In this document: positions 1 to 64,000 of the stretch, in pieces | Layout of the letters: each line of letters starts with the position of its first letter | Position numbering within the stretch: position 1 is the stretch's first letter | Assembly (NCBI GenBank): GCA_040387755.1 | Contig: JAZKDB010000001.1 | Span: 823,141-887,140, forward strand | Direction of reading: 5' to 3' | Source: Bacteroidota bacterium | Lineage (GTDB): Bacteria > Bacteroidota > Bacteroidia > Chitinophagales > Chitinophagaceae | Length of the DNA stretch: 64,000 nt | Translations under genes and position numbers: made by a program | The notes under the pieces: model-generated | What the model was told of the DNA's origin: nothing | The model's database searches: none | Seen by the model: only the letters and a program-made list of their open reading frames with translations

Positions 1-546
1 GCTCCAAAGCTTAAAATCACTCATTGATTTTTGTGCTGAGGTTATTGGGGTTTCTTCTTTTTCTATATCCAACACAAAGTTGATTCTTTCACTTTCTTCG
101 GTGCTGGTTTCCAAATCTGATAAAATCTCCTCTTCAAGACTTATGTCTTCAAAAATGAAATCATTCTCTTCCACATTTTCTTCATCATCGCTTATTTCTT
201 CCTCAAAAGAATAGACGTCGTTCTTGTCTTCTTGTTCCACTTCCTTCAATCCAGAATGCTCTTTTTCTGTTTCGATATCTTCGGATTCAAATTTAGTTTC
301 TTCATTTTTTTCACCCCCCACTTGTTCGTCAGGCATGATGGTAGGTGCAGATTCTTCTGTTTGTCCAATCTCATTTTCAGTTGGTTTCCCTTCATTTGTA
401 GTCACCGATGAAGTTTTGATCTGTAATAGCACTTCGTACAAATCACGCGTATACTGCAACAGTAAATCTCTTTCGATAGTGCTCAAAACTGAAGCAGATG
501 TACTTAATGATTCTAATTTCTGAAGTATGGATTTTACCTGTTCCAT
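1..546 (-). CDS. Hypothetical acidic protein; runs off the left edge (C-terminus outside window)
   Basis: Not in ORF track. ATG at 546-544 reads MEQVKSILQKLESLSTSASVLSTIERDLLLQYTRDLYEVLL, then an E/D-rich low-complexity stretch, with no stop before base 1. Co-oriented downstream of gmk. Confidence 0.75.
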   Translation of the reverse strand, partial: MEQVKSILQKLESLSTSASVLSTIERDLLLQYTRDLYEVLLQIKTSSVTTNEGKPTENEIGQTEESAPTIMPDEQVGGEKNEETKFESEDIETEKEHSGLKEVEQEDKNDVYSFEEEISDDEENVEENDFIFEDISLEEEILSDLETSTEESERINFVLDIEKEETPITSAQKSMSDFKLWS

Positions 547-592
547 GCTATTCTGTTTTTTTTTGATAATAAAAAATTGACTTTCAGATGTG

Positions 593-1162
593 CTATTTTT
601 TTAAATACTCAGCAACGATTTGTATTAAAGTAGTTGTTGCTGACTCTAAATCATCATTGACAATAATATGGTCAAATAGAGGTGCAAAACTTAATTCGTA
701 GGCAGCTTTGTCAATTCGCTCTGTCAATGATTCCGGAGTTTCCGTCCCTCTGTTTTCTAACCGCTTTTTAAGAGTTTCGATAGATGGGGCCTGTATGAAT
801 ATTGATTTAGCCTTTTCTCTGTATTGACCCTGAACATTTAATGCACCTTTGACATCAATATCTACTAACGGGACTTTTGATTGATTCCAGATTCTGTTAA
901 TCTCGTTTTTGAGGGTACCATAATATTTACCTTCATAAACCATTTCCCATTCTATAAATTCATTTGCAGCAATAGAATCCTGAAATTGTTGCACACTGAT
1001 GAAATGATAATCCTGACCATCAATTTCGCCCGCTCGAGGACTTCTGGTACAAGCCGAAATGGAAAATGCAAGCTCAGGGAATTTTGCCATCAAACGCTTG
1101 GTTAGAGTGGATTTTCCTGAACCCGAAGGGGCAGTGATGATAATAATTTTCTCAGTGGGCAT
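593..1162 (-). CDS. gmk: Guanylate kinase
   Basis: P-loop APSGSGKST, SACTRSPRAGEIDGQDYHF, EWEMVYEGKYYGT, LDIDVKG-type motif (VDIDVKGA). Confidence 0.97.
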   Translation of the reverse strand: MPTEKIIIITAPSGSGKSTLTKRLMAKFPELAFSISACTRSPRAGEIDGQDYHFISVQQFQDSIAANEFIEWEMVYEGKYYGTLKNEINRIWNQSKVPLVDIDVKGALNVQGQYREKAKSIFIQAPSIETLKKRLENRGTETPESLTERIDKAAYELSFAPLFDHIIVNDDLESATTTLIQIVAEYLKK

Positions 1163-1182
1163 GCTTATATACTTTGATATTT

Positions 1183-2979
1183 CTAATAATCGATACTCAT
1201 TTTCAAAGCATCTTTAAGCTGATGTAGCATTGGGTTTTTTTCTGCCATTGCTGCAAAAATTTCAGCCTTGCTTAATGCTCTTTCTCCGGGTTCATTTTCT
1301 GTAAGGACAAATGAATTACTGATACGAACCAACAAACCTGTTTCCTTCTTAATTAATTCCTGTATAGCACCCCGCTCAGACTGGGCATAGCTATCGGTAA
1401 TGCTATTAGGCGAGGTTAAATGTAGTGAGCCTTCTTCGGGCATCTCCAGCTTTACTGTTTCAAGTGCATTGTATAGAATACTTTTATTCTCTTCTTTAAG
1501 TTGTAATTTGTAATTATTGAAAATGCGCTCCACCATTTCTATTGAGAGCTCACTCATTAACATCTTTTGAGACTCAATTGCAAGGTTAGAGGTGTTACTG
1601 AGCATGTTTTTGGATACTCTCCTTTGCACTGAGCCAGTCTCGTTTTGTCCAAAAGGAGAAGGCTTTTTTGGCGGCTCCAGACCTTTATCCAATGTGCTTT
1701 CTGAGCTTTTATTGCTTTCTGTAACAACTGTCTCCAGAATTACCGGATTGGCATTGCTTTCTGTTTTGTTGAGCTGCGGTAGAGGTCTTTCTGTTTCGGA
1801 TTTTTGGGCCGTTTGAGCATCGTTTATGATGTCAGGCTTTGGACTATCGTTTTTTTTTTCGGTGCCAGAATCTATTTTAGTTGCCTGCAATACATAACAA
1901 AGTCTGATTAAACAGAGCTCTGTATGCAATCTTCTGTTGTTGGCATTTTTATATTCCAATTCACTTTCATTAACCACATTTAATGCAGATAAAATGAATG
2001 AGGGAGGTGCCTGTGCCGCTTTTTCGTGATAAATTGGTTTGTGATTATTGGGTACATCCAATAGTTTGGCCATTCTGGCATCTTTACAAAGCAACAGATT
2101 TCTGAAATGTTCAGAAAACCCATTCAAAATAACATCTCCCTCAAAGCCTCTGTCCAAAACATCATCCAGTAATAACAAGGTTCCTGCCACATCACCAGCC
2201 AAAATGATATCAGTGATTTTAAAATAAAAATCTGCATCTAATTGATTGAGATGCTCCATTGTTGCGGCATAAGTTAGCTGGCCATTGGTAAAGCTGGATA
2301 TTCTGTCCAACATTGACAAGGCATCACGCATACAACCTTCACTTTTTTGCGCAATTACGTGCAGCGCAGCCTCTTCGGCATTAATATGCTCTTTGCCGGT
2401 TATCTGAGCCAGATGCTGTACCGTGTCATTAGTGGTTATTCTTTTGAAATCAAATATCTGACATCGGCTAAGAATAGTAGGTAGTATTTTATGTTTTTCT
2501 GTTGTGGCCAAGATAAAAATGGCGTAGGATGGTGGTTCTTCAAGAGTTTTGAGAAATGCATTGAATGCAGCAGTACTCAACATGTGAACCTCATCAATGA
2601 TATAGACTTTGTATTTGCCTTGCTGTGGAGCAAAACGTACTTGCTCTGTCAGGTTTCGGATATCATCAACCGAATTATTAGAAGCAGCATCTAATTCGAA
2701 AATATTGAACGAAGTGTTGTTGTTAAAAGACTGGCAACTGTTACAAGTGCCACAAGCCTCCATCTCTTCTGTAGGGTGTTCACAATTCAGCGTTCGGGCT
2801 AAAATCCTTGCACAGGTTGTTTTTCCCACCCCTCTTGGTCCGCAAAACAAAAAAGCATGGGCAAGATGATTATTGCGCATGGCATTGCGTAGCGTAGTGG
2901 TAATATGCTCCTGACCCACTACTGTGTCAAAGGTTTGGGGTCTGTATTTTCTTGCTGAAACGATATATTGGTCTGACAT
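1183..2979 (-). CDS. dnaX: DNA polymerase III subunit gamma/tau
   Basis: ARKYRPQTF, Walker A GPRGVGKTT, Cys cluster CEHP...CGTCNSC, Walker B IIDEVHML, NAFLKTLEEPP, SRC motif. Confidence 0.98.
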   Translation of the reverse strand: MSDQYIVSARKYRPQTFDTVVGQEHITTTLRNAMRNNHLAHAFLFCGPRGVGKTTCARILARTLNCEHPTEEMEACGTCNSCQSFNNNTSFNIFELDAASNNSVDDIRNLTEQVRFAPQQGKYKVYIIDEVHMLSTAAFNAFLKTLEEPPSYAIFILATTEKHKILPTILSRCQIFDFKRITTNDTVQHLAQITGKEHINAEEAALHVIAQKSEGCMRDALSMLDRISSFTNGQLTYAATMEHLNQLDADFYFKITDIILAGDVAGTLLLLDDVLDRGFEGDVILNGFSEHFRNLLLCKDARMAKLLDVPNNHKPIYHEKAAQAPPSFILSALNVVNESELEYKNANNRRLHTELCLIRLCYVLQATKIDSGTEKKNDSPKPDIINDAQTAQKSETERPLPQLNKTESNANPVILETVVTESNKSSESTLDKGLEPPKKPSPFGQNETGSVQRRVSKNMLSNTSNLAIESQKMLMSELSIEMVERIFNNYKLQLKEENKSILYNALETVKLEMPEEGSLHLTSPNSITDSYAQSERGAIQELIKKETGLLVRISNSFVLTENEPGERALSKAEIFAAMAEKNPMLHQLKDALKMSIDY

Positions 2980-3031
2980 TTTTCTTCTGGACAGCTTGTC
3001 TTGTACTAAAGGTTAAAGGTAATTGTTGCGA

Positions 3032-3697
3032 TTAATAAAACAAGTACATTAGTCTTAACGCAAAAACATTATTAAATTGTTGTGATCTTCCGAATTCTGC
3101 ATCTACATCATCCCTGACAGAAAGCATTGAATATTGAAAACGCAATCCGGCAAATAAGCCTTTGTAGACGTGTAATTGGCCCGATAAGACCAGATTGATA
3201 TCCATTTTTTTGAAAGGATATTTATCAGGGTCATATTTTATACTCGGATTGTTGACATTAATTACCTCTTTGCTATTAATCAACTGAGCATAGGATAGAC
3301 CTGCTCCGAAATGATTTTTTTTCTGATCGAAAAAGTTAATTTGAACAGGTATTTCGGCATAATTAAGCGTAATATTCTGTTTGGTAATTACGGCGATTTG
3401 ACTTGTGGTGGGTTGGGCACCATTTGATTTTGCCCCTTTTTGAGCGTACAATATTTCTAAACTGGCCGACATTTGGGGCAATAAGTGTGCATAAACTACA
3501 ACGCCTGTACTAAGGCCAATATTATGGTATCCCTTATAGCTGTCTCCATCTACCTGAGTAAAATTGGCTCCACCAATAAATCCACCCACAAAGGTTTTGG
3601 GCTCTTCAACATAATAGCTTTTAGGGTTTTGAGCAAATAACAGCAGAGGGCTAAAGGCAAAAATTGACAGGGTAAATAATAAACTTAGAAATCTCAT
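3032..3697 (-). CDS. Outer-membrane beta-barrel protein (porin/PorT-like, OMP_b-brl_2 type), paralog 2
   Basis: Signal peptide, GGANFTQV, LEILYAQKG, LNYAEIPV, alternating beta pattern, aromatic C-terminus (YLFY). Confidence 0.8.
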   Translation of the reverse strand: MRFLSLLFTLSIFAFSPLLLFAQNPKSYYVEEPKTFVGGFIGGANFTQVDGDSYKGYHNIGLSTGVVVYAHLLPQMSASLEILYAQKGAKSNGAQPTTSQIAVITKQNITLNYAEIPVQINFFDQKKNHFGAGLSYAQLINSKEVINVNNPSIKYDPDKYPFKKMDINLVLSGQLHVYKGLFAGLRFQYSMLSVRDDVDAEFGRSQQFNNVFALRLMYLFY

Positions 3698-3713
3698 TTG
3701 TGCATTTTGGCTT

Positions 3714-4385
3714 TTAGAACAGGTACATAACTCTTAGTACCCACATGTTATTGTATTGCTTGCCTCTGGCAAACTCAGAATCAACTTTTTCGCGAATAGG
3801 CAAAATGGAATATTGAAAACGCAGATTGGCATATAATCCTTTAATCAAATGAAGATTCGCTGAGGCGATAAAATTGATATCTCTTTTTTTGAAAGGATAA
3901 TTATTCTGATCATACGGACGGACTGGACTTGTTACGATTTTTTCGTCAGAACTGATTAACTGAGCATATGACAATCCCACTCCAACATGGCTTTTGCGTT
4001 TGTCATACACATTCAATAAGATGGGTATTTCAGCATAATTAAAATTAATGTTTTGATTGACAATAGTAAATGAATCACTACTGGAGTTTTGTCTGAAATT
4101 GGAACGGGCACCTTTTTGCGAAAATAAAAGTTCCATACTTAAAGTGAGATCCTGAGCAATTCTTGCATACAAAATGGCGCCGGCATTGACACCTGTTTTA
4201 AAATAACCAGCATATTTATCTCCATCTACCTGACAAAAACTGGCACCTGCCACTAGCCCGCCACTAAACAATTTGGGCTCTTCTACATAGTAGCTGGAAG
4301 GGTTTTGTGCCTGAGCACGAAAAAAAATGCTGCTTGATAAAAGGATAACGCTTAAAATTGTACCTAATTTTCTACTTTTATTCAT
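3714..4385 (-). CDS. Outer-membrane beta-barrel protein (porin/PorT-like), paralog 1
   Basis: Start moved from 4433 to ATG 4385 (MNKSRKLGTIL.. signal peptide). MELLFSQKG, FNYAEIPI, C-terminal YLF. Clearly homologous to 3032-3697. Confidence 0.8.
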   Translation of the reverse strand: MNKSRKLGTILSVILLSSSIFFRAQAQNPSSYYVEEPKLFSGGLVAGASFCQVDGDKYAGYFKTGVNAGAILYARIAQDLTLSMELLFSQKGARSNFRQNSSSDSFTIVNQNINFNYAEIPILLNVYDKRKSHVGVGLSYAQLISSDEKIVTSPVRPYDQNNYPFKKRDINFIASANLHLIKGLYANLRFQYSILPIREKVDSEFARGKQYNNMWVLRVMYLF

Positions 4386-4407
4386 CGGTGATAAAGTAAC
4401 CAGTATA

Positions 4408-4713
4408 ATGAATCTCAAAATTACACCAAACACACTAAAAAAATTAGAGCAACTTTTCGAAGAAGCTCGTTATATCATTCGTTTCGAGAAAGGTAATTTC
4501 AACTCTGGTTATTGCGTATTGGAGCAGAAAAGGGTAGTCGTAGTCAATAAATTTCTCAATATTGAAGGGCGTATCAATGCTTTGGTAGAGATTTTACCAA
4601 CCATTCATCTGGTAGAAGAGGAGCTCAGTACAGAATCGTTAAAATTTTATAAACAAGTTATTGGCGAGTCTTCGGCTGGCGCAATTTCTGTTCAAACCGA
4701 AATGGATATTTAG
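4408..4713 (+). CDS. Small conserved-type hypothetical protein
   Basis: Start moved to ATG 4408 (MNLKITPNTLKKLEQLFEEARYIIRFEKGNFNSGYCVL). Ends 5 bp before the MBL hydrolase, so probably co-transcribed. Confidence 0.75.
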   Translation: MNLKITPNTLKKLEQLFEEARYIIRFEKGNFNSGYCVLEQKRVVVVNKFLNIEGRINALVEILPTIHLVEEELSTESLKFYKQVIGESSAGAISVQTEMDI

Positions 4714-4718
4714 AAAGT

Positions 4719-5480
4719 ATGCGCATTACATTTTTAGGTTCCGGAACTTCACAGGGTGTACCCGTAATTGCTTGCCCATGCGCGATTTGCACTTCAGCAG
4801 ATACCAGAGATAATCGTTTGCGGTCTTCGATTCTAATTGAAACAGACGAGGTCTCCATTGTTGTTGACAGTGGCCCGGATTTTCGCTATCAAATGTTGCG
4901 ACATAAGGTGACGAAACTGGATGCGATTGTATTTACCCATGGCCACAAAGATCATACAGCAGGGCTTGACGATGTGCGCGCCTACAATTATTTTCAGCAA
5001 AAAGAAATGGATATTTATGCAAGCCTTGAAACACAAGAGGTATTGCATAGAGAATTTCAATACATTTTTCAAAATTCAAGTTATCCGGGAGTGCCACAAA
5101 TCAAAATTCATGATTTGAGAAATGAGCCCTTTAACATTAATGGTTTGAAGATTATACCTATTCGGGTTCTGCATTATAAAATGGAAGTTTTTGGTTTCCG
5201 GATTGGCGATTTTACCTATATCACTGATGCGAATTTTATTGCACCTGAGGAAATGGATAAAGTTCGCGGTTCAAAAGTTCTTGTACTGAATGCGCTTCGT
5301 CTTGAGCATCACATTTCACATTTCACACTTGCCGAGGCTATAGAAGTAGCTCAGGAGTTGAATTGTGAACAAACCTATTTTACGCACATCAGTCATCAAT
5401 TGGGCCTTCATCAGGAAGTAAATCAGAGCTTACCTGATAATATCTATCTGGCATACGACGGATTGGTCCTGGAGCTTTAA
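4719..5480 (+). CDS. Metallo-beta-lactamase-fold hydrolase (PhnP-like phosphodiesterase)
   Basis: FLGSGTSQGVP, DSGPDFR, HxHxDH motif THGHKDH, YITD, THISH. Confidence 0.9.
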   Translation: MRITFLGSGTSQGVPVIACPCAICTSADTRDNRLRSSILIETDEVSIVVDSGPDFRYQMLRHKVTKLDAIVFTHGHKDHTAGLDDVRAYNYFQQKEMDIYASLETQEVLHREFQYIFQNSSYPGVPQIKIHDLRNEPFNINGLKIIPIRVLHYKMEVFGFRIGDFTYITDANFIAPEEMDKVRGSKVLVLNALRLEHHISHFTLAEAIEVAQELNCEQTYFTHISHQLGLHQEVNQSLPDNIYLAYDGLVLEL

Positions 5481-5505
5481 TTTAGAGCACCAAGGGTATT
5501 TCAAT

Positions 5506-5545
5506 AATAAAAGGTTTTGAAGTTAAAACTTCAAAACCTTTTATT
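5506..5545. terminator. Bidirectional intrinsic terminator
   Basis: Perfect 19-bp inverted repeat AATAAAAGGTTTTGAAGTT / AACTTCAAAACCTTTTATT between convergent genes. Confidence 0.85.
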
Positions 5546-5566
5546 TATAACATTTTTTTGAAAATG

Positions 5567-6772
5567 CTATGCTCTTTCTATGATTACTGCATAACCTTGG
5601 CCTACGCCGATACACATTGTAATTAATGCATATTTTTTGTTGCGTTCTTGTAATTCAATTGCGGCAGAATTGAGGATGCGTGCACCACTCATCCCTAATG
5701 GATGTCCCAAAGCAATAGCACCACCATTAACATTAATGCGGGGGTCGTTGTCTGCTAATCCGAAAGCACGGATAACTGCAAGGCTTTGAGCTGCAAATGC
5801 TTCGTTCAATTCGATAATGTCAATGTCATTCATCGTCAATCCTGCTTTTTTTAATGCTATTTCAGAAGCCGGTACTGGACCAATACCCATTATGCGCGGT
5901 TCTACACCTGCCACACCTGAGCTTACGATTCTTGCACGGGGGCTTAAATTGTGTGTTTTTATGGCACTTTCTGAGGCAAATAGAACTGCAGCTGCCCCAT
6001 CATTTAAGCCAGAGGCATTACCGGCTGTAACAGTTCCATCCTTCCGGAAAGATGGTCGTAATTGACTCAAGCCCTCAATTGTAGTATTGGGTTTTACAAA
6101 TTCATCTTGTGTAAACAATTTTGGATCTCCCTTCTTCTGTGGGATACTGACCGTCATTATTTCTTTACTTAATCGTCCACTTTGCTGTGCTGCTGCTGCT
6201 TTTTGTTGAGAATTAAAAGAGAATAAATCCTGATCGGCACGCGAAATATGGTCTCTGTCAGCTAGGTTTTCGGCGGTTTCTCCCATTGCATCTACTCCGT
6301 ACATTTCCTTCATTTTGGGGTTGATAAAACGCCATCCGAATGTAGAGTCAAAGAGTTGTGTGTCGCCGCCAAATGGGCTTGCCGATTTTGACATGACCAA
6401 AGGCCCCCTTGTCATGTGTTCAACACCGCCTGAAATCATTATATCTGCATCACCTACTTGTATAGCTCTTGACGCTGATATGGCTGCTGACAAGCCCGAT
6501 GCACATAGTCTGTTTACGGTTTCTCCGGGTACAGAATAGGGAAGGCCTGCTAATAATGAGGCCATACGAGCAACATTTCTGTTGTCTTCTCCGGCCTGAT
6601 TAGCACAACCCAAAATAACATCAGTTATCAGTTTCGGATCAACATTTGAATTACGCTGCATTAATTCTTTAATCACCATGGCTGCCAGGTCGTCTGTACG
6701 AATTGCAGAAAGAGAGCCTTTTAAACTACCAATTGGAGTACGAATGCCATCAATGATATATGCGCTGTTCAT
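5567..6772 (-). CDS. paaJ: Acetyl-CoA C-acyltransferase (thiolase), PaaJ/PcaF-like
   Basis: Start moved to ATG 6772 (MNSAYIIDGIRTPIG). TVNRLCASGL, NEAFA, GHPLGMSG, CIGVGQG. NQAGEDNRNVARM resembles PaaJ/PcaF. paa genes nearby. Confidence 0.75.
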   Translation of the reverse strand: MNSAYIIDGIRTPIGSLKGSLSAIRTDDLAAMVIKELMQRNSNVDPKLITDVILGCANQAGEDNRNVARMASLLAGLPYSVPGETVNRLCASGLSAAISASRAIQVGDADIMISGGVEHMTRGPLVMSKSASPFGGDTQLFDSTFGWRFINPKMKEMYGVDAMGETAENLADRDHISRADQDLFSFNSQQKAAAAQQSGRLSKEIMTVSIPQKKGDPKLFTQDEFVKPNTTIEGLSQLRPSFRKDGTVTAGNASGLNDGAAAVLFASESAIKTHNLSPRARIVSSGVAGVEPRIMGIGPVPASEIALKKAGLTMNDIDIIELNEAFAAQSLAVIRAFGLADNDPRINVNGGAIALGHPLGMSGARILNSAAIELQERNKKYALITMCIGVGQGYAVIIERA

Positions 6773-6804
6773 TTGTGTTTGAATGTTTATTGTTAAAATC
6801 GGTG

Positions 6805-6812
6805 CAAAACTA
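6805..6812 (-). promoter_or_regulatory. Bacteroidota -7 promoter box for the thiolase
   Basis: Minus strand TAGTTTTG(C) matches TAnnTTTG, 32 nt upstream of ATG 6772; supports the shorter start. Confidence 0.6.
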
Positions 6813-6961
6813 AGTTTTATTGACAACTTGTTGCCTCGACTATACGTATTTTCTATTATAGTTTTGTTGTAATGATAATATTAAATTTTTGTGTAAATTT
6901 GAATTGCCAAAAACCGTGTTAGAATATAAATATTTTTTTCTTATCCTTTAATTACTTTTTT

Positions 6962-9900
6962 ATGAAAAACAAACTCTCCATTCTAATGCAAAATTTCTAT
7001 CGGTTTTTGCTTTTAATGATTGTTTTGAGCGTAGCGCAAAAAAGCTCTGCTCAAACAGCCTCTTCTTACTCTTTCAGTACTTCTTCCGGTACATATACTG
7101 CAATAACAGGAGGTACGTTATTGTCTTCAGGAGCGACGATGGATGATGCCAGTTTTTCTGTAACTATTCCATCATTCACCTATTTAGGTGTTGCTTATAC
7201 ACAGGTTTACGTAAGCGAAAACGGATACATTCAATTTGGCTCAACTGCTACCACCACCACAATGCGTACTTATTTGTCCTCAACAGAAGCAGCCGCTAAA
7301 ACTGGAGTAGCAGGTTATTCCAGAGATATTGGCGGTAAGTCTGCAACATCAAATTTGCGTACACAGACTATTGGTTCTGAAGTTATTTTTCAGTGGACCA
7401 ATATGGCAAATTTTGCTTCCACGGCACACACTATTACTTTTCAAATCAGATTGAATACCTCTACAAACGTCATCAGTGTGGTATATAATATGAGTGCAAC
7501 TGGTTCTACAACTGCACAAGTGGGGCTCAGAGGTAGTACGACTGATTTTAATAATCGCACCAGTACTTCCAACTGGGCTGCATCTACTGCCGGCGCAGTT
7601 AATACAGCAACTATGACTTTATCGTCAACAGTATTTCCTGCGTCAGGGTTGAATTATATCTGGTCTCCACCACTTCCTTGTTCCGGCAAACCAGCTGGTG
7701 GTACTCTGTCGAGCTCTGCAGGTGCTAGCCCAATCTGTCCTTCTGCAACAGCAACGCTTAGTGTAACAGGTTCTACAATTGCTACAGGAATTGCTTATGC
7801 CTGGGATCAATCCTTGGTTAGTGCAACTGGTCCATGGACTCCAATCGGAGGTGCTACCGCAGCTACCTATCTTGCAAGTCCATCTGCCTGCACAAACATG
7901 TATTATCGTCGCAGAACAATTTGTACATTAGGTGGTCTTTTTGATTCTTCAAATGCTGTTTTGGTGAGTGTAAAGTGCGCATTGACCCCTCCGTATTTTG
8001 AAGATTTTGAGAGTATTACCGCTACCAATACTATGCCCAATTGTATGACGGCAACCAACTTGGGTTCTTTGGTCACCACTTATCTTGCCGGTTCTACTTA
8101 TAACAGAAGCAATCACACTCCAGGTGGGGCCAAATATGCGGCATTCCGATGGGGCTCCAATGATTATATGTTTACTCCAGCCATCAATATTACCGCTGGT
8201 AAAACTTATGAGTTTTCTTTCTGGTATATTGCAGATGGCTATACAGGTTGGGATTCTTTGAAGGTTCTTTATGGTTCTTCACCTTCTGCAGCTGGCATGA
8301 CAACTTCTATTGGTGCAACATTATCTGGCATTTCCAATACAGTATATAAAAAATATAGAGTTCGTTTTATAGCTGCCACGTCTGGGGTACAATATTTTGG
8401 TATCTATTGTAAAGCAAGCGGTGTTCCCTGGTATTTGAGTATTGATGATATTGGTTTGCAGGAAGCTCCTCTTTGTGCAGGTATACCTTCTCCCGGAGCT
8501 CCGGAAGCTTCTTCAAAAAGGGTTTGTGGTACAGGTTCGGTAGAGCTTGATTTACCCTACTTGCCTTTGGCCGTTGGATATAAATATGAGTGGCAGGACT
8601 CAGTTGCCGGTTCTACATGGGGTAGTGATCCCGGACGTCCTAGTTTTGGCGGTACAACAGCACCTTTTGCAACTGGTAGCTTTTCTAATACTACCTATTT
8701 CAGATGCATTGTAACTTGTAATACGACTGGCGAATCGGCTATTTCTTCAGTGCTTAAAATAGATGCAGGCCCATTCAATCCTCCCTATTTTGAGGATTTT
8801 GAATCTATTAGTTCCAATAACCAGTTGCCAACTTGTATGACAGCCACAAACCTTGGTTCATTGGTATTGACCTACACCGCTACACCTCCTCCGACAGTAA
8901 GAAACAGATTTAATCACACACCTGGCGGTAGTAAATTTGCTTCTTTCAGATGGTCATGTGATGATTACATTTTCTCTCCACAAATGAACCTTATCGGGGG
9001 GCAAAAATATGTTTTGTCTTTTTGGTATATCACTGATGGGTTGAGTGGTTGGAATACGCTTAGTGCAAAAATTGGTTTAGATGCCACTCCTGCAGCAATG
9101 ACCACAACATTAAGAACGATTACTGCTCCGATTAATTCTGGTTATTTGCAATATTCTGACACTTTCACAGCTCCAACAAGTGGTACATATTATTTTGGAA
9201 TTTACTGTAACTCTGGTTCTGCGCCATGGTATCTCAGTATTGATGATATCGGATTGCAATTTAAGGCCTGCGATGGTATGCCAACTGCCACTACAATAAG
9301 TGGTACCGTTGCTTCCGGAATTGGTGTTTGTCCCAATAATATCGTTACTCTTGTTGGTAGTGGAGGAAGTCTTCCTCTTATTCCTGGCATTAAATATCAA
9401 TGGCAGCGCCGAGTGACTCCTGTTGGTTTGTGGAAAAACATTCCCGGAGCAATCGATACAATGATTAGCTCAGATACCTTGGGCGGATACGATTATCGCT
9501 TGGCTACTATTTGTACCAATACGGGTGACACTGCATTCAGCACACTCTATTCATTGCCTTTGTTGCCGGCACATCCACCTGTTTCTATTACCCCGGCTAC
9601 TTCTCCAATTGCATTTTGTCTGGGCGATACAGTGAAGTTTAATGCCACAAGCGTTCCTGGTTCTGTATATGATTGGATGGTTGATAGCGTAGTCATTCCT
9701 GGCTGGAAATTCAGTGACTTGTCGGCTACAACTTCAGGTGTATATCATGTAAGGGTAAGCTCAAGTGCTACTCCTTGTCCTGCATATTCCAATAAAGTTG
9801 TTTTAGTAAGAAACGACCCTGATTACAGCATTGTAATGAGTACTCCGACAGACAGTATTGTTTGTGAAGGCACCAGTCTTTTGTTGAGTGGATTTGGTAG

Positions 9901-10774
9901 TAAAACCGGATTGTCTTATCAATGGTCAAAGGATAATGTTTTAATCCCCGGCGCTGTTTCTAATAACTACCTTGTAAACACCTCAGGATACTATCGCATT
10001 AGTGCCTACGACGGGCTTTCTGTTTGTTCTGCTATGTCTCGTAGTATTAAAATAACTGTTAATCCTAATCCACCAGCTATATTATCTGTTATGGGTGGTG
10101 GTGGTGCCACAGCATGCGAGAATGAAGGTGTTTTACTGAAAGCAAGTGTAGGTGCATTTTCTTATGAATGGACAAAAGGAGGAAGTACAGTTTTTGGTTG
10201 GAGTGACAGTATGCAATTGATTAAAAATTCGGGTCTGTATCGTGTTAAAGTGCGTAATGCCGAAGGTTGTGTCAGTCTATCCTTGCCCATTAATGTTACC
10301 ATTTTGCCTTCCCCAATTCCTGTAATTGTTCGTGGCGGATTTACTTTGAGTACATCCACTCCTTATTTTGGCTACATATGGGTACGCAATGGTGTTGATA
10401 CGGTTTCTAAAACTTCTACTGTGTCTCTTAGCAAAAACGGAGTTTATAAAGTTTATGTGCAGGATGCAAATGGGTGTCCCGGCGAATCAGGACCATTTGA
10501 TGTAAATGATGCAGCTCTAGGTATTAATCAATCAATTGCCGGAGAAATGCTGCGAATTTATCCCAATCCCACAAATGATAAAGTATTTGTAGAGAGCCCG
10601 ATAAAAATAAGGGTAGCCGTAAAAGATGCAACTGGAAGGATGGTGATTGCTCAGCAGCAGGTATCAGAGATTGATATGAGTAAGCTCGCTGACGGTATAT
10701 ACATTCTCGAGGTCTCTGACGATAACAACATGCTTATTAGTCAGCAGAAGATAACCAAGATTTCTCAACGTTAA
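6962..10774 (+). CDS. Large T9SS-secreted multidomain surface protein (NIDO-like N-domain, two cleaved-adhesin-like repeats, Ig/PKD-like domains, T9SS CTD)
   Basis: Signal peptide ending SSA-Q, VYVSENGYIQFG, duplicated PPYFEDFES...WYLSIDDIGLQ modules, several Y.W..G.Y.V Ig-like units, C-terminal LRIYPNPTNDK..LADGIYILEV CTD. Confidence 0.85.
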   Translation: MKNKLSILMQNFYRFLLLMIVLSVAQKSSAQTASSYSFSTSSGTYTAITGGTLLSSGATMDDASFSVTIPSFTYLGVAYTQVYVSENGYIQFGSTATTTTMRTYLSSTEAAAKTGVAGYSRDIGGKSATSNLRTQTIGSEVIFQWTNMANFASTAHTITFQIRLNTSTNVISVVYNMSATGSTTAQVGLRGSTTDFNNRTSTSNWAASTAGAVNTATMTLSSTVFPASGLNYIWSPPLPCSGKPAGGTLSSSAGASPICPSATATLSVTGSTIATGIAYAWDQSLVSATGPWTPIGGATAATYLASPSACTNMYYRRRTICTLGGLFDSSNAVLVSVKCALTPPYFEDFESITATNTMPNCMTATNLGSLVTTYLAGSTYNRSNHTPGGAKYAAFRWGSNDYMFTPAINITAGKTYEFSFWYIADGYTGWDSLKVLYGSSPSAAGMTTSIGATLSGISNTVYKKYRVRFIAATSGVQYFGIYCKASGVPWYLSIDDIGLQEAPLCAGIPSPGAPEASSKRVCGTGSVELDLPYLPLAVGYKYEWQDSVAGSTWGSDPGRPSFGGTTAPFATGSFSNTTYFRCIVTCNTTGESAISSVLKIDAGPFNPPYFEDFESISSNNQLPTCMTATNLGSLVLTYTATPPPTVRNRFNHTPGGSKFASFRWSCDDYIFSPQMNLIGGQKYVLSFWYITDGLSGWNTLSAKIGLDATPAAMTTTLRTITAPINSGYLQYSDTFTAPTSGTYYFGIYCNSGSAPWYLSIDDIGLQFKACDGMPTATTISGTVASGIGVCPNNIVTLVGSGGSLPLIPGIKYQWQRRVTPVGLWKNIPGAIDTMISSDTLGGYDYRLATICTNTGDTAFSTLYSLPLLPAHPPVSITPATSPIAFCLGDTVKFNATSVPGSVYDWMVDSVVIPGWKFSDLSATTSGVYHVRVSSSATPCPAYSNKVVLVRNDPDYSIVMSTPTDSIVCEGTSLLLSGFGSKTGLSYQWSKDNVLIPGAVSNNYLVNTSGYYRISAYDGLSVCSAMSRSIKITVNPNPPAILSVMGGGGATACENEGVLLKASVGAFSYEWTKGGSTVFGWSDSMQLIKNSGLYRVKVRNAEGCVSLSLPINVTILPSPIPVIVRGGFTLSTSTPYFGYIWVRNGVDTVSKTSTVSLSKNGVYKVYVQDANGCPGESGPFDVNDAALGINQSIAGEMLRIYPNPTNDKVFVESPIKIRVAVKDATGRMVIAQQQVSEIDMSKLADGIYILEVSDDNNMLISQQKITKISQR
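7988..9260 (+). repeat. Internal domain duplication (about 158 aa x2, at 7988-8461 and 8780-9260)
   Basis: PPYFEDFESITATNTMPNCMTATNLGSLV..NHTPGGAKYAAFRW vs PPYFEDFESISSNNQLPTCMTATNLGSLV..NHTPGGSKFASFRW; both end PWYLSIDDIGLQ. Confidence 0.9.
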
Positions 10775-10798
10775 CAATAGATATTGCTTGAGTTTTAT

Positions 10799-10832
10799 AA
10801 AAAGGGAGAACAAAAACTTGTTCTCCCTTTTT
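10799..10832. terminator. Bidirectional intrinsic terminator
   Basis: 15-bp inverted repeat AAAAAGGGAGAACAA / TTGTTCTCCCTTTTT between convergent genes. Confidence 0.85.
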
Positions 10833-11470
10833 TATTTTGCGTATGCTTTGGACCATTTAATGATAAAGGGTGTCAGGATAAACGTTGGTAATAGCCAAGC
10901 GACAATACTGGGTAAATAAGTGTTGTTGACTACCAGAAATGCAGTTAAAGATGCAATATATGCACCCGTCATTCTTTGCAAATGAAGCATAAGCCAATAA
11001 TTCTTGTACTTAATTTTGCCTTTATAAGTCCTCCAGTCTGACCTAAGCATCAGTATACTAATAAGACCGAAGACTAATAAGACAATCCAAAAGAGATTTC
11101 CTGATTTAAAATATACCCCCGCATAAGCAATGAACAACAGGGCAAACAGCGCCATAGTAGCAAACAAAATCCAATCTATTATAGCGGGTTTTTGATCCTT
11201 ATTCAGTTTTTTCAAACGTAAAATACGCATTCCTGTGCCAACCAAATAGATGGAAAAGATACCAATGATAAATAGAAAATCATTGGGGTGAATGCGCGAA
11301 AGGATTAATGAAACTGTAGCAGATAACAACATACTATAAGCGAAAATTTTTCCAATGCGCTTATGTAGTTTGTCTCCTTTTTTACGAAGCAAAATAATAC
11401 TGCCACTTAGCAATGCCGTAACACCTCCAATGATATGAATCGCTAAAAGAGTATTAAAAAGCTGAGGCAT
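10832..11470 (-). CDS. DUF2306-like membrane protein
   Basis: IHIIGG..KKGDKLHKRIGKIF, six hydrophobic segments, HLQRMTGAYIASLTAF. Start overlaps the paaH stop. Confidence 0.8.
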   Translation of the reverse strand: MPQLFNTLLAIHIIGGVTALLSGSIILLRKKGDKLHKRIGKIFAYSMLLSATVSLILSRIHPNDFLFIIGIFSIYLVGTGMRILRLKKLNKDQKPAIIDWILFATMALFALLFIAYAGVYFKSGNLFWIVLLVFGLISILMLRSDWRTYKGKIKYKNYWLMLHLQRMTGAYIASLTAFLVVNNTYLPSIVAWLLPTFILTPFIIKWSKAYAK

Positions 11471-12621
11471 TATATCATTTCATTTTGGGCCACTTTATTC
11501 CTAATCCAGGCGCTTGCCCGATATCGGTCTTCGTGGTAATAATGGTATAACTCATCCAATTGATTCAGGATATTTCCCCATCCTTTTTCATCTCCCCACG
11601 CCAACAGACCTTTAGGATAATTCACTCCTTTTGTCATTGCAGTTTCCAAATCTTCTCTGTTGGCAATATTCAGAAATAAGGCATCAGCGGCCTCATTAAT
11701 GAGCATTACCAGTATTCTGTCAGCAATTTTTTGTTGTAAGGCAACATCCTCATTAGCTTTTGGTTGTTCTGTTCCTTCTGCATAATTATAAAATCCACGA
11801 CCTGTTTTTCTTCCCCAAAATCCTGCTTCAAACAGACGTTTCTGACTTAATGAAGGCTTAAAACGTGGGTCATAAAAGAAGGCACTGAAAACCGATTCCG
11901 TAACACGATAATTGACATCATGTCCGATAAAATCCATTAATGTAAATGGCCCCATTTTAAAACCGCCAATGTTTGTCATTGCTGCATCAATTGTAGCGCA
12001 ATCTGCAACCCCTTCTTCATATAATCTTATGGCTTCACTGTAAAAAGGTCTTGCCACACGGTTAACAATAAAACCTGGAGTGTCTTTGGTAATTACAGGC
12101 AGTTTTCCCCAAGCGCTTACCCATAATTTTACTTCTTCGGCCAGCCCTTCACGTGTTTGCACTGCAGGAATAATTTCTACCAGTGCCATTAAAGGCGCAG
12201 GATTGAAAAAATGAATTCCAATGACACGCTCAGGTCTGGAGCAGGCGGCAGCTATCGATGCTATAGACAGTGAAGAGGTATTTGTTGCAAGAATACAATC
12301 TGTTGAAACCACAGCTTCAATATCTTTAAAGACCAGCTGTTTTACGCTCAGGTCTTCAACGATGGCTTCAATGACCAGATTAGCATCTTTAAGACCATCA
12401 AGCGTTTGGATATAATGGATGTTGCCGATATATTGAGCAGATTGTTCAGGACTCAATTTGCCTTTCTCGGTCAGTTTGTCAAAACTACTTTTAAGTGTTG
12501 TTTTTGCTTTGTCAAGTGCCGCAGGATTTGTATCAAATATTGCTACTTCATGTCCTGCACTGGCCAATACCTGAGCAATACCACTGCCCATTGCTCCGCT
12601 ACCTATAATTCCTGTTTTCAT
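11470..12621 (-). CDS. paaH: 3-hydroxyacyl-CoA dehydrogenase (PaaH-like)
   Basis: Start moved to ATG 12621 (MKTGIIGSGAMG). EAIVE, TNTSS, HFFNPA, PGFIVNR, duplicated C-terminal 3HCDH domain (GVNYPKG). Confidence 0.85.
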   Translation of the reverse strand: MKTGIIGSGAMGSGIAQVLASAGHEVAIFDTNPAALDKAKTTLKSSFDKLTEKGKLSPEQSAQYIGNIHYIQTLDGLKDANLVIEAIVEDLSVKQLVFKDIEAVVSTDCILATNTSSLSIASIAAACSRPERVIGIHFFNPAPLMALVEIIPAVQTREGLAEEVKLWVSAWGKLPVITKDTPGFIVNRVARPFYSEAIRLYEEGVADCATIDAAMTNIGGFKMGPFTLMDFIGHDVNYRVTESVFSAFFYDPRFKPSLSQKRLFEAGFWGRKTGRGFYNYAEGTEQPKANEDVALQQKIADRILVMLINEAADALFLNIANREDLETAMTKGVNYPKGLLAWGDEKGWGNILNQLDELYHYYHEDRYRASAWIRNKVAQNEMI

Positions 12622-12676
12622 TCTTTTACTTAAAAAATTGTTGCGCCCAAAAATAGGTAAAAAACAAGCCAAACAA

Positions 12677-13699
12677 TTAGAAGGGAAAAAAAGAAATCAG
12701 CCTGAAATAATCAAGTTCCTCAGTTTTGACAGGTATCCTAATTCCTATCATCCGGCCATACATTTTAATCCTTGAACGATTGTGATAGATTTTTCCCATT
12801 TGCCAGGTGATAGAATAATAATGAAATCCTTTACTGTTTTTAAATATAATGTTTCTACTATACCAGGTAGGTAAGGAAGACAGAACCGCATCAGGGCCAT
12901 CGGATAGCCAGGCTACATTTTGGTGGGCCTGCTGCCAGGCAGAATCTGAATTGGGATGTTTTGTTTTGTCATAATAGCTTTGACGGTCAATAATTGATGT
13001 TACCTTGTCCCAATTGTTTTTTTCGATGGCAGCGCAGAAATTGCAATTGGTAGGGCAAAATGTTGAATTGACTTTCTGGCGAATAACCTTCTTTTCTACA
13101 ATATTTACTGTAACATAATTGCTGTTTAATGAACCTTCCGGCAGATTTAGTTTTTCAGGGTCAAAGCTTCTTTCTGTTTTGAAATCAGACACTTTGTGAT
13201 AGACATATTTACATAAAGAGTCATCCCATGGGGAGTACCAAACCAATACTTCATATTGTCCTGCAGGCAAATCGGGCATTGGATGATTGGCTTCAATATG
13301 CTTCCGGTAGTTTGCTTTATCGTTCAAAAATAAAGGGATGATGGTGCTCCCTTTTGGAGGCAATCTTTTAAAAGTACTCGAGCTTACTTTTGTTGTATCC
13401 ATATCTATCAATGTCGATTCACGGTATACTTCTTTGTAGAAATTATTTTTTACGCTAAAGAAAGAAAAGTGAATCAGCTTTGGGCCTCGGTTTTGACTGC
13501 CAGGCAAAAGAATGGAATGAGCTTTATCACTTGCATTGCTTAGTGTGAGATTAAATTGAACAATCTCATCCTTACTAAATGTAGTCTGCAGGCATTCCAG
13601 TTTGAGGGACAGGCCAATCAAAAACAAGTCAGCTTTACTTGTTTTTGTATTCAGTAAAAGTATAATGAGCAATGCCAGTGTACCGAAACGTTTTTGCAT
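12677..13699 (-). CDS. Hypothetical exported protein
   Basis: 340-aa ORF with signal peptide (LALLIILLLNTKTSKA); no family recognised; abuts the thioredoxin-like gene. Confidence 0.6.
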   Translation of the reverse strand: MQKRFGTLALLIILLLNTKTSKADLFLIGLSLKLECLQTTFSKDEIVQFNLTLSNASDKAHSILLPGSQNRGPKLIHFSFFSVKNNFYKEVYRESTLIDMDTTKVSSSTFKRLPPKGSTIIPLFLNDKANYRKHIEANHPMPDLPAGQYEVLVWYSPWDDSLCKYVYHKVSDFKTERSFDPEKLNLPEGSLNSNYVTVNIVEKKVIRQKVNSTFCPTNCNFCAAIEKNNWDKVTSIIDRQSYYDKTKHPNSDSAWQQAHQNVAWLSDGPDAVLSSLPTWYSRNIIFKNSKGFHYYSITWQMGKIYHNRSRIKMYGRMIGIRIPVKTEELDYFRLISFFPF

Positions 13700-14269
13700 T
13701 TAGTTTTCAAGAGTTGTATTCAATAACGCGGAAAGCTCCAACAATATTTCCTTTCCTTCATCTTTATTATACCAAAGCTGTAATTCAGTCTTAACTGTAT
13801 CAAAATCGGCATTTTTAGCTAATAGTTCATCATACACTTTTTGACAAGCTGCAGGTCTTGGCCCCCAAACAGCCAAATCGTTTTCGGATTGATTGCGGAT
13901 AATTAATTTTGGAATGGATTTGCTTTTCCCGTTTGTCAAATATTTTTCGATGCGGTGAGGTTCACTATCACGCAGTTCATAACTGATGGAAATGTTGTTG
14001 TTTAATTGCCCAATCATTTCAATGAAAGGAACAATATGAGCAGCATCTCCACACCAAGGTTCTGTTATGACAATCCAATTTTGCTTATAATTAATTGTAG
14101 CAACGATGCTCTTAATTTTTTCATCTAAATGCCCGGTTTTCAACCAGCGGTTCATTCTGCTCCAATTGAGTTTGGTGTAATTAAGATAATCCGGATTGTC
14201 GTATGGTGCAGAAGGTGCAGGCTGATGGAGTATTTCCTGAAAGTAATCTTTGTATTCTTGAAAGGTCAT
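13700..14269 (-). CDS. Thioredoxin-family protein (Thioredoxin_9-like, single-Cys WCGDA)
   Basis: VITEPWCGDA, YLTNGKSKSIPKLI, WGPRP. Confidence 0.85.
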   Translation of the reverse strand: MTFQEYKDYFQEILHQPAPSAPYDNPDYLNYTKLNWSRMNRWLKTGHLDEKIKSIVATINYKQNWIVITEPWCGDAAHIVPFIEMIGQLNNNISISYELRDSEPHRIEKYLTNGKSKSIPKLIIRNQSENDLAVWGPRPAACQKVYDELLAKNADFDTVKTELQLWYNKDEGKEILLELSALLNTTLEN

Positions 14270-14420
14270 GATTGTTTGCTATATTTAAATATAAAGGTAA
14301 AATTATAGCCATTAATAATTAGCATTGATTGATGTTTGTTATGCAATCATAAAGCTTTGCACCCTTGCTTGCAGTTTATCAATCATTAGTTTACTTTTAT
14401 TCAATCGTAAATATTAAGTT

Positions 14421-14741
14421 ATGTTAGTTACCAGAGTCATTATTGAGTTTTTGAAAGATAAAGATTATCGGGATTTGCTCCTCACCACTTTATTTGTCAT
14501 TATTTTTGGCACAGTTTTTTTCCATTTTGTAGAAGGCTGGAGGTGGTTGGATTCTGTGTACTTTTGTGTGATTACCCTCACCACTGTTGGTTATGGAGAT
14601 TTTTCGCCGGTAACAGATTTGGGCAAGATGTTTAACATTGTTTATATCATTGTGGGTGTAGGTCTGATACTTACTTTTATAAAAACAGTGACTAGTCATT
14701 ATTACAAAGTAAAGAGTGAGTATGGTAAAAAATTAAGTTGA
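14421..14741 (+). CDS. Two-TM potassium channel subunit (Ion_trans_2)
   Basis: Pore helix [19 protein letters not shown] with the TVGYG filter; two TM helices. Confidence 0.92.
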
Positions 14742-14817
14742 AAATTTTGTAAAAGCAATAGAAAAACAATATACAGTTGAGTTGATGCTGTATAACTAAA
14801 ACTAATTTATTTGTATT

Positions 14818-15591
14818 ATGTCTTCAAAAACTTGCCTGAATTGTGGTCACGAACTATCTAATAATTTTTGTTCCTTTTGCGGGCAGAAGGCCGATACTCA
14901 TCGTATCACTGTAAAGCATTTTATTCAGCACGATTTGCTGCATGGAGTATTTCATTTGGATAAGGGCATCCTTTTTACTATTAAAGAAACCTTTACCAGA
15001 CCCGGTAAAGCAGCCATGGATTATATCAACGGTAAGCGTATTAGTTACTATAATATTTTTTATCTCTTGTTGGTTTTAATAGGGCTTAATTTAGTTGTAG
15101 TACACTATGTCGAAGTGTTTAATGACACTGCTCTAAAGTTAAAAGTTAACAAGGATGGCACCAAATTATATGATTTTTTCAATAAAAATATAAAGTACAT
15201 TATTCTTTCTTTTATTCCCTTATTTGCTATTAATGGTTTGATTCTCTTCCGACGTTTAAAATTGAATTTTGCAGAACACCACATTATTGGAGGTTTCGTG
15301 TTACTTGGTTGTACCATTATGGCTTTGCTCATCAATCTGTTAGGGTTATTGCCAATATCTTGGCAAGAATCTTTTTTTGGATATCTTGAATTGGCCCTGA
15401 TGTTTTGTTTGTTTGTTTTCCCCTGCTATGTTTATTATATGGCTTTTGCTCAGTCATATAAAATTTATGGTTTCATTGTTCGTATTATTTTGATGTATTT
15501 TTTCTTTATAATGCAAGTTGTGTTTTTGACATTGTGTATTGCTGCTTGGCTATCTAAAGGAAGTTTCGAGGGGGAAATAAAATTTGCTTAA
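14818..15591 (+). CDS. DUF3667-like membrane protein with N-terminal Zn ribbon
   Basis: CLNCG..NFCSFCGQK, FTRPG, YINGKRISY, several TM segments. Confidence 0.85.
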   Translation: MSSKTCLNCGHELSNNFCSFCGQKADTHRITVKHFIQHDLLHGVFHLDKGILFTIKETFTRPGKAAMDYINGKRISYYNIFYLLLVLIGLNLVVVHYVEVFNDTALKLKVNKDGTKLYDFFNKNIKYIILSFIPLFAINGLILFRRLKLNFAEHHIIGGFVLLGCTIMALLINLLGLLPISWQESFFGYLELALMFCLFVFPCYVYYMAFAQSYKIYGFIVRIILMYFFFIMQVVFLTLCIAAWLSKGSFEGEIKFA

Positions 15592-15613
15592 AATATTTGT
15601 CTACATTAAAAAA

Positions 15614-15643
15614 AAAATAGCAGGTCATTTGACCTGCTATTTT
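15614..15643 (+). terminator. Intrinsic terminator (probably bidirectional)
   Basis: AAAATAGCAGGTCA / TGACCTGCTATTTT inverted repeat 22 nt after the DUF3667 stop. Confidence 0.8.
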
Positions 15644-15813
15644 AAATCAACAAAGAGAAAAGAATATATTGACAAGGTAAATTATTGCACAATTGAATGC
15701 CCGTTTTTTTGGTGATTTGCATGCAATACTTTGCATTTAGTAAAAGGAATCTCTTTAAAATAGCAGGAACAACTACAGACTTTTATTCTATAGATAAAGG
15801 AAAGATTCAGAAT

Positions 15814-16248
15814 CTATTTTCTTATTGCTCTCAATTCGTAACCATTTGCACTATATTTTGCGGTAGCAACAGAGATAATAAAAAGGCTGTCCCCTCTGAA
15901 GGTTAATTCTGTCTCGGGGAATCCGTCATACCATGTAATAAATTGTTTGGAATCGTGAATGATAAAAAGGGAATCATTGATGCTATTGTGAGTAAACTTC
16001 TCACCCCTTATTGTGCATGTAAATCCTTTTATAGTGTCAAAACTTACAACTTCGTTTTTGTTGTATGAATATCTTTTTCCTCTGGAGTATCCACTCCAAG
16101 GTATTGTTGGAGTTCTGGAACTATAAAGATCGCAACTATCAAATATTTGATAGTTGAGTGAAACGATAGTTTGGGGTGTTTCTTTTTTCTTACAGGATAA
16201 AACGGAAGCAACTAAGGCAAAAAGGCAAACCAGATATTTTGTGTTCAT
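15814..16248 (-). CDS. Hypothetical lipoprotein
   Basis: Signal II with lipobox VLSC followed by KKKE. Confidence 0.65.
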   Translation of the reverse strand: MNTKYLVCLFALVASVLSCKKKETPQTIVSLNYQIFDSCDLYSSRTPTIPWSGYSRGKRYSYNKNEVVSFDTIKGFTCTIRGEKFTHNSINDSLFIIHDSKQFITWYDGFPETELTFRGDSLFIISVATAKYSANGYELRAIRK

Positions 16249-16310
16249 ATACTCTAAAATACTTTACAGTAAATGTACAACAAATTTTTATTTGATTGCA
16301 ATTCCTTGTT

Positions 16311-16832
16311 TTATCTGTGACATTTAAAATAGTCGAAAGGCTCCTTGCAGTCCAGGCAGCGGTATAATGCTTTGCAGGAAGTTGAACCGAATTGACTCAC
16401 CAATTCGGTGTTCATAGAATTGCATTGAGGGCATTGTATTTTGTGGTCTTCACCAAACAACTCATCAACGATTGTATTGCTCAAAGGTGGCGCAATGCCA
16501 TACTCTTTGAGCTTTTGTTTGCCTGCTTCGCTCATCCAGTCTGTGGTCCAGGCAGGGCTGAGTTGTTGTACGATCTGCACATTTTTAATACCCGCCTCTA
16601 TCAATGCCATCCGGATGCCCATAGATATCATATCCATCGCTGGACAACCGGAATAAGTAGGAGTGATGGTAATTGTGACTTCTTGGCTATCACTTAAATC
16701 AGATTGCTTCGTTCTTCGCAATGACGTAGATACACCCCTCACCACGCCTAAATCCACTACACTCAGTACAGGTACTTCAGGGTCGGGTACCGATTCCAAC
16801 AATGCCCATATCTGCTCTTCTGTCATTACCAT
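16311..16832 (-). CDS. paaD: Phenylacetyl-CoA epoxidase subunit D
   Basis: VPDPEVPVLSVVDLG, TPTYSGCPA, PAWTTDWM, CPQC..FGSTSCKALYRCLDCKEPFDYFKCH. Confidence 0.95.
   Translation of the reverse strand: MVMTEEQIWALLESVPDPEVPVLSVVDLGVVRGVSTSLRRTKQSDLSDSQEVTITITPTYSGCPAMDMISMGIRMALIEAGIKNVQIVQQLSPAWTTDWMSEAGKQKLKEYGIAPPLSNTIVDELFGEDHKIQCPQCNSMNTELVSQFGSTSCKALYRCLDCKEPFDYFKCHR
16701..16726 (-). repeat. CGTC-tagged REP-like palindromic unit inside paaD
   Basis: Minus strand CGTCATTGCGAAGAACGAAGCAATCT with ATTGC/GCAAT stem; translated in frame as part of TSLRRTKQS. Only one copy seen in the window. Confidence 0.6.
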
Positions 16833-17605
16833 GTTTGTCCGGGATATTGTCTTTGCAGGTATTGCATTTCAGCAAGCATATAACCCAGATGTTCTGTATG
16901 CACACCTGTTTTGCCACCACGTTGCATATACATTTCTTCGGGTACGTTCAACGTTGCTTCTGCAAAAACTGCTGTTACTTTTTGCATCCAGGCATCTTTC
17001 AAACTCGCTAAATCCGGGATGATACCAATACTGGTCAGCAATTGCTCATCCGCAGTTGGAATAAACATTTCACCGCTGTATGTCCAGATTTCGTTGATTG
17101 ATTTCTGAATACGGTTTTTGCTTTCTTCGGTTCCGTCTCCCAGGCGTATTACCCATTCAGCACTCCATTTGTAATGATAGTTTGTTTCTATCAATGACTT
17201 TTCGGCAATAGCCGCTAATTGTTCATTGCTGCTTTTTTTCAATTCCTCCAACAGTAATTGCTGATAGGCTTCGTACAAAAACTGACGGACTATGGTGTAA
17301 CCAAAATCACCATTAGGCTGTTCAGAAAGTAGCAGGTTTTTGAATTGTCTTTCGCTGCGCAAAAAGGCTAAATCGTCTTCTGTTTTTCCTTCGCCTAATA
17401 ATGCTGCAGCATATTGGTATAAGCTGCGTGTTTGTCCCAACAGGTCCAGACCAATATTAGACAATGCAATGTCTTGTTCCAGTATAGGGCCGTGACCGCA
17501 CCATTCGCAGATGCGCTGACCGAGGATTAGATTCGTATCTGCAAGGTGCAAAACATAATCGCACAAGGCAGTTTGAGTATCGGTATGAATAGCGATGTTT
17601 GTCAT
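16826..17605 (-). CDS. paaC: Phenylacetyl-CoA epoxidase subunit C
   Basis: LADTNLILGQR..WCGHGPILEQDIA, EDDLAFLR, QPNGDFG, HTEHLGYMLAEMQYLQR.YPG. Confidence 0.96.
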   Translation of the reverse strand: MTNIAIHTDTQTALCDYVLHLADTNLILGQRICEWCGHGPILEQDIALSNIGLDLLGQTRSLYQYAAALLGEGKTEDDLAFLRSERQFKNLLLSEQPNGDFGYTIVRQFLYEAYQQLLLEELKKSSNEQLAAIAEKSLIETNYHYKWSAEWVIRLGDGTEESKNRIQKSINEIWTYSGEMFIPTADEQLLTSIGIIPDLASLKDAWMQKVTAVFAEATLNVPEEMYMQRGGKTGVHTEHLGYMLAEMQYLQRQYPGQTW

Positions 17606-17611
17606 AAAAAA

Positions 17612-17899
17612 TTACATGTGGCCTATGGCCTCTGGAATGTCATAAAAAGTAGGGTGGCGGTATATTTTGTCTTCAGCAGGTTCAAAAAATTCACCTGCTT
17701 CATCAGGGTTGGAAGCATGAACATTTTTAGATTCCACAGCCCAGATGCTTACTCCTTCCATACGGCGTGTATACACATCACGTGCATTTTCAATTGCCAT
17801 TTGCGCGTCAGCTGCGTGCAGGCTTCCCACATGTTTATGATCCAGTCCCTGGCGGCTGCGGATGAAAATTTCCCAAAGTGGCCAATCTTTATTTTCCAT
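17612..17899 (-). CDS. paaB: Phenylacetyl-CoA epoxidase subunit B
   Basis: WPLWEIFIRSRQGLDHKHVGSLHAAD, ARDVYTRRMEGVSIW, KIYRHPTFY. Confidence 0.97.
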   Translation of the reverse strand: MENKDWPLWEIFIRSRQGLDHKHVGSLHAADAQMAIENARDVYTRRMEGVSIWAVESKNVHASNPDEAGEFFEPAEDKIYRHPTFYDIPEAIGHM

Positions 17900-17940
17900 A
17901 ATAGTATTTTTAAAAAGGTTTTTAATTTTTTGTTTGTCAA

Positions 17941-18897
17941 TTATGCCACCTCAACTTTTGCTGCATTTCGTTTAGCTCTTTTCTCTGCATAAGCACTGGC
18001 TGCTTCACGTACCCAGGCTCCGTTTTTATGTGCATTCTGACGTGCTTCCAATCTTTGTTTGTTACAAGGGCCATTACCTTTTACCACATTCCAAAACTCA
18101 TCCCAGTTAATGGCACCGAAATCATAAGATTTTTTCTCTTCATTCCATTTCAGATCTTTGTCCGGAATCGTCAGGCCGATATATTCAGCTTGTGGTACAG
18201 TGGCATCAATAAATTTCTGGCGCAACTCATCATTGGTATGGCGTTTGATTTTCCATTTTACAGATTGTTCTGTGTTAGATGATTCGGCATCTGTAGGCCC
18301 AAACATCATGATAGCTGGCCACCACCAGCGGTTCATTGCATCCTGTGCCATTTCTTTTTGTTCGGCCGAGCCATTCATTAGGGTCATCATAATTTCATAA
18401 CCCTGACGTTGATGGAAGCTTTCTTCCTTACACACACGCACCATAGCACGGGCATAAGGGCCATAAGAGGTGCGGCAGAGCGGCACCTGATTCATAATGG
18501 CAGCACCGTCTACCAACCAGCCAATTGCGCCCATATCGGCCCAGGTAAGTGTTGGGTAGTTAAAGATGCTTGAATATTTTGCTTTTCCTGACAACAAATC
18601 TTCTATCGTTTGCAAGCGACTGATGCCAAGTGTTTCCACTGCACTATATAAATACAAACCATGTCCTGCTTCATCCTGAACTTTAGCTAGCAATGTAGCT
18701 TTGCGCTTAAGCGATGGGGCACGGGTCAGCCAGTTTCCTTCCGGCAACATCCCAACAATTTCAGAATGGGCGTGTTGAGATATTTGACGGATAAGCGTTT
18801 TGCGGTAAGCATCCGGCATCCAGTCTTTGGGCTCAATTTTTATTTCAGCATCAATTTTTGCCTGAAACTGTTCTTCGAGATTGATTTGAGGACTCAT
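17941..18897 (-). CDS. paaA: Phenylacetyl-CoA epoxidase subunit A (di-iron)
   Basis: Start moved to ATG 18897 ([11 protein letters not shown]). [34 protein letters not shown]. Confidence 0.97.
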
Positions 18898-18943
18898 AAA
18901 ATTGTGTTTTTTTATTGTTTGAAATATTGTTTTACATAAAGGT

Positions 18944-20023
18944 TTATCGTGCATCAAAATTGACAACAACGTTTTCGCTTCGCGGATGTGCCTGGCAAGC
19001 CAGTACAAAACCTCTTTCAATTTCGTCTTTTTCCAGCGAATAATTGACATCCATTTCCACAACTCCTGATTCTATTTTGCAACGACAGGTAGCACAAACT
19101 CCACCTTTGCAGGCAAAAGGAAGGTCAGCGCCATTTTTGAGCGCCGCATCCAGAATGCTTTCACCATGGTATCCTAAAGATAAAAGGGTAGTAGTGCCAT
19201 CTAAAGTTACCGATACATTACTCATAATGTCGTCACTCAGGTTTTTTTCTTTGCGCTCCTGTTGTTTTTGTGCAGCTACTGCCGAGAAGAACAATTCGTA
19301 GTGAACATCTTTCTCCGGAACACCAGCGGCTATCAAACTGTCTTTGGCCGATAAAATCATTTCTTCGGGACCACATAAAAAAGCTGCACTGATGGTCTTT
19401 GGGTCAACAATTTTCTCCAGAAAGTAATTGCACTTTGCCGCATCAATTCTTCCACACATCAATTCAGTATCCGCCTGTTCGCGGCTAAGGATATGGTAAA
19501 CACTGAAACGCTCCATGTATTTATTCTTCAGCGCCTCCAGCTCAGATTTGAAGATGATGGTTCCTCTGTTTTTGTTGCCGTAGAGAAGCGTAAACTGACT
19601 GTTGGGTTCTGTTTGCAGGATCGTTTTGATAATGGACAGAATGGGTGTGATGCCGCTTCCTGCAGCTATACCAAAATAATGATGTTGGTTCTCATTGTCC
19701 AGCGGAGTGGTAAATAATCCTTGAGGAGTCATTGTTTCCAATACATCTCCTACTTTCAGTTGATTATTGACGTAAGTAGAAAATACACCTTCGTCTACTT
19801 GTTTGATGGCAACACGTAGTTCATTGTCCAATGGGCTGCTGCAAATAGAGTAGGAGCGACGAAGCTCTTCACCATTCATTTCCTTTTTGAAAGTGAGGTA
19901 TTGTCCTTGTTTGAATGTAAATGCGGATTTCAGGTTTTCAGGCAATTCAAAAGCTACAGAAACGCAATCAGCAGTTTCGCGGCGGATGTTTTTTACTTTG
20001 AGTGGATGAAATGTGATGCTCAT
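18944..20023 (-). CDS. paaE: Phenylacetyl-CoA epoxidase reductase subunit E (FAD/NAD reductase + 2Fe-2S)
   Basis: [21 protein letters not shown], ferredoxin CKGGVCATC...LACQ. Confidence 0.93.
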
Positions 20024-20031
20024 ATATTGTT

Positions 20032-20616
20032 TTATGCTTTTACACCATTCATCAGAATGGCACTGATATCTTTTGCTAAATCTTCTTTTGTGACACCGCG
20101 GCTTGGTTTATACCAAAGCTCCACCCATCTCAGAGAGGAAAGAATGGTAAATAAAGCTACAGCTACATTTACTTTTTTAAAAGCGCCCTCCTTTATTCCT
20201 GCGGTGATAATTTCGGCCAAGTGTTTTTCGTATTCATTACGCATGGCTTTAAACTCCACCATTTTCTCTTTATTCAAAAATTTCCAGTCATTATTTAATA
20301 CCGAGACTGCATTTCCATCTTCAATAATCATCTGAATATGGAAGGCTATAATAGCTTCTATTTTTTCAGGAAACGAAATTTTTGTTTTGTCAATTTCGGT
20401 TAATTGCTCATCATATTTTCTTCCTATTCCAAAACAAATTTCTTCTAACAGTTCATCTTTCGAGCGGATATGATTGTACATACTGGCAGCTTCAATGCCA
20501 ACTTTCTCTGCCAAATCCCTCATAGTAGTGCCACCAAACCCCCTTTCTTTAAAAAGTTTTGAAGCCTCTGATATTATCAGATTCCGTTTGGAGATTTTTA
20601 TTTTTTCTATTGGCAT
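20032..20616 (-). CDS. TetR-family regulator, PaaR-like
   Basis: HTH GFGGTTMRDLAEKVGIEAASMYNHIRSKDEL, C-terminal W..LWYKP; first gene of the paaEABCD run. Confidence 0.88.
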   Translation of the reverse strand: MPIEKIKISKRNLIISEASKLFKERGFGGTTMRDLAEKVGIEAASMYNHIRSKDELLEEICFGIGRKYDEQLTEIDKTKISFPEKIEAIIAFHIQMIIEDGNAVSVLNNDWKFLNKEKMVEFKAMRNEYEKHLAEIITAGIKEGAFKKVNVAVALFTILSSLRWVELWYKPSRGVTKEDLAKDISAILMNGVKA

Positions 20617-20648
20617 TGATATAGTATCGGTATCACTTACTAATGATA

Positions 20649-20656
20649 CAAAAGTA
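20649..20656 (-). promoter_or_regulatory. -7 promoter box of the tetR-paaEABCD operon
   Basis: Minus strand TACTTTTG, 32 nt upstream of the TetR ATG. Confidence 0.65.
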
Positions 20657-20676
20657 TGGGTTTTAAAATTAAACTA

Positions 20677-20692
20677 ACTAACGTTTGTTAGT
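20677..20692. promoter_or_regulatory. Putative PaaR/TetR operator
   Basis: Palindrome ACTAAC-GTTT-GTTAGT at the expected -33 region of the paa operon promoter. Confidence 0.65.
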
Positions 20693-20758
20693 AAGATTAA
20701 TTATCATTTCCTTAAGAGGGCATAGACTAACTTTATAATAACCAAAATTACTTTTAAA

Positions 20759-21343
20759 ATGAAAAATATATTTACAAATTCTATTCTTTTGCTGAGTCTG
20801 CTGTTTTTCAGAATTGACTTTGTTTCCGCAAACCCTGATCCTACAAAAAAAAAAGGAGTAATATCTAATAATTCAAAAAGAACCACTGGATCAAAGTCCC
20901 CAAAATATTCTGGTGCAAAGTATATAGTTTCTACTCAGGAGAAGAAACCCTTATTATACACAAAAAGCTTTTCCAAAACCGGAAAAAATGTTTTTAAAAC
21001 AACCTATAATATTTACAATCTGCAAAAAGTACAAATTTATAAAGTGATTGCTACTCATAATAAAAAAAACAAGTCAATAGAAGTGGCCGTGAAAGACCTC
21101 GAAGCAAATGGGTTTCCGATAGTAAATATAGAAAGGACTCATTATGACATACCCTTTACCGGTAGATTTGGTGCAATAGGTAAAGTAGGTGCAATAGGTA
21201 AAGGCAGGTCACATGCTCAATCTCCAGGTCAATTAACTGTTAGTTTTGTTAGCAAAAAATTTGATTTCATCAAGGTTGTCCATATTGCAGACGCACATGA
21301 AGATACCAACAAGGATTTACAAGTCTTTGTATTGGATGAATAA
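20759..21343 (+). CDS. Hypothetical Lys-rich exported protein
   Basis: 194 aa, signal peptide ending VSA-N, strongly basic; no family recognised. Confidence 0.55.
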   Translation: MKNIFTNSILLLSLLFFRIDFVSANPDPTKKKGVISNNSKRTTGSKSPKYSGAKYIVSTQEKKPLLYTKSFSKTGKNVFKTTYNIYNLQKVQIYKVIATHNKKNKSIEVAVKDLEANGFPIVNIERTHYDIPFTGRFGAIGKVGAIGKGRSHAQSPGQLTVSFVSKKFDFIKVVHIADAHEDTNKDLQVFVLDE

Positions 21344-21348
21344 GGCAG

Positions 21349-21705
21349 TTAATAGAACGCATCTTCCAGATGGATGATTTCCTGGGTTTTTTGTCCTTTT
21401 TGCAGAATACTGATGATATCAAATCTTGGGCTTTTGACGGGTTGTTTTTGCTCATAGTAAACTTCTGCAGCAAGTTTCAGTGATTTTTTTTTAGAATCAG
21501 TTACAGCTTCTTCCGGGAAGCCATAATCGAAATTACTTCTTGTTTTGACCTCTACAAATACAATACTGTCGCTGTTTTCGGCAATAATATCGATTTCCTT
21601 TTTTCCTGCCCGCCAATTGGTTTCAAGAATGAGATAACCTTTATTTTTTAAAAAAATAGCGGCTAATTGTTCGCCATTTGTGCCTATTTCAGTATGTTTG
21701 AGCAT
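21349..21705 (-). CDS. yraN: YraN/UPF0102 family PD-(D/E)XK nuclease
   Basis: GTNGEQLAA..L..KGY.IL..NWR..KKEIDIIA, VFVEVKTRS, RFDIISI. Confidence 0.93.
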   Translation of the reverse strand: MLKHTEIGTNGEQLAAIFLKNKGYLILETNWRAGKKEIDIIAENSDSIVFVEVKTRSNFDYGFPEEAVTDSKKKSLKLAAEVYYEQKQPVKSPRFDIISILQKGQKTQEIIHLEDAFY

Positions 21706-21717
21706 CTAAAAAATAAT

Positions 21718-22704
21718 ATGGAAGAATTAATTGTTCGCTTTACGACGCAAATGCGTGAATCTTTGGATATTGTTCAAAATTACAAATTCATCGCCCCTAA
21801 AAAAACGCAATTTAACAATATTATACTCACAGGCTTGGGTGGTAGTGGTATCGCTGGTTCTATTGTTCAGAATTATGTCTTTGATAAATGCAAGTATCCT
21901 TTTGTAGTTAACAAAGATTATTTCTTACCTGCATTTGTCAACAAAGATTCTCTAGTCATAGTGTCTTCTTATTCAGGCAATACGGAAGAAACAGTTGCTG
22001 CGTTGCAAAAGGCAATTAAGGTAAAAGCAACTGTTGTTTGTATTACTTCGGGAGGGCAAATTGCAGAGATTGCTGCCAAGAAAAAAATTGATTGTATTTT
22101 ACTACCTGCCGGAATGCCTCCACGCGCCTGCATTGGTTATTCGATGCTTCAGGTGATTAGCGCTTTGGAGCATTTTGGTTGTATTAAGAATGTTATTGCC
22201 AATGAGGTTACTCCGGCGGTTGCATTGCTGGATGCAGAAGAAAAAGATATCCGCAAGAAAGCAAAATCTATTGCCGCAAAATTGAATGGTAAGTTGCCTA
22301 TCATTTATTCAGCCGCTGACTTTGAAGGTATGGCTGTTCGTTTCCGTCAACAATTAAATGAAAACAGTAAAATCCTTTGCTGGCATCATGCTATTCCCGA
22401 AATGAATCATAATGAATTGGTAGGTTGGAGAGATAAAGATCCTAACAAAATTGTGGTTATACTACGTAATGAGAACGATTACGAGCGTGTACAAATGCGT
22501 ATGGAAATTAATAAAAAAGTGTTCAAACAGTATACTCCTAACATTCTTGAAATTTACTCAAAGGGCAACAGTTATTTTGAACGTATTTTTTATTTCATTC
22601 ACCTCACTGATTATATTTCTATTGAATTGGCCAAGCTTCATAATGTTGATGCCACTGAAGTAAAAGTTATTGATTTTTTGAAAGGCTCTTTAGCCAAATC
22701 ATAA
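21718..22704 (+). CDS. Bifunctional phosphoglucose/phosphomannose isomerase (SIS domains)
   Basis: Start moved to ATG 21718. GLGGSGIAG, SSYSGNTEET, RFRQQLNENSK, PEMNHNELVGW. Confidence 0.92.
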   Translation: MEELIVRFTTQMRESLDIVQNYKFIAPKKTQFNNIILTGLGGSGIAGSIVQNYVFDKCKYPFVVNKDYFLPAFVNKDSLVIVSSYSGNTEETVAALQKAIKVKATVVCITSGGQIAEIAAKKKIDCILLPAGMPPRACIGYSMLQVISALEHFGCIKNVIANEVTPAVALLDAEEKDIRKKAKSIAAKLNGKLPIIYSAADFEGMAVRFRQQLNENSKILCWHHAIPEMNHNELVGWRDKDPNKIVVILRNENDYERVQMRMEINKKVFKQYTPNILEIYSKGNSYFERIFYFIHLTDYISIELAKLHNVDATEVKVIDFLKGSLAKS

Positions 22705-22721
22705 TATTCTTATGTTACATT

Positions 22722-22753
22722 AAAAAGGGTTCGAAACATTTCGAACCCTTTTT
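22722..22753. terminator. Bidirectional intrinsic terminator
   Basis: 15-bp inverted repeat AAAAAGGGTTCGAAA / TTTCGAACCCTTTTT between convergent genes. Confidence 0.85.
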
Positions 22754-22755
22754 AA

Positions 22756-23805
22756 TTATGCAGATGATTTTTCTTCTGTTTTTTCTGCTACACTTACGAA
22801 CTCGCTTACGTATATCTTTACCAACAGCAGGAATAAGGAGATAACCAGAGGCCCAAATATCAGCCCTAAAAATCCAAACATATTTAAGCCTACAATAACA
22901 CCAAATATGGTAATTAACGGATGGGTATCACCTATCTGCTTTTGGACAATCATTCTGAATACATTGTCGCTCATGCCAATGACAACCAGCCCCCAAAATA
23001 CAAGCCCCAACCCGTTATTTACGTCTCCTCCTGCAAAACTCAGTATAGCAATGGGAACCCAGGCAGCCATTGTCCCTACAAAAGGAATAAATGAACAAAT
23101 ACCTGTTACAATTCCCCACAATACAGGTTCGTCTACATCAAAAATCCAATAACCCAACATTGCTAATCCACCCTGAATAACACCCATAATAGGCAGTCCA
23201 ATTGCATTACTCATTACAGATTCTTTTACCTCAGATATCACTTTATTTCTGTTTTCAGGTTTGAAAGGCAATCTTTTCTGCAGCCAACGCTCAACATTTC
23301 CTGCATTGGTCAATAAAAAACCAAGTAAGAAGTATGCAATTATCGTATTCATCAGGGCATTGGCTGTTGAACTGAGAATGGGCGGAACTACTGAACTAAT
23401 GGCATTTGTTATTTTTTCAATATTGGGTTCAGAAAGAATATTCATTCCAAATCTGGTATTCAGATATTGTTGGATTTTATCGGCAGTTTTGGTGATAATT
23501 TCAGGGTTGGAAATCAAAGGAGAAATTTTCTCAACCAAAATGAAACCCACCCAAATAAATGGAATGACAATGCATATAAATGAAATTATCATCAATATGG
23601 TGGCGGCAATCCATTTTTTCCAGTGCTTTTCGTAAACCAGTTTATACATTGGCTTGCGCAAAAGCATATACAAGGTAACAGCACCCAAAAATGAACTGAG
23701 CAAAAAGGTCATTTGCAAAAAGAGCAGGATGCCTAATGTTAGTATTGAGCCAAGAAATAAAACTTGTCGAACTTTGTTAGCAGGTATTTGAGTATTGTAG
23801 TCCAT
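22756..23805 (-). CDS. AI-2E family transporter
   Basis: Multi-TM; SFIPFVGT, MSDNVFR, HPLITIFGVIVGLNMFGFLGLIFGP. Confidence 0.92.
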   Translation of the reverse strand: MDYNTQIPANKVRQVLFLGSILTLGILLFLQMTFLLSSFLGAVTLYMLLRKPMYKLVYEKHWKKWIAATILMIISFICIVIPFIWVGFILVEKISPLISNPEIITKTADKIQQYLNTRFGMNILSEPNIEKITNAISSVVPPILSSTANALMNTIIAYFLLGFLLTNAGNVERWLQKRLPFKPENRNKVISEVKESVMSNAIGLPIMGVIQGGLAMLGYWIFDVDEPVLWGIVTGICSFIPFVGTMAAWVPIAILSFAGGDVNNGLGLVFWGLVVIGMSDNVFRMIVQKQIGDTHPLITIFGVIVGLNMFGFLGLIFGPLVISLFLLLVKIYVSEFVSVAEKTEEKSSA

Positions 23806-23898
23806 TTTTTTCTGTGAATTTTGGTTTTTGCAAGCAATTTTGAATTAAATGCCTGCGAAAGTAGTTGACAATAGCTCAGATATTCTTATAAGTTTTTG

Positions 23899-24804
23899 CT
23901 AAAGGATTATAATATCCTCACTTAAAATATTGAAAGTTGCCGTTTCTACCATTTTAGCTTCCTTTTCTCTTCTTTCCAATAATCCAGGTAGTCCTTTGCC
24001 TTCCCACAATCGTTTCATATTGCGGATTTGTTTTGCAATTCCTGCTAGATTTTGGCTTGCAACAAGAGGGATTATATTTTTCATTTCTGCTCTGGATGCT
24101 CCGTTGATGCTTTCTCCACGGTTATATACCAGAGAAAGCAGCGCTCCCTGAGCATCAGGAGGAAGTTTTTCTATACCAGGATACAACTTCTTCGTTCTTC
24201 GGCCAAATGAAGGCAATGTCGTTTGATAGAAAACTGAGAGAGCAGTATTGTAATCTATAATTATACTTTTTGTGGATGCTAATGCGTTTTTTGCATTAAT
24301 GCCGCTAAGTCCGGCAACAGAACAAAGTGTATCCAATGTTTGGCTATCAACAAAAGGCCCCCAGGCTGCAGCAATGGAAGATTTGTTATTAAAACCCAGA
24401 TCATAGCCAATACCAATAGTAACACCACTTTCTCCTCCGGGCCAGATTGGTTTTTGATATTTTTTATTGTACTGAGCTTCCGAACTTACTTCAAAACCAA
24501 TCAGCATTTCCATCGCTTTTTTGGAAACGTGCATACTGCTGCCCGCAGGTAGCACAGGTAATTTGATGCTTAGAAAATTCTCAATTCGAGTCAATGTTTC
24601 GGGGTCTAAAACTCCCGTTCTGCCAGAGCGCAGGAAGATTTGAATGGAAACAATATGCGTCAATAAATCTGAATTCGGGCGCATAGGATAGCCGGCTTTT
24701 TGCTCAAAGGCAATAGCCGTTTGGATATCAAAAATTCCGCTTTCAGCAACATTTAGTTTAGCTTGAATGGCCTTTATTCTCGTTCTTGAATCTATTGATG
24801 GCAT
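23899..24804 (-). CDS. Pesticin/T4-lysozyme-like muramidase with degenerate N-terminal peptidoglycan-binding repeats
   Basis: MLIGFEV (candidate catalytic Glu), WPGGESGVTIGIGYDLG, QGALLSLVYNRG, GLLERREKEA; no signal peptide. Confidence 0.8.
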   Translation of the reverse strand: MPSIDSRTRIKAIQAKLNVAESGIFDIQTAIAFEQKAGYPMRPNSDLLTHIVSIQIFLRSGRTGVLDPETLTRIENFLSIKLPVLPAGSSMHVSKKAMEMLIGFEVSSEAQYNKKYQKPIWPGGESGVTIGIGYDLGFNNKSSIAAAWGPFVDSQTLDTLCSVAGLSGINAKNALASTKSIIIDYNTALSVFYQTTLPSFGRRTKKLYPGIEKLPPDAQGALLSLVYNRGESINGASRAEMKNIIPLVASQNLAGIAKQIRNMKRLWEGKGLPGLLERREKEAKMVETATFNILSEDIIIL

Positions 24805-24915
24805 AGAACATTAATTTTTATAAGTACAAAGTATTGTATTATTTTTTAAAAAAGGTATTACTTTTCTGAAATTATTTGTTTCAGATACATACTTCTTTCC
24901 CAGCATACTTTTACC

Positions 24916-24923
24916 TACTTTTG
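24916..24923 (+). promoter_or_regulatory. -7 promoter box for fbp
   Basis: TACTTTTG(C) 25 nt upstream of ATG 24949. Confidence 0.65.
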
Positions 24924-24948
24924 CACACATTTTATTTCAATTAAGATT

Positions 24949-25959
24949 ATGGATACAAAAAAGAGAAAGCTCATTACACTAGATGAGTTTACCATTCAGG
25001 AAACACGCAAATTCCCTAATGCAACCGGAGAATTGTCATCATTGTTGCGAGATATAGCTTTGGCATGTAAAATCATCAATAAGCAAGTAAACAAAGCTGG
25101 TCTGGTAGATATTTTGGGCAAGCATGGTGCTACAAATGTGCAAGGTGAAGAACAAATGAAACTGGATATTTTTGCAAATGAGACATTAATTAATGTCCTT
25201 CAGAATAGCTCAGAGTGTGCTGGTATTGCTTCAGAAGAAAATGATGACCATGTATGTTTCTCCGACCCTTTCTCTGTAAATTCTAAATATGTTGTCTTAT
25301 TTGACCCCTTGGATGGCTCCAGCAATATCGATGTAAATGCCTCTATTGGCACTATTTTCTCTATATATCGTCGTGTTAGCCCGCTAGGTTCACCATGTAC
25401 CGATGCCGACTTTTTGCAGGCAGGTAATAAGCTGATGGCTGCCGGATACGTTATCTACGGTTCAAGTACAATGCTGGTTTATGCTACTAAAATCGGGGTA
25501 AATGGTTTTACATTGGAAACATCAATCGGTGAGTTCTGCTTGTCCCACCCTGATATGAAGTGTAATGAGAACGGAAAAATATACTCTCTAAATCAAGGTA
25601 ATACCAATTTGTACAATCAGGGAATGAAAGATTTCCTGAATTATTGTATGGAAGAAAATAAAGAGGAAGGCCGCCCTTATTCTCACCGATATATTGGCTC
25701 AATGGTTGCAGATTTGCATAGAACATTGATTAAAGGAGGAATCTTCATTTATCCGGCAGATCGTAAAAATGCTAAAGGAAAGTTGAGGCTTCAATACGAA
25801 TGTAATCCTATGGCATTGATTATAGAGGCTGCGGGCGGAGTGGCTGATTTTGGCGAAGGTCGTATCCTGGACATAGTACCGACAGAATTACATCAACGTA
25901 CACCTATTTACATTGGTTCTAAAAAACTGGTTGAAAAGGCATTGTCTTTTGGTAACTAA
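24949..25959 (+). CDS. fbp: Class 1 fructose-1,6-bisphosphatase
   Basis: NVQGEEQMKLD, FDPLDGSSN, RYIGSMVAD, GKLRLQYECNP. Confidence 0.97.
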   Translation: MDTKKRKLITLDEFTIQETRKFPNATGELSSLLRDIALACKIINKQVNKAGLVDILGKHGATNVQGEEQMKLDIFANETLINVLQNSSECAGIASEENDDHVCFSDPFSVNSKYVVLFDPLDGSSNIDVNASIGTIFSIYRRVSPLGSPCTDADFLQAGNKLMAAGYVIYGSSTMLVYATKIGVNGFTLETSIGEFCLSHPDMKCNENGKIYSLNQGNTNLYNQGMKDFLNYCMEENKEEGRPYSHRYIGSMVADLHRTLIKGGIFIYPADRKNAKGKLRLQYECNPMALIIEAAGGVADFGEGRILDIVPTELHQRTPIYIGSKKLVEKALSFGN

Positions 25960-25980
25960 TATTTTAGATTTAAATTCAGA

Positions 25981-26014
25981 AAACGCAAAGCTTTTAATAA
26001 TTAGCTTTGCGTTT
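25981..26014 (+). terminator. fbp terminator hairpin whose 3' arm contains a -7 box (TAGCTTTG, 26002-26009)
   Basis: AAACGCAAAGCT / AGCTTTGCGTTT inverted repeat followed by TGTTTT. Confidence 0.7.
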
Positions 26015-26036
26015 TGTTTTGAAACAATTTGGAAAG

Positions 26037-26780
26037 ATGAACGCAAACAAACTTCATATATTGGCTATAGCTGCTCACCCGGATGATGTAGAACTGGGCT
26101 GTGGTGGCACTTTAACGAAGCATGCTTTGATGGGGCAGCGTGTGGGTATTGTTGATTTGACAGAGGGTGAATTAGGAACCCGGGGTTCTGTACAGGATCG
26201 TTATGCCGAAGCTGCAAAAGCAGCAGAAATCATGGGTCTTTCCGTTCGTGAAAATGCGAGGATCAGAGATGGTTTTTTTAAAAATGATGAAGAGCATCAA
26301 AGACATATTATTTCATACATCCGAAAATATCAACCAGAAATAGTAATTACCAATGCTCCAGAAGACAGGCATCCTGATCACGGCAGAGGATTTCAACTGG
26401 TGAGCGATGCTTGTTTTTTAGCAGGCCTGCGCAAAATTGAAACATTTAATGAAGATGGTACGGCCCAAAGTGCCTGGCGTCCTAAGCGTGTTTTTTCTTT
26501 AATTCAGGATCGTCAGTTGGAGCCAACCTTTATTGTCGATATCAGTGAGACATTTGAGGCAAAAATGGCGGCTATCAAAGCTTATTCATCACAGTTTTAT
26601 CAGGCAGGGTCTGATGAGCCGGTTACCTATATTGCTACACAGAATTTTACTGAGCAAATTATTTACAGAGATTCATTGATGGGAAAAAAAATCGGAACCA
26701 AATATGGCGAAGGCTTTATTTCTGTGAATATTCCGGGTATCAGTTCTTTAGATCAGCTTATTTATCCCGAGCTCGCTTAA
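26037..26780 (+). CDS. bshB1: Bacillithiol biosynthesis deacetylase BshB1 (LmbE/PIG-L family)
   Basis: Start moved to ATG 26037. AAHPDDVELGCGG, DLTEGELGTRG, DRHPDH, LAGLRKIET. Confidence 0.9.
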   Translation: MNANKLHILAIAAHPDDVELGCGGTLTKHALMGQRVGIVDLTEGELGTRGSVQDRYAEAAKAAEIMGLSVRENARIRDGFFKNDEEHQRHIISYIRKYQPEIVITNAPEDRHPDHGRGFQLVSDACFLAGLRKIETFNEDGTAQSAWRPKRVFSLIQDRQLEPTFIVDISETFEAKMAAIKAYSSQFYQAGSDEPVTYIATQNFTEQIIYRDSLMGKKIGTKYGEGFISVNIPGISSLDQLIYPELA

Positions 26781-27415
26781 CCCTTATTTTTTTCAAAACC
26801 AAAATACCAACCAACTCCCAGAATTACACCTCCGGGCATTATCGCATGCAGTACATTGTGTGATTCGGCGGTTAGGGCAATAGCAGGAAAACTATTGGTG
26901 GTTTTTGAATCTATGCTATAAGTTCCCGGTTCAATTTTGATAGAATAGCCTAATTGGGTATAGAATTTGTTTTGTCTGCGTCCAATCGTCCAGAAATGAT
27001 ATAAAGAAACGAAGGCATTGGTTGCAGGTTTTAAATCCAGGACAATATCTTGTTTACCATAGTTGGTTCCCATATTGGTTTCGAAATTATTGGTGGCCAA
27101 ATTTCTGGTTATACCTATACCCAAAGCTAATTTCCGGTGACAATTATTGTTGAAATAAAATCTTCCCTCTGCAAAAGCTTTATAACCCCATGAACTGGAA
27201 CCTATACCTGTTCCAACAGAAAATTGAGCGCCCAACGTTTTTTCAATACTGAGACCAATAAGACCGTTATGATTGTTAATGCCCCCATTAATACCCAGAT
27301 AAAGCATGGGACAGGATTTTGGCTTTGTATCAGACCTCAGTTGTTGCACCTTTCCCTGCGCTAAAACAGAAAGGCAATATAAAGTTGTGGCACAAGTAAG
27401 AAGTGATTTTTTCAT
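26777..27415 (-). CDS. Hypothetical exported, probable small beta-barrel protein
   Basis: Signal peptide; Gly/aromatic alternating strands (LYLGINGGIN, FSVGTGIG, YKAFAEGRFYF, ILGVGWYFGF). Confidence 0.6.
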   Translation of the reverse strand: MKKSLLTCATTLYCLSVLAQGKVQQLRSDTKPKSCPMLYLGINGGINNHNGLIGLSIEKTLGAQFSVGTGIGSSSWGYKAFAEGRFYFNNNCHRKLALGIGITRNLATNNFETNMGTNYGKQDIVLDLKPATNAFVSLYHFWTIGRRQNKFYTQLGYSIKIEPGTYSIDSKTTNSFPAIALTAESHNVLHAIMPGGVILGVGWYFGFEKNKG

Positions 27416-27560
27416 GGTAAAATTTCTTTCTTAGGTAAAGTGAATTAGGTGATGGTAACAGGAACATTTTCGAAAACTCTTTATTAGAGATATCAACGAG
27501 ATTATCCCGAATAGTTGTTGAAAATATATATTATAAAATCAGCTACATATTGCTCTGCAT

Positions 27561-29318
27561 TTATTTATCTGTAGAAGGTTTTTGAATACTTTTTTTATAC
27601 ATTTTGTCTAATAAAGCTTTTTTTGATTTTACTTTATTTAGATAGGCATTATGCTTTTCAATCTGCGTCAAATTGTAAATAGCATCTGTTTTCTTTTTGC
27701 CCGATTTGTCAATAAAATCATATACTACTACTTCTGACTTTAAATTATCTTTTTGCCAAATCATCTTTTTGGTTTTTAGAATCAAAAAATAATTATCATT
27801 TGCTGTTGATTTCACTTTTTTTGTTTCTATAGTTGTTGAATGCGGCTGACCCAAATGATGAATAAATGTTTGATAATGATTAGGGATGAAATGTGCTGTG
27901 AAATTAATCAAAATCTCGTTGTCAAATAATAACTCAATACCCTTAAAATTCAGGATATCAAGAATACCTGATTCTGCAATAATTCTATACCCATCTATAA
28001 AAATTGCTGAATTACTGCGTCCTGAGTCACTAAAAAGATTTTCTTTCGGGTTTTCAATTAGCTCTGTATGATAGTTCCAATTCAAAAATTTTGTTCTGTC
28101 ATTCAAATTCATGTATGGGGTTTTCTCTGTGTAGTATTCTTCCACGGTAAAAGTCTTGTACCATTTTATCTTGTCCTGAAAGGTAGTTTGGTCAATTATA
28201 TATCTACGTAAGATATTAATGTTGGATGTGTCTGATTTGTCGTTAAATAATGCCAGGCTGGATAATGCTTTTTTTACAGGTGCATTTTTACCATTTTTGG
28301 CAATCCATTCTGCTAATTTATCCTCGTTTTCTGCTACTCCGATTTTCATGTAAGGAGCTCCGATTGTATATTTGGCTAGGATAGACTGTGTTTTTTCCAC
28401 CCTGTTTTTTGTGTCGTTTTTTTTGCGAAAATCGGCCAAGGGCTCAAGGCCTATTTTTTGTCTTTCAGCATCTATTGTTTGCTCGGAGCTGTCATCATAA
28501 TATTCCAGGTAAACAGTTTCTTCGTCTTTGTAATAAGAAGCACCGTTGATGCTTAGGGGAAAATTCAGAATTACATCTTCGAATTTAAAAGAATGCCTTA
28601 ACTGTCTCTTTTCAATTAAATAAACAAATTTTCGGGCGTCAACATCAAAATTGCGAACTGCTTTATATAGCATGGTGTCAAATAAGTTGGGCAGACTATA
28701 AGAACCTTGATTGTGAAGAATAATAACAGCACATTCATTAAGAGTCTTTTCATCAGGCAAGCCATTTTTATTAAATATTTGCATCAGCCTTTGTGCAATA
28801 ATTGAGTCTGCTCTGTGTACCGAGTCAACCATGTAGTCTCCGTCATATAATTTTGAATAATACCCTCGAACGCCCTGATCCCAATTCACCAACTCCTTTA
28901 ATTGTTTTATTGCGGGATATTTTAAAGTATATTTCGTGTCAGACTGTTTGTTTATAAAAGACTTAAGCTTATCCAATGCGTCGCCTTGGTAATTGTCAAG
29001 AATTTTTTTAATTCCCGATGAGTCAATTTCTTTCTTTTGCATTCCTGAAAAATACTCTTCGGCCAGAGTATAGTTTTTACTATCCATTGCAGACAAAAAT
29101 GCATTTGTCAGGTCTCTGTTGAAACTTTTTCCTTTTGATACGATAAATGCCTCCTTGTAAAATTTATTTGCCAGATCAAAGTTTGAATCGCAAATTGCCA
29201 GTTCAGCTTTGTTGACCGCTACATAATAATCAGTAAATTTAGACTGTCCATACAAGGCAGATTTAAATGTTATTAGCAGGCAAACAAGCCATAATTTAGA
29301 ATATGATTTAAGTTTCAT
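27561..29318 (-). CDS. Hypothetical exported protein (N-terminal TPR-like helix pair and DUF6624-like segment)
   Basis: Signal peptide; YYVAVNKAELAI..ANKFYKEAF; WDQGVRG..DS..RLMQIFNKNGLP..IILHN; C-terminal half unrecognised. Confidence 0.6.
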   Translation of the reverse strand: MKLKSYSKLWLVCLLITFKSALYGQSKFTDYYVAVNKAELAICDSNFDLANKFYKEAFIVSKGKSFNRDLTNAFLSAMDSKNYTLAEEYFSGMQKKEIDSSGIKKILDNYQGDALDKLKSFINKQSDTKYTLKYPAIKQLKELVNWDQGVRGYYSKLYDGDYMVDSVHRADSIIAQRLMQIFNKNGLPDEKTLNECAVIILHNQGSYSLPNLFDTMLYKAVRNFDVDARKFVYLIEKRQLRHSFKFEDVILNFPLSINGASYYKDEETVYLEYYDDSSEQTIDAERQKIGLEPLADFRKKNDTKNRVEKTQSILAKYTIGAPYMKIGVAENEDKLAEWIAKNGKNAPVKKALSSLALFNDKSDTSNINILRRYIIDQTTFQDKIKWYKTFTVEEYYTEKTPYMNLNDRTKFLNWNYHTELIENPKENLFSDSGRSNSAIFIDGYRIIAESGILDILNFKGIELLFDNEILINFTAHFIPNHYQTFIHHLGQPHSTTIETKKVKSTANDNYFLILKTKKMIWQKDNLKSEVVVYDFIDKSGKKKTDAIYNLTQIEKHNAYLNKVKSKKALLDKMYKKSIQKPSTDK

Positions 29319-29485
29319 TCTGTCATTTTAAACTAACTAAAATAAAGAATTAATTCCATAGAAGGACACAGATTTAATAACTGTGTTTTTTTATGTCATA
29401 TATGTTTGGGTTTTATTGACTCAAATTGATTTGACAGCCAACAATTTTAAATTTTTAAAGGAAATAGCTCTGGATGTTGTTGTAT

Positions 29486-29521
29486 AAAAAAATGAAACTC
29501 GCAGGGAGTGCGAGTTTCATT
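29486..29521 (-). terminator. Intrinsic terminator of tRNA-Arg
   Basis: 13-bp inverted repeat AATGAAACTCGCA / TGCGAGTTTCATT followed on the minus strand by a T run. Confidence 0.85.
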
Positions 29522-29526
29522 AACAG

Positions 29527-29598
29527 TGGCTTCGCCAAGAATCGAACTTGGATTTGGAGCTTCGGAAACTCTCGTACTATCCATTGTACTACGAAGCC
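29527..29598 (-). tRNA. tRNA-Arg (anticodon CCG), CCA not encoded
   Basis: GGCTTCG acceptor stem, D-arm GTAC-AATGGATA-GTAC, anticodon loop TTCCGAA, T-arm CCAAG-TTCGATT-CTTGG, 3' CGAAGCC-A. Confidence 0.93.
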
Positions 29599-29618
29599 TT
29601 TGCTTTTTTCAAAGAGCG

Positions 29619-29626
29619 CAAAGTTA
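29619..29626 (-). promoter_or_regulatory. -7 promoter box for tRNA-Arg
   Basis: Minus strand TAACTTTG(C), 20 nt upstream of the tRNA 5' end. Confidence 0.7.
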
Positions 29627-29689
29627 TTGTTTTATGTTGCATATTTCTAATTGTGATTAAAGTATTTTTGGCAACAATTTTACCGTTTT

Positions 29690-30148
29690 ATGAAAAGATA
29701 TTTACCTCTCATTTCTCTACTTGCAGCATTGTCGCTCATAGCTGGATATATGCTTTCACGTATGTCTTTTTTGGCACGCACAGCTATTAGTGTTTTCAAA
29801 AAGAAATACTATTATTATTCGTTTATGAAGATTTGGTGGAAAGGAGCATTGTTTAATTTTACAATACTTGCTTTGTTATTGGTTTTACAGATTTGGTTGC
29901 AGTCAAAATTGAATAAGCAAAAAGCTTTTTTGATGAACCTTTGTTGCTTGGTTTTGGCTGTTCTGGGCTTGTATTTTACTTATAGCGATTTTCGTACAGA
30001 TTTATCACATCGCCTGGCTGGAGAGCGTTTGCACTTAGGCTTTTATTTGTTTTGGATAGGTTGGATGTGCATTTCCATTTTTATGCTTTGGCAAAATACG
30101 TTACGAACAACTACAAGTGTAGATAAAACGGGCTCAACAAATCTATAA
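29690..30148 (+). CDS. Hypothetical membrane protein (about 4 TM)
   Basis: Four hydrophobic segments, HRLAGERLHLGFYLFWIGW. Confidence 0.7.
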   Translation: MKRYLPLISLLAALSLIAGYMLSRMSFLARTAISVFKKKYYYYSFMKIWWKGALFNFTILALLLVLQIWLQSKLNKQKAFLMNLCCLVLAVLGLYFTYSDFRTDLSHRLAGERLHLGFYLFWIGWMCISIFMLWQNTLRTTTSVDKTGSTNL

Positions 30149-30821
30149 ACTCCTTTGTGTATAGCTTCTGTTCTTTATAAATCACCAGTTCTTCGCGAAA
30201 AGGAATATCATCTTTATAATTCAAAAGAACAATTATCCTATTGGGTTCCTGATGTGCAAAAGGCTTTATCAGCAAGCTTCCTGATTGTTTTAATTGGGTT
30301 TTTTTTATGGCTGTCTCACATCTGGTCATTTCAGAAATCGGTAACAGAATACTCGCTGTTCCTTCACTCTTCAGATTGACCGAGACAACTTTTAATAAGT
30401 CATCAAAGCTAAAATCATCATTATGCCGCGCCATATTTCTGATTTGATTATTCCCTTTTAAGCTATTGGAAAAAAATGGAGGATTGCAAATGATTAAATC
30501 ATATCGCAGGTCATTTTGCCATGCTTTTGCATCATATTCTATTACCGAAATTTGATTAAAGAATATTGAATTGGATATATTTTCACTGGCCTGTTTTGCT
30601 GCAGATGAATCAATTTCCAATGCATCAATTTTTAGGCTTTCATTTCTTTGTGCCAGCATCAGAGACAATAATCCTGTCCCTGTGCCGATGTCCAATACAG
30701 TTTTGCTTTCAGGAGGTATAGGTGTCCATGCACCTAGAATGCAAGCATCAGTACTTACTTTCATGGCGCATTGGTCCTGTTCAATGAGCATTTGTTTGAA
30801 TTGGAAATAATCTTTACTCAT
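30111..30821 (-). CDS. trmN6: tRNA1(Val) (adenine37-N6)-methyltransferase (YfiC/TrmN6 family)
   Basis: Start moved to ATG 30821 (MSKDYFQFKQ). CAMKVSTDACILGAW, VLDIGTGTGLL, IICNPPFF, ARH. Overlaps the tsaD stop. Confidence 0.88.
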   Translation of the reverse strand: MSKDYFQFKQMLIEQDQCAMKVSTDACILGAWTPIPPESKTVLDIGTGTGLLSLMLAQRNESLKIDALEIDSSAAKQASENISNSIFFNQISVIEYDAKAWQNDLRYDLIICNPPFFSNSLKGNNQIRNMARHNDDFSFDDLLKVVSVNLKSEGTASILLPISEMTRCETAIKKTQLKQSGSLLIKPFAHQEPNRIIVLLNYKDDIPFREELVIYKEQKLYTKEFIDLLSPFYLHL

Positions 30822-31821
30822 GATGCCATGTAGAGCGAGCTGAAGGGGTCGTGGATAAGTCAGCATATTCGCCTGCCAACTGCTTATAATGTGCTGCAAT
30901 AGCAATCATCGCGGCGTTGTCGGTGCAATATTGAAAATCTGGAATATAAACCTTCCATTCATTTTGTTCTCCCAAATCTGTTACTGCTTTGCGTAATCCG
31001 CTATTGGCCGAAACTCCACCGGCAATACCAATATGTTTTACGTTCAAATCTTTTGCTGCTTTTTTTAATTTCAACATTAAAGTTTCGATAATGGTGTATT
31101 GGACAGAAGCGCAGATATCGTTCAGGTTTTCGCTGATGAATTCAGGATTTCCTTTTTTCTGTTTTTGAAGAAAATATAGAACAGATGTTTTTAGACCACT
31201 AAAGGTAAATTGATATCCGGGCAGACTTGAGATAGGAAAGGGAAAGCGAAGTGGATTTCCGGATGAAGCAAGTTTGTCCACTAAAGGACCTCCCGGATAG
31301 GCTAGTCCAAGCATTTTGGCCGTTTTGTCAAACGCTTCTCCCGCAGCATCGTCAATTGTTTCTCCAATCACTGTCATTTCAAGATGACTTTTGCACAAAA
31401 CCAGCTGTGTATGACCACCTGAAACTGTAAGACAAAGAAAAGGGAAATCCGGCTTAGGCTCTGCAATGAAATGGGCTAACACATGAGCTTGCATGTGGTG
31501 TACTGCAATAAGTGGTAGTTTTCTGGATTGTGCAAATGCTTTTGCAAATCCTGCCCCGACTAATAAGGAACCAATCAGGCCCGGCGATTGGGTAAAAGCA
31601 ACAGCTTCTATGCCTTCTATACTCATTTGGGCATTATTAAGTGCAACGGCTACCACAGGTACAATGTTCTGTATATGCGCCCTAGATGCCATTTCCGGCA
31701 CGACCCCCCCGTATTGTTCATGCACTTTTTGTGTGGCAATAACATTGCTCAATACCACTCCGTCTGCTATAACTGCTGCACTAGTGTCGTCGCAGGAAGT
31801 TTCAATTGCCAAAATATTCAT
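30814..31821 (-). CDS. tsaD: tRNA N6-threonylcarbamoyltransferase
   Basis: IETSCDDTSAAV, GGVVPEMASRAH, HHMQAH, VSGGHT, DDAAGEAFDK, TDNAAMIA. Confidence 0.98.
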   Translation of the reverse strand: MNILAIETSCDDTSAAVIADGVVLSNVIATQKVHEQYGGVVPEMASRAHIQNIVPVVAVALNNAQMSIEGIEAVAFTQSPGLIGSLLVGAGFAKAFAQSRKLPLIAVHHMQAHVLAHFIAEPKPDFPFLCLTVSGGHTQLVLCKSHLEMTVIGETIDDAAGEAFDKTAKMLGLAYPGGPLVDKLASSGNPLRFPFPISSLPGYQFTFSGLKTSVLYFLQKQKKGNPEFISENLNDICASVQYTIIETLMLKLKKAAKDLNVKHIGIAGGVSANSGLRKAVTDLGEQNEWKVYIPDFQYCTDNAAMIAIAAHYKQLAGEYADLSTTPSARSTWHHE

Positions 31822-31843
31822 ATCCCCTTTCCCTTCAATTATA

Positions 31844-34417
31844 TTAAAAAATACTTGCCTTATCCTGTTCGTTTACCCTAATGGCACTGCCCAACTTGAA
31901 TCCTACACGAATGCCCATAGTGCTTTGCTTATAGCTATCCCAGCTCTTTATAAAGTCACAACGAATACCCCTGAAAATTTTGTATCCAATATTATCTACC
32001 CCTACGAATGCTTCTGTATAATATTGCTTTTGGTCAACATAAAAGCTGTTATTCCCCAGTACGAAATACCAGTGAGCCTGACGGAATAGTGGTATTTTGT
32101 TGGAGATGAGACCTTTTAAATAATATTCAATATGAAATTCGCCATAAATTTTGGCCACATTGCTGTAGCGATAGTAAGGGGCCAATTGAAACGAACGCAA
32201 AAATGGAGTTGCCAGATTATAGCTGTTTCCCAGCAAGTGTTTCATGTCTGGAATCTGAACATTTTTATCATTTAAAAACCCTCCGACAATGGCGTTGTAT
32301 TCAAAGCTTCCTAATCGTTTAATATTTACCTCATCCTGAATTTTAAAATGCCATTTGTCAAAATCAACATCACTATTCAGCAAGTTTGGAATCCCTTTTT
32401 GATATTGAATAGAGAATACAGGAGCCTTGCTTCCTTGTGGTACTTTGCGCTCAGGATATTGCGTATAATGCACTCCTGGCTGAAAAGATATGTGTACAGC
32501 TGCAATCATGGCCTGATGACGTAACATGGGAGCTGGAGCAAATTCTATTGGTAGGTTATCACTATATGCCTGTATGTTTTTATTCTGTACGAAGGAATAG
32601 TTGGTCGTATTCTGAAGTGGGATTCTGTCTTCGTATTGTAATGATGCATTCCACGAAAAACCATTGCCAAAATTTCTTTTTATTTGTACACCTGCTATCC
32701 AACGTTCAAAAATTTTAAAATAATTGAGTTGCTGGACAAGAGAAACGTAGCTATTCACCAATTCTCCTACAGGTTGTTCATTGTTTAACTGGCTGATATA
32801 CTTACCACCTGCCAAGGCAGCTGACCAATTGCGTCCGGACCAGCTTTTATTGTTTTCAGTATAGCGCAATAATCCTTTGGCGTTGAAGTGTGTGTTGGAA
32901 AAGCCGTAACGCAATTGTGTTTCTGCAGAGAAAATTTTACCAGTGTCTATTCGTTGGCGAAAAGAAATTGTTGGTGCATAATTAAGTCCTTCAACAGTAT
33001 TAAAATTAAGATCGTACACAATTCCGGATACTGCAAAACGTCTTTTGTATTCCTTGCTGTTAAAGCTTAATCCATCCAAAAAGATTTCAGATACCCTTAC
33101 TTTATTGGCGCGTTTTCTGAGGGAATCAATCCGTTTCGGGTCAGTGTCTACTTTATGGATGCTGTCTTTATAATCATAATTTTTCAATTCGTCTGCTTCC
33201 AATGCAACAGGTCTCAAAGATTGCCAATACGTACTGTCTCTTTTAGTAGCATCGCGCTGATAAGTAATGGTCACTTTCTTATTAAAGATGCTATCCGGGA
33301 TTGGTTGGTTTACTTTTTGGTTGTCATACACCGTTACAAAATTTCCGGAAATATCGAAACCAAAAAGGTTGAGGGTAGGGTAGAAAACCTGGTTTTTAAT
33401 TACCCAAAAATCTTTGCCTAATGGTATATAGACTTGTTCGGTTTTTAATGTATCCAACATGTCAAGACCTTGTTTTTGGGTGAGCAGAAATTGCACACTA
33501 TGTATGGCCCAGTCTTCGTCAGCAATATAAATATCACCTGTAAAGCAGCGTTCAAAATTCCTTTTTGGCGTTACTTTTATTTTATAGATTAAGCGGTCAT
33601 TTTCCCTGAACTCACCCATTAATTTATAGGTGTAAGAATTAAGTGCTGAGTTGCTTATTGGGGATACAAACCCCAAGTCATTTGCTCCACTTCCTAATAA
33701 TACATTGACATTGTTTTCGTAGAAGTTTATAACAGGTGGAACACTGCCCATGCCTACACCATTGGGGTCTCCGCTTTCTTTTACCGAGCGGATAATCAGT
33801 TTATTTTTGTTGCCACTGGTATAATAATCAGCTATTTGTTCTGCCAGATATAAAACCCCTTTTCCCGAAGAGTCAAGCCCCATAGAGCCATTCATATCTT
33901 TTTTGTTTTCCTCTTTTATTTTGATGCCCATTATATTGTCCGGCATTTTACGATTGCGCAATACACCTTTCAGGTAGATTTCTGACTGAAATGATTGCAT
34001 CTGTTTTAAGTAAAAACTACGCTTCTTAATTGCGTTACGGATGATACGATAGGCAGGATCTTCTCCACCTGATTTGATTACAATGTCTTTGAGCTCGTAG
34101 CCCTGTACAATCAATGTGAAATTGTGTTGTGCAGATTCATTGGCAGAAAGATTAAGGCTAAATTCAGTTTGTTTATAGCCTATGTATTGAGCCTGCAAAA
34201 TATATTTTCCTTCGGGTAAGTTCAATGTATAAAATCCATCTGCATTTGCGCTGGTACCAAGACTGGTGCCTTTTATCAGTACGCTGGCAAAGGCAAGAGG
34301 AAGGCCATCTTCGTCTTGTATTTTACCACTTACTTTTCCGGCAATGGCAAAACCAGAGCTATTTAATACAAGCAGGAGGCACAGGAGGGATTGTTGATAG
34401 AACCTAATCATGGGCAA
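31844..34417 (-). CDS. Outer-membrane protein, carboxypeptidase-regulatory-like N-domain + DUF5686-type barrel
   Basis: GKIQDEDGLPLAFASVLIKGTSLGTSANADGFY N-domain, DPAYRIIRNAIKKR, FNTVEG, long beta-strand C-terminus. Confidence 0.85.
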   Translation of the reverse strand: MPMIRFYQQSLLCLLLVLNSSGFAIAGKVSGKIQDEDGLPLAFASVLIKGTSLGTSANADGFYTLNLPEGKYILQAQYIGYKQTEFSLNLSANESAQHNFTLIVQGYELKDIVIKSGGEDPAYRIIRNAIKKRSFYLKQMQSFQSEIYLKGVLRNRKMPDNIMGIKIKEENKKDMNGSMGLDSSGKGVLYLAEQIADYYTSGNKNKLIIRSVKESGDPNGVGMGSVPPVINFYENNVNVLLGSGANDLGFVSPISNSALNSYTYKLMGEFRENDRLIYKIKVTPKRNFERCFTGDIYIADEDWAIHSVQFLLTQKQGLDMLDTLKTEQVYIPLGKDFWVIKNQVFYPTLNLFGFDISGNFVTVYDNQKVNQPIPDSIFNKKVTITYQRDATKRDSTYWQSLRPVALEADELKNYDYKDSIHKVDTDPKRIDSLRKRANKVRVSEIFLDGLSFNSKEYKRRFAVSGIVYDLNFNTVEGLNYAPTISFRQRIDTGKIFSAETQLRYGFSNTHFNAKGLLRYTENNKSWSGRNWSAALAGGKYISQLNNEQPVGELVNSYVSLVQQLNYFKIFERWIAGVQIKRNFGNGFSWNASLQYEDRIPLQNTTNYSFVQNKNIQAYSDNLPIEFAPAPMLRHQAMIAAVHISFQPGVHYTQYPERKVPQGSKAPVFSIQYQKGIPNLLNSDVDFDKWHFKIQDEVNIKRLGSFEYNAIVGGFLNDKNVQIPDMKHLLGNSYNLATPFLRSFQLAPYYRYSNVAKIYGEFHIEYYLKGLISNKIPLFRQAHWYFVLGNNSFYVDQKQYYTEAFVGVDNIGYKIFRGIRCDFIKSWDSYKQSTMGIRVGFKLGSAIRVNEQDKASIF

Positions 34418-34496
34418 GAGATAATTTTGTCAGCAAAACAAATCAATAACAACCGGTTAATAAAGTAATCGACCGAATATTAACCGAAAGTTTGCT

Positions 34497-35132
34497 CTAA
34501 AACAAGCCGTGGAAATGCGTATCGATTTTGCTGATTACTTCTGCAAAGTCTTCTTTGTTTTCTTCAAAGTCCAGTTTGTCCAGGTCAATAATGAGTAGCG
34601 CTCCATCTTTATAACCATCAATCCATTTATTGTAAAACTCATTGAGTCTCTTTAAATAATCCAGGCGGATATTCTCTTCGTATTCCCTGCCACGTTTTTG
34701 TATCTGATCTACTAATTTGGGTACCGAGGCTTTAAGGTAAATCAGCAAGTCAGGAGGATTAATCAATTGCTTCAGATTATTGAAAAATGATTGGTAATTC
34801 TCAAAATCTCGTCCTGCCATCAAGCCCATTTCATATAGGTTTGGAGCAAATATTGCAGCGTCTTCGTAAATGGTTCTATCCTGAATGACTGATTTTTGAC
34901 CGGCGGTGATAGCTAGCTGTTGCCTTATTCGGCTATTCAAAAAGTACATTTGTACATTAAAAGACCAGCGTGGCATATCATCGTAAAAGTCGGCCAGATA
35001 AGGATTGTGCTCCACATCTTCAAAATAAGGCTCCCAGCCATAATGTTTGGCAAGCATCTCGGTAAGGGTGGTTTTGCCGGCACCAATATTGCCTGCCACG
35101 GCTATGTGTTTTGGGGTAGTTTTTTGAGCCAT
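34497..35132 (-). CDS. Deoxynucleoside kinase
   Basis: VAGNIGAGKTT, NPYLADFY, QDRTIYED, IQKRGREYE. Confidence 0.95.
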   Translation of the reverse strand: MAQKTTPKHIAVAGNIGAGKTTLTEMLAKHYGWEPYFEDVEHNPYLADFYDDMPRWSFNVQMYFLNSRIRQQLAITAGQKSVIQDRTIYEDAAIFAPNLYEMGLMAGRDFENYQSFFNNLKQLINPPDLLIYLKASVPKLVDQIQKRGREYEENIRLDYLKRLNEFYNKWIDGYKDGALLIIDLDKLDFEENKEDFAEVISKIDTHFHGLF

Positions 35133-35224
35133 ATTGCCTTTTGAAAATAGAGCTGCAAAATAGACATTTTCAGCGTGTTAATTAACAAAAGGAAGGCATA
35201 TTTATTTTTGAGCTGCTTTTGCTT

Positions 35225-35686
35225 TTATTTTGTTTTTGCAATCTGTTTTCCAATGGCAGATAAGGCCATTTTTTCATTTCTGTTGAAAGTCTTTATGTAT
35301 TCCATTTTCCGAAAACGTAAGGCACTCCAGTCTTCATCAATGGCTACCATTCTGACACTTTCCAGATTGAATTTCCCCATCATATCCCAGCCTTTGTCCC
35401 TGTTAAAATCGCAAGTGTATTTTTTTGAACTCCCTTTTGGATAACACATCCACAGGATTGCATCCCCTTCCATCATGGGTGCAATGAGTTTTATGGCTTC
35501 ATCAATTTCCTTTTGTTTTATGCAGAAGACAATTGCAAATTCTATTTTGTCCTTTGCTCCTATTTTTTTTCTGACGGAAGTATTTGTTTCTATTGAGCTC
35601 AGGTTTGCATCGAATGATTCCGGCGCATTCAGCACAACGATTTGTTTTTGTTCTTTGAAGTTTAGTTTTTTAAACAAGGCATCCAT
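35225..35686 (-). CDS. Conserved hypothetical protein (DUF3052-like)
   Basis: Start moved to ATG 35686 (MDALFKKLN). LWMCYPKGSSKKY..DFNRDKGW, VAIDEDWSALRFR. Confidence 0.75.
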   Translation of the reverse strand: MDALFKKLNFKEQKQIVVLNAPESFDANLSSIETNTSVRKKIGAKDKIEFAIVFCIKQKEIDEAIKLIAPMMEGDAILWMCYPKGSSKKYTCDFNRDKGWDMMGKFNLESVRMVAIDEDWSALRFRKMEYIKTFNRNEKMALSAIGKQIAKTK

Positions 35687-35725
35687 AGCTTTCAAAAGTA
35701 GTTTTTTCTTTTTTTTTTTGAGCGC

Positions 35726-35758
35726 AAAAAAAGCCACCAACTATTTTTGGCGGCTTTT
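35726..35758 (-). terminator. Intrinsic terminator of hsp20
   Basis: Minus strand AAAAGCCGCCA-loop-TGGTGGC followed by T7; stem closes with one G-U pair only on this strand. Confidence 0.8.
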
Positions 35759-35784
35759 AAACTTTTAAACTTTTCTCAATTTAC

Positions 35785-36213
35785 TTATTGTACTGCAATA
35801 GAGACTGCTTTGGCTTCTTCTTTTTCTTTTTTCGGAAGACTCACATTGAGGATACCATTTTCATAAGTTGCTTTGATAGCAGCAGCATCAATTTTTTCGT
35901 TGAGGCTGAAACTGCGCTTGAATGAACTCATTTTGAACTCTTGGCGCAGCCATTTTTCGTCTGTTTCTTTACTTTCTTCTTTGTGTTCAAATGCAATGGT
36001 GAGTAGATTTTTGTCTACATCAATTTTAAAATCTTCTTTGTTTAATCCTGGTGCAAGCAAATGCAATTCATATTGGTCTGCTGTTTCGCGGATGTTTACG
36101 GAAGCTCCTTGCTTTGCTTTGTAATCTGTAAAGGATGATTCAGGGTTCATTAATCCTTCCAATAAGTTTGCAAAATGAACCGGTGCATGATGAAATCTTG
36201 TTTTGTTGTACAT
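35785..36213 (-). CDS. Small heat-shock protein (Hsp20/alpha-crystallin)
   Basis: VNIRET, APGLNKEDFKI, SFKRSFSL, ATYENGILNVSLPK. Confidence 0.95.
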   Translation of the reverse strand: MYNKTRFHHAPVHFANLLEGLMNPESSFTDYKAKQGASVNIRETADQYELHLLAPGLNKEDFKIDVDKNLLTIAFEHKEESKETDEKWLRQEFKMSSFKRSFSLNEKIDAAAIKATYENGILNVSLPKKEKEEAKAVSIAVQ

Positions 36214-36372
36214 AGTTTTTAAATTTTAAGATTGTTAGATTTTTTATTGTTTACAATCTATGCTTCAAACCAAATACCAAAATAAAAAACAAGACATTTT
36301 GTCCTGTTTTTTATTTTTTAATGCCAAAATTTCCGATTTTATACTATTTGTGCTGCCAAATCTGACTTAGTT

Positions 36373-38325
36373 TTAATCTTTTCGGATGAGTTTGGAGAAA
36401 CTGGAAGGCTTAATAATTAGAGGGAATTTTTCAAGAGTAACATCTGAAGGGTCGAGGCCAAAACCGCGTTCCTCTGACAGGCTATACTTTTTGAGGAAGA
36501 AGTAACCACGCATAATCAAACGTTCATAAAGGGGCAATTCGTTCTCCAACGAAAGAAATTTTTCAATCACTATAAAGCGAAAATCTCCTTTTACATTGTT
36601 TTTGCTCAGGGATTCATATCGGCTGACAATGTTTACCTCTTTATTGTTCACCATGTCTTCTACAACTTTCCTGAACATCATCTGGATGCGTTGGTCTACA
36701 CGGAAGCCGAGTCGGAATTCGATACGGATAATTTCATTAGGAATTACAGTATCTACCGAATATTCCATAGTATATGGGTCATCCATTACATTGACGTGTA
36801 CAAACCAATAAATATCGGCACGTTTTGGTTTACGGATAAGAATGGAGTAAATAATTTTATGCTCAATCTCTTTTGGATTATCTGCACTGGTAAGGTACAC
36901 CAGGTGTGTTGAGTATTTAGGGATTGTTTTATCATTACTCAATTCCTGTAGAATACCTACATAATCATCCAGACGAACAAATTCAACGTAACGGTTTTTG
37001 ATTTTTCGCGAGCGATACCATACAAACATGCAAAGAAATAGTAAACCCGCTACTACAAGAGTCACATATCCTCCATGCGGAAATTTTTTCAGGTTAGCGA
37101 TCAGGAATGAAAATTCAATCGTCAAAAAGATCATTAAGTATCCAACAATTGCTATCGTATTCACCCTATGTATAAACATATAATAGGCAAATAATATAGA
37201 TGTCATGATCATGCAAATGGTAATCGCTAAACCATAGGCAGCGCCCATATTGGAAGATTTACCAAAATACAATACCATCATTACGCATCCTACAAACAAT
37301 AGCATATTGATGCCAGGAATATAAGACTGACCGCGCTCTACAGTAGGGTACAGAATGCGCATTTTTGGCCACAGGTTTAATTTTACTGCTTCGCTGATTA
37401 ATGTGAAAGAACCTGATATTAAGGCCTGACTGGCAATGATGGCGGCCATTGTGGCTATGATGATACTAAATGGTAAAAACCAACTTGGTACTATTGCGTA
37501 AAAAGGATTGGATTGTGCAGAACTCCAAATATCCCCTTTATGTGTTAACAAATAGGCTCCTTGCCCCAAGTAATTGAGTACTAAACAGATTTTGACAAAT
37601 ATCCACGAAAAGCGAATATTGCCCCGACCACAGTGGCCTAAGTCTGAGTAAAGTGCTTCGGCCCCTGTGGTACACAAAAATACCGCTCCCAGAATCCAGA
37701 AACCGCTTGGGTATTGTGTCAATAATTGAATAGCATAATAAGGATTAAATGATTTAAGGATACTCCAGTCCATACTGATATTGGCAAGACCCAATGTCCC
37801 CAGCATCACAAACCAAACAAACATAATCGGACCAAACATTTTACCAATCCATGCTGTGCCAAACTGCTGAAAAATAAATAAGGCGCAAAGAATAACTAAC
37901 ACAATGCGAACAATAATACCATCTGGCAAAAATCGTAAGCTTGGGATATTCCGCAAACCTTCCACCGCAGATGTAATAGAAATAGGAGGAGTAATCATGC
38001 CATCGGCCAAAAGTGCTGCACCTCCTATCATTGCCAGAATTACAGCCCATTTGCCATGTCGGCGCACCAAGGCATATAACGAGAAGATTCCGCCCTCGCC
38101 TTTGTTGTCCGCCCTGAGTGTTAAGGATACATATTTAATAGTGGTTTGGAGGGTCAGTGTCCAGATGACACATGAAAGACTACCAATAATTAAAAGCTCA
38201 CTGATTTCTTTTCCTTCGCAAATCTCGTTGAAAACGTACAATGGGGATGTACCAATGTCTCCGAAAATGATGCCTAATGCGATTAATAATCCGGCAGCGG
38301 AAACTTTATTAGCGGTTTTACTCAC
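36373..38325 (-). CDS. kup: KUP/HAK/KT potassium transporter
   Basis: GIIFGDIGTSPLY, ADNKGEGGIFSL, TGAEALYSDLGH, AYGLAITICM, GFRVDQ. Confidence 0.97.
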   Translation of the reverse strand: MSKTANKVSAAGLLIALGIIFGDIGTSPLYVFNEICEGKEISELLIIGSLSCVIWTLTLQTTIKYVSLTLRADNKGEGGIFSLYALVRRHGKWAVILAMIGGAALLADGMITPPISITSAVEGLRNIPSLRFLPDGIIVRIVLVILCALFIFQQFGTAWIGKMFGPIMFVWFVMLGTLGLANISMDWSILKSFNPYYAIQLLTQYPSGFWILGAVFLCTTGAEALYSDLGHCGRGNIRFSWIFVKICLVLNYLGQGAYLLTHKGDIWSSAQSNPFYAIVPSWFLPFSIIIATMAAIIASQALISGSFTLISEAVKLNLWPKMRILYPTVERGQSYIPGINMLLFVGCVMMVLYFGKSSNMGAAYGLAITICMIMTSILFAYYMFIHRVNTIAIVGYLMIFLTIEFSFLIANLKKFPHGGYVTLVVAGLLFLCMFVWYRSRKIKNRYVEFVRLDDYVGILQELSNDKTIPKYSTHLVYLTSADNPKEIEHKIIYSILIRKPKRADIYWFVHVNVMDDPYTMEYSVDTVIPNEIIRIEFRLGFRVDQRIQMMFRKVVEDMVNNKEVNIVSRYESLSKNNVKGDFRFIVIEKFLSLENELPLYERLIMRGYFFLKKYSLSEERGFGLDPSDVTLEKFPLIIKPSSFSKLIRKD

Positions 38326-38363
38326 AATAAAAAAGTCTTAAATTTTTTATAAAAAGACAAATG

Positions 38364-38371
38364 CAAAATTA
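38364..38371 (-). promoter_or_regulatory. -7 promoter box for kup
   Basis: Minus strand TAATTTTG(C), 38 nt upstream of the start. Confidence 0.55.
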
Positions 38372-38506
38372 GATTTAAAATTCAAATAGTAACATTTGAA
38401 ACAATATTTATTTAGAGCTTTTTTAGAGATTGCTTTAAGCGGGTAAAATGTAATTTACCTATAGCATAATTGTAAAATTCATCCATAACCTAATTGTCAA
38501 ATTATC

Positions 38507-38514
38507 TACCTTTG
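38507..38514 (+). promoter_or_regulatory. -7 promoter box for ribBA
   Basis: TACCTTTG(C) 33 nt upstream of ATG 38548. Confidence 0.65.
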
Positions 38515-38547
38515 CGGCAGCAAAAAAAATATTTTGCGATATAGATA

Positions 38548-39747
38548 ATGCTCGATACAATAGAATCTGCAATCGAAGACCTGAAAAATGGCAAACTCCT
38601 GATAGTGGTAGATGATGAGGACCGTGAAAATGAAGGTGATTTTGTAACTACCGCACGTAATGCAACCCCTGAGGTGATCAACTTTATGTCTAAATACGGA
38701 AGAGGATTGATATGTGCACCTTTAACCGCACAGCGTTGTGATGAACTGAATCTTAACTTGATGGTGGAAAACAACACAGTTTTACATCAAACTCCTTTTA
38801 CCGTTTCTGTCGATTTAATAGGTCATGGTTGTACCACCGGTATTTCTGCACAGGATCGTTCCAAAACAGTTCAGGCATTAATTAATCCTGAAACAAAGCC
38901 AGAAGAATTGGGTCGTCCGGGTCATATTTTTCCATTACGAGCCAGACCTGAGGGTGTTTTGCGCCGGTCGGGGCATACTGAAGCTACTGTTGATCTGGCC
39001 ATTCTTGCCGGACATGAGCCTGCCGGGGTTTTGGTGGAAATCATGAATGATGACGGAACAATGGCACGAATGCCACAATTGGTGGAAATTGCCAAAAAAT
39101 ATGATTTGAAAATCATTTCTATTAAGGATTTGATTGAATATCGTTTGGCTCATGAATCTCTTGTAGATGAAATAGTAAGGGTAGAAATGCCTACCAAGTT
39201 TGGTGATTTTCAATTGGTAGACTTCAAACAAAAAAGCACAGGTGAACAACATCTGGCTTTGGTAAAAGGTACCTGGGAAAAAGATGAGCCTGTATTGGTG
39301 CGTGTTCACAGCTCTTGCGTAACAGGAGATGTTCTTCATTCCCTACGTTGTGATTGTGGTGACCAACTGGAAGCTGCAATGAAATTAGTTAATGCAGAAG
39401 GTAAGGGAGTGGTTTTGTACATGAATCAGGAGGGTAGAGGTATTGGCCTTGCCAATAAACTCAAAGCCTATAAACTGCAGGAAGAAGGTAAAGATACTGT
39501 AGAGGCTAATCTTGCATTAGGTTTTAAGAATGATGAACGTGACTATGGTGTGGGTGCTCAAATATTGCGTCATTTAGGCGTTTCTAAAATAAGACTTATA
39601 AGCAATAATCCGCGCAAACGTGCAGGTTTATTGGGTTATGGATTGGAGATTGTTGAAAATGTACCTATTGAAATTGCATCTAATCCACATAATGAGTTTT
39701 ACCTTAAAACAAAGCGCGATAAACTTGGGCACGAAATAATGAAATAA
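38548..39747 (+). CDS. ribBA: Bifunctional DHBP synthase / GTP cyclohydrolase II
   Basis: [48 protein letters not shown]. Confidence 0.97.
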
Positions 39748-39794
39748 GTCACAGACTTGATTTATTATTGCCCACCTTTTTTCATTTGCCTGTT

Positions 39795-40979
39795 TTGAAA
39801 ATTCTATTTTTAGCCAACCGCGTTCCTTATCCGCCATTTCGTGGCGACAAACTCAAGATATTTAATCTTGCCAAGCGTCTTTGTGCCACTAATGAGTTGC
39901 ATTTGCTCACATTTGCACAGAATGAAGAGGATTGGGCCTATAAGGAGGAATTAGAGAAAATATTTACCAGTGTCGAATTTATTGATTTACCAAAATGGAA
40001 ATCAGCACTGAATTGTTTACCAGGTTTTTTTAATCAAACACCTTTTCAGGTTCATTATTTTCGGAGTAAAGCAATGGTGCTTGCTTTAGATAAATTGTTG
40101 GACAGGATTCAGTTTGATGTTGTTCATGTTCAACATTTACGTATGTCACAATATCTGGCAAACAGAAAAGACATTCCAAGAATATTGGACTTACCTGATG
40201 CTTTTTCACTTTATTGGAAAAGGAAACAAGCAACCACTAAAAATCCATTATTACGTTTTTTTGAACAACTGGAACAACGAAGGGTTTTGGAATATGAGCG
40301 TATTTTGGCTGATTATAATATGGCTCTAGTTTGCTCGGACGAAGACAAGCAATACCTGGAGCAGGAGCACCATTTCGATAATATTTCTTTATTACCCAAT
40401 GGGGTAGACACTAATACGTTTTATGCCAATAATCATGATTATGAACATAATCACACCTTGTTGTTCACCGGCAATATGGATTATGGTCCCAATGTAGATG
40501 CTGTAAGCTATTTTGTTTCTGACATTCTGCCAACAATACGCGGGAAATTTCCTGATATTTCTTTTGTAATTGCAGGTCAGAGACCCCTTCCCAAAGTATT
40601 AGCTTTAGCTAGCGATACGATTAAAGTAACGGGCTTTATTCCCAATCTTGCTGATGAATATAACAAAGCCAGCGTGGTTGTTGCTCCATTACGTTTCGGA
40701 GCAGGAACTCAGAATAAAGTGCTTGAATCTATGGCAATGGGAGTTCCTGTCGTTTGCTCTAATATTGGTTTTGAAGGCTTATGTATCCAAAATGGTGAAG
40801 GTGCCATCATGCAAACCGACCCTCTGGAATTTGCCCAAAGTGTTATACAGCTATTATCTTCTGCCGAAATGCGTCAAAATGTTGGAACTAAAGGTGTGTC
40901 TGTAATTCAGTCCAAATTTAGCTGGGATATAATTTCAAAACAATTAGAAGGATATTTTAAATCCATTGTTTCCAAATGA
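39795..40979 (+). CDS. GT4-family glycosyltransferase
   Basis: Likely TTG start at 39795 (MKILFLANRVPYPPFRGDK). PNGVD, FTGNMDYGPN, GAGTQNKVLESMAMG. Confidence 0.9.
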   Translation: MKILFLANRVPYPPFRGDKLKIFNLAKRLCATNELHLLTFAQNEEDWAYKEELEKIFTSVEFIDLPKWKSALNCLPGFFNQTPFQVHYFRSKAMVLALDKLLDRIQFDVVHVQHLRMSQYLANRKDIPRILDLPDAFSLYWKRKQATTKNPLLRFFEQLEQRRVLEYERILADYNMALVCSDEDKQYLEQEHHFDNISLLPNGVDTNTFYANNHDYEHNHTLLFTGNMDYGPNVDAVSYFVSDILPTIRGKFPDISFVIAGQRPLPKVLALASDTIKVTGFIPNLADEYNKASVVVAPLRFGAGTQNKVLESMAMGVPVVCSNIGFEGLCIQNGEGAIMQTDPLEFAQSVIQLLSSAEMRQNVGTKGVSVIQSKFSWDIISKQLEGYFKSIVSK

Positions 40980-40991
40980 TTGTAAAGAATG

Positions 40992-42911
40992 CTATTCTTT
41001 AAGCAGCTTTATCGTTTTTGATGCTCCAGTACCAATGCTGATTTTCATAAAATAAATGCCCGCAGGTCCGGCTATGAAATAATCTAATCGGTCAGTAGAT
41101 TGATATGTTTTTTCTGAAACTTTTTGGCCAATAAGATTGCTAAGTTCTAGGGCAATTTGATCGTATTTACCCCCTAATTCTATTGTCAGTTTGCCCGAAC
41201 CAGGGTTGGGATAGTAAATCATTCCGTCAAGAATATTATTGACATTGATGATACCGCTGCCGTTTGCCGAAAAGCAATCTGAAGTATCCAGACAATTATT
41301 TTTGTCAATAACCACGGCAAAGCTGCCTGTTGCCGGTACTGTAAATGTTTTACTGGTTGCCCCGGGCACAGGCATTTTAGTAGCACAATTAATCCATTGA
41401 AAGGTAGCTGGTACCGATTCCGCACTGGTCAGTATTCCTGAGCTCAATGTCACCGTTTTATTTAAGGGTGTGGTACACTGTTTCATTTTGAAAATGAATG
41501 CATCATTTACTGTTACTGCTTTTAGGTTTAATACAGAAGCACCCGGATCAAAATCGCAGGAATCATAAAAACTACCGCAGAGATAAATATTGACGGCCTG
41601 GTCGACTGCAATTGTATTAACAATGTCCTGACTGACACCACCAATTTTTCTTGACCAGACAAAGTTTCCGGTACTATCGAATTTGCCAATAAAAATGTCA
41701 TCTCCTCCAGAAGCTGTCAGATTCACTACTTTGGTTCCGGGGTCAAAATCCACTGTTCCGCCAAAATTACCGGTATTGTACACATATCCCAAGGTATCCA
41801 CCGCTACAAAAGTTCCTGCATTGCTATTTGACTGGGCCTGTTTTGCCCATTTCAGATTAGCGCTATTATCCAGTTTACAGATAAAAAGGTCTTGCGCACT
41901 TACAGAACTCAGTGGAATGTAGGGAGTGCCGGGGTCAAAGTCGACTGTGTTGGCAAATAAGCCACTCAGATAAATATTTTTCCATTTATCAACAGCAATG
42001 GTTTTACATTTTTCAGCTCCAATACCACCAATACTTTTGGCCCAGACGACCAACCCCATACTATTATATTTGGCGACAAAAATATCATCCAGACCCTTTG
42101 AGCTAAGGTTCAAAACTCCTCCAGTTGGATCAAAATCAACTGTCCCTTGAAATGTTCCGCTACAATAAACACTTCCAGAAGTATCGGATGCCAAGGCTGC
42201 AGCACTTTTTACAGATAATCCTTGTAATGGAACTGCCCAAATAAAATCACCGTTAGTATCTAACTTGCTTATATAGGAATCAGGAAATGAGGCTGATGTA
42301 GATCCTACAATAAATGTAGTTCCGGGAGAGGGATCCAGATCTGCATTACCATTAAAATCTCCTGCCAGCAGCAAATTCCCCTTATTATCGAAACTAAGGA
42401 CATTATTGATACAACTGGAAGCTCCTTCACCAATATACTTTGCCCACACAAAATTTCCCATATTGTCGTACTTACTCAGAAAAGAACCTATACTACCTCC
42501 AATTGTGGGCGTAAGGCTTGTATTGCCCAATCCAGGGTCGAAATCTGTTGCTTTGTCGAAATAACCACTCACATAGATTGAGCCTGTATTACTGACTACA
42601 ATACCTGTTCCATAGCAGTTTCCTGATGTAGGAAAAGTAATGGCCCAAATATAATTTCCGGAAGCATTTTGTTTTAATACAAATGGTGAACGACCAGGTG
42701 TTGTGAGATTATTTATGCTTGGTCCGGGGTCTGCATCCATTACATTAACATAAGAACCTGTTGTGAAAACATTTCCGGTTTTATCTACTGCCATCGATGA
42801 TCCAAAATCCGAACCAATGCCCCCTATGGATTTTGCCCAATCAAGTTTTTGAGCATCTGCATTAGGATTCAATAGTATTATGGCTAGAGCAAAGAATAAT
42901 ATTCGTGTCAT
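40992..42911 (-). CDS. T9SS-secreted beta-propeller protein (SBBP-like repeats)
   Basis: Start moved to ATG 42911. Seven ~62-aa repeats each with D(F/A/L)DP, WAK/DxxGN motifs; C-terminal YPNPGSG..GIYFMKI CTD. Confidence 0.85.
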   Translation of the reverse strand: MTRILFFALAIILLNPNADAQKLDWAKSIGGIGSDFGSSMAVDKTGNVFTTGSYVNVMDADPGPSINNLTTPGRSPFVLKQNASGNYIWAITFPTSGNCYGTGIVVSNTGSIYVSGYFDKATDFDPGLGNTSLTPTIGGSIGSFLSKYDNMGNFVWAKYIGEGASSCINNVLSFDNKGNLLLAGDFNGNADLDPSPGTTFIVGSTSASFPDSYISKLDTNGDFIWAVPLQGLSVKSAAALASDTSGSVYCSGTFQGTVDFDPTGGVLNLSSKGLDDIFVAKYNSMGLVVWAKSIGGIGAEKCKTIAVDKWKNIYLSGLFANTVDFDPGTPYIPLSSVSAQDLFICKLDNSANLKWAKQAQSNSNAGTFVAVDTLGYVYNTGNFGGTVDFDPGTKVVNLTASGGDDIFIGKFDSTGNFVWSRKIGGVSQDIVNTIAVDQAVNIYLCGSFYDSCDFDPGASVLNLKAVTVNDAFIFKMKQCTTPLNKTVTLSSGILTSAESVPATFQWINCATKMPVPGATSKTFTVPATGSFAVVIDKNNCLDTSDCFSANGSGIINVNNILDGMIYYPNPGSGKLTIELGGKYDQIALELSNLIGQKVSEKTYQSTDRLDYFIAGPAGIYFMKISIGTGASKTIKLLKE

Positions 42912-42968
42912 GAGAGAGCTTTTGAGAATAAAGATAGATAAAATGCATTTTAAATACATTTATAAAAC

Positions 42969-43003
42969 AGAAATCCCCGAAAGACTATCTTTCGGGGATT
43001 TCT
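42969..43003 (-). terminator. Intrinsic terminator after the uppS-bamA-skp-skp operon
   Basis: 16-bp inverted repeat AGAAATCCCCGAAAGA / TCTTTCGGGGATTTCT. Confidence 0.85.
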
Positions 43004-43023
43004 ATAATAATTATTTGTTTGGA

Positions 43024-43530
43024 TTATAGAATGCCAAGTTTTGCTTTTACAGCAGGTAACATATTATCAGCATCGCGTGTTACCAATACCGAACCGGTAG
43101 AAACATCAAATACATAGTCAATAGCTTTTTCTTTAGCCACATCTTTAATAGCTTTTTCTGCTTTATCTAAGATAGGTTTGAATAATTCTTGTTTTTTAGC
43201 TACTACTTTTTCTTCTGCACTTTTTTGAGTTGACTCGATACGACCACCCAAATCAGTAATTTCTTTTTGTTTTACTTCTTTCACAGCATCAGTCATTGTT
43301 TTTTCCTGAGCCTGATATTCGCCCATTTTCTTTTGATATTCTTTACTCATAGTTTCCAGCTGGTCTTCAAAAGATTTTGCATAAGCTTTTAAATCAGCAT
43401 CTGCTTTTTTAACTTCTGGCATAAGGCCAAGTAATTCCTGAGAATTAATATGACCGATTTTCAATGTTTGTGCATTAACCGAAGTAAGGAAAGCTACCGA
43501 ACAAGCTAATAATAGAATGATTTTTTTCAT
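43024..43530 (-). CDS. skp: Skp/OmpH periplasmic chaperone, copy 2
   Basis: AQTLKIGHINSQELLGLMPE, long helical body, IDYVFD. Confidence 0.93.
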   Translation of the reverse strand: MKKIILLLACSVAFLTSVNAQTLKIGHINSQELLGLMPEVKKADADLKAYAKSFEDQLETMSKEYQKKMGEYQAQEKTMTDAVKEVKQKEITDLGGRIESTQKSAEEKVVAKKQELFKPILDKAEKAIKDVAKEKAIDYVFDVSTGSVLVTRDADNMLPAVKAKLGIL

Positions 43531-43599
43531 TAGAGTTGAATGTATGTTTTGTTTTTAAGTTTGCGAAAATATAAATTAATATGCAAAGTTCTTCAGACT

Positions 43600-44115
43600 T
43601 TATTTGACAATGCCCAGAGATTTTAACACATCATCACTACGGTCAAGTTTTGGGTCGGCATAGAACATCGTTACCCCTCCGGCCTTATCCAGTACTAAAT
43701 CATAACCTTTGGCCACAGCCATTTTCTGAACTGCATTATAAACTTTATCCTGAACAGGCTTTACCAATTCCTGACGTTTTTTAAACAATTCGCCTTCGTA
43801 TCCGAAGTATTGTTTTTGTAAATCTTTGGCTGCTTTTTCCTTAGTCATTATCTCATCTTCACGTTTTTGGCGCATGTCATCATTTAGCATAGCACGCTCA
43901 GCCTGATAGCTTTTGTACATCCTGTCTACCTCTTTCATCTTATTGTCAACCTCTGTTTGCCAGTTTTTCGAAAAGACATCCAACTGAGTTTGTGCGGTTT
44001 TATAATCCGGTACTTTTTCTAAAATATACTTAGAGTCGATGATGCAATATTTCTGTGCATTTGATGCAAAAAAGCTGCTCAATACAAGCAAAATGGGCAA
44101 GATGATTTTTTTCAT
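43600..44115 (-). CDS. skp: Skp/OmpH periplasmic chaperone, copy 1
   Basis: AQKYCIIDSKYILEKVPDY, YFGYEGEL, GYDLVLDK. Confidence 0.93.
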   Translation of the reverse strand: MKKIILPILLVLSSFFASNAQKYCIIDSKYILEKVPDYKTAQTQLDVFSKNWQTEVDNKMKEVDRMYKSYQAERAMLNDDMRQKREDEIMTKEKAAKDLQKQYFGYEGELFKKRQELVKPVQDKVYNAVQKMAVAKGYDLVLDKAGGVTMFYADPKLDRSDDVLKSLGIVK

Positions 44116-44239
44116 TTTGATTCTGTTTGTTTTTTTAAAAAAGAAGTTTCTAATAATAAAAATAGATTCTGTTTATGACTGCTTTTTATCGCTGCCGTTT
44201 AAATCCGGATTTCTTTTAACAATTTTATTCTTTTATTCT

Positions 44240-46900
44240 TTATTCAGGTTCAAAGCCCAGCATAAAGGTAATCTTGGACATATCTTTCAGGCTTGTCTTG
44301 CTGCTACCATTCGGATTGAATTGGTAACGATCTAAACCAATACCATAGTCAAGTCCCAATAAGCCAAACATAGGCAGGAACAATCGGATACCAACGCCTA
44401 CATCCCTGTTCAGTCTTGTAGGATTAAAGCTACTGAAATTATTCCAGGCATTACCTGCATCAGCAAACATCAAACCATAAATGGTTGTTGTAGGGTTAAG
44501 CGAAAACGGATAGCGGATTTCAGCTACGTATTTATTGAATATTGTTGCACTTTGAGCATAAACATCGTATCCACGCTGAGATATAACATCGCGACCAATA
44601 AAGAAGTTTTGTCCCGACAGACCATCGCCTCCCAGTTGGAAGCGCTCAAATGGTGACAAGCCAATATCTGGATTGTAATAACCCAGAAAGCCCATTTTAG
44701 CGGAGAATTTGAATACCATATTTCCCACAATTGTTTTGTACCAATCTGCTTTGAAACGATATTTATGATATTCTATCCATTTGTATTTCACATCTTGACT
44801 TGCTGTGGCAAAATCAGTACCGCTAAAGCTGCTGTAGGGTGGGGTAAATTGAAAACTGAAGCTGATATCCGAACCACTACGGGGATATTGCGGCTGATCT
44901 AAAGAATAACGTTGTAAAGAAAATTTGAAGTACAAGTTATTGCTGAACCCGTTTGTGAAATCAGTAATCAAACCTGTATACTTCTCCAATTGATAATTTT
45001 GGTAATTCATACCGTAGCTTACGATAAAGTTATCGTCGGGCCATTTTACCCTTTTACTTAAAGTAACACCACCGCCCAATACTTTAATAAATGATTTGGA
45101 GCCATCACTCAGATTGGAGGAATACTTCGAGTAGATAAAATTGGTTGTTAGTGAATTTGGTTTTTTGCCACCTAACCAAGGTTCTGTAAGTGACACATTC
45201 AACGAGTTGAAGTATGCCCCGTTAGATGAATAATTGACAGAAAAACGTTGTCCATCTCCAACTGGCAATGGATCCCACAATTTTGGTTTAAGAATATTGC
45301 GAAGGGAGAAGTTGTTGAATGTAACACCTATCTGACCATAAAAGCTAACACCTCCACCAAAACCCATTGACATCTGCAGTTGGTCGCTTGATTTTTCCTC
45401 TACAGAATAATTAATGTCAACTGTTCCGTCTGGGCGTGGTTTGGGTTGTGGTACTGTTTTTTCAGGATTAAAGAAGCCTAGTGCTGCAATTCGGCGGGTA
45501 GTAAGGATAATATCTGCACGACTGAATTTGCTACCCGGATAGGTGGTAATTTCTCTTCTGATTACATTCTCGTTAGTACGGTCGTTTCCTTCTATTGTTA
45601 CATTGTTAATAGTTGCCTGAGCACCTTCCACAATGCGTATTTCATAGTTAATAGTATCGTTTACAACAGAAGTTTCTACAGGGTCAATGCGGAAATATAA
45701 ATAACCATCGTCCATGTAAAGACTACTGATATCCTGGCCGGAAGGGTCGGGGATACTACCAATTCTTTTAGCCAGCAACTCCTGATCATAGATATCACCT
45801 CTTTTGATACCCAACAATTTGGTAAGGGTTTCGTTGGTGTATTTGGTGTTACCCTTCCAGTTCATATCGCCAAAATAATATCTGCGGCCTTCGCTTATCT
45901 TAATATCTACGTTGATATTGCCATTTTGAACGGTATAGATGGTATCATCTACGATGGATGCATCACGGAATCCAAGTGTATTGTAATATTCTACGATTGC
46001 TTCTTTGTCGTCTTCAAATTTCTTTTGATTGAATTTTGAAGATTTAAGGAATTTAGGACGAAAATAAGGGTCAACTGCATCTAATGTTTTGGACACAGAC
46101 AAGAAACCAAAATTGCGAATATATTTACCGAAAGAGCGTTTGCTGCTATCGTCAAAAATGGAGTAATCATCTGAACGGTGCAGAGAAATACGGCCGGCTT
46201 CTTTAGTGTTTTTAAGTGCTCTCTTTAATCTGGTTTCACTGGCACTTTGGTTGCCCGAAAAATTAATTTGATTGACTTTGGTTTTTTTACCTACTTCGAT
46301 ATCAAATGTAAGTATGACAGAATTAACCAGAATAGTGTCAGGTCTTTCTCTGATTTTTACTTGAGTATTGCCATATCCTTTCTCTTCAAAGAATCGCTTT
46401 ACTCTTACTACAGCTTCTTTTTTTGCGGCCTCTGTAACTACTTTTGCTTTTACCAATGTCAGCTTGCCTTTTAATTCCTGTGCTTCACCTTTTCTGATAC
46501 CTCTGAAATTGTAGCGGCTCAGCCTGGGGCGCTCTTCAACATTGATTTTCAGGAAAATTTTGTCTTCGATAATTTTGTCTACTGTAATGTTGACATCCGA
46601 AAATAGCTCCTGTTTCCAAAGGTTTTTTATGGCTTTGGCAATTGACTCGTCATTAGGTAATTTTATCTTTTTGCCTACAGATAATCCTGTTACTGCAATT
46701 AATAAATCCTCGTCAAGAAAGTTTGCTCCTACAGTGCTAATACCTCCAATGGTATATTCTTTAGGGCCTTGAGCCTCTGACGAAGCAATACCTGAGCTTG
46801 CTCTAGAGCCAGGCATGGCTATCTGGGCCTTTGAGGTGACAAAGCCAAATAAACAAAAGAGAAGAGTAATAAAAGAAAGATGCTTATTGTTTTGGAGCAT
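44240..46900 (-). CDS. bamA: Outer-membrane protein assembly factor BamA
   Basis: POTRA repeats (GN..T...VIRRE), VEEKSSDQL, ERFQLGGDG, barrel end GIRLFLPMFGLLGLDYG..FMLGFEPE. Confidence 0.96.
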   Translation of the reverse strand: MLQNNKHLSFITLLFCLFGFVTSKAQIAMPGSRASSGIASSEAQGPKEYTIGGISTVGANFLDEDLLIAVTGLSVGKKIKLPNDESIAKAIKNLWKQELFSDVNITVDKIIEDKIFLKINVEERPRLSRYNFRGIRKGEAQELKGKLTLVKAKVVTEAAKKEAVVRVKRFFEEKGYGNTQVKIRERPDTILVNSVILTFDIEVGKKTKVNQINFSGNQSASETRLKRALKNTKEAGRISLHRSDDYSIFDDSSKRSFGKYIRNFGFLSVSKTLDAVDPYFRPKFLKSSKFNQKKFEDDKEAIVEYYNTLGFRDASIVDDTIYTVQNGNINVDIKISEGRRYYFGDMNWKGNTKYTNETLTKLLGIKRGDIYDQELLAKRIGSIPDPSGQDISSLYMDDGYLYFRIDPVETSVVNDTINYEIRIVEGAQATINNVTIEGNDRTNENVIRREITTYPGSKFSRADIILTTRRIAALGFFNPEKTVPQPKPRPDGTVDINYSVEEKSSDQLQMSMGFGGGVSFYGQIGVTFNNFSLRNILKPKLWDPLPVGDGQRFSVNYSSNGAYFNSLNVSLTEPWLGGKKPNSLTTNFIYSKYSSNLSDGSKSFIKVLGGGVTLSKRVKWPDDNFIVSYGMNYQNYQLEKYTGLITDFTNGFSNNLYFKFSLQRYSLDQPQYPRSGSDISFSFQFTPPYSSFSGTDFATASQDVKYKWIEYHKYRFKADWYKTIVGNMVFKFSAKMGFLGYYNPDIGLSPFERFQLGGDGLSGQNFFIGRDVISQRGYDVYAQSATIFNKYVAEIRYPFSLNPTTTIYGLMFADAGNAWNNFSSFNPTRLNRDVGVGIRLFLPMFGLLGLDYGIGLDRYQFNPNGSSKTSLKDMSKITFMLGFEPE

Positions 46901-47645
46901 GCTCTGTTGATTGAATTTGTTCGCTGATCATACCGAATCTTCTTTCGCGTTGCTGATAATCAGCAATTGCCTGCAAAAATTGTTCCCTACGGAAGTCGGG
47001 CCAATGAGTAGAGGTAAAGTAGAGTTCGGAATAGGCGAGTTGATAGAGTAAAAAGTTGCTGATTCTGGTTTCGCCACTGGTGCGTATCATCAATTCGGGG
47101 TCAGGGAATTGATGGGTGCATAAATGTTGATGAAAAAAGTCGTCGTTAATATCATCGATGTTTATCTGTCCATCTTTAGCTTTTTGGCTGATATTTTTTA
47201 TTGCATTAATAATTTCCCACTTAGCACTATAGCTGAGTGCCAATATCAGGTTTAGGCCTGTATTATTTGCTGTAATGTCAATGGCTTCCTGCATTTCCTT
47301 TTGGCAGATATCCGGCAAAGCCGCAAAATCACCGATGACGTGCAGTCGCACATTTTTGTTGTTTAATTCTTCTACTTCCTTGCGTATAGTGGCTACCAAC
47401 AGCTCCATTAATGCATCTACCTCTTCTTTCGGGCGATTCCAGTTTTCGGTAGAGAAGGCATAAAGTGTAAGATATTGAATACCAATTTCACCTGCTACAT
47501 TAACTACTTCACGTACGCTTAAAACCCCCTCGTGATGTCCATATATACGGTCTTGTCCACGCTCTTTTGCCCATCTGCCATTTCCGTCCATGATAATGGC
47601 TATATGCTTGGGTAAAGTTGTTTTGTCGATAGACGTTGTTTGCAT
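46884..47645 (-). CDS. uppS: Undecaprenyl diphosphate synthase
   Basis: HIAIIMDGNGRW, YAFSTENWNRP, IRTSGETRISNFLL, RERRFG. Confidence 0.97.
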   Translation of the reverse strand: MQTTSIDKTTLPKHIAIIMDGNGRWAKERGQDRIYGHHEGVLSVREVVNVAGEIGIQYLTLYAFSTENWNRPKEEVDALMELLVATIRKEVEELNNKNVRLHVIGDFAALPDICQKEMQEAIDITANNTGLNLILALSYSAKWEIINAIKNISQKAKDGQINIDDINDDFFHQHLCTHQFPDPELMIRTSGETRISNFLLYQLAYSELYFTSTHWPDFRREQFLQAIADYQQRERRFGMISEQIQSTEHAPKQ

Positions 47646-47763
47646 AAAAGGAAAAACGATAAGTTTTTTTAATTAAAGGTGGGCGAAGATAAAAAAATTA
47701 TAGCCTTATAAAGACAAGCTATAAGAGTCTTGTAAATAGTTTAACGGATATTATTAATTTTTG

Positions 47764-48309
47764 TTAAACGGCACCATAAGACAAAACCCGTCTTGCCTCG
47801 TCATGAATGATTTTCAAGGCTATCTCAGAGGGTAAATCTTCTTCCTGGCTCATCAGATAATCAGAAATGTAGTGATTCAGTTCTTTGGCCGGGCCATCAG
47901 GATTTAATCTTTGTGCAATCTGATGAATCATGCCAATTTCCTGTTCTATAGCAGTTTTTACACTTTCCCATACTTCGCGCGATACATAGACCTGTTGGCT
48001 GAGGTTATGCTCATATTCGGTGCGGATAGTGGTGACCAATACTTGTTGTAACAAAGAAACGGTCATGGCGCTGTTGTATACTTTGGGCATCATTTGGCGT
48101 GGATGTACACGTTCCATCAGCAGTGTAAGGCGTTCGAAAGCCTGTAAACGCATACGAATCGTAATGTTCTGTGTTTCATGCAGCAAAGCAATTTGCTTGC
48201 GGCGCAATTCAGACACCAAAAATTTCTGTACAATCAAATAACTGGCAGCCAATACAATGAGTGCCGGTAAAGTATATTTCAGAATTTCGAAAATAGCTTG
48301 AATTTCCAT
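47764..48309 (-). CDS. Conserved-type hypothetical membrane-anchored protein
   Basis: Start moved to ATG 48309. N-terminal TM; RLQAFERLTLLMER, EYEHNLSQQVYVS..W. Confidence 0.75.
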   Translation of the reverse strand: MEIQAIFEILKYTLPALIVLAASYLIVQKFLVSELRRKQIALLHETQNITIRMRLQAFERLTLLMERVHPRQMMPKVYNSAMTVSLLQQVLVTTIRTEYEHNLSQQVYVSREVWESVKTAIEQEIGMIHQIAQRLNPDGPAKELNHYISDYLMSQEEDLPSEIALKIIHDEARRVLSYGAV

Positions 48310-48409
48310 CGGGCAAATGTAAGCAAAGGAATGAATTGATGGTACAACCTTCACTATTTGTTCTACAAAACTTTTATAATTAAGGAATAGGCACTTTAAT
48401 TGAAATTAA

Positions 48410-48440
48410 AAAGCGCGCGACCAAACCAGTCGCGCGCTTT
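48410..48440 (-). terminator. Intrinsic terminator
   Basis: AAAGCGCGCGAC / GTCGCGCGCTTT inverted repeat after the T9SS gene. Confidence 0.8.
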
Positions 48441-48462
48441 CTTTTGTATCAGGATTGTATCC

Positions 48463-49536
48463 TTATTTTTCAATCAAAGAATATCCAACTTCATTACCCG
48501 AGCTGAGTCTGAGCAAATATTTCCCTCCACTCAAATGTTGCAAATTGAGTTTGCTTTCGTTGCTGGTAGCAAAAACACTTTTACCCACAAGGTCAAAAAT
48601 TTCTACCTGATAGTTGTTCCATTTTGATGGGATATCAATGTTAAGGATGTTATTGGTAATTGGGTTAGGGTAGCATTTTACGCTGAAATAAGCACCCGAA
48701 GTCGCAGCAATTGTTGTTGATGTGCCTGCATGCACCGAATCGCGATAGCGGATACTGGTCACTGTTTCAGTACTACCTATAATTGTTGAAGTTACCCAGA
48801 CAGCAGGGTAGTGCTCGCCATTGACCAAAAATTTGTATTCTACAGTTCTACGGGGTAAGCCAATCTTGGTGATGGTAATATCCACTGTATCCACGCCGTT
48901 TACTTCAGAACGCACTCTGATGCAGTTGACAGGTGTTTTGAAATATGGTGTAACAATTGTCCCCCAGCCATCTACTTTGCTTTTTCTGTATCCCTTTTGC
49001 TTAATACTGGCAATGGAAGGTATAGAAAATGTCAGTGCATAGGTAGAGCTATCCTCACGTCCGTAGTTCAACGGAAAATAATACCATTCATCTTCATCAC
49101 TATAATTTACAGGTGTGGGCAAACCGCTTATCATTGCGGCGAAGCCTTCGGCCACATAACGGGAGGGGCTGGACTTTTTGCTAAAGAAGGTATACAGATT
49201 GGTGACAGAAACGGGTATTATACCACTCAATCCCGGAAAACTGTCGGACACTTTATATCCATATGCCGAAGGAGAAATAGTCAGAGCATAACTGAAATGA
49301 ACTGCCCCTGCCGATTTGAAGGTATCCACTCCCTGATTAAGTGCAGTTAAACTGCTGAAATTCCAGGATTTTGCAGTACCGCTATCGGCAATACTAAAGG
49401 TTGAGCTGGTAATATTGGCATTACTGTATCGTAAGGTATCTCCCGAAACCGGCATATCACTGGCGGTAATGGTAGTCTGGCTAAATGCAGTATGAATGCT
49501 CAATAATAGAATTGAGGAACATAGAATTTTTTTCAT
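48463..49536 (-). CDS. T9SS-secreted protein of unknown function
   Basis: Signal peptide ending AFS-Q; C-terminal CYPNPITNN..FDLVGK..LSGGKYLLRL CTD. Confidence 0.85.
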   Translation of the reverse strand: MKKILCSSILLLSIHTAFSQTTITASDMPVSGDTLRYSNANITSSTFSIADSGTAKSWNFSSLTALNQGVDTFKSAGAVHFSYALTISPSAYGYKVSDSFPGLSGIIPVSVTNLYTFFSKKSSPSRYVAEGFAAMISGLPTPVNYSDEDEWYYFPLNYGREDSSTYALTFSIPSIASIKQKGYRKSKVDGWGTIVTPYFKTPVNCIRVRSEVNGVDTVDITITKIGLPRRTVEYKFLVNGEHYPAVWVTSTIIGSTETVTSIRYRDSVHAGTSTTIAATSGAYFSVKCYPNPITNNILNIDIPSKWNNYQVEIFDLVGKSVFATSNESKLNLQHLSGGKYLLRLSSGNEVGYSLIEK

Positions 49537-49623
49537 TGTAATTTAAGATTGAATCCTAAAAATACTATTTATTTTAAAGTATCATAATGTATCCACATTT
49601 CTTTTTAAAAATGAACGAAACAC

Positions 49624-49659
49624 AAAAAAGCCGCGAAGCTCAATTGAGCTTCGCGGCTT
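49624..49659 (-). terminator. Intrinsic terminator
   Basis: Perfect 32-bp palindrome AAGCCGCGAAGCTCAATTGAGCTTCGCGGCTT, with a T run on the minus strand. Confidence 0.85.
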
Positions 49660-49682
49660 GATATTTTATAAAAACTTCCTTG

Positions 49683-50621
49683 TTAGAATACTTTTTTGAA
49701 ATAATCCCAGGTTGATTTTAGTCCTTCCTCACGACCGATTTTGGGCTCCCATCCCAAAATGTCCTGCGCTTTTGTAATATTGGGTTTGCGTTGTTTTGGG
49801 TCATCCTGAGGTAATGGTTCATATACTATTTTTACCTGAGCACCAGTGAGTTTCAGTACTTCTTCGGCAAAGTCTTTTAGGCTGATTTCTTCAGGATTAC
49901 CAATGTTTACAGGTAGATGATAATCTGAGTGAAGTAAACGGTAAATTCCATCTACCAAATCGCTTACATAGCAAAATGAGCGCGTCTGTGAGCCATCACC
50001 ATATACGGTAATATCTTTTCCCTGAAGCGCCTGATTCATAAATGTAGGTAGTGCACGGCCATCGTCCAGACGCATACGAGGACCATAAGTATTGAAAATA
50101 CGAATGATACGGGTTTCTACACCATGGAAATTGTGGTAGGCCATTGTGATACTTTCCATGAAGCGTTTTGCTTCGTCATATACGCCACGTGGTCCAATAG
50201 GGTTTACATTACCCCAATATTCTTCTACCTGTGGGTGAACCAATGGGTCGCCATATACTTCGGAAGTTGAGGCAACAAGAATCCTTGCGTTTTTGGCTTT
50301 GGCCAAGCCTAACAAATTATGAGTTCCCAGTGCACCAACCTTTAAGGTTTGGATAGGCATTTTCAAATAATCAATAGGGCTTGCAGGCGAAGCAAAATGT
50401 AGGATATAGTCAATTTTGCCGGGCACGTGTACAAATTTTGTTACATCGTGATGGTAGAAAGTGAAATCCGGGTTGGGGAATAAATGTTCAATGTTGCGGA
50501 TATTACCCGTTAGTAAATTATCCATTCCTACAACCTCGTAACCTTCTGCAATGAAACGGTCACAAAGATGTGAACCTAAAAAACCTGCAGCACCGGTAAC
50601 TAATACTCTTTTTTTTGACAT
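49683..50621 (-). CDS. UDP-glucuronate decarboxylase (UDP-xylose synthase), extended SDR
   Basis: [51 protein letters not shown]. Confidence 0.92.
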
Positions 50622-50678
50622 GTGCTATTAATTGTGTTATGTTAATTAGTTAAAGGGTTAATGGAGCAATTTGACTCA

Positions 50679-51992
50679 TTAACCAATAGTATTTCGTCCC
50701 ATGCTTTGATAGTAAAATCCGAGCTCTTTCATTTTTTCAAGTGTATAGACATTTCTGCCGTCAAAAATGACAGGTTGCTGGAGGCTTGATTTTATTTTAT
50801 TGAAATCAGGGTTGCGGAATTCACTCCACTCTGTTACTATTATCAATGCATCAGCGTCTATAATAGCATCATATTGGTTTTCTACAAATTGTACCTTATC
50901 ACCAAAGATAGCTTTTACATTCGGCATTGCTTCAGGGTCAAACGCTTTTACAGTAGCACCTTCGGCCAGCAATGTTTCAATCAGGTATAGTGCCGGGGCT
51001 TCACGAATATCATCTGTTTCAGGTTTAAAAGCTAAACCCCAAATGGCAAACGTTTTTCCTTTAAGGTCATTGTTGTAGTATTTTTTAATTTTCTGACCCA
51101 AAATCAATTTTTGGCGATCATTAACCTCCATTACAGACTTTACAATTTGAAAATCATATTCATGTTCGTCTGCAGTGCGGGCCAAAGCCTGAACATCTTT
51201 TGGAAAACAACTTCCACCATATCCTACTCCCGGAAATAAAAAACGCTTTCCGATACGGCCATCACTTCCCATACCCATACGCACCCAATCAACGTTGGCT
51301 CCGGCGCGTTCACATAGATTAGCCATTTCATTCATAAATGAAATTCTCATGGCCAGATAAGAATTAGCAGCATATTTGGTCATTTCAGAACTACGTTCGT
51401 CCATGTAATAAATCGGGTTGCCCTGACGAACAAATGGTTGGTATAATTCATCCATAAGTTTTTTGGCCTTTTCGCTGGATGTACCTATTACTACTCTGTC
51501 TGGTTTCAGGAAGTCTTCTACCGCTACACCTTCACGCAAAAATTCAGGATTGCTGACCACGTCAAACAGCGATTTATTCAGATTTTCAGCCATAACGGCT
51601 GCAGTTCTTTCTGCTGTACCTACAGGTACTGTGCTTTTATTAACGATTACTTTGTAAGATGTAATTATTTTACTCAGGTCTTTTGCTACGCCTAATACAT
51701 ATTGCAAATCGGCCGCTCCATCTTTGCCCGGAGGGGTAGGTAATGCAAGAAAAATGATTTGAGCATCTTTAATTCCTTCGGATAGAGAAGTTGTAAAAGA
51801 AATACGTTTCTCTTTGATGTTGCGTTCAAGAAGCACATCTAATCCGGGTTCGTAAATAGGGGTTTCCCCGCGACGAAGCTGATTGATTTTGTCTTCGTTG
51901 ATATCAATGCACACTACGTTGTTGCCAGTTTCTGCAAAACATGTTCCGCTAACTAAACCAACATAACCAGTACCAATAATTGCTATATTCAT
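50679..51992 (-). CDS. ugd: UDP-glucose 6-dehydrogenase
   Basis: Start moved to ATG 51992. GTGYVG, KSTVPVGT, SNPEFLREG, GYGGSCFPKD, FKPETDDIRE. -7 box TACTTTTG at 52027-52020. Confidence 0.95.
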   Translation of the reverse strand: MNIAIIGTGYVGLVSGTCFAETGNNVVCIDINEDKINQLRRGETPIYEPGLDVLLERNIKEKRISFTTSLSEGIKDAQIIFLALPTPPGKDGAADLQYVLGVAKDLSKIITSYKVIVNKSTVPVGTAERTAAVMAENLNKSLFDVVSNPEFLREGVAVEDFLKPDRVVIGTSSEKAKKLMDELYQPFVRQGNPIYYMDERSSEMTKYAANSYLAMRISFMNEMANLCERAGANVDWVRMGMGSDGRIGKRFLFPGVGYGGSCFPKDVQALARTADEHEYDFQIVKSVMEVNDRQKLILGQKIKKYYNNDLKGKTFAIWGLAFKPETDDIREAPALYLIETLLAEGATVKAFDPEAMPNVKAIFGDKVQFVENQYDAIIDADALIIVTEWSEFRNPDFNKIKSSLQQPVIFDGRNVYTLEKMKELGFYYQSMGRNTIG

Positions 51993-52277
51993 AAAAGTAT
52001 AATGCCTAAAAATGTTGCGCAAAAGTAGCGAAATGAGTGCGTTATATTGACAAGATTGGTAAAAAAAATATTATAGTCCAATAAATTGCTTTGAATGAGT
52101 GCGGTAACACACATTTTGAGAAGTTTATTAGCTTCAAATAGAAATATTTGGGTTCGTAATTTACCAAGGAATAATTCTTTGACTGTTAGTCGAAAATTAT
52201 CGAATTGTCAAAATGCCGAATTACATTTGCACACCTTTTTACAATATCAAGACTTAAATTTTAAATATAGATTTTCA

Positions 52278-53285
52278 ATGAACATTATTATACCAATGGC
52301 AGGAATGGGTAAGCGGATGCGCCCACATACTCTTACAACCGCAAAACCTCTGATTCCTGTGGCCGGAAAGCCAATTGTACAGCGTTTAGTAGAGGATATT
52401 GTTGCTACATGTAACGAACCTGTGGGCGAGATTGCCTTTATTATTGGTCCTAATTTTGGAGCAGAAGTGGAAGCTCAGTTATTGAAAACTGCCGAAACCC
52501 TGGGTTCAAAAGGAAAGATTTGTTATCAGGAAACTCCTTTAGGCACTGCACATGCTATACTTTGTGCTGCTGACACACTTCAGGGAAATGTATTTATTGC
52601 ATTTGCAGATACACTTTTTGATGCCACTTTCAGTATTGATACGAGTAAAGATGCTATTATCTGGACACAAAAAGTAGAGGATCCTTCTGCTTTTGGTGTG
52701 GTTAAGTTGAAAAGTAATAATGAAATTGAAGCTTTTGTGGAAAAACCCACTGAATTTGTTTCAGATTTGGCAATTATTGGTGTCTATTATTTCAGAGATG
52801 GTGCGGCATTGAAGGCAGAACTACAAAGACTAATAGACAACAATATTATGATGAAAGGTGAATACCAAATCACCGATGCGATGGAACATATGCTTCAAAA
52901 CGGAGTGAAGTTTTATACAGATCAGGTATCTGAATGGCTGGATTGCGGTAATAAAGATGCAACTCTTTACACCAATGAGCGGATTCTGGAATTAAAAAAG
53001 ACAAAAGAAAATTTAATAGATTCTTCTGTAAGCCTTATTAATAGTACTATTATTGAGCCATGTTATATTGGTAAAAACGTAGTAATTACCAATTCTGTTA
53101 TTGGCCCTTATGCTTCTTTAGAATCAGGAGTTTGTGTTGAAAATTCTGTTATTTCAAACAGTATAATTCAATGCGATAGCATTGTTAAAAATGCCTGCCT
53201 GGACAAAAGCATGTTGGGTAAAAATGTATCTTACGTCAGGAAATCCGACGAATTAAGCTTAGGTGATTTCTCTACCACACTATGA
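52278..53285 (+). CDS. Sugar-phosphate nucleotidyltransferase
   Basis: Start moved to ATG 52278 (MNIIIPMAGMGKRMRP). KPLIPVAGKP, EKP, WLDCG, short beta-helix tail. -7 box TACATTTG at 52222-52229. Confidence 0.9.
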   Translation: MNIIIPMAGMGKRMRPHTLTTAKPLIPVAGKPIVQRLVEDIVATCNEPVGEIAFIIGPNFGAEVEAQLLKTAETLGSKGKICYQETPLGTAHAILCAADTLQGNVFIAFADTLFDATFSIDTSKDAIIWTQKVEDPSAFGVVKLKSNNEIEAFVEKPTEFVSDLAIIGVYYFRDGAALKAELQRLIDNNIMMKGEYQITDAMEHMLQNGVKFYTDQVSEWLDCGNKDATLYTNERILELKKTKENLIDSSVSLINSTIIEPCYIGKNVVITNSVIGPYASLESGVCVENSVISNSIIQCDSIVKNACLDKSMLGKNVSYVRKSDELSLGDFSTTL

Positions 53286-55015
53286 TTAACCTGCGATTAG
53301 TATTCATTTTTGGATTTGGGCTGTTGTTGTCCTGTAAAAACAGTCTTGGTCAATTGGCCGAAATTAAACCATTTGACACCAGTAGTAACGAAAAAGCAAA
53401 GTCTAGTCGACTTTATGCAGATGCGGTTAAGGAAAATATTTTAGGTAATAGTAAAGAGGCTGAGGCACTGTTTACCCGCTTTATTGAAGCCGAGCCCAAT
53501 GTTGCAGCGGCCTATTATGAACTGGCCCGCATCAATGCCAAGGAAAACAATGTTTTGAAGGCAAACCAAAATATTAAAAAGGCCATGAGTCTGGATTCTA
53601 CTAATAAATGGTATCTGGAATTTTATGGCAACCTGCTGGCATCAACCAATAAATTTGCTGAAGCTGCTGCTATCTTTACTAAACTGGCCGATAAGTATAG
53701 CCCCAATGAAGATTATTTGTTCAAGTCTTCTTTGCTTTATCAGCGCAATAAGGATTATGGATTGGCTATACTTGAACTGGAAAAACTTGTAAAACAAAGA
53801 GGTCCCGATGAAGAAGTTTTGATGCAGATAAACCAACTTTATCTGAAGGAAAATAAAATTGACGAAGCAGCCAAAACATTGGGAAGAATTATTGAAGCAA
53901 ATCCTAATGAGGCAAGGTTTCGGGCCTTACTTGCAGAGATGTATCTGAATAATAAGAACATTACCAAGGCAAAGGAAGTTTATGATAATGCCGAGAGGAT
54001 ATTCCCTGACGATATTTCGATTCAGTTGGGACTAGCAAGTTACTATAAGCAAAAAGGTGATACTTTAAAGTATACAGAATATGTAAATAAATCTATCACC
54101 AACAAAGCTATTGATGAACAAACCCAGATTACTCTTCTGATATCTTATCTGCAGGATATGGGTAAGGATTCAAATGCTCGAATAAACGCGCTCAAACTGA
54201 CAGAAAAACTATTGATGATCAATCCGCAAAATTCATCTTTGAATGGCATTTATGGTGACTTACTTTCAATGAGCGGACATAATATGGAGGCAATAAGTGC
54301 ATATAAAAAAGCATTAAAAATTGATGCCAATAATATCAATGTCTGGCAGCAACTATTATTTAATCTCACAGACAAATCCAATGCCGATTCTTTAATTTTT
54401 TACAGTGAAGAAGCTCTTAGCCTTTTCCCATCTTCGGCAATGATTCATTACCTGAATGGAATCGGGAATGTTAATAAAGGAAATTATAAAAAAGGAATTA
54501 AAGCAATTGAAACTGCAATTAGTTTTCAACCTTCGGATAAGAAAGAATTGCTAGCCGAAATGTATGCCTCTCTGGGTGATGCTTATAATTCAAATAAAGA
54601 ATTTGAACAGGCAGACAAGAGTTTTAATGAAGCATTGAAGTTGACTCCTGATAATGCTACGGTACTAAACAATTACGCATATTATTTGTCTGTTAGAAAA
54701 GTAAGGTTGGAAGAGGCCGAAAAATACTCAGAAAAGTCTTTGCAGTTGAGGCCAGGAGAAGCCACTTTTTTAGACACTTATGGGTGGATTTTTTACCAGC
54801 AAGGGAAGTATGAAAGGGCAAAGGAGCTAATTGCAGAGGCTATTCAAAAGAACGGAGTTGATGCCGATGCTACTCTATATGAGCACTTGGGCGATATTTT
54901 TTTTAAACTTAATAAGCTCCCTGATGCACTATTAAATTGGGGTAAGGCGTTAGAGAAAGATCCAAATAATGAAGAACTACAAAGAAAGATCAAGGACAAG
55001 CGAATTAATGAATAG
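53282..55015 (+). CDS. Tetratricopeptide-repeat (lipo)protein
   Basis: Possible lipobox LLSC; many TPR units; LNNYAYYL, LDTYGWI, YEHLGD. Confidence 0.9.
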   Translation: MINLRLVFIFGFGLLLSCKNSLGQLAEIKPFDTSSNEKAKSSRLYADAVKENILGNSKEAEALFTRFIEAEPNVAAAYYELARINAKENNVLKANQNIKKAMSLDSTNKWYLEFYGNLLASTNKFAEAAAIFTKLADKYSPNEDYLFKSSLLYQRNKDYGLAILELEKLVKQRGPDEEVLMQINQLYLKENKIDEAAKTLGRIIEANPNEARFRALLAEMYLNNKNITKAKEVYDNAERIFPDDISIQLGLASYYKQKGDTLKYTEYVNKSITNKAIDEQTQITLLISYLQDMGKDSNARINALKLTEKLLMINPQNSSLNGIYGDLLSMSGHNMEAISAYKKALKIDANNINVWQQLLFNLTDKSNADSLIFYSEEALSLFPSSAMIHYLNGIGNVNKGNYKKGIKAIETAISFQPSDKKELLAEMYASLGDAYNSNKEFEQADKSFNEALKLTPDNATVLNNYAYYLSVRKVRLEEAEKYSEKSLQLRPGEATFLDTYGWIFYQQGKYERAKELIAEAIQKNGVDADATLYEHLGDIFFKLNKLPDALLNWGKALEKDPNNEELQRKIKDKRINE

Positions 55016-55913
55016 CAGGTGGATAATAGCGTCTTTGGCAATGGTTTTGATGTCTTTTACTTTACCTTCCTGTAAGCTGTTTAAGCACAAAACAAGCAAA
55101 AAGGACAAAGCAATTGCACTGAGAGCCAAGCAAGTGGCAGATTCTATGAGCTTGGCTATCAAGTCAGAAGTTTCAAAGTCAGATTCTTTGAGTGTTGGAA
55201 AAGTATCTGATTCAGGATCTTTGGATTCTGCAGGTCTCATTGCCAATGATATACTACTTCGGACAGAGGGTATATGGCAAAAACGAATTCAGTTTAGTAC
55301 TTTCAGTGCAAAGGCAAAAATGCACTATGAAGGAGGAGAAAAGTCTTTGGATTTTGTAGCCAACATCAGAATAAAAAAAGATAGTATTATTTGGGTTTCA
55401 GTAACTGTAGCTGGCATTGTACAGGTAGCAAGAGCGATTATTACTCCCGACAGCTTTAAGGCTGTGCTATATACCGAAAAAGAAGTTTACCAGGGACCAA
55501 TATCTAAAGCAAATCAAATATTGCCTGAAGGCTTGGACTTTTATTCGTTGCAGAATGTATTAATGGGTAATCCTGTGCTCAACAATGCCACAGCATCAAG
55601 TGCTGCTGAAGAGGGTCAGGATTGGATAATACGGATGTTACAGAATAATTATATTGAACAATTGCAATTTGATAAAGGAGATAGTACATTACGTAAAAGT
55701 CAATTAATAACCCAAGGAAATGTCAATAAGTCGCTAATGCATACTATGAGCAACTTTAGTGTATTGAACAATATGAAAATAGCAGTAGATAGAAAATTGA
55801 ATATACTCAACGACAGTAACGCCGTAATGGTCGAAATGAATTATTCTAACATGGCCTTGGACAATGAATTGAGCTATCCATTTTCAATTCCTAAAAACTA
55901 CACACTGAAATAA
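55008..55913 (+). CDS. DUF4292-like lipoprotein
   Basis: Start moved to ATG 55008. Lipobox LPSC, FSTFSAK, RIKKDSIIW, ARAIITPDS, YPFSIPKNY. Confidence 0.85.
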   Translation: MNSRWIIASLAMVLMSFTLPSCKLFKHKTSKKDKAIALRAKQVADSMSLAIKSEVSKSDSLSVGKVSDSGSLDSAGLIANDILLRTEGIWQKRIQFSTFSAKAKMHYEGGEKSLDFVANIRIKKDSIIWVSVTVAGIVQVARAIITPDSFKAVLYTEKEVYQGPISKANQILPEGLDFYSLQNVLMGNPVLNNATASSAAEEGQDWIIRMLQNNYIEQLQFDKGDSTLRKSQLITQGNVNKSLMHTMSNFSVLNNMKIAVDRKLNILNDSNAVMVEMNYSNMALDNELSYPFSIPKNYTLK

Positions 55914-55978
55914 AATCATTTTTTGATTCAATTCATTTATTTTCGCCCCAAATTTCCAAACAAAGTAATCATCAAGAT

Positions 55979-57046
55979 ATGCAATCACTCTTCGAAAAAG
56001 TAAAACAGATGGGACACGAGCAAGTTGTGTTTTGTCATGACCCAAATTCAGGACTTAACGCAATTATTGCTATTCATAATACTACTCTTGGTCCTGCCTT
56101 AGGAGGAACTCGTGTGTGGAATTATAATAGTGATGAAGATGCGATAATTGATGCACTTCGCCTTAGCCGTGGTATGACATATAAAAATGCAATCAGCGGA
56201 TTGAATATCGGTGGTGGTAAAGCAGTGATTATTGCTGACCCTTCTATGAAATCTGAATTGCTTTGGCGCAGATATGGAAAATTTGTAAATAGCCTTAACG
56301 GAAAATACATTACTGCAGAAGACGTTAATACCAATACTTCCGATATGGAATTCGTTTCTTTGGAAACTAAATTTGTAACCGGGGTTCCGGAATATGCCGG
56401 AGGAAGTGGTGATCCATCGCCATTTACTGCTACAGGTGTTTACATGGGCATGAAAGCTTCTGCAAAAAAATCATATGGTAGTGACAGCCTTGCCGGTAAA
56501 AAGGTTTTGGTACAGGGTGCTGGTCACGTTGGACAATACCTTATTGGTCATTTGGTTGCAGAAGGGGCAAAGGTTATGGTTTCTGATATTGATCCTGCTA
56601 AAATTAAATCTGCAGTAGAAAAATATAGGAATATTGAAGTAGTAGATAATGCTGGTATTTTTGATTTGGATATGGATATTTATGCTCCATGTGCATTAGG
56701 AGCTACAGTTAATGACGATAGCATCAATCGCCTCAAATGTTCAATTATTGCGGGAGCTGCTAATAATCAGCTGGCAGACGAAAATGTGCACGGACCAATG
56801 CTGGTCAAAAAAGGTATTTTGTATGGTCCTGACTTTTTGATTAATGCCGGAGGAGTGATTAATGTTGCTGCTGAGCTGGAAGGTTACAATCTTGGAAAAG
56901 TAAATAGTGCTGTTGAAAAAATTTACGCTCGCACTTTAGAAATATATGATTTGGCTGAAAAAGAAAATACCCACACCCAAGCAGCTGCCATGATAATGGC
57001 TCAAAAGCGCTTGGACGATATTGCTCATCTTAAGACGAGAATGTAA
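55979..57046 (+). CDS. Glu/Leu/Phe/Val dehydrogenase (leucine/phenylalanine dehydrogenase-like)
   Basis: GPALGGTR, GMTYKNA, GGGKAVI, YITAEDV, GDPSPFTA, PCALG, AGAANNQL. Confidence 0.93.
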   Translation: MQSLFEKVKQMGHEQVVFCHDPNSGLNAIIAIHNTTLGPALGGTRVWNYNSDEDAIIDALRLSRGMTYKNAISGLNIGGGKAVIIADPSMKSELLWRRYGKFVNSLNGKYITAEDVNTNTSDMEFVSLETKFVTGVPEYAGGSGDPSPFTATGVYMGMKASAKKSYGSDSLAGKKVLVQGAGHVGQYLIGHLVAEGAKVMVSDIDPAKIKSAVEKYRNIEVVDNAGIFDLDMDIYAPCALGATVNDDSINRLKCSIIAGAANNQLADENVHGPMLVKKGILYGPDFLINAGGVINVAAELEGYNLGKVNSAVEKIYARTLEIYDLAEKENTHTQAAAMIMAQKRLDDIAHLKTRM

Positions 57047-57064
57047 TTTTAAATTTATTTACTC

Positions 57065-57096
57065 AAAGACTGCTCTAGAAATGAGCAGTCTTTTTT
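57065..57096 (+). terminator. Intrinsic terminator after the dehydrogenase
   Basis: AAAGACTGCTC / GAGCAGTCTTT followed by a T run. Confidence 0.85.
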
Positions 57097-57299
57097 ATTC
57101 TTTTTCAGTTGAATCAACAAATAATTAGAAATTAGTTTTTAATTATTTGTTTTTTAATCATTGGATAACTCAATGAAAAGTTGTAGATTGTTTTTTGAAT
57201 CTACATTATTAAATAAATGTGACTTTGAGTTTTGAACAGAAGATTTTCAAGACCGCTGGTTAAAAAAATGAAATTCGACAATTTTATTTCTGTATAAAC

Positions 57300-58109
57300 A
57301 TGGACATTAATAGTAAAACAGGCAATCCAATTGTGCGGCTGCGAGCATTCAGAGCCGTAGATGACCCTGTGTCGTGTCAGTTGTTTCTGGAAGGGCACGA
57401 ACATGTTTTGACAAGTATTGGTGTGACAAAGGTTACCTCTTCAAAGGATGAATGGACCAGAAACCCGGCAGCCTTTGTATTAATTGTCGAGTCTTTGGAT
57501 AAATCTAAAGTATATGGGGGCGCTCGTATTCATGTATCCGGAGGTACTGAACCCCTACCCATTGAGCAGGCAACTGGAATGATGGACGATAATGTTTTTG
57601 ATTTGGTTTGGCACTATGCACAAAATGGCACCGGAGAGGGTTGTGGTTTATGGAATTCAAGAGAAATCTCGGGTTATGGTATTGGTAGTATTTTTCTTAC
57701 ACGTGCAGCCATTGCTATTGCACCCCAGATAGGTATACAGTCACTTTTTGCTTTGTGTGCACCTTACACAGTAAAGCTAACAGAAAGCGTAGGATACCAA
57801 TTAGAAACCAGTATTGGCAATAATGGTACCTTTTACTATCCCAAACTTGATTTGGTAGCTACTACAATGATTCTTAAGGATTTGGATACATTAAGTACTG
57901 CAAGTGAAGAAAATCGAATTGCAATAATGGATTTGAGAAAAAATCAAACTTGTAATAGGGTAGAAGTGCTTCGCAATAAAGAGATAGAGATTCATTATGA
58001 TATTAAGATTCCAAATCTTGAGAAATGGGATTTGAAGGAAATAATAAGAAATGTAAAGCAATGGCCTGTAGGCTCTAAATTTTCAGATTCACCATTAAAT
58101 ATTTTATAA
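57300..58109 (+). CDS. Hypothetical protein, probable GNAT/acyl-synthase-like fold
   Basis: RAFRA..FLEGH..VL, VYGGARIH, LPIE, EGCGLWN, GIGSIFLTRAA, LFALCAPYT..L..VGY pattern recalls LuxI/FeeM-like acyltransferases; fold assignment is by eye. Confidence 0.6.
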   Translation: MDINSKTGNPIVRLRAFRAVDDPVSCQLFLEGHEHVLTSIGVTKVTSSKDEWTRNPAAFVLIVESLDKSKVYGGARIHVSGGTEPLPIEQATGMMDDNVFDLVWHYAQNGTGEGCGLWNSREISGYGIGSIFLTRAAIAIAPQIGIQSLFALCAPYTVKLTESVGYQLETSIGNNGTFYYPKLDLVATTMILKDLDTLSTASEENRIAIMDLRKNQTCNRVEVLRNKEIEIHYDIKIPNLEKWDLKEIIRNVKQWPVGSKFSDSPLNIL

Positions 58110-58135
58110 TAATTTCATTTTCTTAGTCAATCTAT

Positions 58136-60478
58136 TTGATTACTCTTGCATTTACCAATATGAAAAACCACATAGCCGATATTCAATCTAGAAACGAATC
58201 TTTAAATTTTATTCACTCCCCTGTTTTTTTTAGAATCTCAAATTCAGACGATAAAAATGCTTTAGAAAATTTGCTGGAAAATGGGAAAGTGCTTTTTGTT
58301 TATAATAAAATTGAGGAACAGCTAAGAGAGTTGATTAAATGCAGAAATGTAGGCATTCGCTTAAATGAAGTTGAATATAAATCTTTGACAGAAAAACATC
58401 TCAATGGTTCTTCATTTGATGAATATGGTGTTTGGGTTTTTTATCCTTGGAGCGGCAGATTAATTCACATGTTAGATGAAGGTGAATTTATTGAAGTACG
58501 AACAAATCGTAATCAATATAAGATTACACTGAAGGAACGAGATATTTTAGCAACAAAAAAAATCGGAATTATTGGTCTTTCTGTTGGTCAATCTGTGGCA
58601 TTGACATTGGCTATGGAAAGAGGATGTGGTGAATTAGTTTTGGCAGACTTTGATTATTTGGAGTTAAGTAATTTAAACCGAATTCGAAGTGGTATTCAAA
58701 ATCTTGGAATAAATAAAGTTGTTTTAGCTGCTAGAGAAATAGCGGAAATTGATCCTTTTTTGAAAGTAACCTGTTACACTGAAGGAATCAAAGAAGATAA
58801 CATCAATAGTTTTTTTACATTAGATAGAAAGTTGGATTTACTTGTAGAGGAATGTGATGGGTTGGATATGAAGATTATTGCTCGTTTAAAAGCAAGAGAG
58901 TTAGGTATTCCTGTTTTAATGGATACGAGTGATAGAGGTATGTTAGATGTTGAAAGGTTTGACCTTAATTTAAATAGACCTATCCTGCATGGACTTATTG
59001 AGAATATTAACTTAAACGATATCAGAGAAATAAGCGATGAAGATAAAGTTCCCATAATACTCCAATTGTTAGGTCTTGAAAATATTTCAATTCGCGGAAA
59101 GGTTTCCATGATTGAAGTGAATCAAAGCATAAATACTTGGCCTCAACTTGCAAGTTCTGTCACATTAGGAGGTGCATTAGTTACAGATATAAGTAGAAGA
59201 ATACTCCTAAATCAGTTTTCTGATTCAGGACGATACTATATAGATTTTGAGGAATTAGTAAAAAATACTAATGACAAAGAAAGTAAAGAAGTCCTGACAA
59301 GAAAAGTCCCATTCAGTCCAATGACTTTAGATGAAATGGAAATGTTGGCAAATCAATACGTCTCTCCAAAATCTAAATCTATATTTCTCGATAACCACAC
59401 TATATCAAGTTTAGTAAATGCTGCTTGCGCAGCACCCTCCACTGGTAACGATCAACCCTGGAAATGGCTTTACAAGGATAGTACACTATTCTTATTTCAC
59501 GATGAATACAGATCTAGTTCATTTGGAGATTTTCAGAAGATAGCAAGTTTTATCACCTTAGGGTCTGCCTATGAAAATCTTTACATTCATGCAAAAAGCA
59601 AGTTTGGTATTGAGCCTGAGTATGATTTTTTTCCAATCAGTTCAAATCAAAGACTAGTTGCCGCCATTAATTTTAAAGCCAGTGAGGAAAATTGTGACCA
59701 ACTTCTTGATATCAAAAAACTTGATGCTGCAATTTTAAAAAGGCATACCAATAGAAATTCATCAATTAAAGTGAATATAGAGCAAAGTCAACTTGACAAA
59801 TTAAAGTACTATGCAGAGTCAATTGATGGAGCCAAATTGCAATGGATTACAGACGAGAAGGATTTTACTAAACTAGGTAAAATTATTGGAGCTTGTGACC
59901 GTATGCGCATTTTCAATGACGAAGGCCATATTGATTTTGCTCAAAGAGAGATGCGATGGACAGAAGAAGAGGCAGAAGAATCTAGGGATGGTATTTTTAT
60001 AAAAACACTTGGACTGAATGAGTCTCAACTAGCAGCTCTGAAAGTAATCAAAAACCACGATGTAATTAAGGGGCTCAGAGAATTAGGAGGTGGTAAAGCT
60101 TTCGAAGTATTGGCGAATCGAAGCTTAGTTAATGCATCTGCTATGTGTTATATAACTTTGCCTGAGTATAGTTTAAAAAGTTTTTTTGAAGGAGGGCGTT
60201 CAATGGAACGTTTTTGGCTGTTGGCAACAGATTTGGGATTTGCAATACACCCATTAATTTCACCACTTTATTTATTCCCAAGAGTTTTACATGCTAATGC
60301 AGAAGGGATTTCAGACAAAGATGCGGAAGAATTAATTGAATTGAGAAAAGAATTCAAAAAAATATTTGATGCTAAAGATGATGTTGCTGAAGTATTTATC
60401 ACTAAAATTGCAGTTGCTGAAGAACCGATCTTAAAAACTTTGAGATTACCAATCGAAGAGGTGTTATTTTTTAATTAG
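58136..60478 (+). CDS. ThiF/E1-like adenylation domain fused to Acg-like nitroreductase (Rv1355c-like family)
   Basis: WVFYPWSG, FIEVRTNRN, IGIIGLSVG (58574), ADFDYLELSNLNR, VEECD, DVERFD, NTWPQLASSV, APSTGNDQPW (59432), RHTNR (59741). Alternative start ATG 58160. Confidence 0.88.
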   Translation: MITLAFTNMKNHIADIQSRNESLNFIHSPVFFRISNSDDKNALENLLENGKVLFVYNKIEEQLRELIKCRNVGIRLNEVEYKSLTEKHLNGSSFDEYGVWVFYPWSGRLIHMLDEGEFIEVRTNRNQYKITLKERDILATKKIGIIGLSVGQSVALTLAMERGCGELVLADFDYLELSNLNRIRSGIQNLGINKVVLAAREIAEIDPFLKVTCYTEGIKEDNINSFFTLDRKLDLLVEECDGLDMKIIARLKARELGIPVLMDTSDRGMLDVERFDLNLNRPILHGLIENINLNDIREISDEDKVPIILQLLGLENISIRGKVSMIEVNQSINTWPQLASSVTLGGALVTDISRRILLNQFSDSGRYYIDFEELVKNTNDKESKEVLTRKVPFSPMTLDEMEMLANQYVSPKSKSIFLDNHTISSLVNAACAAPSTGNDQPWKWLYKDSTLFLFHDEYRSSSFGDFQKIASFITLGSAYENLYIHAKSKFGIEPEYDFFPISSNQRLVAAINFKASEENCDQLLDIKKLDAAILKRHTNRNSSIKVNIEQSQLDKLKYYAESIDGAKLQWITDEKDFTKLGKIIGACDRMRIFNDEGHIDFAQREMRWTEEEAEESRDGIFIKTLGLNESQLAALKVIKNHDVIKGLRELGGGKAFEVLANRSLVNASAMCYITLPEYSLKSFFEGGRSMERFWLLATDLGFAIHPLISPLYLFPRVLHANAEGISDKDAEELIELRKEFKKIFDAKDDVAEVFITKIAVAEEPILKTLRLPIEEVLFFN

Positions 60479-60544
60479 TCAACAAAGTGGGTGTTTTATA
60501 TTTGAGTGCAAAGAAAACCGAACTTAGTTAATACAGTATATTAA

Positions 60545-62701
60545 ATGAAAAAAATAATTTACGCGTTAATTCTATTTCAAATATTTATCAGTGGTTCTGT
60601 TTTTTCGCAAAAGACATTAATTTTTAAAGGGCAAAACGTAATTATTGGTCAGCAAATTGCAATATTTGAAGACACCTCCAATCAGCTTGATATTGAAGCA
60701 ATTCGAAATATTTCTGGTTTTGTAACATCAACCGGCCAAACCCCGAATTTACAATTAAGTAAATCAGATTTTTGGCTTAAATTCAATATTAAAAATGCCA
60801 CTCAAAATGAGCTGCTTTTACTTGAAATAGAATATCCAACCCTACAGCTTTGTGAATTTTATTATCCAGAAAATGGAAAATATAGGGTAGTGACAGCTAG
60901 TGACCGAACTAATTTCAAAGATAGAAAGTATAAACATCAAAATTTTATTTTTGATATCCACTTACCTCAAGATAGCGTTGCAACCTTCTTCATTAGAGTA
61001 AGAAGTAGCGAGCAGATGGTGTTACCATTAATTTTGGGATCGCCCCAAAAAATCAGTGAGTCCTTACTTACCAAGGACTTACTTTGGGGTATATTTGTAG
61101 GTATATTAATTGTAATGATATTGTACAATTTTTTTGTATTTATGTCTACTAAGGATATTGATTATCTTTATTACGTACTCTACATTACTTTCATAGGTTT
61201 AACACAAACCTCCTTATCTGGCTATACCTATCGATACATTTTTTATGACACACCAGAGTTGTTTCATAAAGGGATAATTATCTTCCCTGCATTGGCAGGT
61301 ATTTTTGCCATATTTTTTATCAAAAACTTTCTTCATACCAAAGACAGTGCACCACGCCTTGATAAACTTTTATCTGTTGGTTTAGTACTCTATTCAATTG
61401 CAATTATATTTCGTATTTCAGGCTATGATCATGCGGCCTATAGAATGATTGATATATCTGCACTTTTCTCTACTATTATTACCTATATAGTATCAATCAA
61501 AAGAGTTTATAACGGATATCGACCTGCAAAGTTTTTTTTGGTAGCCTGGACATTGTTTATGACAGGAATAATTTTGTTTGTGTTAAGAAATCTGGGTATT
61601 CTTGAACATAACAATTTTACAAATAACACCATGCAATTGGGAGTTTCGCTTGAGGTTACATTGCTTTCGATAGCGTTGGCAGATAAGTTTAATATCCTTA
61701 AGAAGGAAAAAGAACAATCGCAATTGGCTACATTGAATGCAATCAGAGAAAATGAAAAAATTGTACGCGAGCAAAATGTGATGCTGGAAAAAATGGTAGC
61801 CGAAAGAACCGCAGAGTTAGAGGAAACAAACGAAGATTTAAGCGTCACTTTAGAAGATTTGAAACAAGCCCAATCACAACTTGTTGAAGCAGAGAAAATG
61901 GCCTCCTTGGGTCAATTAACTGCAGGTATTGCTCATGAAATTAATAACCCTATCAATTTCGTTACAAGCAATGTGGCTCCCCTTAAGCGAGATGTCGGAA
62001 TGGTATTTGATACGATAGAATTTATCGAAACCATAAGTTTTGAAGATATCTCGGATGAGCAAAAACGAAAGAAAATAGAAGCATTTAAGGAGGACTTAGA
62101 CTATGATTACCTTAAGATTGAAATTAATCACCTTTTGAATGGAATTTATGAAGGATCATCACGTACAGCCGAAATAGTTAAAGGGCTTAGGATTTTCTCT
62201 CGTGTAGATGAGAACGACCTGAAGAAGGCAGATATCAATGAAGGTCTTGATTCTACGCTGATTATAGTAAATAATTTGCTGAACAGCACAATAAAAATTA
62301 TTAAAGAGTACACTGATCCGATGCCACTCATTGAGTGTTATCCGGGTAAGCTAAATCAAGTCTTTTTAAATATTATGAGTAATGCTATCCATGCTATTCG
62401 CAAAAAGCATGGCGAAAGTGGAAACGGAATTATTACTATCCGCACCAAGGCTTTGGAAAAGTACATAACCGTAGAGATACTGGATAATGGGGTAGGGATG
62501 GATGAAGTAACTCAGCATAAAATTTATGAGCCATTTTTTACAACCAAAGATGTAGGCGAAGGAACAGGTTTGGGAATGTCTATTGTGTACAATACAATCA
62601 AAAAACACAACGGTACTATCAAATTGGTTTCAAAACTAGGAGAAGGAACTTCATTTTTAATACAATTACCCATTATCTTCGACGCAGAAAATATAATATG
62701 A
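60545..62701 (+). CDS. 7TM-DISM sensor histidine kinase (7TMR-DISMED2 + 7TM + HisKA + HATPase)
   Basis: FEDTSNQL..PNLQLSKSDFWLKF periplasmic domain; GILIVMILYNFF..YLYY; seven TMs; LSIALADK coiled coil; AGIAHEINNP H-box; LNQVFLNIMSNA, DNGVG, FFTTKDVGEGTGLG. Confidence 0.93.
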   Translation: MKKIIYALILFQIFISGSVFSQKTLIFKGQNVIIGQQIAIFEDTSNQLDIEAIRNISGFVTSTGQTPNLQLSKSDFWLKFNIKNATQNELLLLEIEYPTLQLCEFYYPENGKYRVVTASDRTNFKDRKYKHQNFIFDIHLPQDSVATFFIRVRSSEQMVLPLILGSPQKISESLLTKDLLWGIFVGILIVMILYNFFVFMSTKDIDYLYYVLYITFIGLTQTSLSGYTYRYIFYDTPELFHKGIIIFPALAGIFAIFFIKNFLHTKDSAPRLDKLLSVGLVLYSIAIIFRISGYDHAAYRMIDISALFSTIITYIVSIKRVYNGYRPAKFFLVAWTLFMTGIILFVLRNLGILEHNNFTNNTMQLGVSLEVTLLSIALADKFNILKKEKEQSQLATLNAIRENEKIVREQNVMLEKMVAERTAELEETNEDLSVTLEDLKQAQSQLVEAEKMASLGQLTAGIAHEINNPINFVTSNVAPLKRDVGMVFDTIEFIETISFEDISDEQKRKKIEAFKEDLDYDYLKIEINHLLNGIYEGSSRTAEIVKGLRIFSRVDENDLKKADINEGLDSTLIIVNNLLNSTIKIIKEYTDPMPLIECYPGKLNQVFLNIMSNAIHAIRKKHGESGNGIITIRTKALEKYITVEILDNGVGMDEVTQHKIYEPFFTTKDVGEGTGLGMSIVYNTIKKHNGTIKLVSKLGEGTSFLIQLPIIFDAENII

Positions 62702-62733
62702 TTTAGTTATTTTGTGCAACAAACTATCCAATT

Positions 62734-63813
62734 TTGAAAGTAAAAATTCTATACATTGATGATGAACCAAACAACCTAATCAGTTTTAAGGCTGCTTTTC
62801 GGATTCACTTTGATATCTTCACCGCCACTGTTCCTACCGAAGCGGTAATGCATATGATTGCCCATCCTGATATAAAGATTATTTTTTGCGATCAAAGGAT
62901 GCCAGATATTTCCGGCGTTGACTTATTGGAACAACTAAAAAGCCTTTTCCCGCTTCCTGTAAGAATTATGATAACTGGTTATGCTGATATTGACTCTGTA
63001 ATTGGCGCAATTAACAAAGGAAGTATTTTTCAGTACATTAAAAAACCCTGGAAGGAAGATGATGTTTTGTTTGCAATAGAAGAAGCATTGAAATTTTACA
63101 ATAACAGTTCAATGCTTACACTGAAGAATCAGGAACTTAAAAATGCCTATAGTGAATTGGATAAGTTTGCTTACAGTGTTAGTCATGATATCAGAGGTCC
63201 TTTGGCAGGCATGTTAACAGGTATAGATTATCTTCAACATTCTAATGATATTGACGAAATCAAAGATTTAATGACGACAATGAAGAAATCATTGTTGCAA
63301 TTAGACGATTATATTATTGCCATGCATCAATATTATAATCAGCAAAAAGGTCAGGTTTCTATTTTTCCAATTGATTTTTCAAAATTGGTACAGGAAAATA
63401 AAAATATATATTCCATTTTTGCAAATGCACAGAAAATAGACTTTGAATCACATGTTAGTCAAACGGAAGCGTTTGATAGCGACCTTATTTCTATAAAGCT
63501 GATTATCAATAATTTATTATCAAATGCTTTTAAGTACCAAAGAGTAGAGGAGGAGAATAAGAAAGTTAAATTAATAATTGACGTAAAAAATGGCATTGCC
63601 ACAATTACTGTTGAAGACAACGGAATTGGAATGAAAGAAGATGATATTGACAAGATTTTCGACCTTCATTTCAGATCTGCATCTCAAAAAGTTGGTTTTG
63701 GCTTTGGGCTTTACAACTTAAAGGGAGCCTTGGTTAAACTAAGTGGACAAATTGACGTGCAATCCAAAATTGGTATTGGATCAACATTTAAAGTAACCCT
63801 ATCAAGTTTGTAA
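62734..63813 (+). CDS. Hybrid receiver + histidine kinase (REC-HisKA-HATPase), no sensor domain
   Basis: ILYIDDE, FCDQRMP, ITGY, KKPW; H-box SVSHDIRGPL; NLLSNAFKY, EDNGIG, GFGLY. Confidence 0.93.
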   Translation: MKVKILYIDDEPNNLISFKAAFRIHFDIFTATVPTEAVMHMIAHPDIKIIFCDQRMPDISGVDLLEQLKSLFPLPVRIMITGYADIDSVIGAINKGSIFQYIKKPWKEDDVLFAIEEALKFYNNSSMLTLKNQELKNAYSELDKFAYSVSHDIRGPLAGMLTGIDYLQHSNDIDEIKDLMTTMKKSLLQLDDYIIAMHQYYNQQKGQVSIFPIDFSKLVQENKNIYSIFANAQKIDFESHVSQTEAFDSDLISIKLIINNLLSNAFKYQRVEEENKKVKLIIDVKNGIATITVEDNGIGMKEDDIDKIFDLHFRSASQKVGFGFGLYNLKGALVKLSGQIDVQSKIGIGSTFKVTLSSL

Positions 63814-63818
63814 ATTTA

Positions 63819-64000
63819 CTAGGAAAGTAGTTTTTGTCTTAAGAGAAACTCTAATTGCTCATTTGAGGTACTAAGATTTTCATTCATTTCCTTAATCTTA
63901 AGTTGCTCCTTGAAGGCTTCATGTGCACGATTAATAGTCATCTCAAGTTCATTTTCATCCCATGGTTTGGTTAGGTAATGGAAAATCTTTCCCTTATTAA
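63819..64000 (-). CDS. Response regulator receiver protein, C-terminal part only (runs off the right edge)
   Basis: Not in ORF track. Minus strand reads NKGKIFHYLTKPWDENELEMTINRAHEAFKEQLKIKEMNENLSTSNEQLEFLLRQKLLS*, TAG at 63821-63819. Confidence 0.88.
   Translation of the reverse strand, partial: NKGKIFHYLTKPWDENELEMTINRAHEAFKEQLKIKEMNENLSTSNEQLEFLLRQKLLS

Follow-up and report, generated by a model that had tools for sequence, protein, structure and literature searches.

The window – the whole 64,000-nucleotide stretch of DNA analyzed here – has dnaX as its first minus-strand gene. A single open reading frame holds both clamp-loader domains I–III and the C-terminal extension characteristic of tau (Pfam, NCBIfam). 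Pfam places DNA_pol3_delta2, the clamp-loader AAA+ module, at aa 22–181, DNAX_ATPase_lid at aa 187–225 and DNA_pol3_gamma3 (domain III) at aa 249–365; TIGR02397 (dnaX_nterm) matches aa 5–361, and NCBIfam NF011531 (PRK14971, 'DNA polymerase III subunit gamma/tau') covers aa 3–596 with 696 bits against a cut-off of 685. The C-terminal ~160 aa (query residues 438–598) are matched across relatives. The features on which the argument depends are the following.

1183–2979, minus strand: dnaX coding sequence, the zero frame of which encodes tau, 598 aa (ORF list, Pfam, NCBIfam)
1885–2979, minus strand: clamp-loader core, domains I–III, aa 1–365, common to tau and the predicted gamma (Pfam, TIGR02397)
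1850–1859, minus strand: A10 homopolymer (T10 on the plus strand), the predicted slippage site, codons E374–N377 (direct reading, relatives)
1844–1846, minus strand: TAG stop reached with one extra A or by a –1 shift; predicted gamma ending EKKKR, 378 aa (direct reading)
1824–1826, minus strand: TAA stop reached with one A less or by a +1/–2 shift; alternative predicted gamma ending EKKTIVQSLTS, 384 aa (direct reading)
1183–1849, minus strand: tau-specific part, a low-complexity linker followed by a conserved C-terminal domain (translation, relatives, NCBIfam)

The guanylate kinase gene (gmk) lies downstream of dnaX, at 1162–593. Upstream are two tandem paralogous genes on the minus strand, at 3032–3697 and 3714–4433, with products of 221 aa and 239 aa that have signal-peptide-like N-termini and a common ...NPxSYYVEEPK... 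motif; the first of the two (3032–3697) has a weak, sub-threshold match to the TDE1717 outer-membrane beta-barrel family.

The coding strand around the run reads GGC ACC GAA AAA AAA AAC GAT AGT CCA (E374 K375 K376 N377 D378). The ten A's occupy positions 1859–1850 and lie 9 codons past domain III. With one extra A, or after a –1 shift, the reading becomes GAA AAA AAA AAA CGA TAG, which closes at 1846–1844, 2 codons past the run. With one A less it becomes GAA AAA AAA ACG ATA GTC CAA AGC CTG ACA TCA TAA, which closes at 1826–1824; at 8 codons past the run, this second stop is not significant taken alone. The zero frame is open through to aa 598, and the two-ORF dnaX layout is absent here. The original prediction had specified the position of the run, its codons, both shifted-frame stops and the two shifted products (EKKKR, 378 aa, and EKKTIVQSLTS, 384 aa). 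Direct reading of the sequence bears out every position exactly, and both products are correct.

Long runs of A are rare in the coding regions of this genome (3.34 Mb in 8 contigs, 38.9% GC): within ORFs of at least 150 aa, only 4 sense-strand runs of at least ten A's occur genome-wide. Expected frequencies were obtained from a null model in which the codons of the 2052 ORFs of at least 200 aa were shuffled synonymously. Under this model 34.4 runs of A10 are expected and 3 are observed; for A9 the figures are 107.5 and 27, and for runs of A11 or longer about 22 and 0. The same avoidance is apparent at the level of codons. Three consecutive lysines are encoded by AAA-AAA-AAA 6 times, as against 86.5 expected – a 14-fold avoidance – in a genome where AAA is the preferred lysine codon (74%, with AAG at 26%). 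Avoidance of long A runs is a criterion by which such runs are recognized as harmful in the coding regions of a genome (Baranov et al. 2005, PMC1088944). The genome avoids long A runs, and the run in dnaX is therefore an exception that needs explanation.

One of the other runs served as a negative control. An asparagine synthase-like gene outside the window carries an A10 at codon 475 of 635 (GAA AAA AAA AAT; C1:625602–625611), which is missing from 5 of 5 aligned congeners; because it is not conserved in these five, it is probably a recent, unselected run. Within the window, a further A10 (ACA AAA AAA AAA GGA, codons ~29–32) is found on the plus strand at 20845–20854, in the ORF at 20759–21343. 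It sits after the signal-peptide-like N-terminus of a 194-aa hypothetical protein, is one of no more than four sense A10 runs in the long ORFs of this genome, and is a possible site of slippage or phase variation. Other homopolymers in the window comprise an A10 at 15608–15617, just past the stop of the ORF at 14818–15591, a T11 at 35709–35719, probably intergenic and located at the very 5' end of a weak minus-strand ORF, and a T9 at 556–564, between gmk and the next minus-strand gene.

Conservation of the dnaX run was assessed at two evolutionary depths, with counts that are not phylogenetically independent across genomes. The first set consisted of the 40 nearest genomes, drawn from the same genus, family and order, of which 39 were assessable; the closest named records are Flavipsychrobacter and Taibaiella MAGs, with 57–58% identity. 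Exactly ten A's occur at the aligned position, with tau in frame, in 11 of 11 assessable congeners, and a run of A9–A11 is present at the start of the linker in 38 of the 39 assessable relatives in the order Chitinophagales. Interruption of the run by AAG codons in relatives had been named in the original prediction as a finding that would speak against it; relatives do not break the run in this way. The DNA flanking the run cannot be aligned beyond the genus. In one congener MAG (L012, contig G001:C106) the contig stops where the A run would start (...GTTGA, then the end of the contig), which may be an assembly break at the homopolymer.

The second set comprised 80 GTDB species representatives from the Chitinophagales, Sphingobacteriales, Cytophagales, Flavobacteriales and Bacteroidales. 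A run of A9–A13 stands at the gamma/tau boundary in 65 of these 80 Bacteroidota, and in 55 of them it is exactly A10. The run is also present in 46 of 63 assessable metagenome loci. When metagenome contigs were searched for the exact flanks around a run of variable length, there were 0 hits, and in a protein-based scan of metagenomes no relative exceeded 59% identity. The peptide encoded by the zero frame over the run is variable (EKKN, EKKK, LKKK, AKKK, QKKK, KKKT and others), and each of the three codon phases is represented among the runs (8, 36 and 21 loci), whereas the length holds at 10. Because the run is conserved while the peptide, the flanks and the codon phase vary, the target of selection is the nucleotide run and its length, not the peptide or the codon phase.

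The frames on either side of tau provide a second line of evidence. Across 65 loci the non-tau frames close at a median of 1 codon (the frame reached with one extra A, hereafter +A) and 4 codons (the frame reached with one A less, –A) past the run. In the null model for off-frame closure, based on the same genes, the median is 10 codons, and closure within 4 codons has a probability of 0.275. Translation of mRNAs in both shifted phases, as it occurs in Thermus (PMC5009743), would lead one to expect such early closure of both non-tau frames. The departure from the null shows selection for early stops in both of the other frames.

In 15 of the 80 loci of the phylum set it is the zero frame that stops, 0–5 codons past the run, and tau continues in another frame. 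Of these two-ORF loci, 12 have tau in the +A frame and 3 have it in the –A frame. Two-ORF relatives are also found within the order Chitinophagales: G027 and G018 have tau in the +A frame, G025 and G030 in the –A frame. Tau, the form that binds the polymerase, is essential, so the two-ORF relatives must slip at the run in order to live. Since tau is found in +A frames and in –A frames, one –1 shift of the ribosome cannot account for both layouts.

On these grounds we hold it very probable that the A10 run is a selected recoding site. The broader claim of the original prediction – that the gene is recoded, by slippage of either the ribosome or RNA polymerase, to give both a zero-frame tau and a truncated gamma – likewise gains support from the conservation of the run, from the early stops in both frames and from the relatives that depend on slippage, all of which are comparative observations on sequence.

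Several Bacteroidales depart from this pattern. Three MAG dnaX genes (L066, CAMZFW010000113; L073, ONQD01000012; L087, CADAWR010000007) have no A run and carry an in-frame TAG at codon ~365–366. The TAG stands at the same gamma/tau boundary and is followed by a conserved context, TAG ATT GCA/GCT AGG; beyond it the zero frame remains open, with its homology preserved (...*IARSPQ...; Bacteroidaceae have GRSPQ). The pattern suggests that tau is made here by readthrough of the stop codon. A fourth locus (L079, CAMVOL010000002) also has no A run at codon ~375–382: its zero frame ends at a TAA (aa 382), with GCT AGG CAA TCA just upstream, and the +1 frame is open thereafter. In five further loci from Bacteroidaceae and other Bacteroidales (L054, L058, L072, L074 and L076) we found neither an A run of at least 7 nor a stop at the gamma/tau boundary. 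The dnaX gene of L054 is a single frame of 597 codons; the loci of L058, L072, L074 and L076 end before the tau stop. Taken with the TAG and +1 variants, these loci suggest that the poly-A site was replaced more than once within the Bacteroidales.

As to how the run would act, our preferred reading, to which we assign a probability of roughly 70%, is that the main mechanism is programmed transcriptional slippage of the type described for Thermus thermophilus dnaX. RNA polymerase would slip on the dT10 tract of the template and so produce mRNAs with 10, 11, 9 and further numbers of A's. Messages with 10 A's (or with three more or three fewer) would be translated into the full-length tau of 598 aa, the carrier of the linker and of the C-terminal part that binds the polymerase and the helicase. 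Messages with one extra A would meet a stop two codons on and yield the 378-aa product ending EKKKR, and those with one A fewer would meet a stop eight codons on and yield the 384-aa product ending EKKTIVQSLTS. Both short products would be gamma, that is, the clamp-loader core without the tau extension. We infer that it is RNA polymerase rather than the ribosome that slips, and that gamma accumulates in this organism.

Which machine slips cannot be read from the product, because a –1 ribosomal shift and an extra A in the mRNA both give EKKKR. The most serious competitor to transcriptional slippage, albeit one that we consider unlikely, is accordingly programmed –1 ribosomal frameshifting of the kind known from E. 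coli, in which the ribosome would slip on A_AAA_AAA of a uniform mRNA, run into the TAG and release the 378-aa gamma. The E. coli dnaX signal for programmed –1 ribosomal frameshifting is made up of the heptamer A_AAA_AAG, an SD-like element and a 3' stem-loop. An in-phase slippery heptamer is indeed present in our sequence, as (GA)A AAA AAA. ARAGORN finds 36 tRNAs genome-wide. The only tRNA-Lys among them has the anticodon UUU, as in E. coli; AAG and AAA are thus read by the same tRNA. The –1 frame is also the one with the tighter stop in relatives (median 1 codon).

The other components of such a signal are missing. No 3' stem-loop is apparent in the 80 nt downstream of the run (z = –0.16) and no 5' hairpin in the 70 nt upstream (z = –1.44). 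The mean z over 66 loci, –0.4 downstream and –0.5 upstream, compares with –0.23 for a control segment, and the downstream z falls below –2 in only 1.5% of the loci, which do not outperform the control. Stimulation by RNA structure, whether a 5' hairpin or a 3' stem-loop, was rejected on the basis of both the sequence itself and the 66 loci. The 22 nt upstream of the run contain no SD-like GGAG, GAGG or AGGA. In other genomes such 4-mers are mildly enriched upstream of the run (16 of 65 phylum loci, against 6 of 65 at a control position), a weak trend in favor of the ribosome. Of the three elements that define the E. coli cassette, only the heptamer is found here; the stem-loop and the SD-like element are lacking.

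RNA polymerase is favored over the ribosome because the run is held at about ten although a heptamer would be enough for a ribosome, and because that length is independent of codon phase. It is favored, too, because frame changes in either direction are exploited or blocked: early closure extends to the +1 (–A) frame, which in some relatives is the one that carries tau. Finally, it is favored because 3' structure, an upstream SD-like element of its own and A_AAA_AAG in relatives are all absent; in E. coli, A_AAA_AAA is far less shift-prone than A_AAA_AAG (PMC5009743), and the latter is used by no relative in the phylum set. The in-phase A_AAA_AAA heptamer and the single tRNA-Lys (UUU) leave room for a measure of –1 ribosomal frameshifting, with the same EKKKR product, alongside transcriptional slippage.

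A null hypothesis of a different kind is that there is no recoding, that the run merely encodes the lysine-rich start of a linker in an AT-rich genome, and that tau is the sole product. The preference for AAA as lysine codon fits this view, as does the low complexity of linkers. Yet lysine triplets made up of AAA alone are strongly avoided, conservation of the run holds for the DNA but not for the peptide or the codon phase, early closure is a conserved property of the two other frames, two-ORF relatives need a slip for their essential tau, and the control A10 in the asparagine synthase-like gene is not conserved. Chance, or a lysine-rich linker, was rejected as the explanation on the strength of the codon statistics, the conservation of the run and the behavior of this control, and we regard it as very improbable. 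Heritable slippage at the level of DNA, by which replication errors would switch cells between tau and gamma alleles (phase variation), draws on the hypermutability of homopolymers and on the differences between lineages in run length (A9–A13) and tau frame (three layouts), but is the least credible of these accounts, as a gamma-only allele would be lethal given that tau is essential (unless slippage during expression already supplied tau), the 11 assessable congeners all have exactly A10 with tau in frame, and differences in length are seen only between distant lineages. An assembly artefact was also rejected: the same run is found in more than 100 independent assemblies.

A bolder version of transcriptional slippage also deserves mention, tentatively, for we think it somewhat more likely to be wrong than right. 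Slippage on A10 might be so efficient that the templated frame hardly matters, in which case the run would be a frame-neutral switch. Lineages would then drift, by single-base insertions and deletions, among the three tau layouts while the run is held near 10, and this drift would include families within the organism's own order. Two gamma isoforms (EKKKR and EKKTIVQSLTS) would be made together with tau variants having one lysine more or fewer, and the ratio of gamma to tau would be set by the length of the run and possibly by nucleotide pools.

Programmed transcriptional slippage at this site, if correct, has consequences for annotation. Pipelines call the gene a plain 598-aa 'gamma/tau' protein, and the predicted second product is missed; the run and its stops provide a simple rule for annotating gamma in Bacteroidota. 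The comparative data indicate that a poly-A slippage site of tuned length is retained in dnaX by most Bacteroidota, and not just in the two-ORF cases of the 2013 report; the present genome is a well-supported but ordinary example. They also lend support to the idea that selection maintains tau and gamma side by side. To our knowledge, the role of having both forms is still unexplained, more than 30 years after their discovery.

Among known systems, E. coli dnaX resembles the present gene in its outcome (a predicted one in our case), a gamma that terminates within one or two codons of the shift and a little beyond the clamp-loader core, and in having an in-phase A-rich heptamer and a single tRNA-Lys (UUU). 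It differs in its AAG codon, its upstream SD-like element and its 3' stem-loop, none of which is found here; what is conserved here is the length of a run and not a heptamer. In Caulobacter crescentus, DnaX is processed by ClpXP (bioRxiv 10.1101/2022.11.10.516041). There, too, two DnaX forms arise from one gene (the second form being a prediction in our case), but the route is post-translational proteolysis without a recoding signal.

The closest parallel in layout is Thermus thermophilus, where dnaX has an A9 run with stops in both other frames and gamma and tau are made at a ratio of ~1:1 (PMC1088944, PMC5009743) by programmed transcriptional slippage (Larsen et al. 2000, PNAS 97:1683, as summarized in PMC1088944 and PMC5009743). 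As in Thermus, tau is encoded in a single ORF, the sense-strand A run follows the clamp-loader core, and nearby stops in both alternative frames mean that any slip by other than a multiple of three would give gamma. Unlike the Thermus site, the present one is an A10 and not an A9, belongs to a member of the Bacteroidota (Chitinophagales) with 39% GC, and is known from its sequence alone. In its gene, its A run, its stops and the purifying selection to which the run is subject, it has the four sequence-level features of the Thermus-type dnaX class, of which it is a putative member.

The closest parallel in phylogeny is the group of two-ORF dnaX genes with a poly-A run described from Bacteroidetes and Chlorobi (Flavobacterium, Cytophaga, Capnocytophaga and Chlorobium; Antonov et al. 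2013, NAR 41:6514, PMC3711429, Fig. S3), for which transcriptional realignment was the predicted mechanism (Antonov et al. 2013, PMC3711429). The phylum is the same, the same A10 stands at the same gamma/tau boundary, and relatives of our genome within its own order (G027, G018, G025 and G030) have that two-ORF layout. The difference lies in what is templated: in the two-ORF genes the templated frame is gamma and slippage gives tau, whereas here the templated frame is tau and slippage would give gamma. The frameshift-detection method of Antonov et al. (2013) could not see single-ORF cases such as the present dnaX. An A10 in Bacteroidetes dnaX, in the two-ORF layout, has thus been known since 2013; the single-ORF case described here is the Thermus layout in that phylum.

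Follow-up and report, generated by a model that had tools for sequence, protein, structure and literature searches.

A conserved unit in Bacteroidota joins two genes, predicted to make an acylated small molecule, to a two-component relay headed by a membrane sensor kinase, and the sensor half of that kinase appears to have been exchanged along with the enzyme that caps the product. The clustering of the enzymes with the relay is far above chance, and this sensor linkage of the enzyme pair appears to be undescribed so far. The unit lies at the end of the 64-kb stretch of DNA analysed here (the window), as four plus-strand open reading frames separated by intergenic gaps of 26, 66, and 32 nt and a fifth, convergent one. 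The original prediction held that the first two genes make an acylated small molecule to which the relay is tied, and comparative genomics strongly supports that claim as a functional linkage.

The first gene (57300..58109, + strand) encodes a 269-aa protein with no matches in Pfam or NCBIfam, which structure and profile comparisons identify as a TrzA/OxzA-like N-acyl amino acid synthase of the FeeM/LuxI-like GNAT fold. Its AlphaFold (AF2) model has a pLDDT of 92.6 and finds its best Foldseek matches in the PDB among CoA-dependent AHL synthases and FeeM (BjaI, MesI, RpaI, FeeM), and in hhalign its family profile aligned with the neighbour of a Rhodococcus Rv1355c-family gene (probability 90%, E 1.4e-6). 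A word-indexed search returned 2323 homologues (485 clusters at 50% identity). The second gene (58136..60478, + strand, TTG start) encodes a 780-aa TrzS/OxzB-like oxazolone synthetase, in which a ThiF-type ATP-dependent cyclase domain (Pfam ThiF, about 58433-59260) is fused to an Acg-type flavin-dependent oxidase (FDO), an FMN oxidoreductase domain (about 59387-60478). This protein passes the curated NCBIfam model NF005901 ('Rv1355c family') with 806 bits against a cut-off of 476, and is 33% identical to a Rhodococcus Rv1355c-family protein over 695 aa (E 4e-112). Its ThiF adenylation motifs and FDO motifs (G144/G147-G151, D171, D173, N179, N181, R182, K194, C240-D241, A433-P434, N438, Q440, W442, R536, R540) show 97% conservation or better when 52 sequences from Bacteroidota and 4 from actinobacteria are compared.

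By these matches, genes 1 and 2 are probably the Bacteroidota version of the TrzA/TrzS pair that makes N-acyl oxazolones; an N-acyl oxazolone is their likely product class, and would be the product in the present organism. The chemistry of this biochemically characterised pair is not novel, and the product class can be named, because OxzAB (2020-21), TyzACB (2023), and TrzAS (2025) have already been described. TrzA/TrzS (Rv1356c/Rv1355c) form the N-acyl tryptazolone pathway of Mycobacterium tuberculosis, M. smegmatis, and Rhodococcus jostii RHA1, with chemistry and reaction order established in vitro (PMC12856293, J Biol Chem 2025); OxzA/OxzB are the oxazolone synthetase of Pseudoalteromonas rubra (bioRxiv 2020.06.11.147165), and TyzACB belongs to M. 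tuberculosis (PMC10404671). The window shares with TrzA/TrzS the two-gene unit of FeeM/LuxI-fold N-acyltransferase and ThiF-FDO fusion, the conserved adenylation and FMN motifs, and adjoining signalling genes. However, identity to the actinobacterial homologues examined is 32-34%, the acyltransferase is related at the profile level only, and the M. tuberculosis neighbours are c-di-GMP enzymes (GGDEF/EAL), whereas the 7TMR-DISM kinase relay is invariably present in the window's family; in Bacteroidota, moreover, ThiF alone or a methyltransferase can take the place of the fusion. The c-di-GMP gene that the original prediction had placed beside Rv1355c is borne out by the published work (PMC12856293) and by a GGDEF gene adjoining the pair on Rhodococcus plasmids. 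OxzAB and TyzACB resemble the window in acyl transfer, ThiF cyclisation, and FDO desaturation, and in their predicted folds, but the ThiF domains of OxzB and TyzB fall in subcluster 2 of the published network and that of TrzS in subcluster 1, the ThiF and FDO of Tyz are separate proteins, and a dedicated sensor alongside OxzAB or TyzACB has not been reported.

The third gene (60545..62701, + strand) encodes the candidate receptor, a 718-aa 7TMR-DISM sensor histidine kinase in which a signal peptide is followed by a periplasmic DISMED2 domain (about 60647-61036), a 7TM block (about 61076-61687), and HisKA and HATPase_c (about 61907-62671); Pfam E values are 3.6e-32 for 7TMR-DISMED2, 2e-52 for 7TMR-DISM_7TM, and 2.3e-21 for HATPase_c. 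The fourth (62734..63813, + strand) encodes a soluble 359-aa REC-HisKA-HATPase hybrid (Pfam Response_reg residues 5-115, HisKA, HATPase_c 250-356) from which a DNA-binding domain is absent. On the minus strand, the window ends within a single-domain receiver gene (63819..64000, Pfam Response_reg 2.5e-20), of which it holds the C-terminal part with a short C-terminal helix; the protein is complete at 154 aa in the contig, with 283 nt of its gene past the window end. The ORF positions agree with the coordinates, co-orientation, and gaps given for the four genes in the original prediction, and place the end of the convergent receiver 5 nt from the hybrid kinase stop, as claimed; every one of its domain assignments was correct.

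Linkage was counted in 95 Bacteroidota loci, each with at least 7 kb of flank to the left and to the right. All 95 have a 7TMR-DISM kinase no more than 9 kb from the TrzA-like gene, and adjoining it in the loci inspected; a REC-kinase hybrid accompanies it in 94, the remaining locus having a REC-PAS-HK instead, and a single REC is present in 85, mostly divergent from the first biosynthetic gene. Gene order and orientation differ between loci and the set of parts is retained, in five Bacteroidota family codes and in Flavobacteriales MAGs, the parts persisting in at least three orders. Across 151 Chitinophagaceae genera, the acyltransferase and a full-length kinase orthologue occur together in 53 genomes, neither occurs in 97, and none has one alone, one genome with fragmentary matches being excluded (Fisher p = 7e-42, uncorrected for phylogeny). 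In one genome (G139), the parts sit on separate contigs and still co-occur, and apart from a single solo kinase among the 53 genomes the ratio of synthase to receptor is strictly one-to-one. Many weaker 7TMR-DISM kinase paralogues also turned up in this survey, and such abundance makes chance neighbours conceivable; nevertheless, the notion that a biosynthetic pair simply landed by a two-component cluster, with no functional meaning, is effectively refuted by a kinase that stays near the acyltransferase gene in every locus despite rearrangements, by perfect co-occurrence, and by parts kept together across orders. The opposite expectation, that the enzyme pair mostly occurs with no sensor, holds in part outside Bacteroidota, where the enzyme occurs with no annotated sensor nearby on Mycobacterium and Mycolicibacterium plasmids and on a high-GC metagenome contig, and where kinase-free pairs adjoin ABC transporter or P450/TetR genes; it fails inside Bacteroidota, where every locus counted has the sensor.

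The tailoring gene is swappable among four classes (ThiF-FDO, ThiF alone, a class I SAM methyltransferase, and an ICMT-type carboxyl methyltransferase), all of them families that act on a carboxylate; the ICMT/PEMT-type variant is an integral-membrane protein. Mapped onto the tree of sensor domains, tailoring class requires three changes, the minimum, with zero mismatches, and the methyltransferase-type sensors all fall on one side of a branch with SH-aLRT 100; the count is likewise three for DISMED2 by itself and for the 7TM block by itself. The trees of TrzA, the kinase domain, and the REC-kinase require 12, 16, and 13 changes, respectively, of which at least 5-10 are forced by well-supported branches. 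Within the ThiF class, the identity of the sensor is most strongly correlated with that of the ThiF domain (rho 0.63) and most weakly with that of TrzA (rho 0.32). Overall, no other part evolves as fast as the sensor half, whose median identity is 32% even within this class.

The congener Rurimicrobium arvi provides the closest view of such a swap. Its middle gene is a SAM methyltransferase, in place of the ThiF-FDO of the window, and the flanks are alike: identity is 75.5% for TrzA, 73.7% for the kinase domain, and 63% for HK2, as against 32.9% for the sensor. TrzA residues 1-210 are 73-100% identical, and beyond them identity drops to 53% and then 34%; in HK1, identity is 13-50% over residues 1-360 and 50-96% over residues 361-718. 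The comparison thus delimits a mosaic tract (57930..61624, + strand) that takes in the C-terminal tail of TrzA, the tailoring gene, and the kinase's sensor half. The best explanation is that the sensor half was exchanged along with the capping enzyme, giving distinct signal-receptor classes even inside one genus. This joint inheritance could be partly mechanical: in the A-X-kinase order, tailoring gene and sensor half are adjacent and the only recombination arms are trzA and the kinase domain, so that a middle part that had diverged would be carried along in one piece, with no need for selection to keep enzyme and sensor matched.

The best reading of the observed gene families, conserved motifs, linkage, co-occurrence, and sensor/tailoring co-variation, and one that we consider slightly on the probable side, is that the unit makes a lipoamino-acid signal and carries its own receptor for it, with a build like that of the Ralstonia phcBSRQ system. 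The TrzA/OxzA-type enzyme would use acyl-CoA to N-acylate an amino acid, the ThiF domain would adenylate the free carboxylate and cyclise it to a 5(4H)-oxazolone, and the FMN oxidase domain would then desaturate the ring to yield an N-acyl oxazolone that should be neutral, lipophilic, and slow to hydrolyse. This product would be recognised by the DISMED2 and 7TM sensor half of the putatively co-transcribed kinase, which may pass phosphate to two paralogous receiver domains, those of the REC-kinase hybrid and the 154-aa single receiver. No DNA-binding domain is encoded in the cassette, so that the output would lie elsewhere. Relatives seem to swap the oxazolone step for one of the other three tailoring classes, and the common logic would therefore be an N-acyl amino acid whose carboxylate is capped. 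The circuit may serve cell-to-cell quorum sensing or, instead, autocrine sensing. The authors of the oxazolone papers themselves mention signalling as a possible role (PMC12856293; bioRxiv 2020.06.11.147165). A sensor half that tracks the tailoring enzyme offers a concrete, testable receptor candidate for N-acyl-amino-acid oxazolones.

Several observations count against a signal. Tryptazolones are mostly cell-associated and not secreted in mycobacteria and Rhodococcus (PMC12856293), and oxazolones added to five bacteria whose oxzAB had been expressed produced no phenotype (bioRxiv 2020.06.11.147165). The weak correlation between sensor and TrzA also tells against a ligand role, because the acyl and amino-acid moieties of any ligand should be determined by TrzA. 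Further points against are the fast evolution of the sensor half in general and the lack of a visible output regulator. It is possible, if rather doubtful, that the relay responds to a different cue, whether from the envelope, a carbohydrate, an ion, or a neighbour, and that the enzymes are its regulated output or a co-regulated effector, the oxazolone or ester lipid being a stress, membrane, or antimicrobial compound. The linkage and co-occurrence fit this equally well, and the kinase-free pairs outside Bacteroidota and the weak antimicrobial activity of N-acyl tyrosine derivatives and N-acyl alanine methyl esters (NAMEs) speak for it; oxazolone production in Proteobacteria is induced by antibiotics, and the tyz locus has been linked to oxidative stress (PMC12856293; bioRxiv 2020.06.11.147165). 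The cassette, however, offers the relay no DNA-binding output with which to regulate the enzyme genes, and a foreign cue leaves unexplained why the extracytoplasmic and membrane sensor half, and not the kinase or receiver parts, tracks tailoring class without a mismatch.

We regard it as improbable that the product is an activated or neutralised lipoamino-acid intermediate, put onto or into an envelope component whose state the 7TM kinase monitors as private, non-diffusible feedback. Oxazolones (azlactones) are chemically activated carboxyl derivatives, one tailoring variant is itself a membrane protein, the strict one-to-one pairing with its single solo kinase suits a private circuit, and the actinobacterial products are chiefly cell-associated (PMC12856293). 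Yet a conserved transferase or acceptor gene was not found in the cassette, methyl esters are poor acyl donors, and class switching between congeners is like the pherotype diversification of diffusible-signal systems.

A self-made signal with its own receptor would have several counterparts. The LuxM/LuxN and CqsA/CqsS systems of Vibrio place a synthase gene beside a multi-pass membrane histidine kinase that binds a lipophilic signal in its transmembrane region, although their synthase families are unrelated, their kinase sensor domains are different, and their output is the known LuxU/LuxO phosphorelay. In Pseudomonas aeruginosa, the Gac network includes the hybrid kinases RetS and LadS, which join DISMED2 and a 7TM block to a kinase core, as the window kinase does by Pfam. 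DISMED2 domains probably bind other types of ligand (calcium for LadS; a carbohydrate-binding fold has been proposed), which counts against the oxazolone as ligand. No cognate biosynthetic gene is known for RetS or LadS, whereas the window kinase has no receiver of its own and is always accompanied by a synthase. The phcBSRQ quorum-sensing operon of Ralstonia, likened here by its parts list, encodes a signal synthase and a sensor kinase in the membrane, together with a soluble REC-kinase hybrid that lacks any DNA-binding domain and a receiver standing alone (PMC8578825); the gene 4 hybrid has the architecture of PhcR and the 154-aa receiver that of PhcQ. Its signal is a neutral carboxyl-capped lipid, methyl 3-hydroxymyristate or methyl 3-hydroxypalmitate (PMC8578825), and its signal and receptor types diversify from strain to strain, as they may in the window's family. 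Unlike the window, it uses a fatty-acid ester and not an N-acyl amino acid derivative, PhcS is described simply as a sensor histidine kinase and not as a 7TMR-DISM kinase (PMC8578825), the window's own tailoring enzyme is a ThiF-FDO (its close relatives do have a SAM methyltransferase), and nothing visible in the window corresponds to the LysR regulator PhcA, which is the Phc output. NAMEs of Roseovarius tolerans are structural analogues of AHLs; they come from another phylum and have no known receptor and no action through AHL receptors (PMC11580390), and their biosynthetic genes are not known to be linked to the window's enzyme family.

Upstream, an intrinsic-terminator-like hairpin (57065..57093, + strand; 11-bp stem with 5 G-C pairs, followed by a T-run) lies directly 3' of a Leu/Phe/Val-type dehydrogenase gene and sets the module apart from it, in keeping with the terminator predicted there. 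The AT-rich look of the module is likewise real and modest: its GC content is 34.1%, compared with 38.1% for the rest of the window, and within it trzS (33.6%) and the sensor (32.1%) are lower than trzA (38.6%) and the kinase domain (36.2%).

Genes 1 to 4 of the module, at 57300-58109 (+ strand, 269 aa), 58136-60478 (+ strand, 780 aa), 60545-62701 (+ strand, 718 aa) and 62734-63813 (+ strand, 359 aa), lie exactly where the original prediction had placed their reading frames, and are spaced 26, 66 and 32 nt apart. A convergent reading frame stops 5 nt past gene 4 and, complete in the contig, encodes a 154-aa single receiver. The genome belongs to the genus Rurimicrobium (Chitinophagaceae; 3.34 Mb), and another genome of the genus (G118) has the same flanking genes. 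The expectation that the block would be more AT-rich was borne out in direction (GC 34.1% against 38.1% in the rest of the window), but the difference is modest. Upstream, the gene of a Leu/Phe/Val-type dehydrogenase (55979-57046) ends in a strong terminator-like hairpin at 57065-57093; the dehydrogenase's best model is the ScyB tryptophan dehydrogenase, at 404 bits and under the cut-off of 600. A functional tie to this gene was rejected because it is syntenic with the module only in the Rurimicrobium lineage and the terminator stands between, as was a link to paa genes, which adjoin the module in Flavobacteriales MAGs but are absent within 19 kb upstream in the window. A sigma-70 promoter scan, a type of scan unsuited to Bacteroidota promoters, gave matches at shuffle level.

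Gene 2 belongs to the Rv1355c family (NF005901), scoring 806.1 bits over residues 23-777 against a cut-off of 476. It combines a Pfam ThiF domain with an Acg-type FMN oxidoreductase half, the flavin-dependent oxidase (FDO), which partially matches NF047509 (Acg family); sequence matches in the PDB are TcdA, UBA5 and the Acg nitroreductase 2YMV, and identity to an Rv1355c-family protein of a Rhodococcus plasmid is 33% over 695 aa. Among 56 sequences (52 from Bacteroidota and four actinobacterial), the ThiF residues (Gly-rich loop, D171/D173, N179, N181, R182 and C240-D241) and the FDO motifs (A433-P434, N438, Q440, W442, R536 and R540) are at least 97% conserved. The counterpart of D241 in the Mycolicibacterium TY66 homologue is D202, and this offset fits D217, the ThiF adenylation Asp of TrzS-Msmeg, in whose own numbering the mutated FMN-site residues are R540 and Q651. 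A role of the ThiF and nitroreductase domains in TOMM/RiPP synthesis was rejected, as the partner gene encodes an acyltransferase and the module, like more than 120 related loci, showed neither a YcaO gene nor a short precursor peptide ORF. Also rejected was a ThiF/MoeB function in thiamin or molybdopterin synthesis, all such NCBIfam models falling far under their cut-offs.

Gene 1 gave no NCBIfam match and no Pfam family at E <= 0.01, and phmmer against PDB sequences returned noise only. The family is nonetheless large, with 2323 matches in a word-indexed search, forming 485 clusters at 50% identity. Its AlphaFold (AF2) model (pLDDT 92.6) is best matched in Foldseek by the CoA-dependent AHL synthases BjaI (5W8E and its related PDB entries), MesI and RpaI and by the N-acyl amino acid synthase FeeM (2G0B), at target-normalised TM-scores of 0.63-0.80; FeeM (2G0B) and BjaI (5W8C) have likewise been named as structural relatives of TyzA and OxzA (PMC10404671). 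A FeeM/AHL-synthase-like GNAT fold encoded 26 nt from a ThiF-FDO gene is the arrangement of a TrzA/OxzA/TyzA-type acyltransferase. In hhalign, the family alignment (A1) matched the 252-aa gene that a Rhodococcus qingshengii plasmid carries next to its Rv1355c-family gene, at 90% probability (E 1.4e-6, 164 columns); with this gene as the comparator, the homology is remote. It would be wrong to class gene 1 as a LuxI homologue, because no Autoind_synth match was obtained and the likeness is one of fold alone, at 10-17% identity. Some members of the TrzA-like family are fusions, with an N-terminal TIR domain (P0138, 570 aa), leucine-rich repeats (P0126, 662 aa) or ThiF (P0223, 632 aa), of which the TIR and LRR fusions are unexpected in a family of lipid-signal synthases.

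In the published pathway, Rv1356c (TrzA) N-acylates tryptophan from acyl-CoA, and Rv1355c (TrzS) acts in an obligate order of steps, its ThiF domain cyclising the N-acyl amino acid with ATP and its FDO then desaturating the ring to yield an N-acyl tryptazolone; the R540A result shows that ThiF alone gives the saturated cyclised product (Kleetz et al., J Biol Chem 2025; PMC12856293). Related systems described before it are OxzAB of Pseudoalteromonas rubra (bioRxiv 2020.06.11.147165) and TyzACB of M. tuberculosis (PMC10404671). On the strength of the shared identity, the conserved ThiF and FDO residues and the profile alignment, genes 1 and 2 are, as judged from sequence, a further member of this already known biosynthetic pair, and the chemistry is not new. 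By analogy with the characterised enzymes (PMC12856293; bioRxiv 2020.06.11.147165), they would use acyl-CoA, an amino acid, ATP and O2 to produce an N-acyl oxazolone. The original prediction of an acyl-synthase-like protein followed by an adenylate-then-oxidise enzyme was right.

Gene 3 encodes a 7TMR-DISM receptor kinase, consisting of a signal peptide, a 7TMR-DISMED2 domain (PF07696, 111.6 bits, cut-off 22), a 7TM region (PF07695, 178.6 bits, cut-off 29) and a histidine kinase (HATPase_c, 76.7 bits), in which HisKA scores weakly and the H-box AHEINNP is present. Gene 4 encodes a soluble REC-HisKA-HATPase hybrid, the REC domain of which is paralogous to that of the convergent single receiver. 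Domain scans of the module's relay proteins found no DNA-binding domain. In the 1.5 kb of contig sequence past the window end, the next two genes after the convergent receiver encode a 123-aa CheY-like receiver and a 113-aa protein without a Pfam match (contig C1 887645-888376, or 9645-10376 of locus L002); the same pair lies 3' of the module in another locus (L105), and in many loci a small extra receiver stands behind the REC-kinase.

To examine the linkage of synthase and sensor, we collected 124 related loci: the window with 26 loci from an even draw of Chitinophagaceae genera, the best 80 from named genomes (mostly Sphingobacteriaceae, all close relatives, found with the 8-sequence alignment A2), 14 from five family codes, drawn across the phylum, and three metagenome loci of Flavobacteriales type. 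In 95 of these, the acyltransferase gene has 7 kb or more of sequence on either side; a 7TMR-DISM kinase lay within 9 kb of that gene in all 95, and the REC-kinase hybrid was present in 94 (the remaining locus carries a REC-PAS-kinase) and the 154-aa receiver in 85. The order trzS-trzA is more frequent than the window's trzA-trzS, the single receiver is mostly divergent and upstream of the module, and the enzyme pair is inverted in one locus, while the gene set stays constant. When 151 Chitinophagaceae genera were drawn evenly, 53 genomes had the acyltransferase, as a single copy in each, and a full-length kinase orthologue (at least 479 bits) occurs in precisely those 53; the best kinase match in the other genomes reaches at most 294 bits and covers the kinase core only, after exclusion of a fragmentary assembly in which a piece of the kinase domain scores 400 bits. 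Fisher's test, uncorrected for phylogeny, gives p = 7e-42, and the parts co-occur even in a genome where they are split between contigs. The module is found in about one third of Chitinophagaceae genera, many Sphingobacteriaceae, and some Flavobacteriales and other lineages.

Several local variations were also seen. One module-bearing genome (G051) has a second full-length 7TMR-DISM kinase orthologue (L166 4880-7033, contig C1), next to which neither an acyltransferase nor a REC-kinase or single REC is encoded; it is the only such stand-alone kinase among the 53 genomes, and is possibly a 'solo' receptor. In Flavobacteriales-type loci (L158-L162), a REC-PAS-kinase of 506-510 aa replaces the 360-aa hybrid, a peptidase M1 gene flanks the module, and genes of phenylacetate catabolism (PaaA/PaaC and a ferredoxin reductase) follow in three of four places, the contig of L162 stopping after the reductase. 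In all four genomes of one genus (g179; L145, L149, L151 and L152, ~2800-4400), a REC-PglZ protein of PorX-like architecture is encoded two genes upstream of the module, possibly as a lineage-specific output of the relay.

The second enzyme gene, here termed the tailoring gene, is swappable. It encodes a ThiF-FDO protein in 52 loci, with three more truncated where the contig ends, and a ThiF protein of 355-389 aa without FDO in 22, again with three more. In 41 loci its place is taken by a class I SAM methyltransferase (~254 aa) and in two by an ICMT/PEMT-type membrane carboxyl methyltransferase; it is absent from one. The SAM methyltransferases show weak similarity to fatty-acid and malonyl-ACP O-methyltransferases. 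As carboxylates are the target in the families of all four classes, the shared product type is probably an N-acyl amino acid with a masked carboxylate. Among the ThiF-only variants (L053-L058 and 16 further loci), loss of the FDO half occurred independently several times, adding 4-5 changes on the sensor tree; an FDO of this family was not found elsewhere in the genome in at least two such strains (G028 and G123), and those strains would stop at the saturated azlactone.

When tailoring class was mapped onto gene trees built with IQ-TREE, the tree of the kinase's sensor half (DISMED2 plus 7TM) required 3 class changes, the minimum possible, as against 12 on the TrzA tree, 16 on the kinase-domain tree and 13 on the REC-kinase hybrid tree; in these last three, 5-10 changes are forced by well-supported branches. 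Methyltransferase-type sensors fall on one side of a single branch (SH-aLRT 100), and, taken separately, DISMED2 and the 7TM block require 3 changes each. Within the ThiF class, sensor identity correlates most highly with that of ThiF (rho 0.63) and least with that of TrzA (0.32).

The same pattern can be seen within a single genus. The module of Rurimicrobium arvi is of the methyltransferase type and that of the window of the ThiF-FDO type; the two share 75.5% identity in TrzA, 73.7% in the kinase domain and 63% in the REC-kinase hybrid, but 32.9% in the sensor half, for which the window's nearest relatives (59%) are ThiF-type modules of other lineages. Break points at about TrzA residue 210 and kinase residue 360 thus delimit a mosaic tract at ~57930-61624, which has a lower GC content. 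In the closest relatives (R. arvi, L063/L143 9791-10552; L060-L062), a SAM methyltransferase occupies the place of ThiF-FDO between acyltransferase and kinase, and congeners therefore differ in predicted signal class. Genes for a TPR protein, a 314-aa protein and the Leu/Phe/Val-type dehydrogenase flank the module in the window and in these relatives alike.

The most economical reading is a make-and-sense module, in which TrzA and TrzS would produce an N-acyl oxazolone, the sensor half of the 7TMR-DISM kinase would recognise it, and phosphate would then pass to the two paralogous receivers. A chance adjacency of enzymes and relay is so improbable as to be negligible, given a kinase near the acyltransferase in every locus counted and co-occurrence in exactly the same genomes. 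That the module's own kinase recognises the self-made product is a narrower claim, which we favor by a small measure. Tailoring gene and sensor could be co-inherited partly for mechanical reasons, being adjacent genes with homology for recombination only in the conserved flanks, and the sensor is the fastest-evolving part everywhere (median identity 32%). Oxazolones are mostly cell-associated in actinobacteria (PMC12856293), and oxazolones added to the bacteria of the OxzAB study produced no phenotype (bioRxiv 2020.06.11.147165); nor does the module show an output gene. Perhaps enzymes and relay form the same functional unit and the relay senses another cue, which we regard as rather unlikely, though deserving of weight. 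A private envelope-feedback loop seems improbable.

A make-and-sense arrangement of this kind is not without parallel, as the phcBSRQ operon of Ralstonia combines a methyltransferase, whose product is a lipid signal with a methyl ester, with a sensor kinase, a REC-kinase that lacks a DNA-binding domain and a single REC, and signal and receptor there also diversify between strains (PMC8578825). Set against the description in that paper, the module matches the parts list in architecture only. The Phc signal is a fatty-acid methyl ester and the Phc output is PhcA, and the tailoring enzyme in the window is ThiF-FDO, whereas the Phc synthase is a methyltransferase; at most, therefore, the module would resemble Phc in its mode of action, and we do not claim it as a member.

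To our knowledge, no dedicated autoinducer system has been established in Bacteroidota, and we know of few ligands for 7TMR-DISM receptors. It is tempting to speculate, albeit tentatively and against our own balance of judgement, that environmental Bacteroidota carry a widespread, polymorphic system of chemical communication, with capped N-acyl amino acids as autoinducers, 7TMR-DISM receptors, a Phc-like relay and exchangeable cassettes. The autoinducers would be carboxyl-capped as oxazolones, saturated azlactones or methyl esters, and exchange of cassettes of tailoring enzyme and sensor half would create 'dialects' even between congeners, with an oxazolone type predicted for this Rurimicrobium and a methyl-ester type for R. 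arvi. Neither obligate coupling to a 7TMR-DISM relay nor switching of such cassettes was found in the literature searched, and a search on 7TMR-DISM and quorum sensing in Bacteroidetes found nothing.

The biochemistry of N-acyl oxazolones was solved in 2020-2025, but their physiological role is described as 'a major unresolved question', signalling being only speculated from c-di-GMP genes near trzAS in M. tuberculosis (PMC12856293). If such a system of communication proved true, the oxazolone lipids of mycobacteria and Proteobacteria would gain a physiological role and a receptor, in each case their first, and the module would add a candidate ligand class for 7TMR-DISM receptors and a candidate dedicated signalling system to Bacteroidota. 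The Bacteroidota module is a sharper handle, as the kinase is never phyletically apart from the synthase, the sensor half switches class whenever the carboxylate-capping enzyme does, and one genus offers a natural contrast between an oxazolone-type module here and a methyl-ester-type module in R. arvi; together, these make the open role of oxazolones directly testable.

Outside Bacteroidota, sensor pairing is not universal. The suggestion that the sensor is swapped between histidine kinase and GGDEF types was only partly upheld, because a GGDEF gene adjoins the enzyme pair on Rhodococcus plasmids and c-di-GMP genes lie near the pair in M. tuberculosis, whereas plasmid tblastn, from which the actinobacterial context was drawn, placed P450 and TetR genes beside the enzymes on Mycobacterium and Mycolicibacterium plasmids, and an ABC transporter is the neighbor on a high-GC metagenome contig. 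A search with an alignment of high-GC homologues (A3) returned none from a named actinobacterium among the 11 matches listed. A Streptomyces plasmid (sp. NBC_01431; L142 6164-9078) encodes a 622-aa 'ThiF family adenylyltransferase' without an FDO, followed by a KAS III gene; this protein has an unassigned N-terminal region of ~280 aa, and in the C-terminal half it shares 48% identity with the ThiF half of the window's protein, above the mycobacterial homologues. Similar ThiF-only matches occur on three further actinomycete plasmids.
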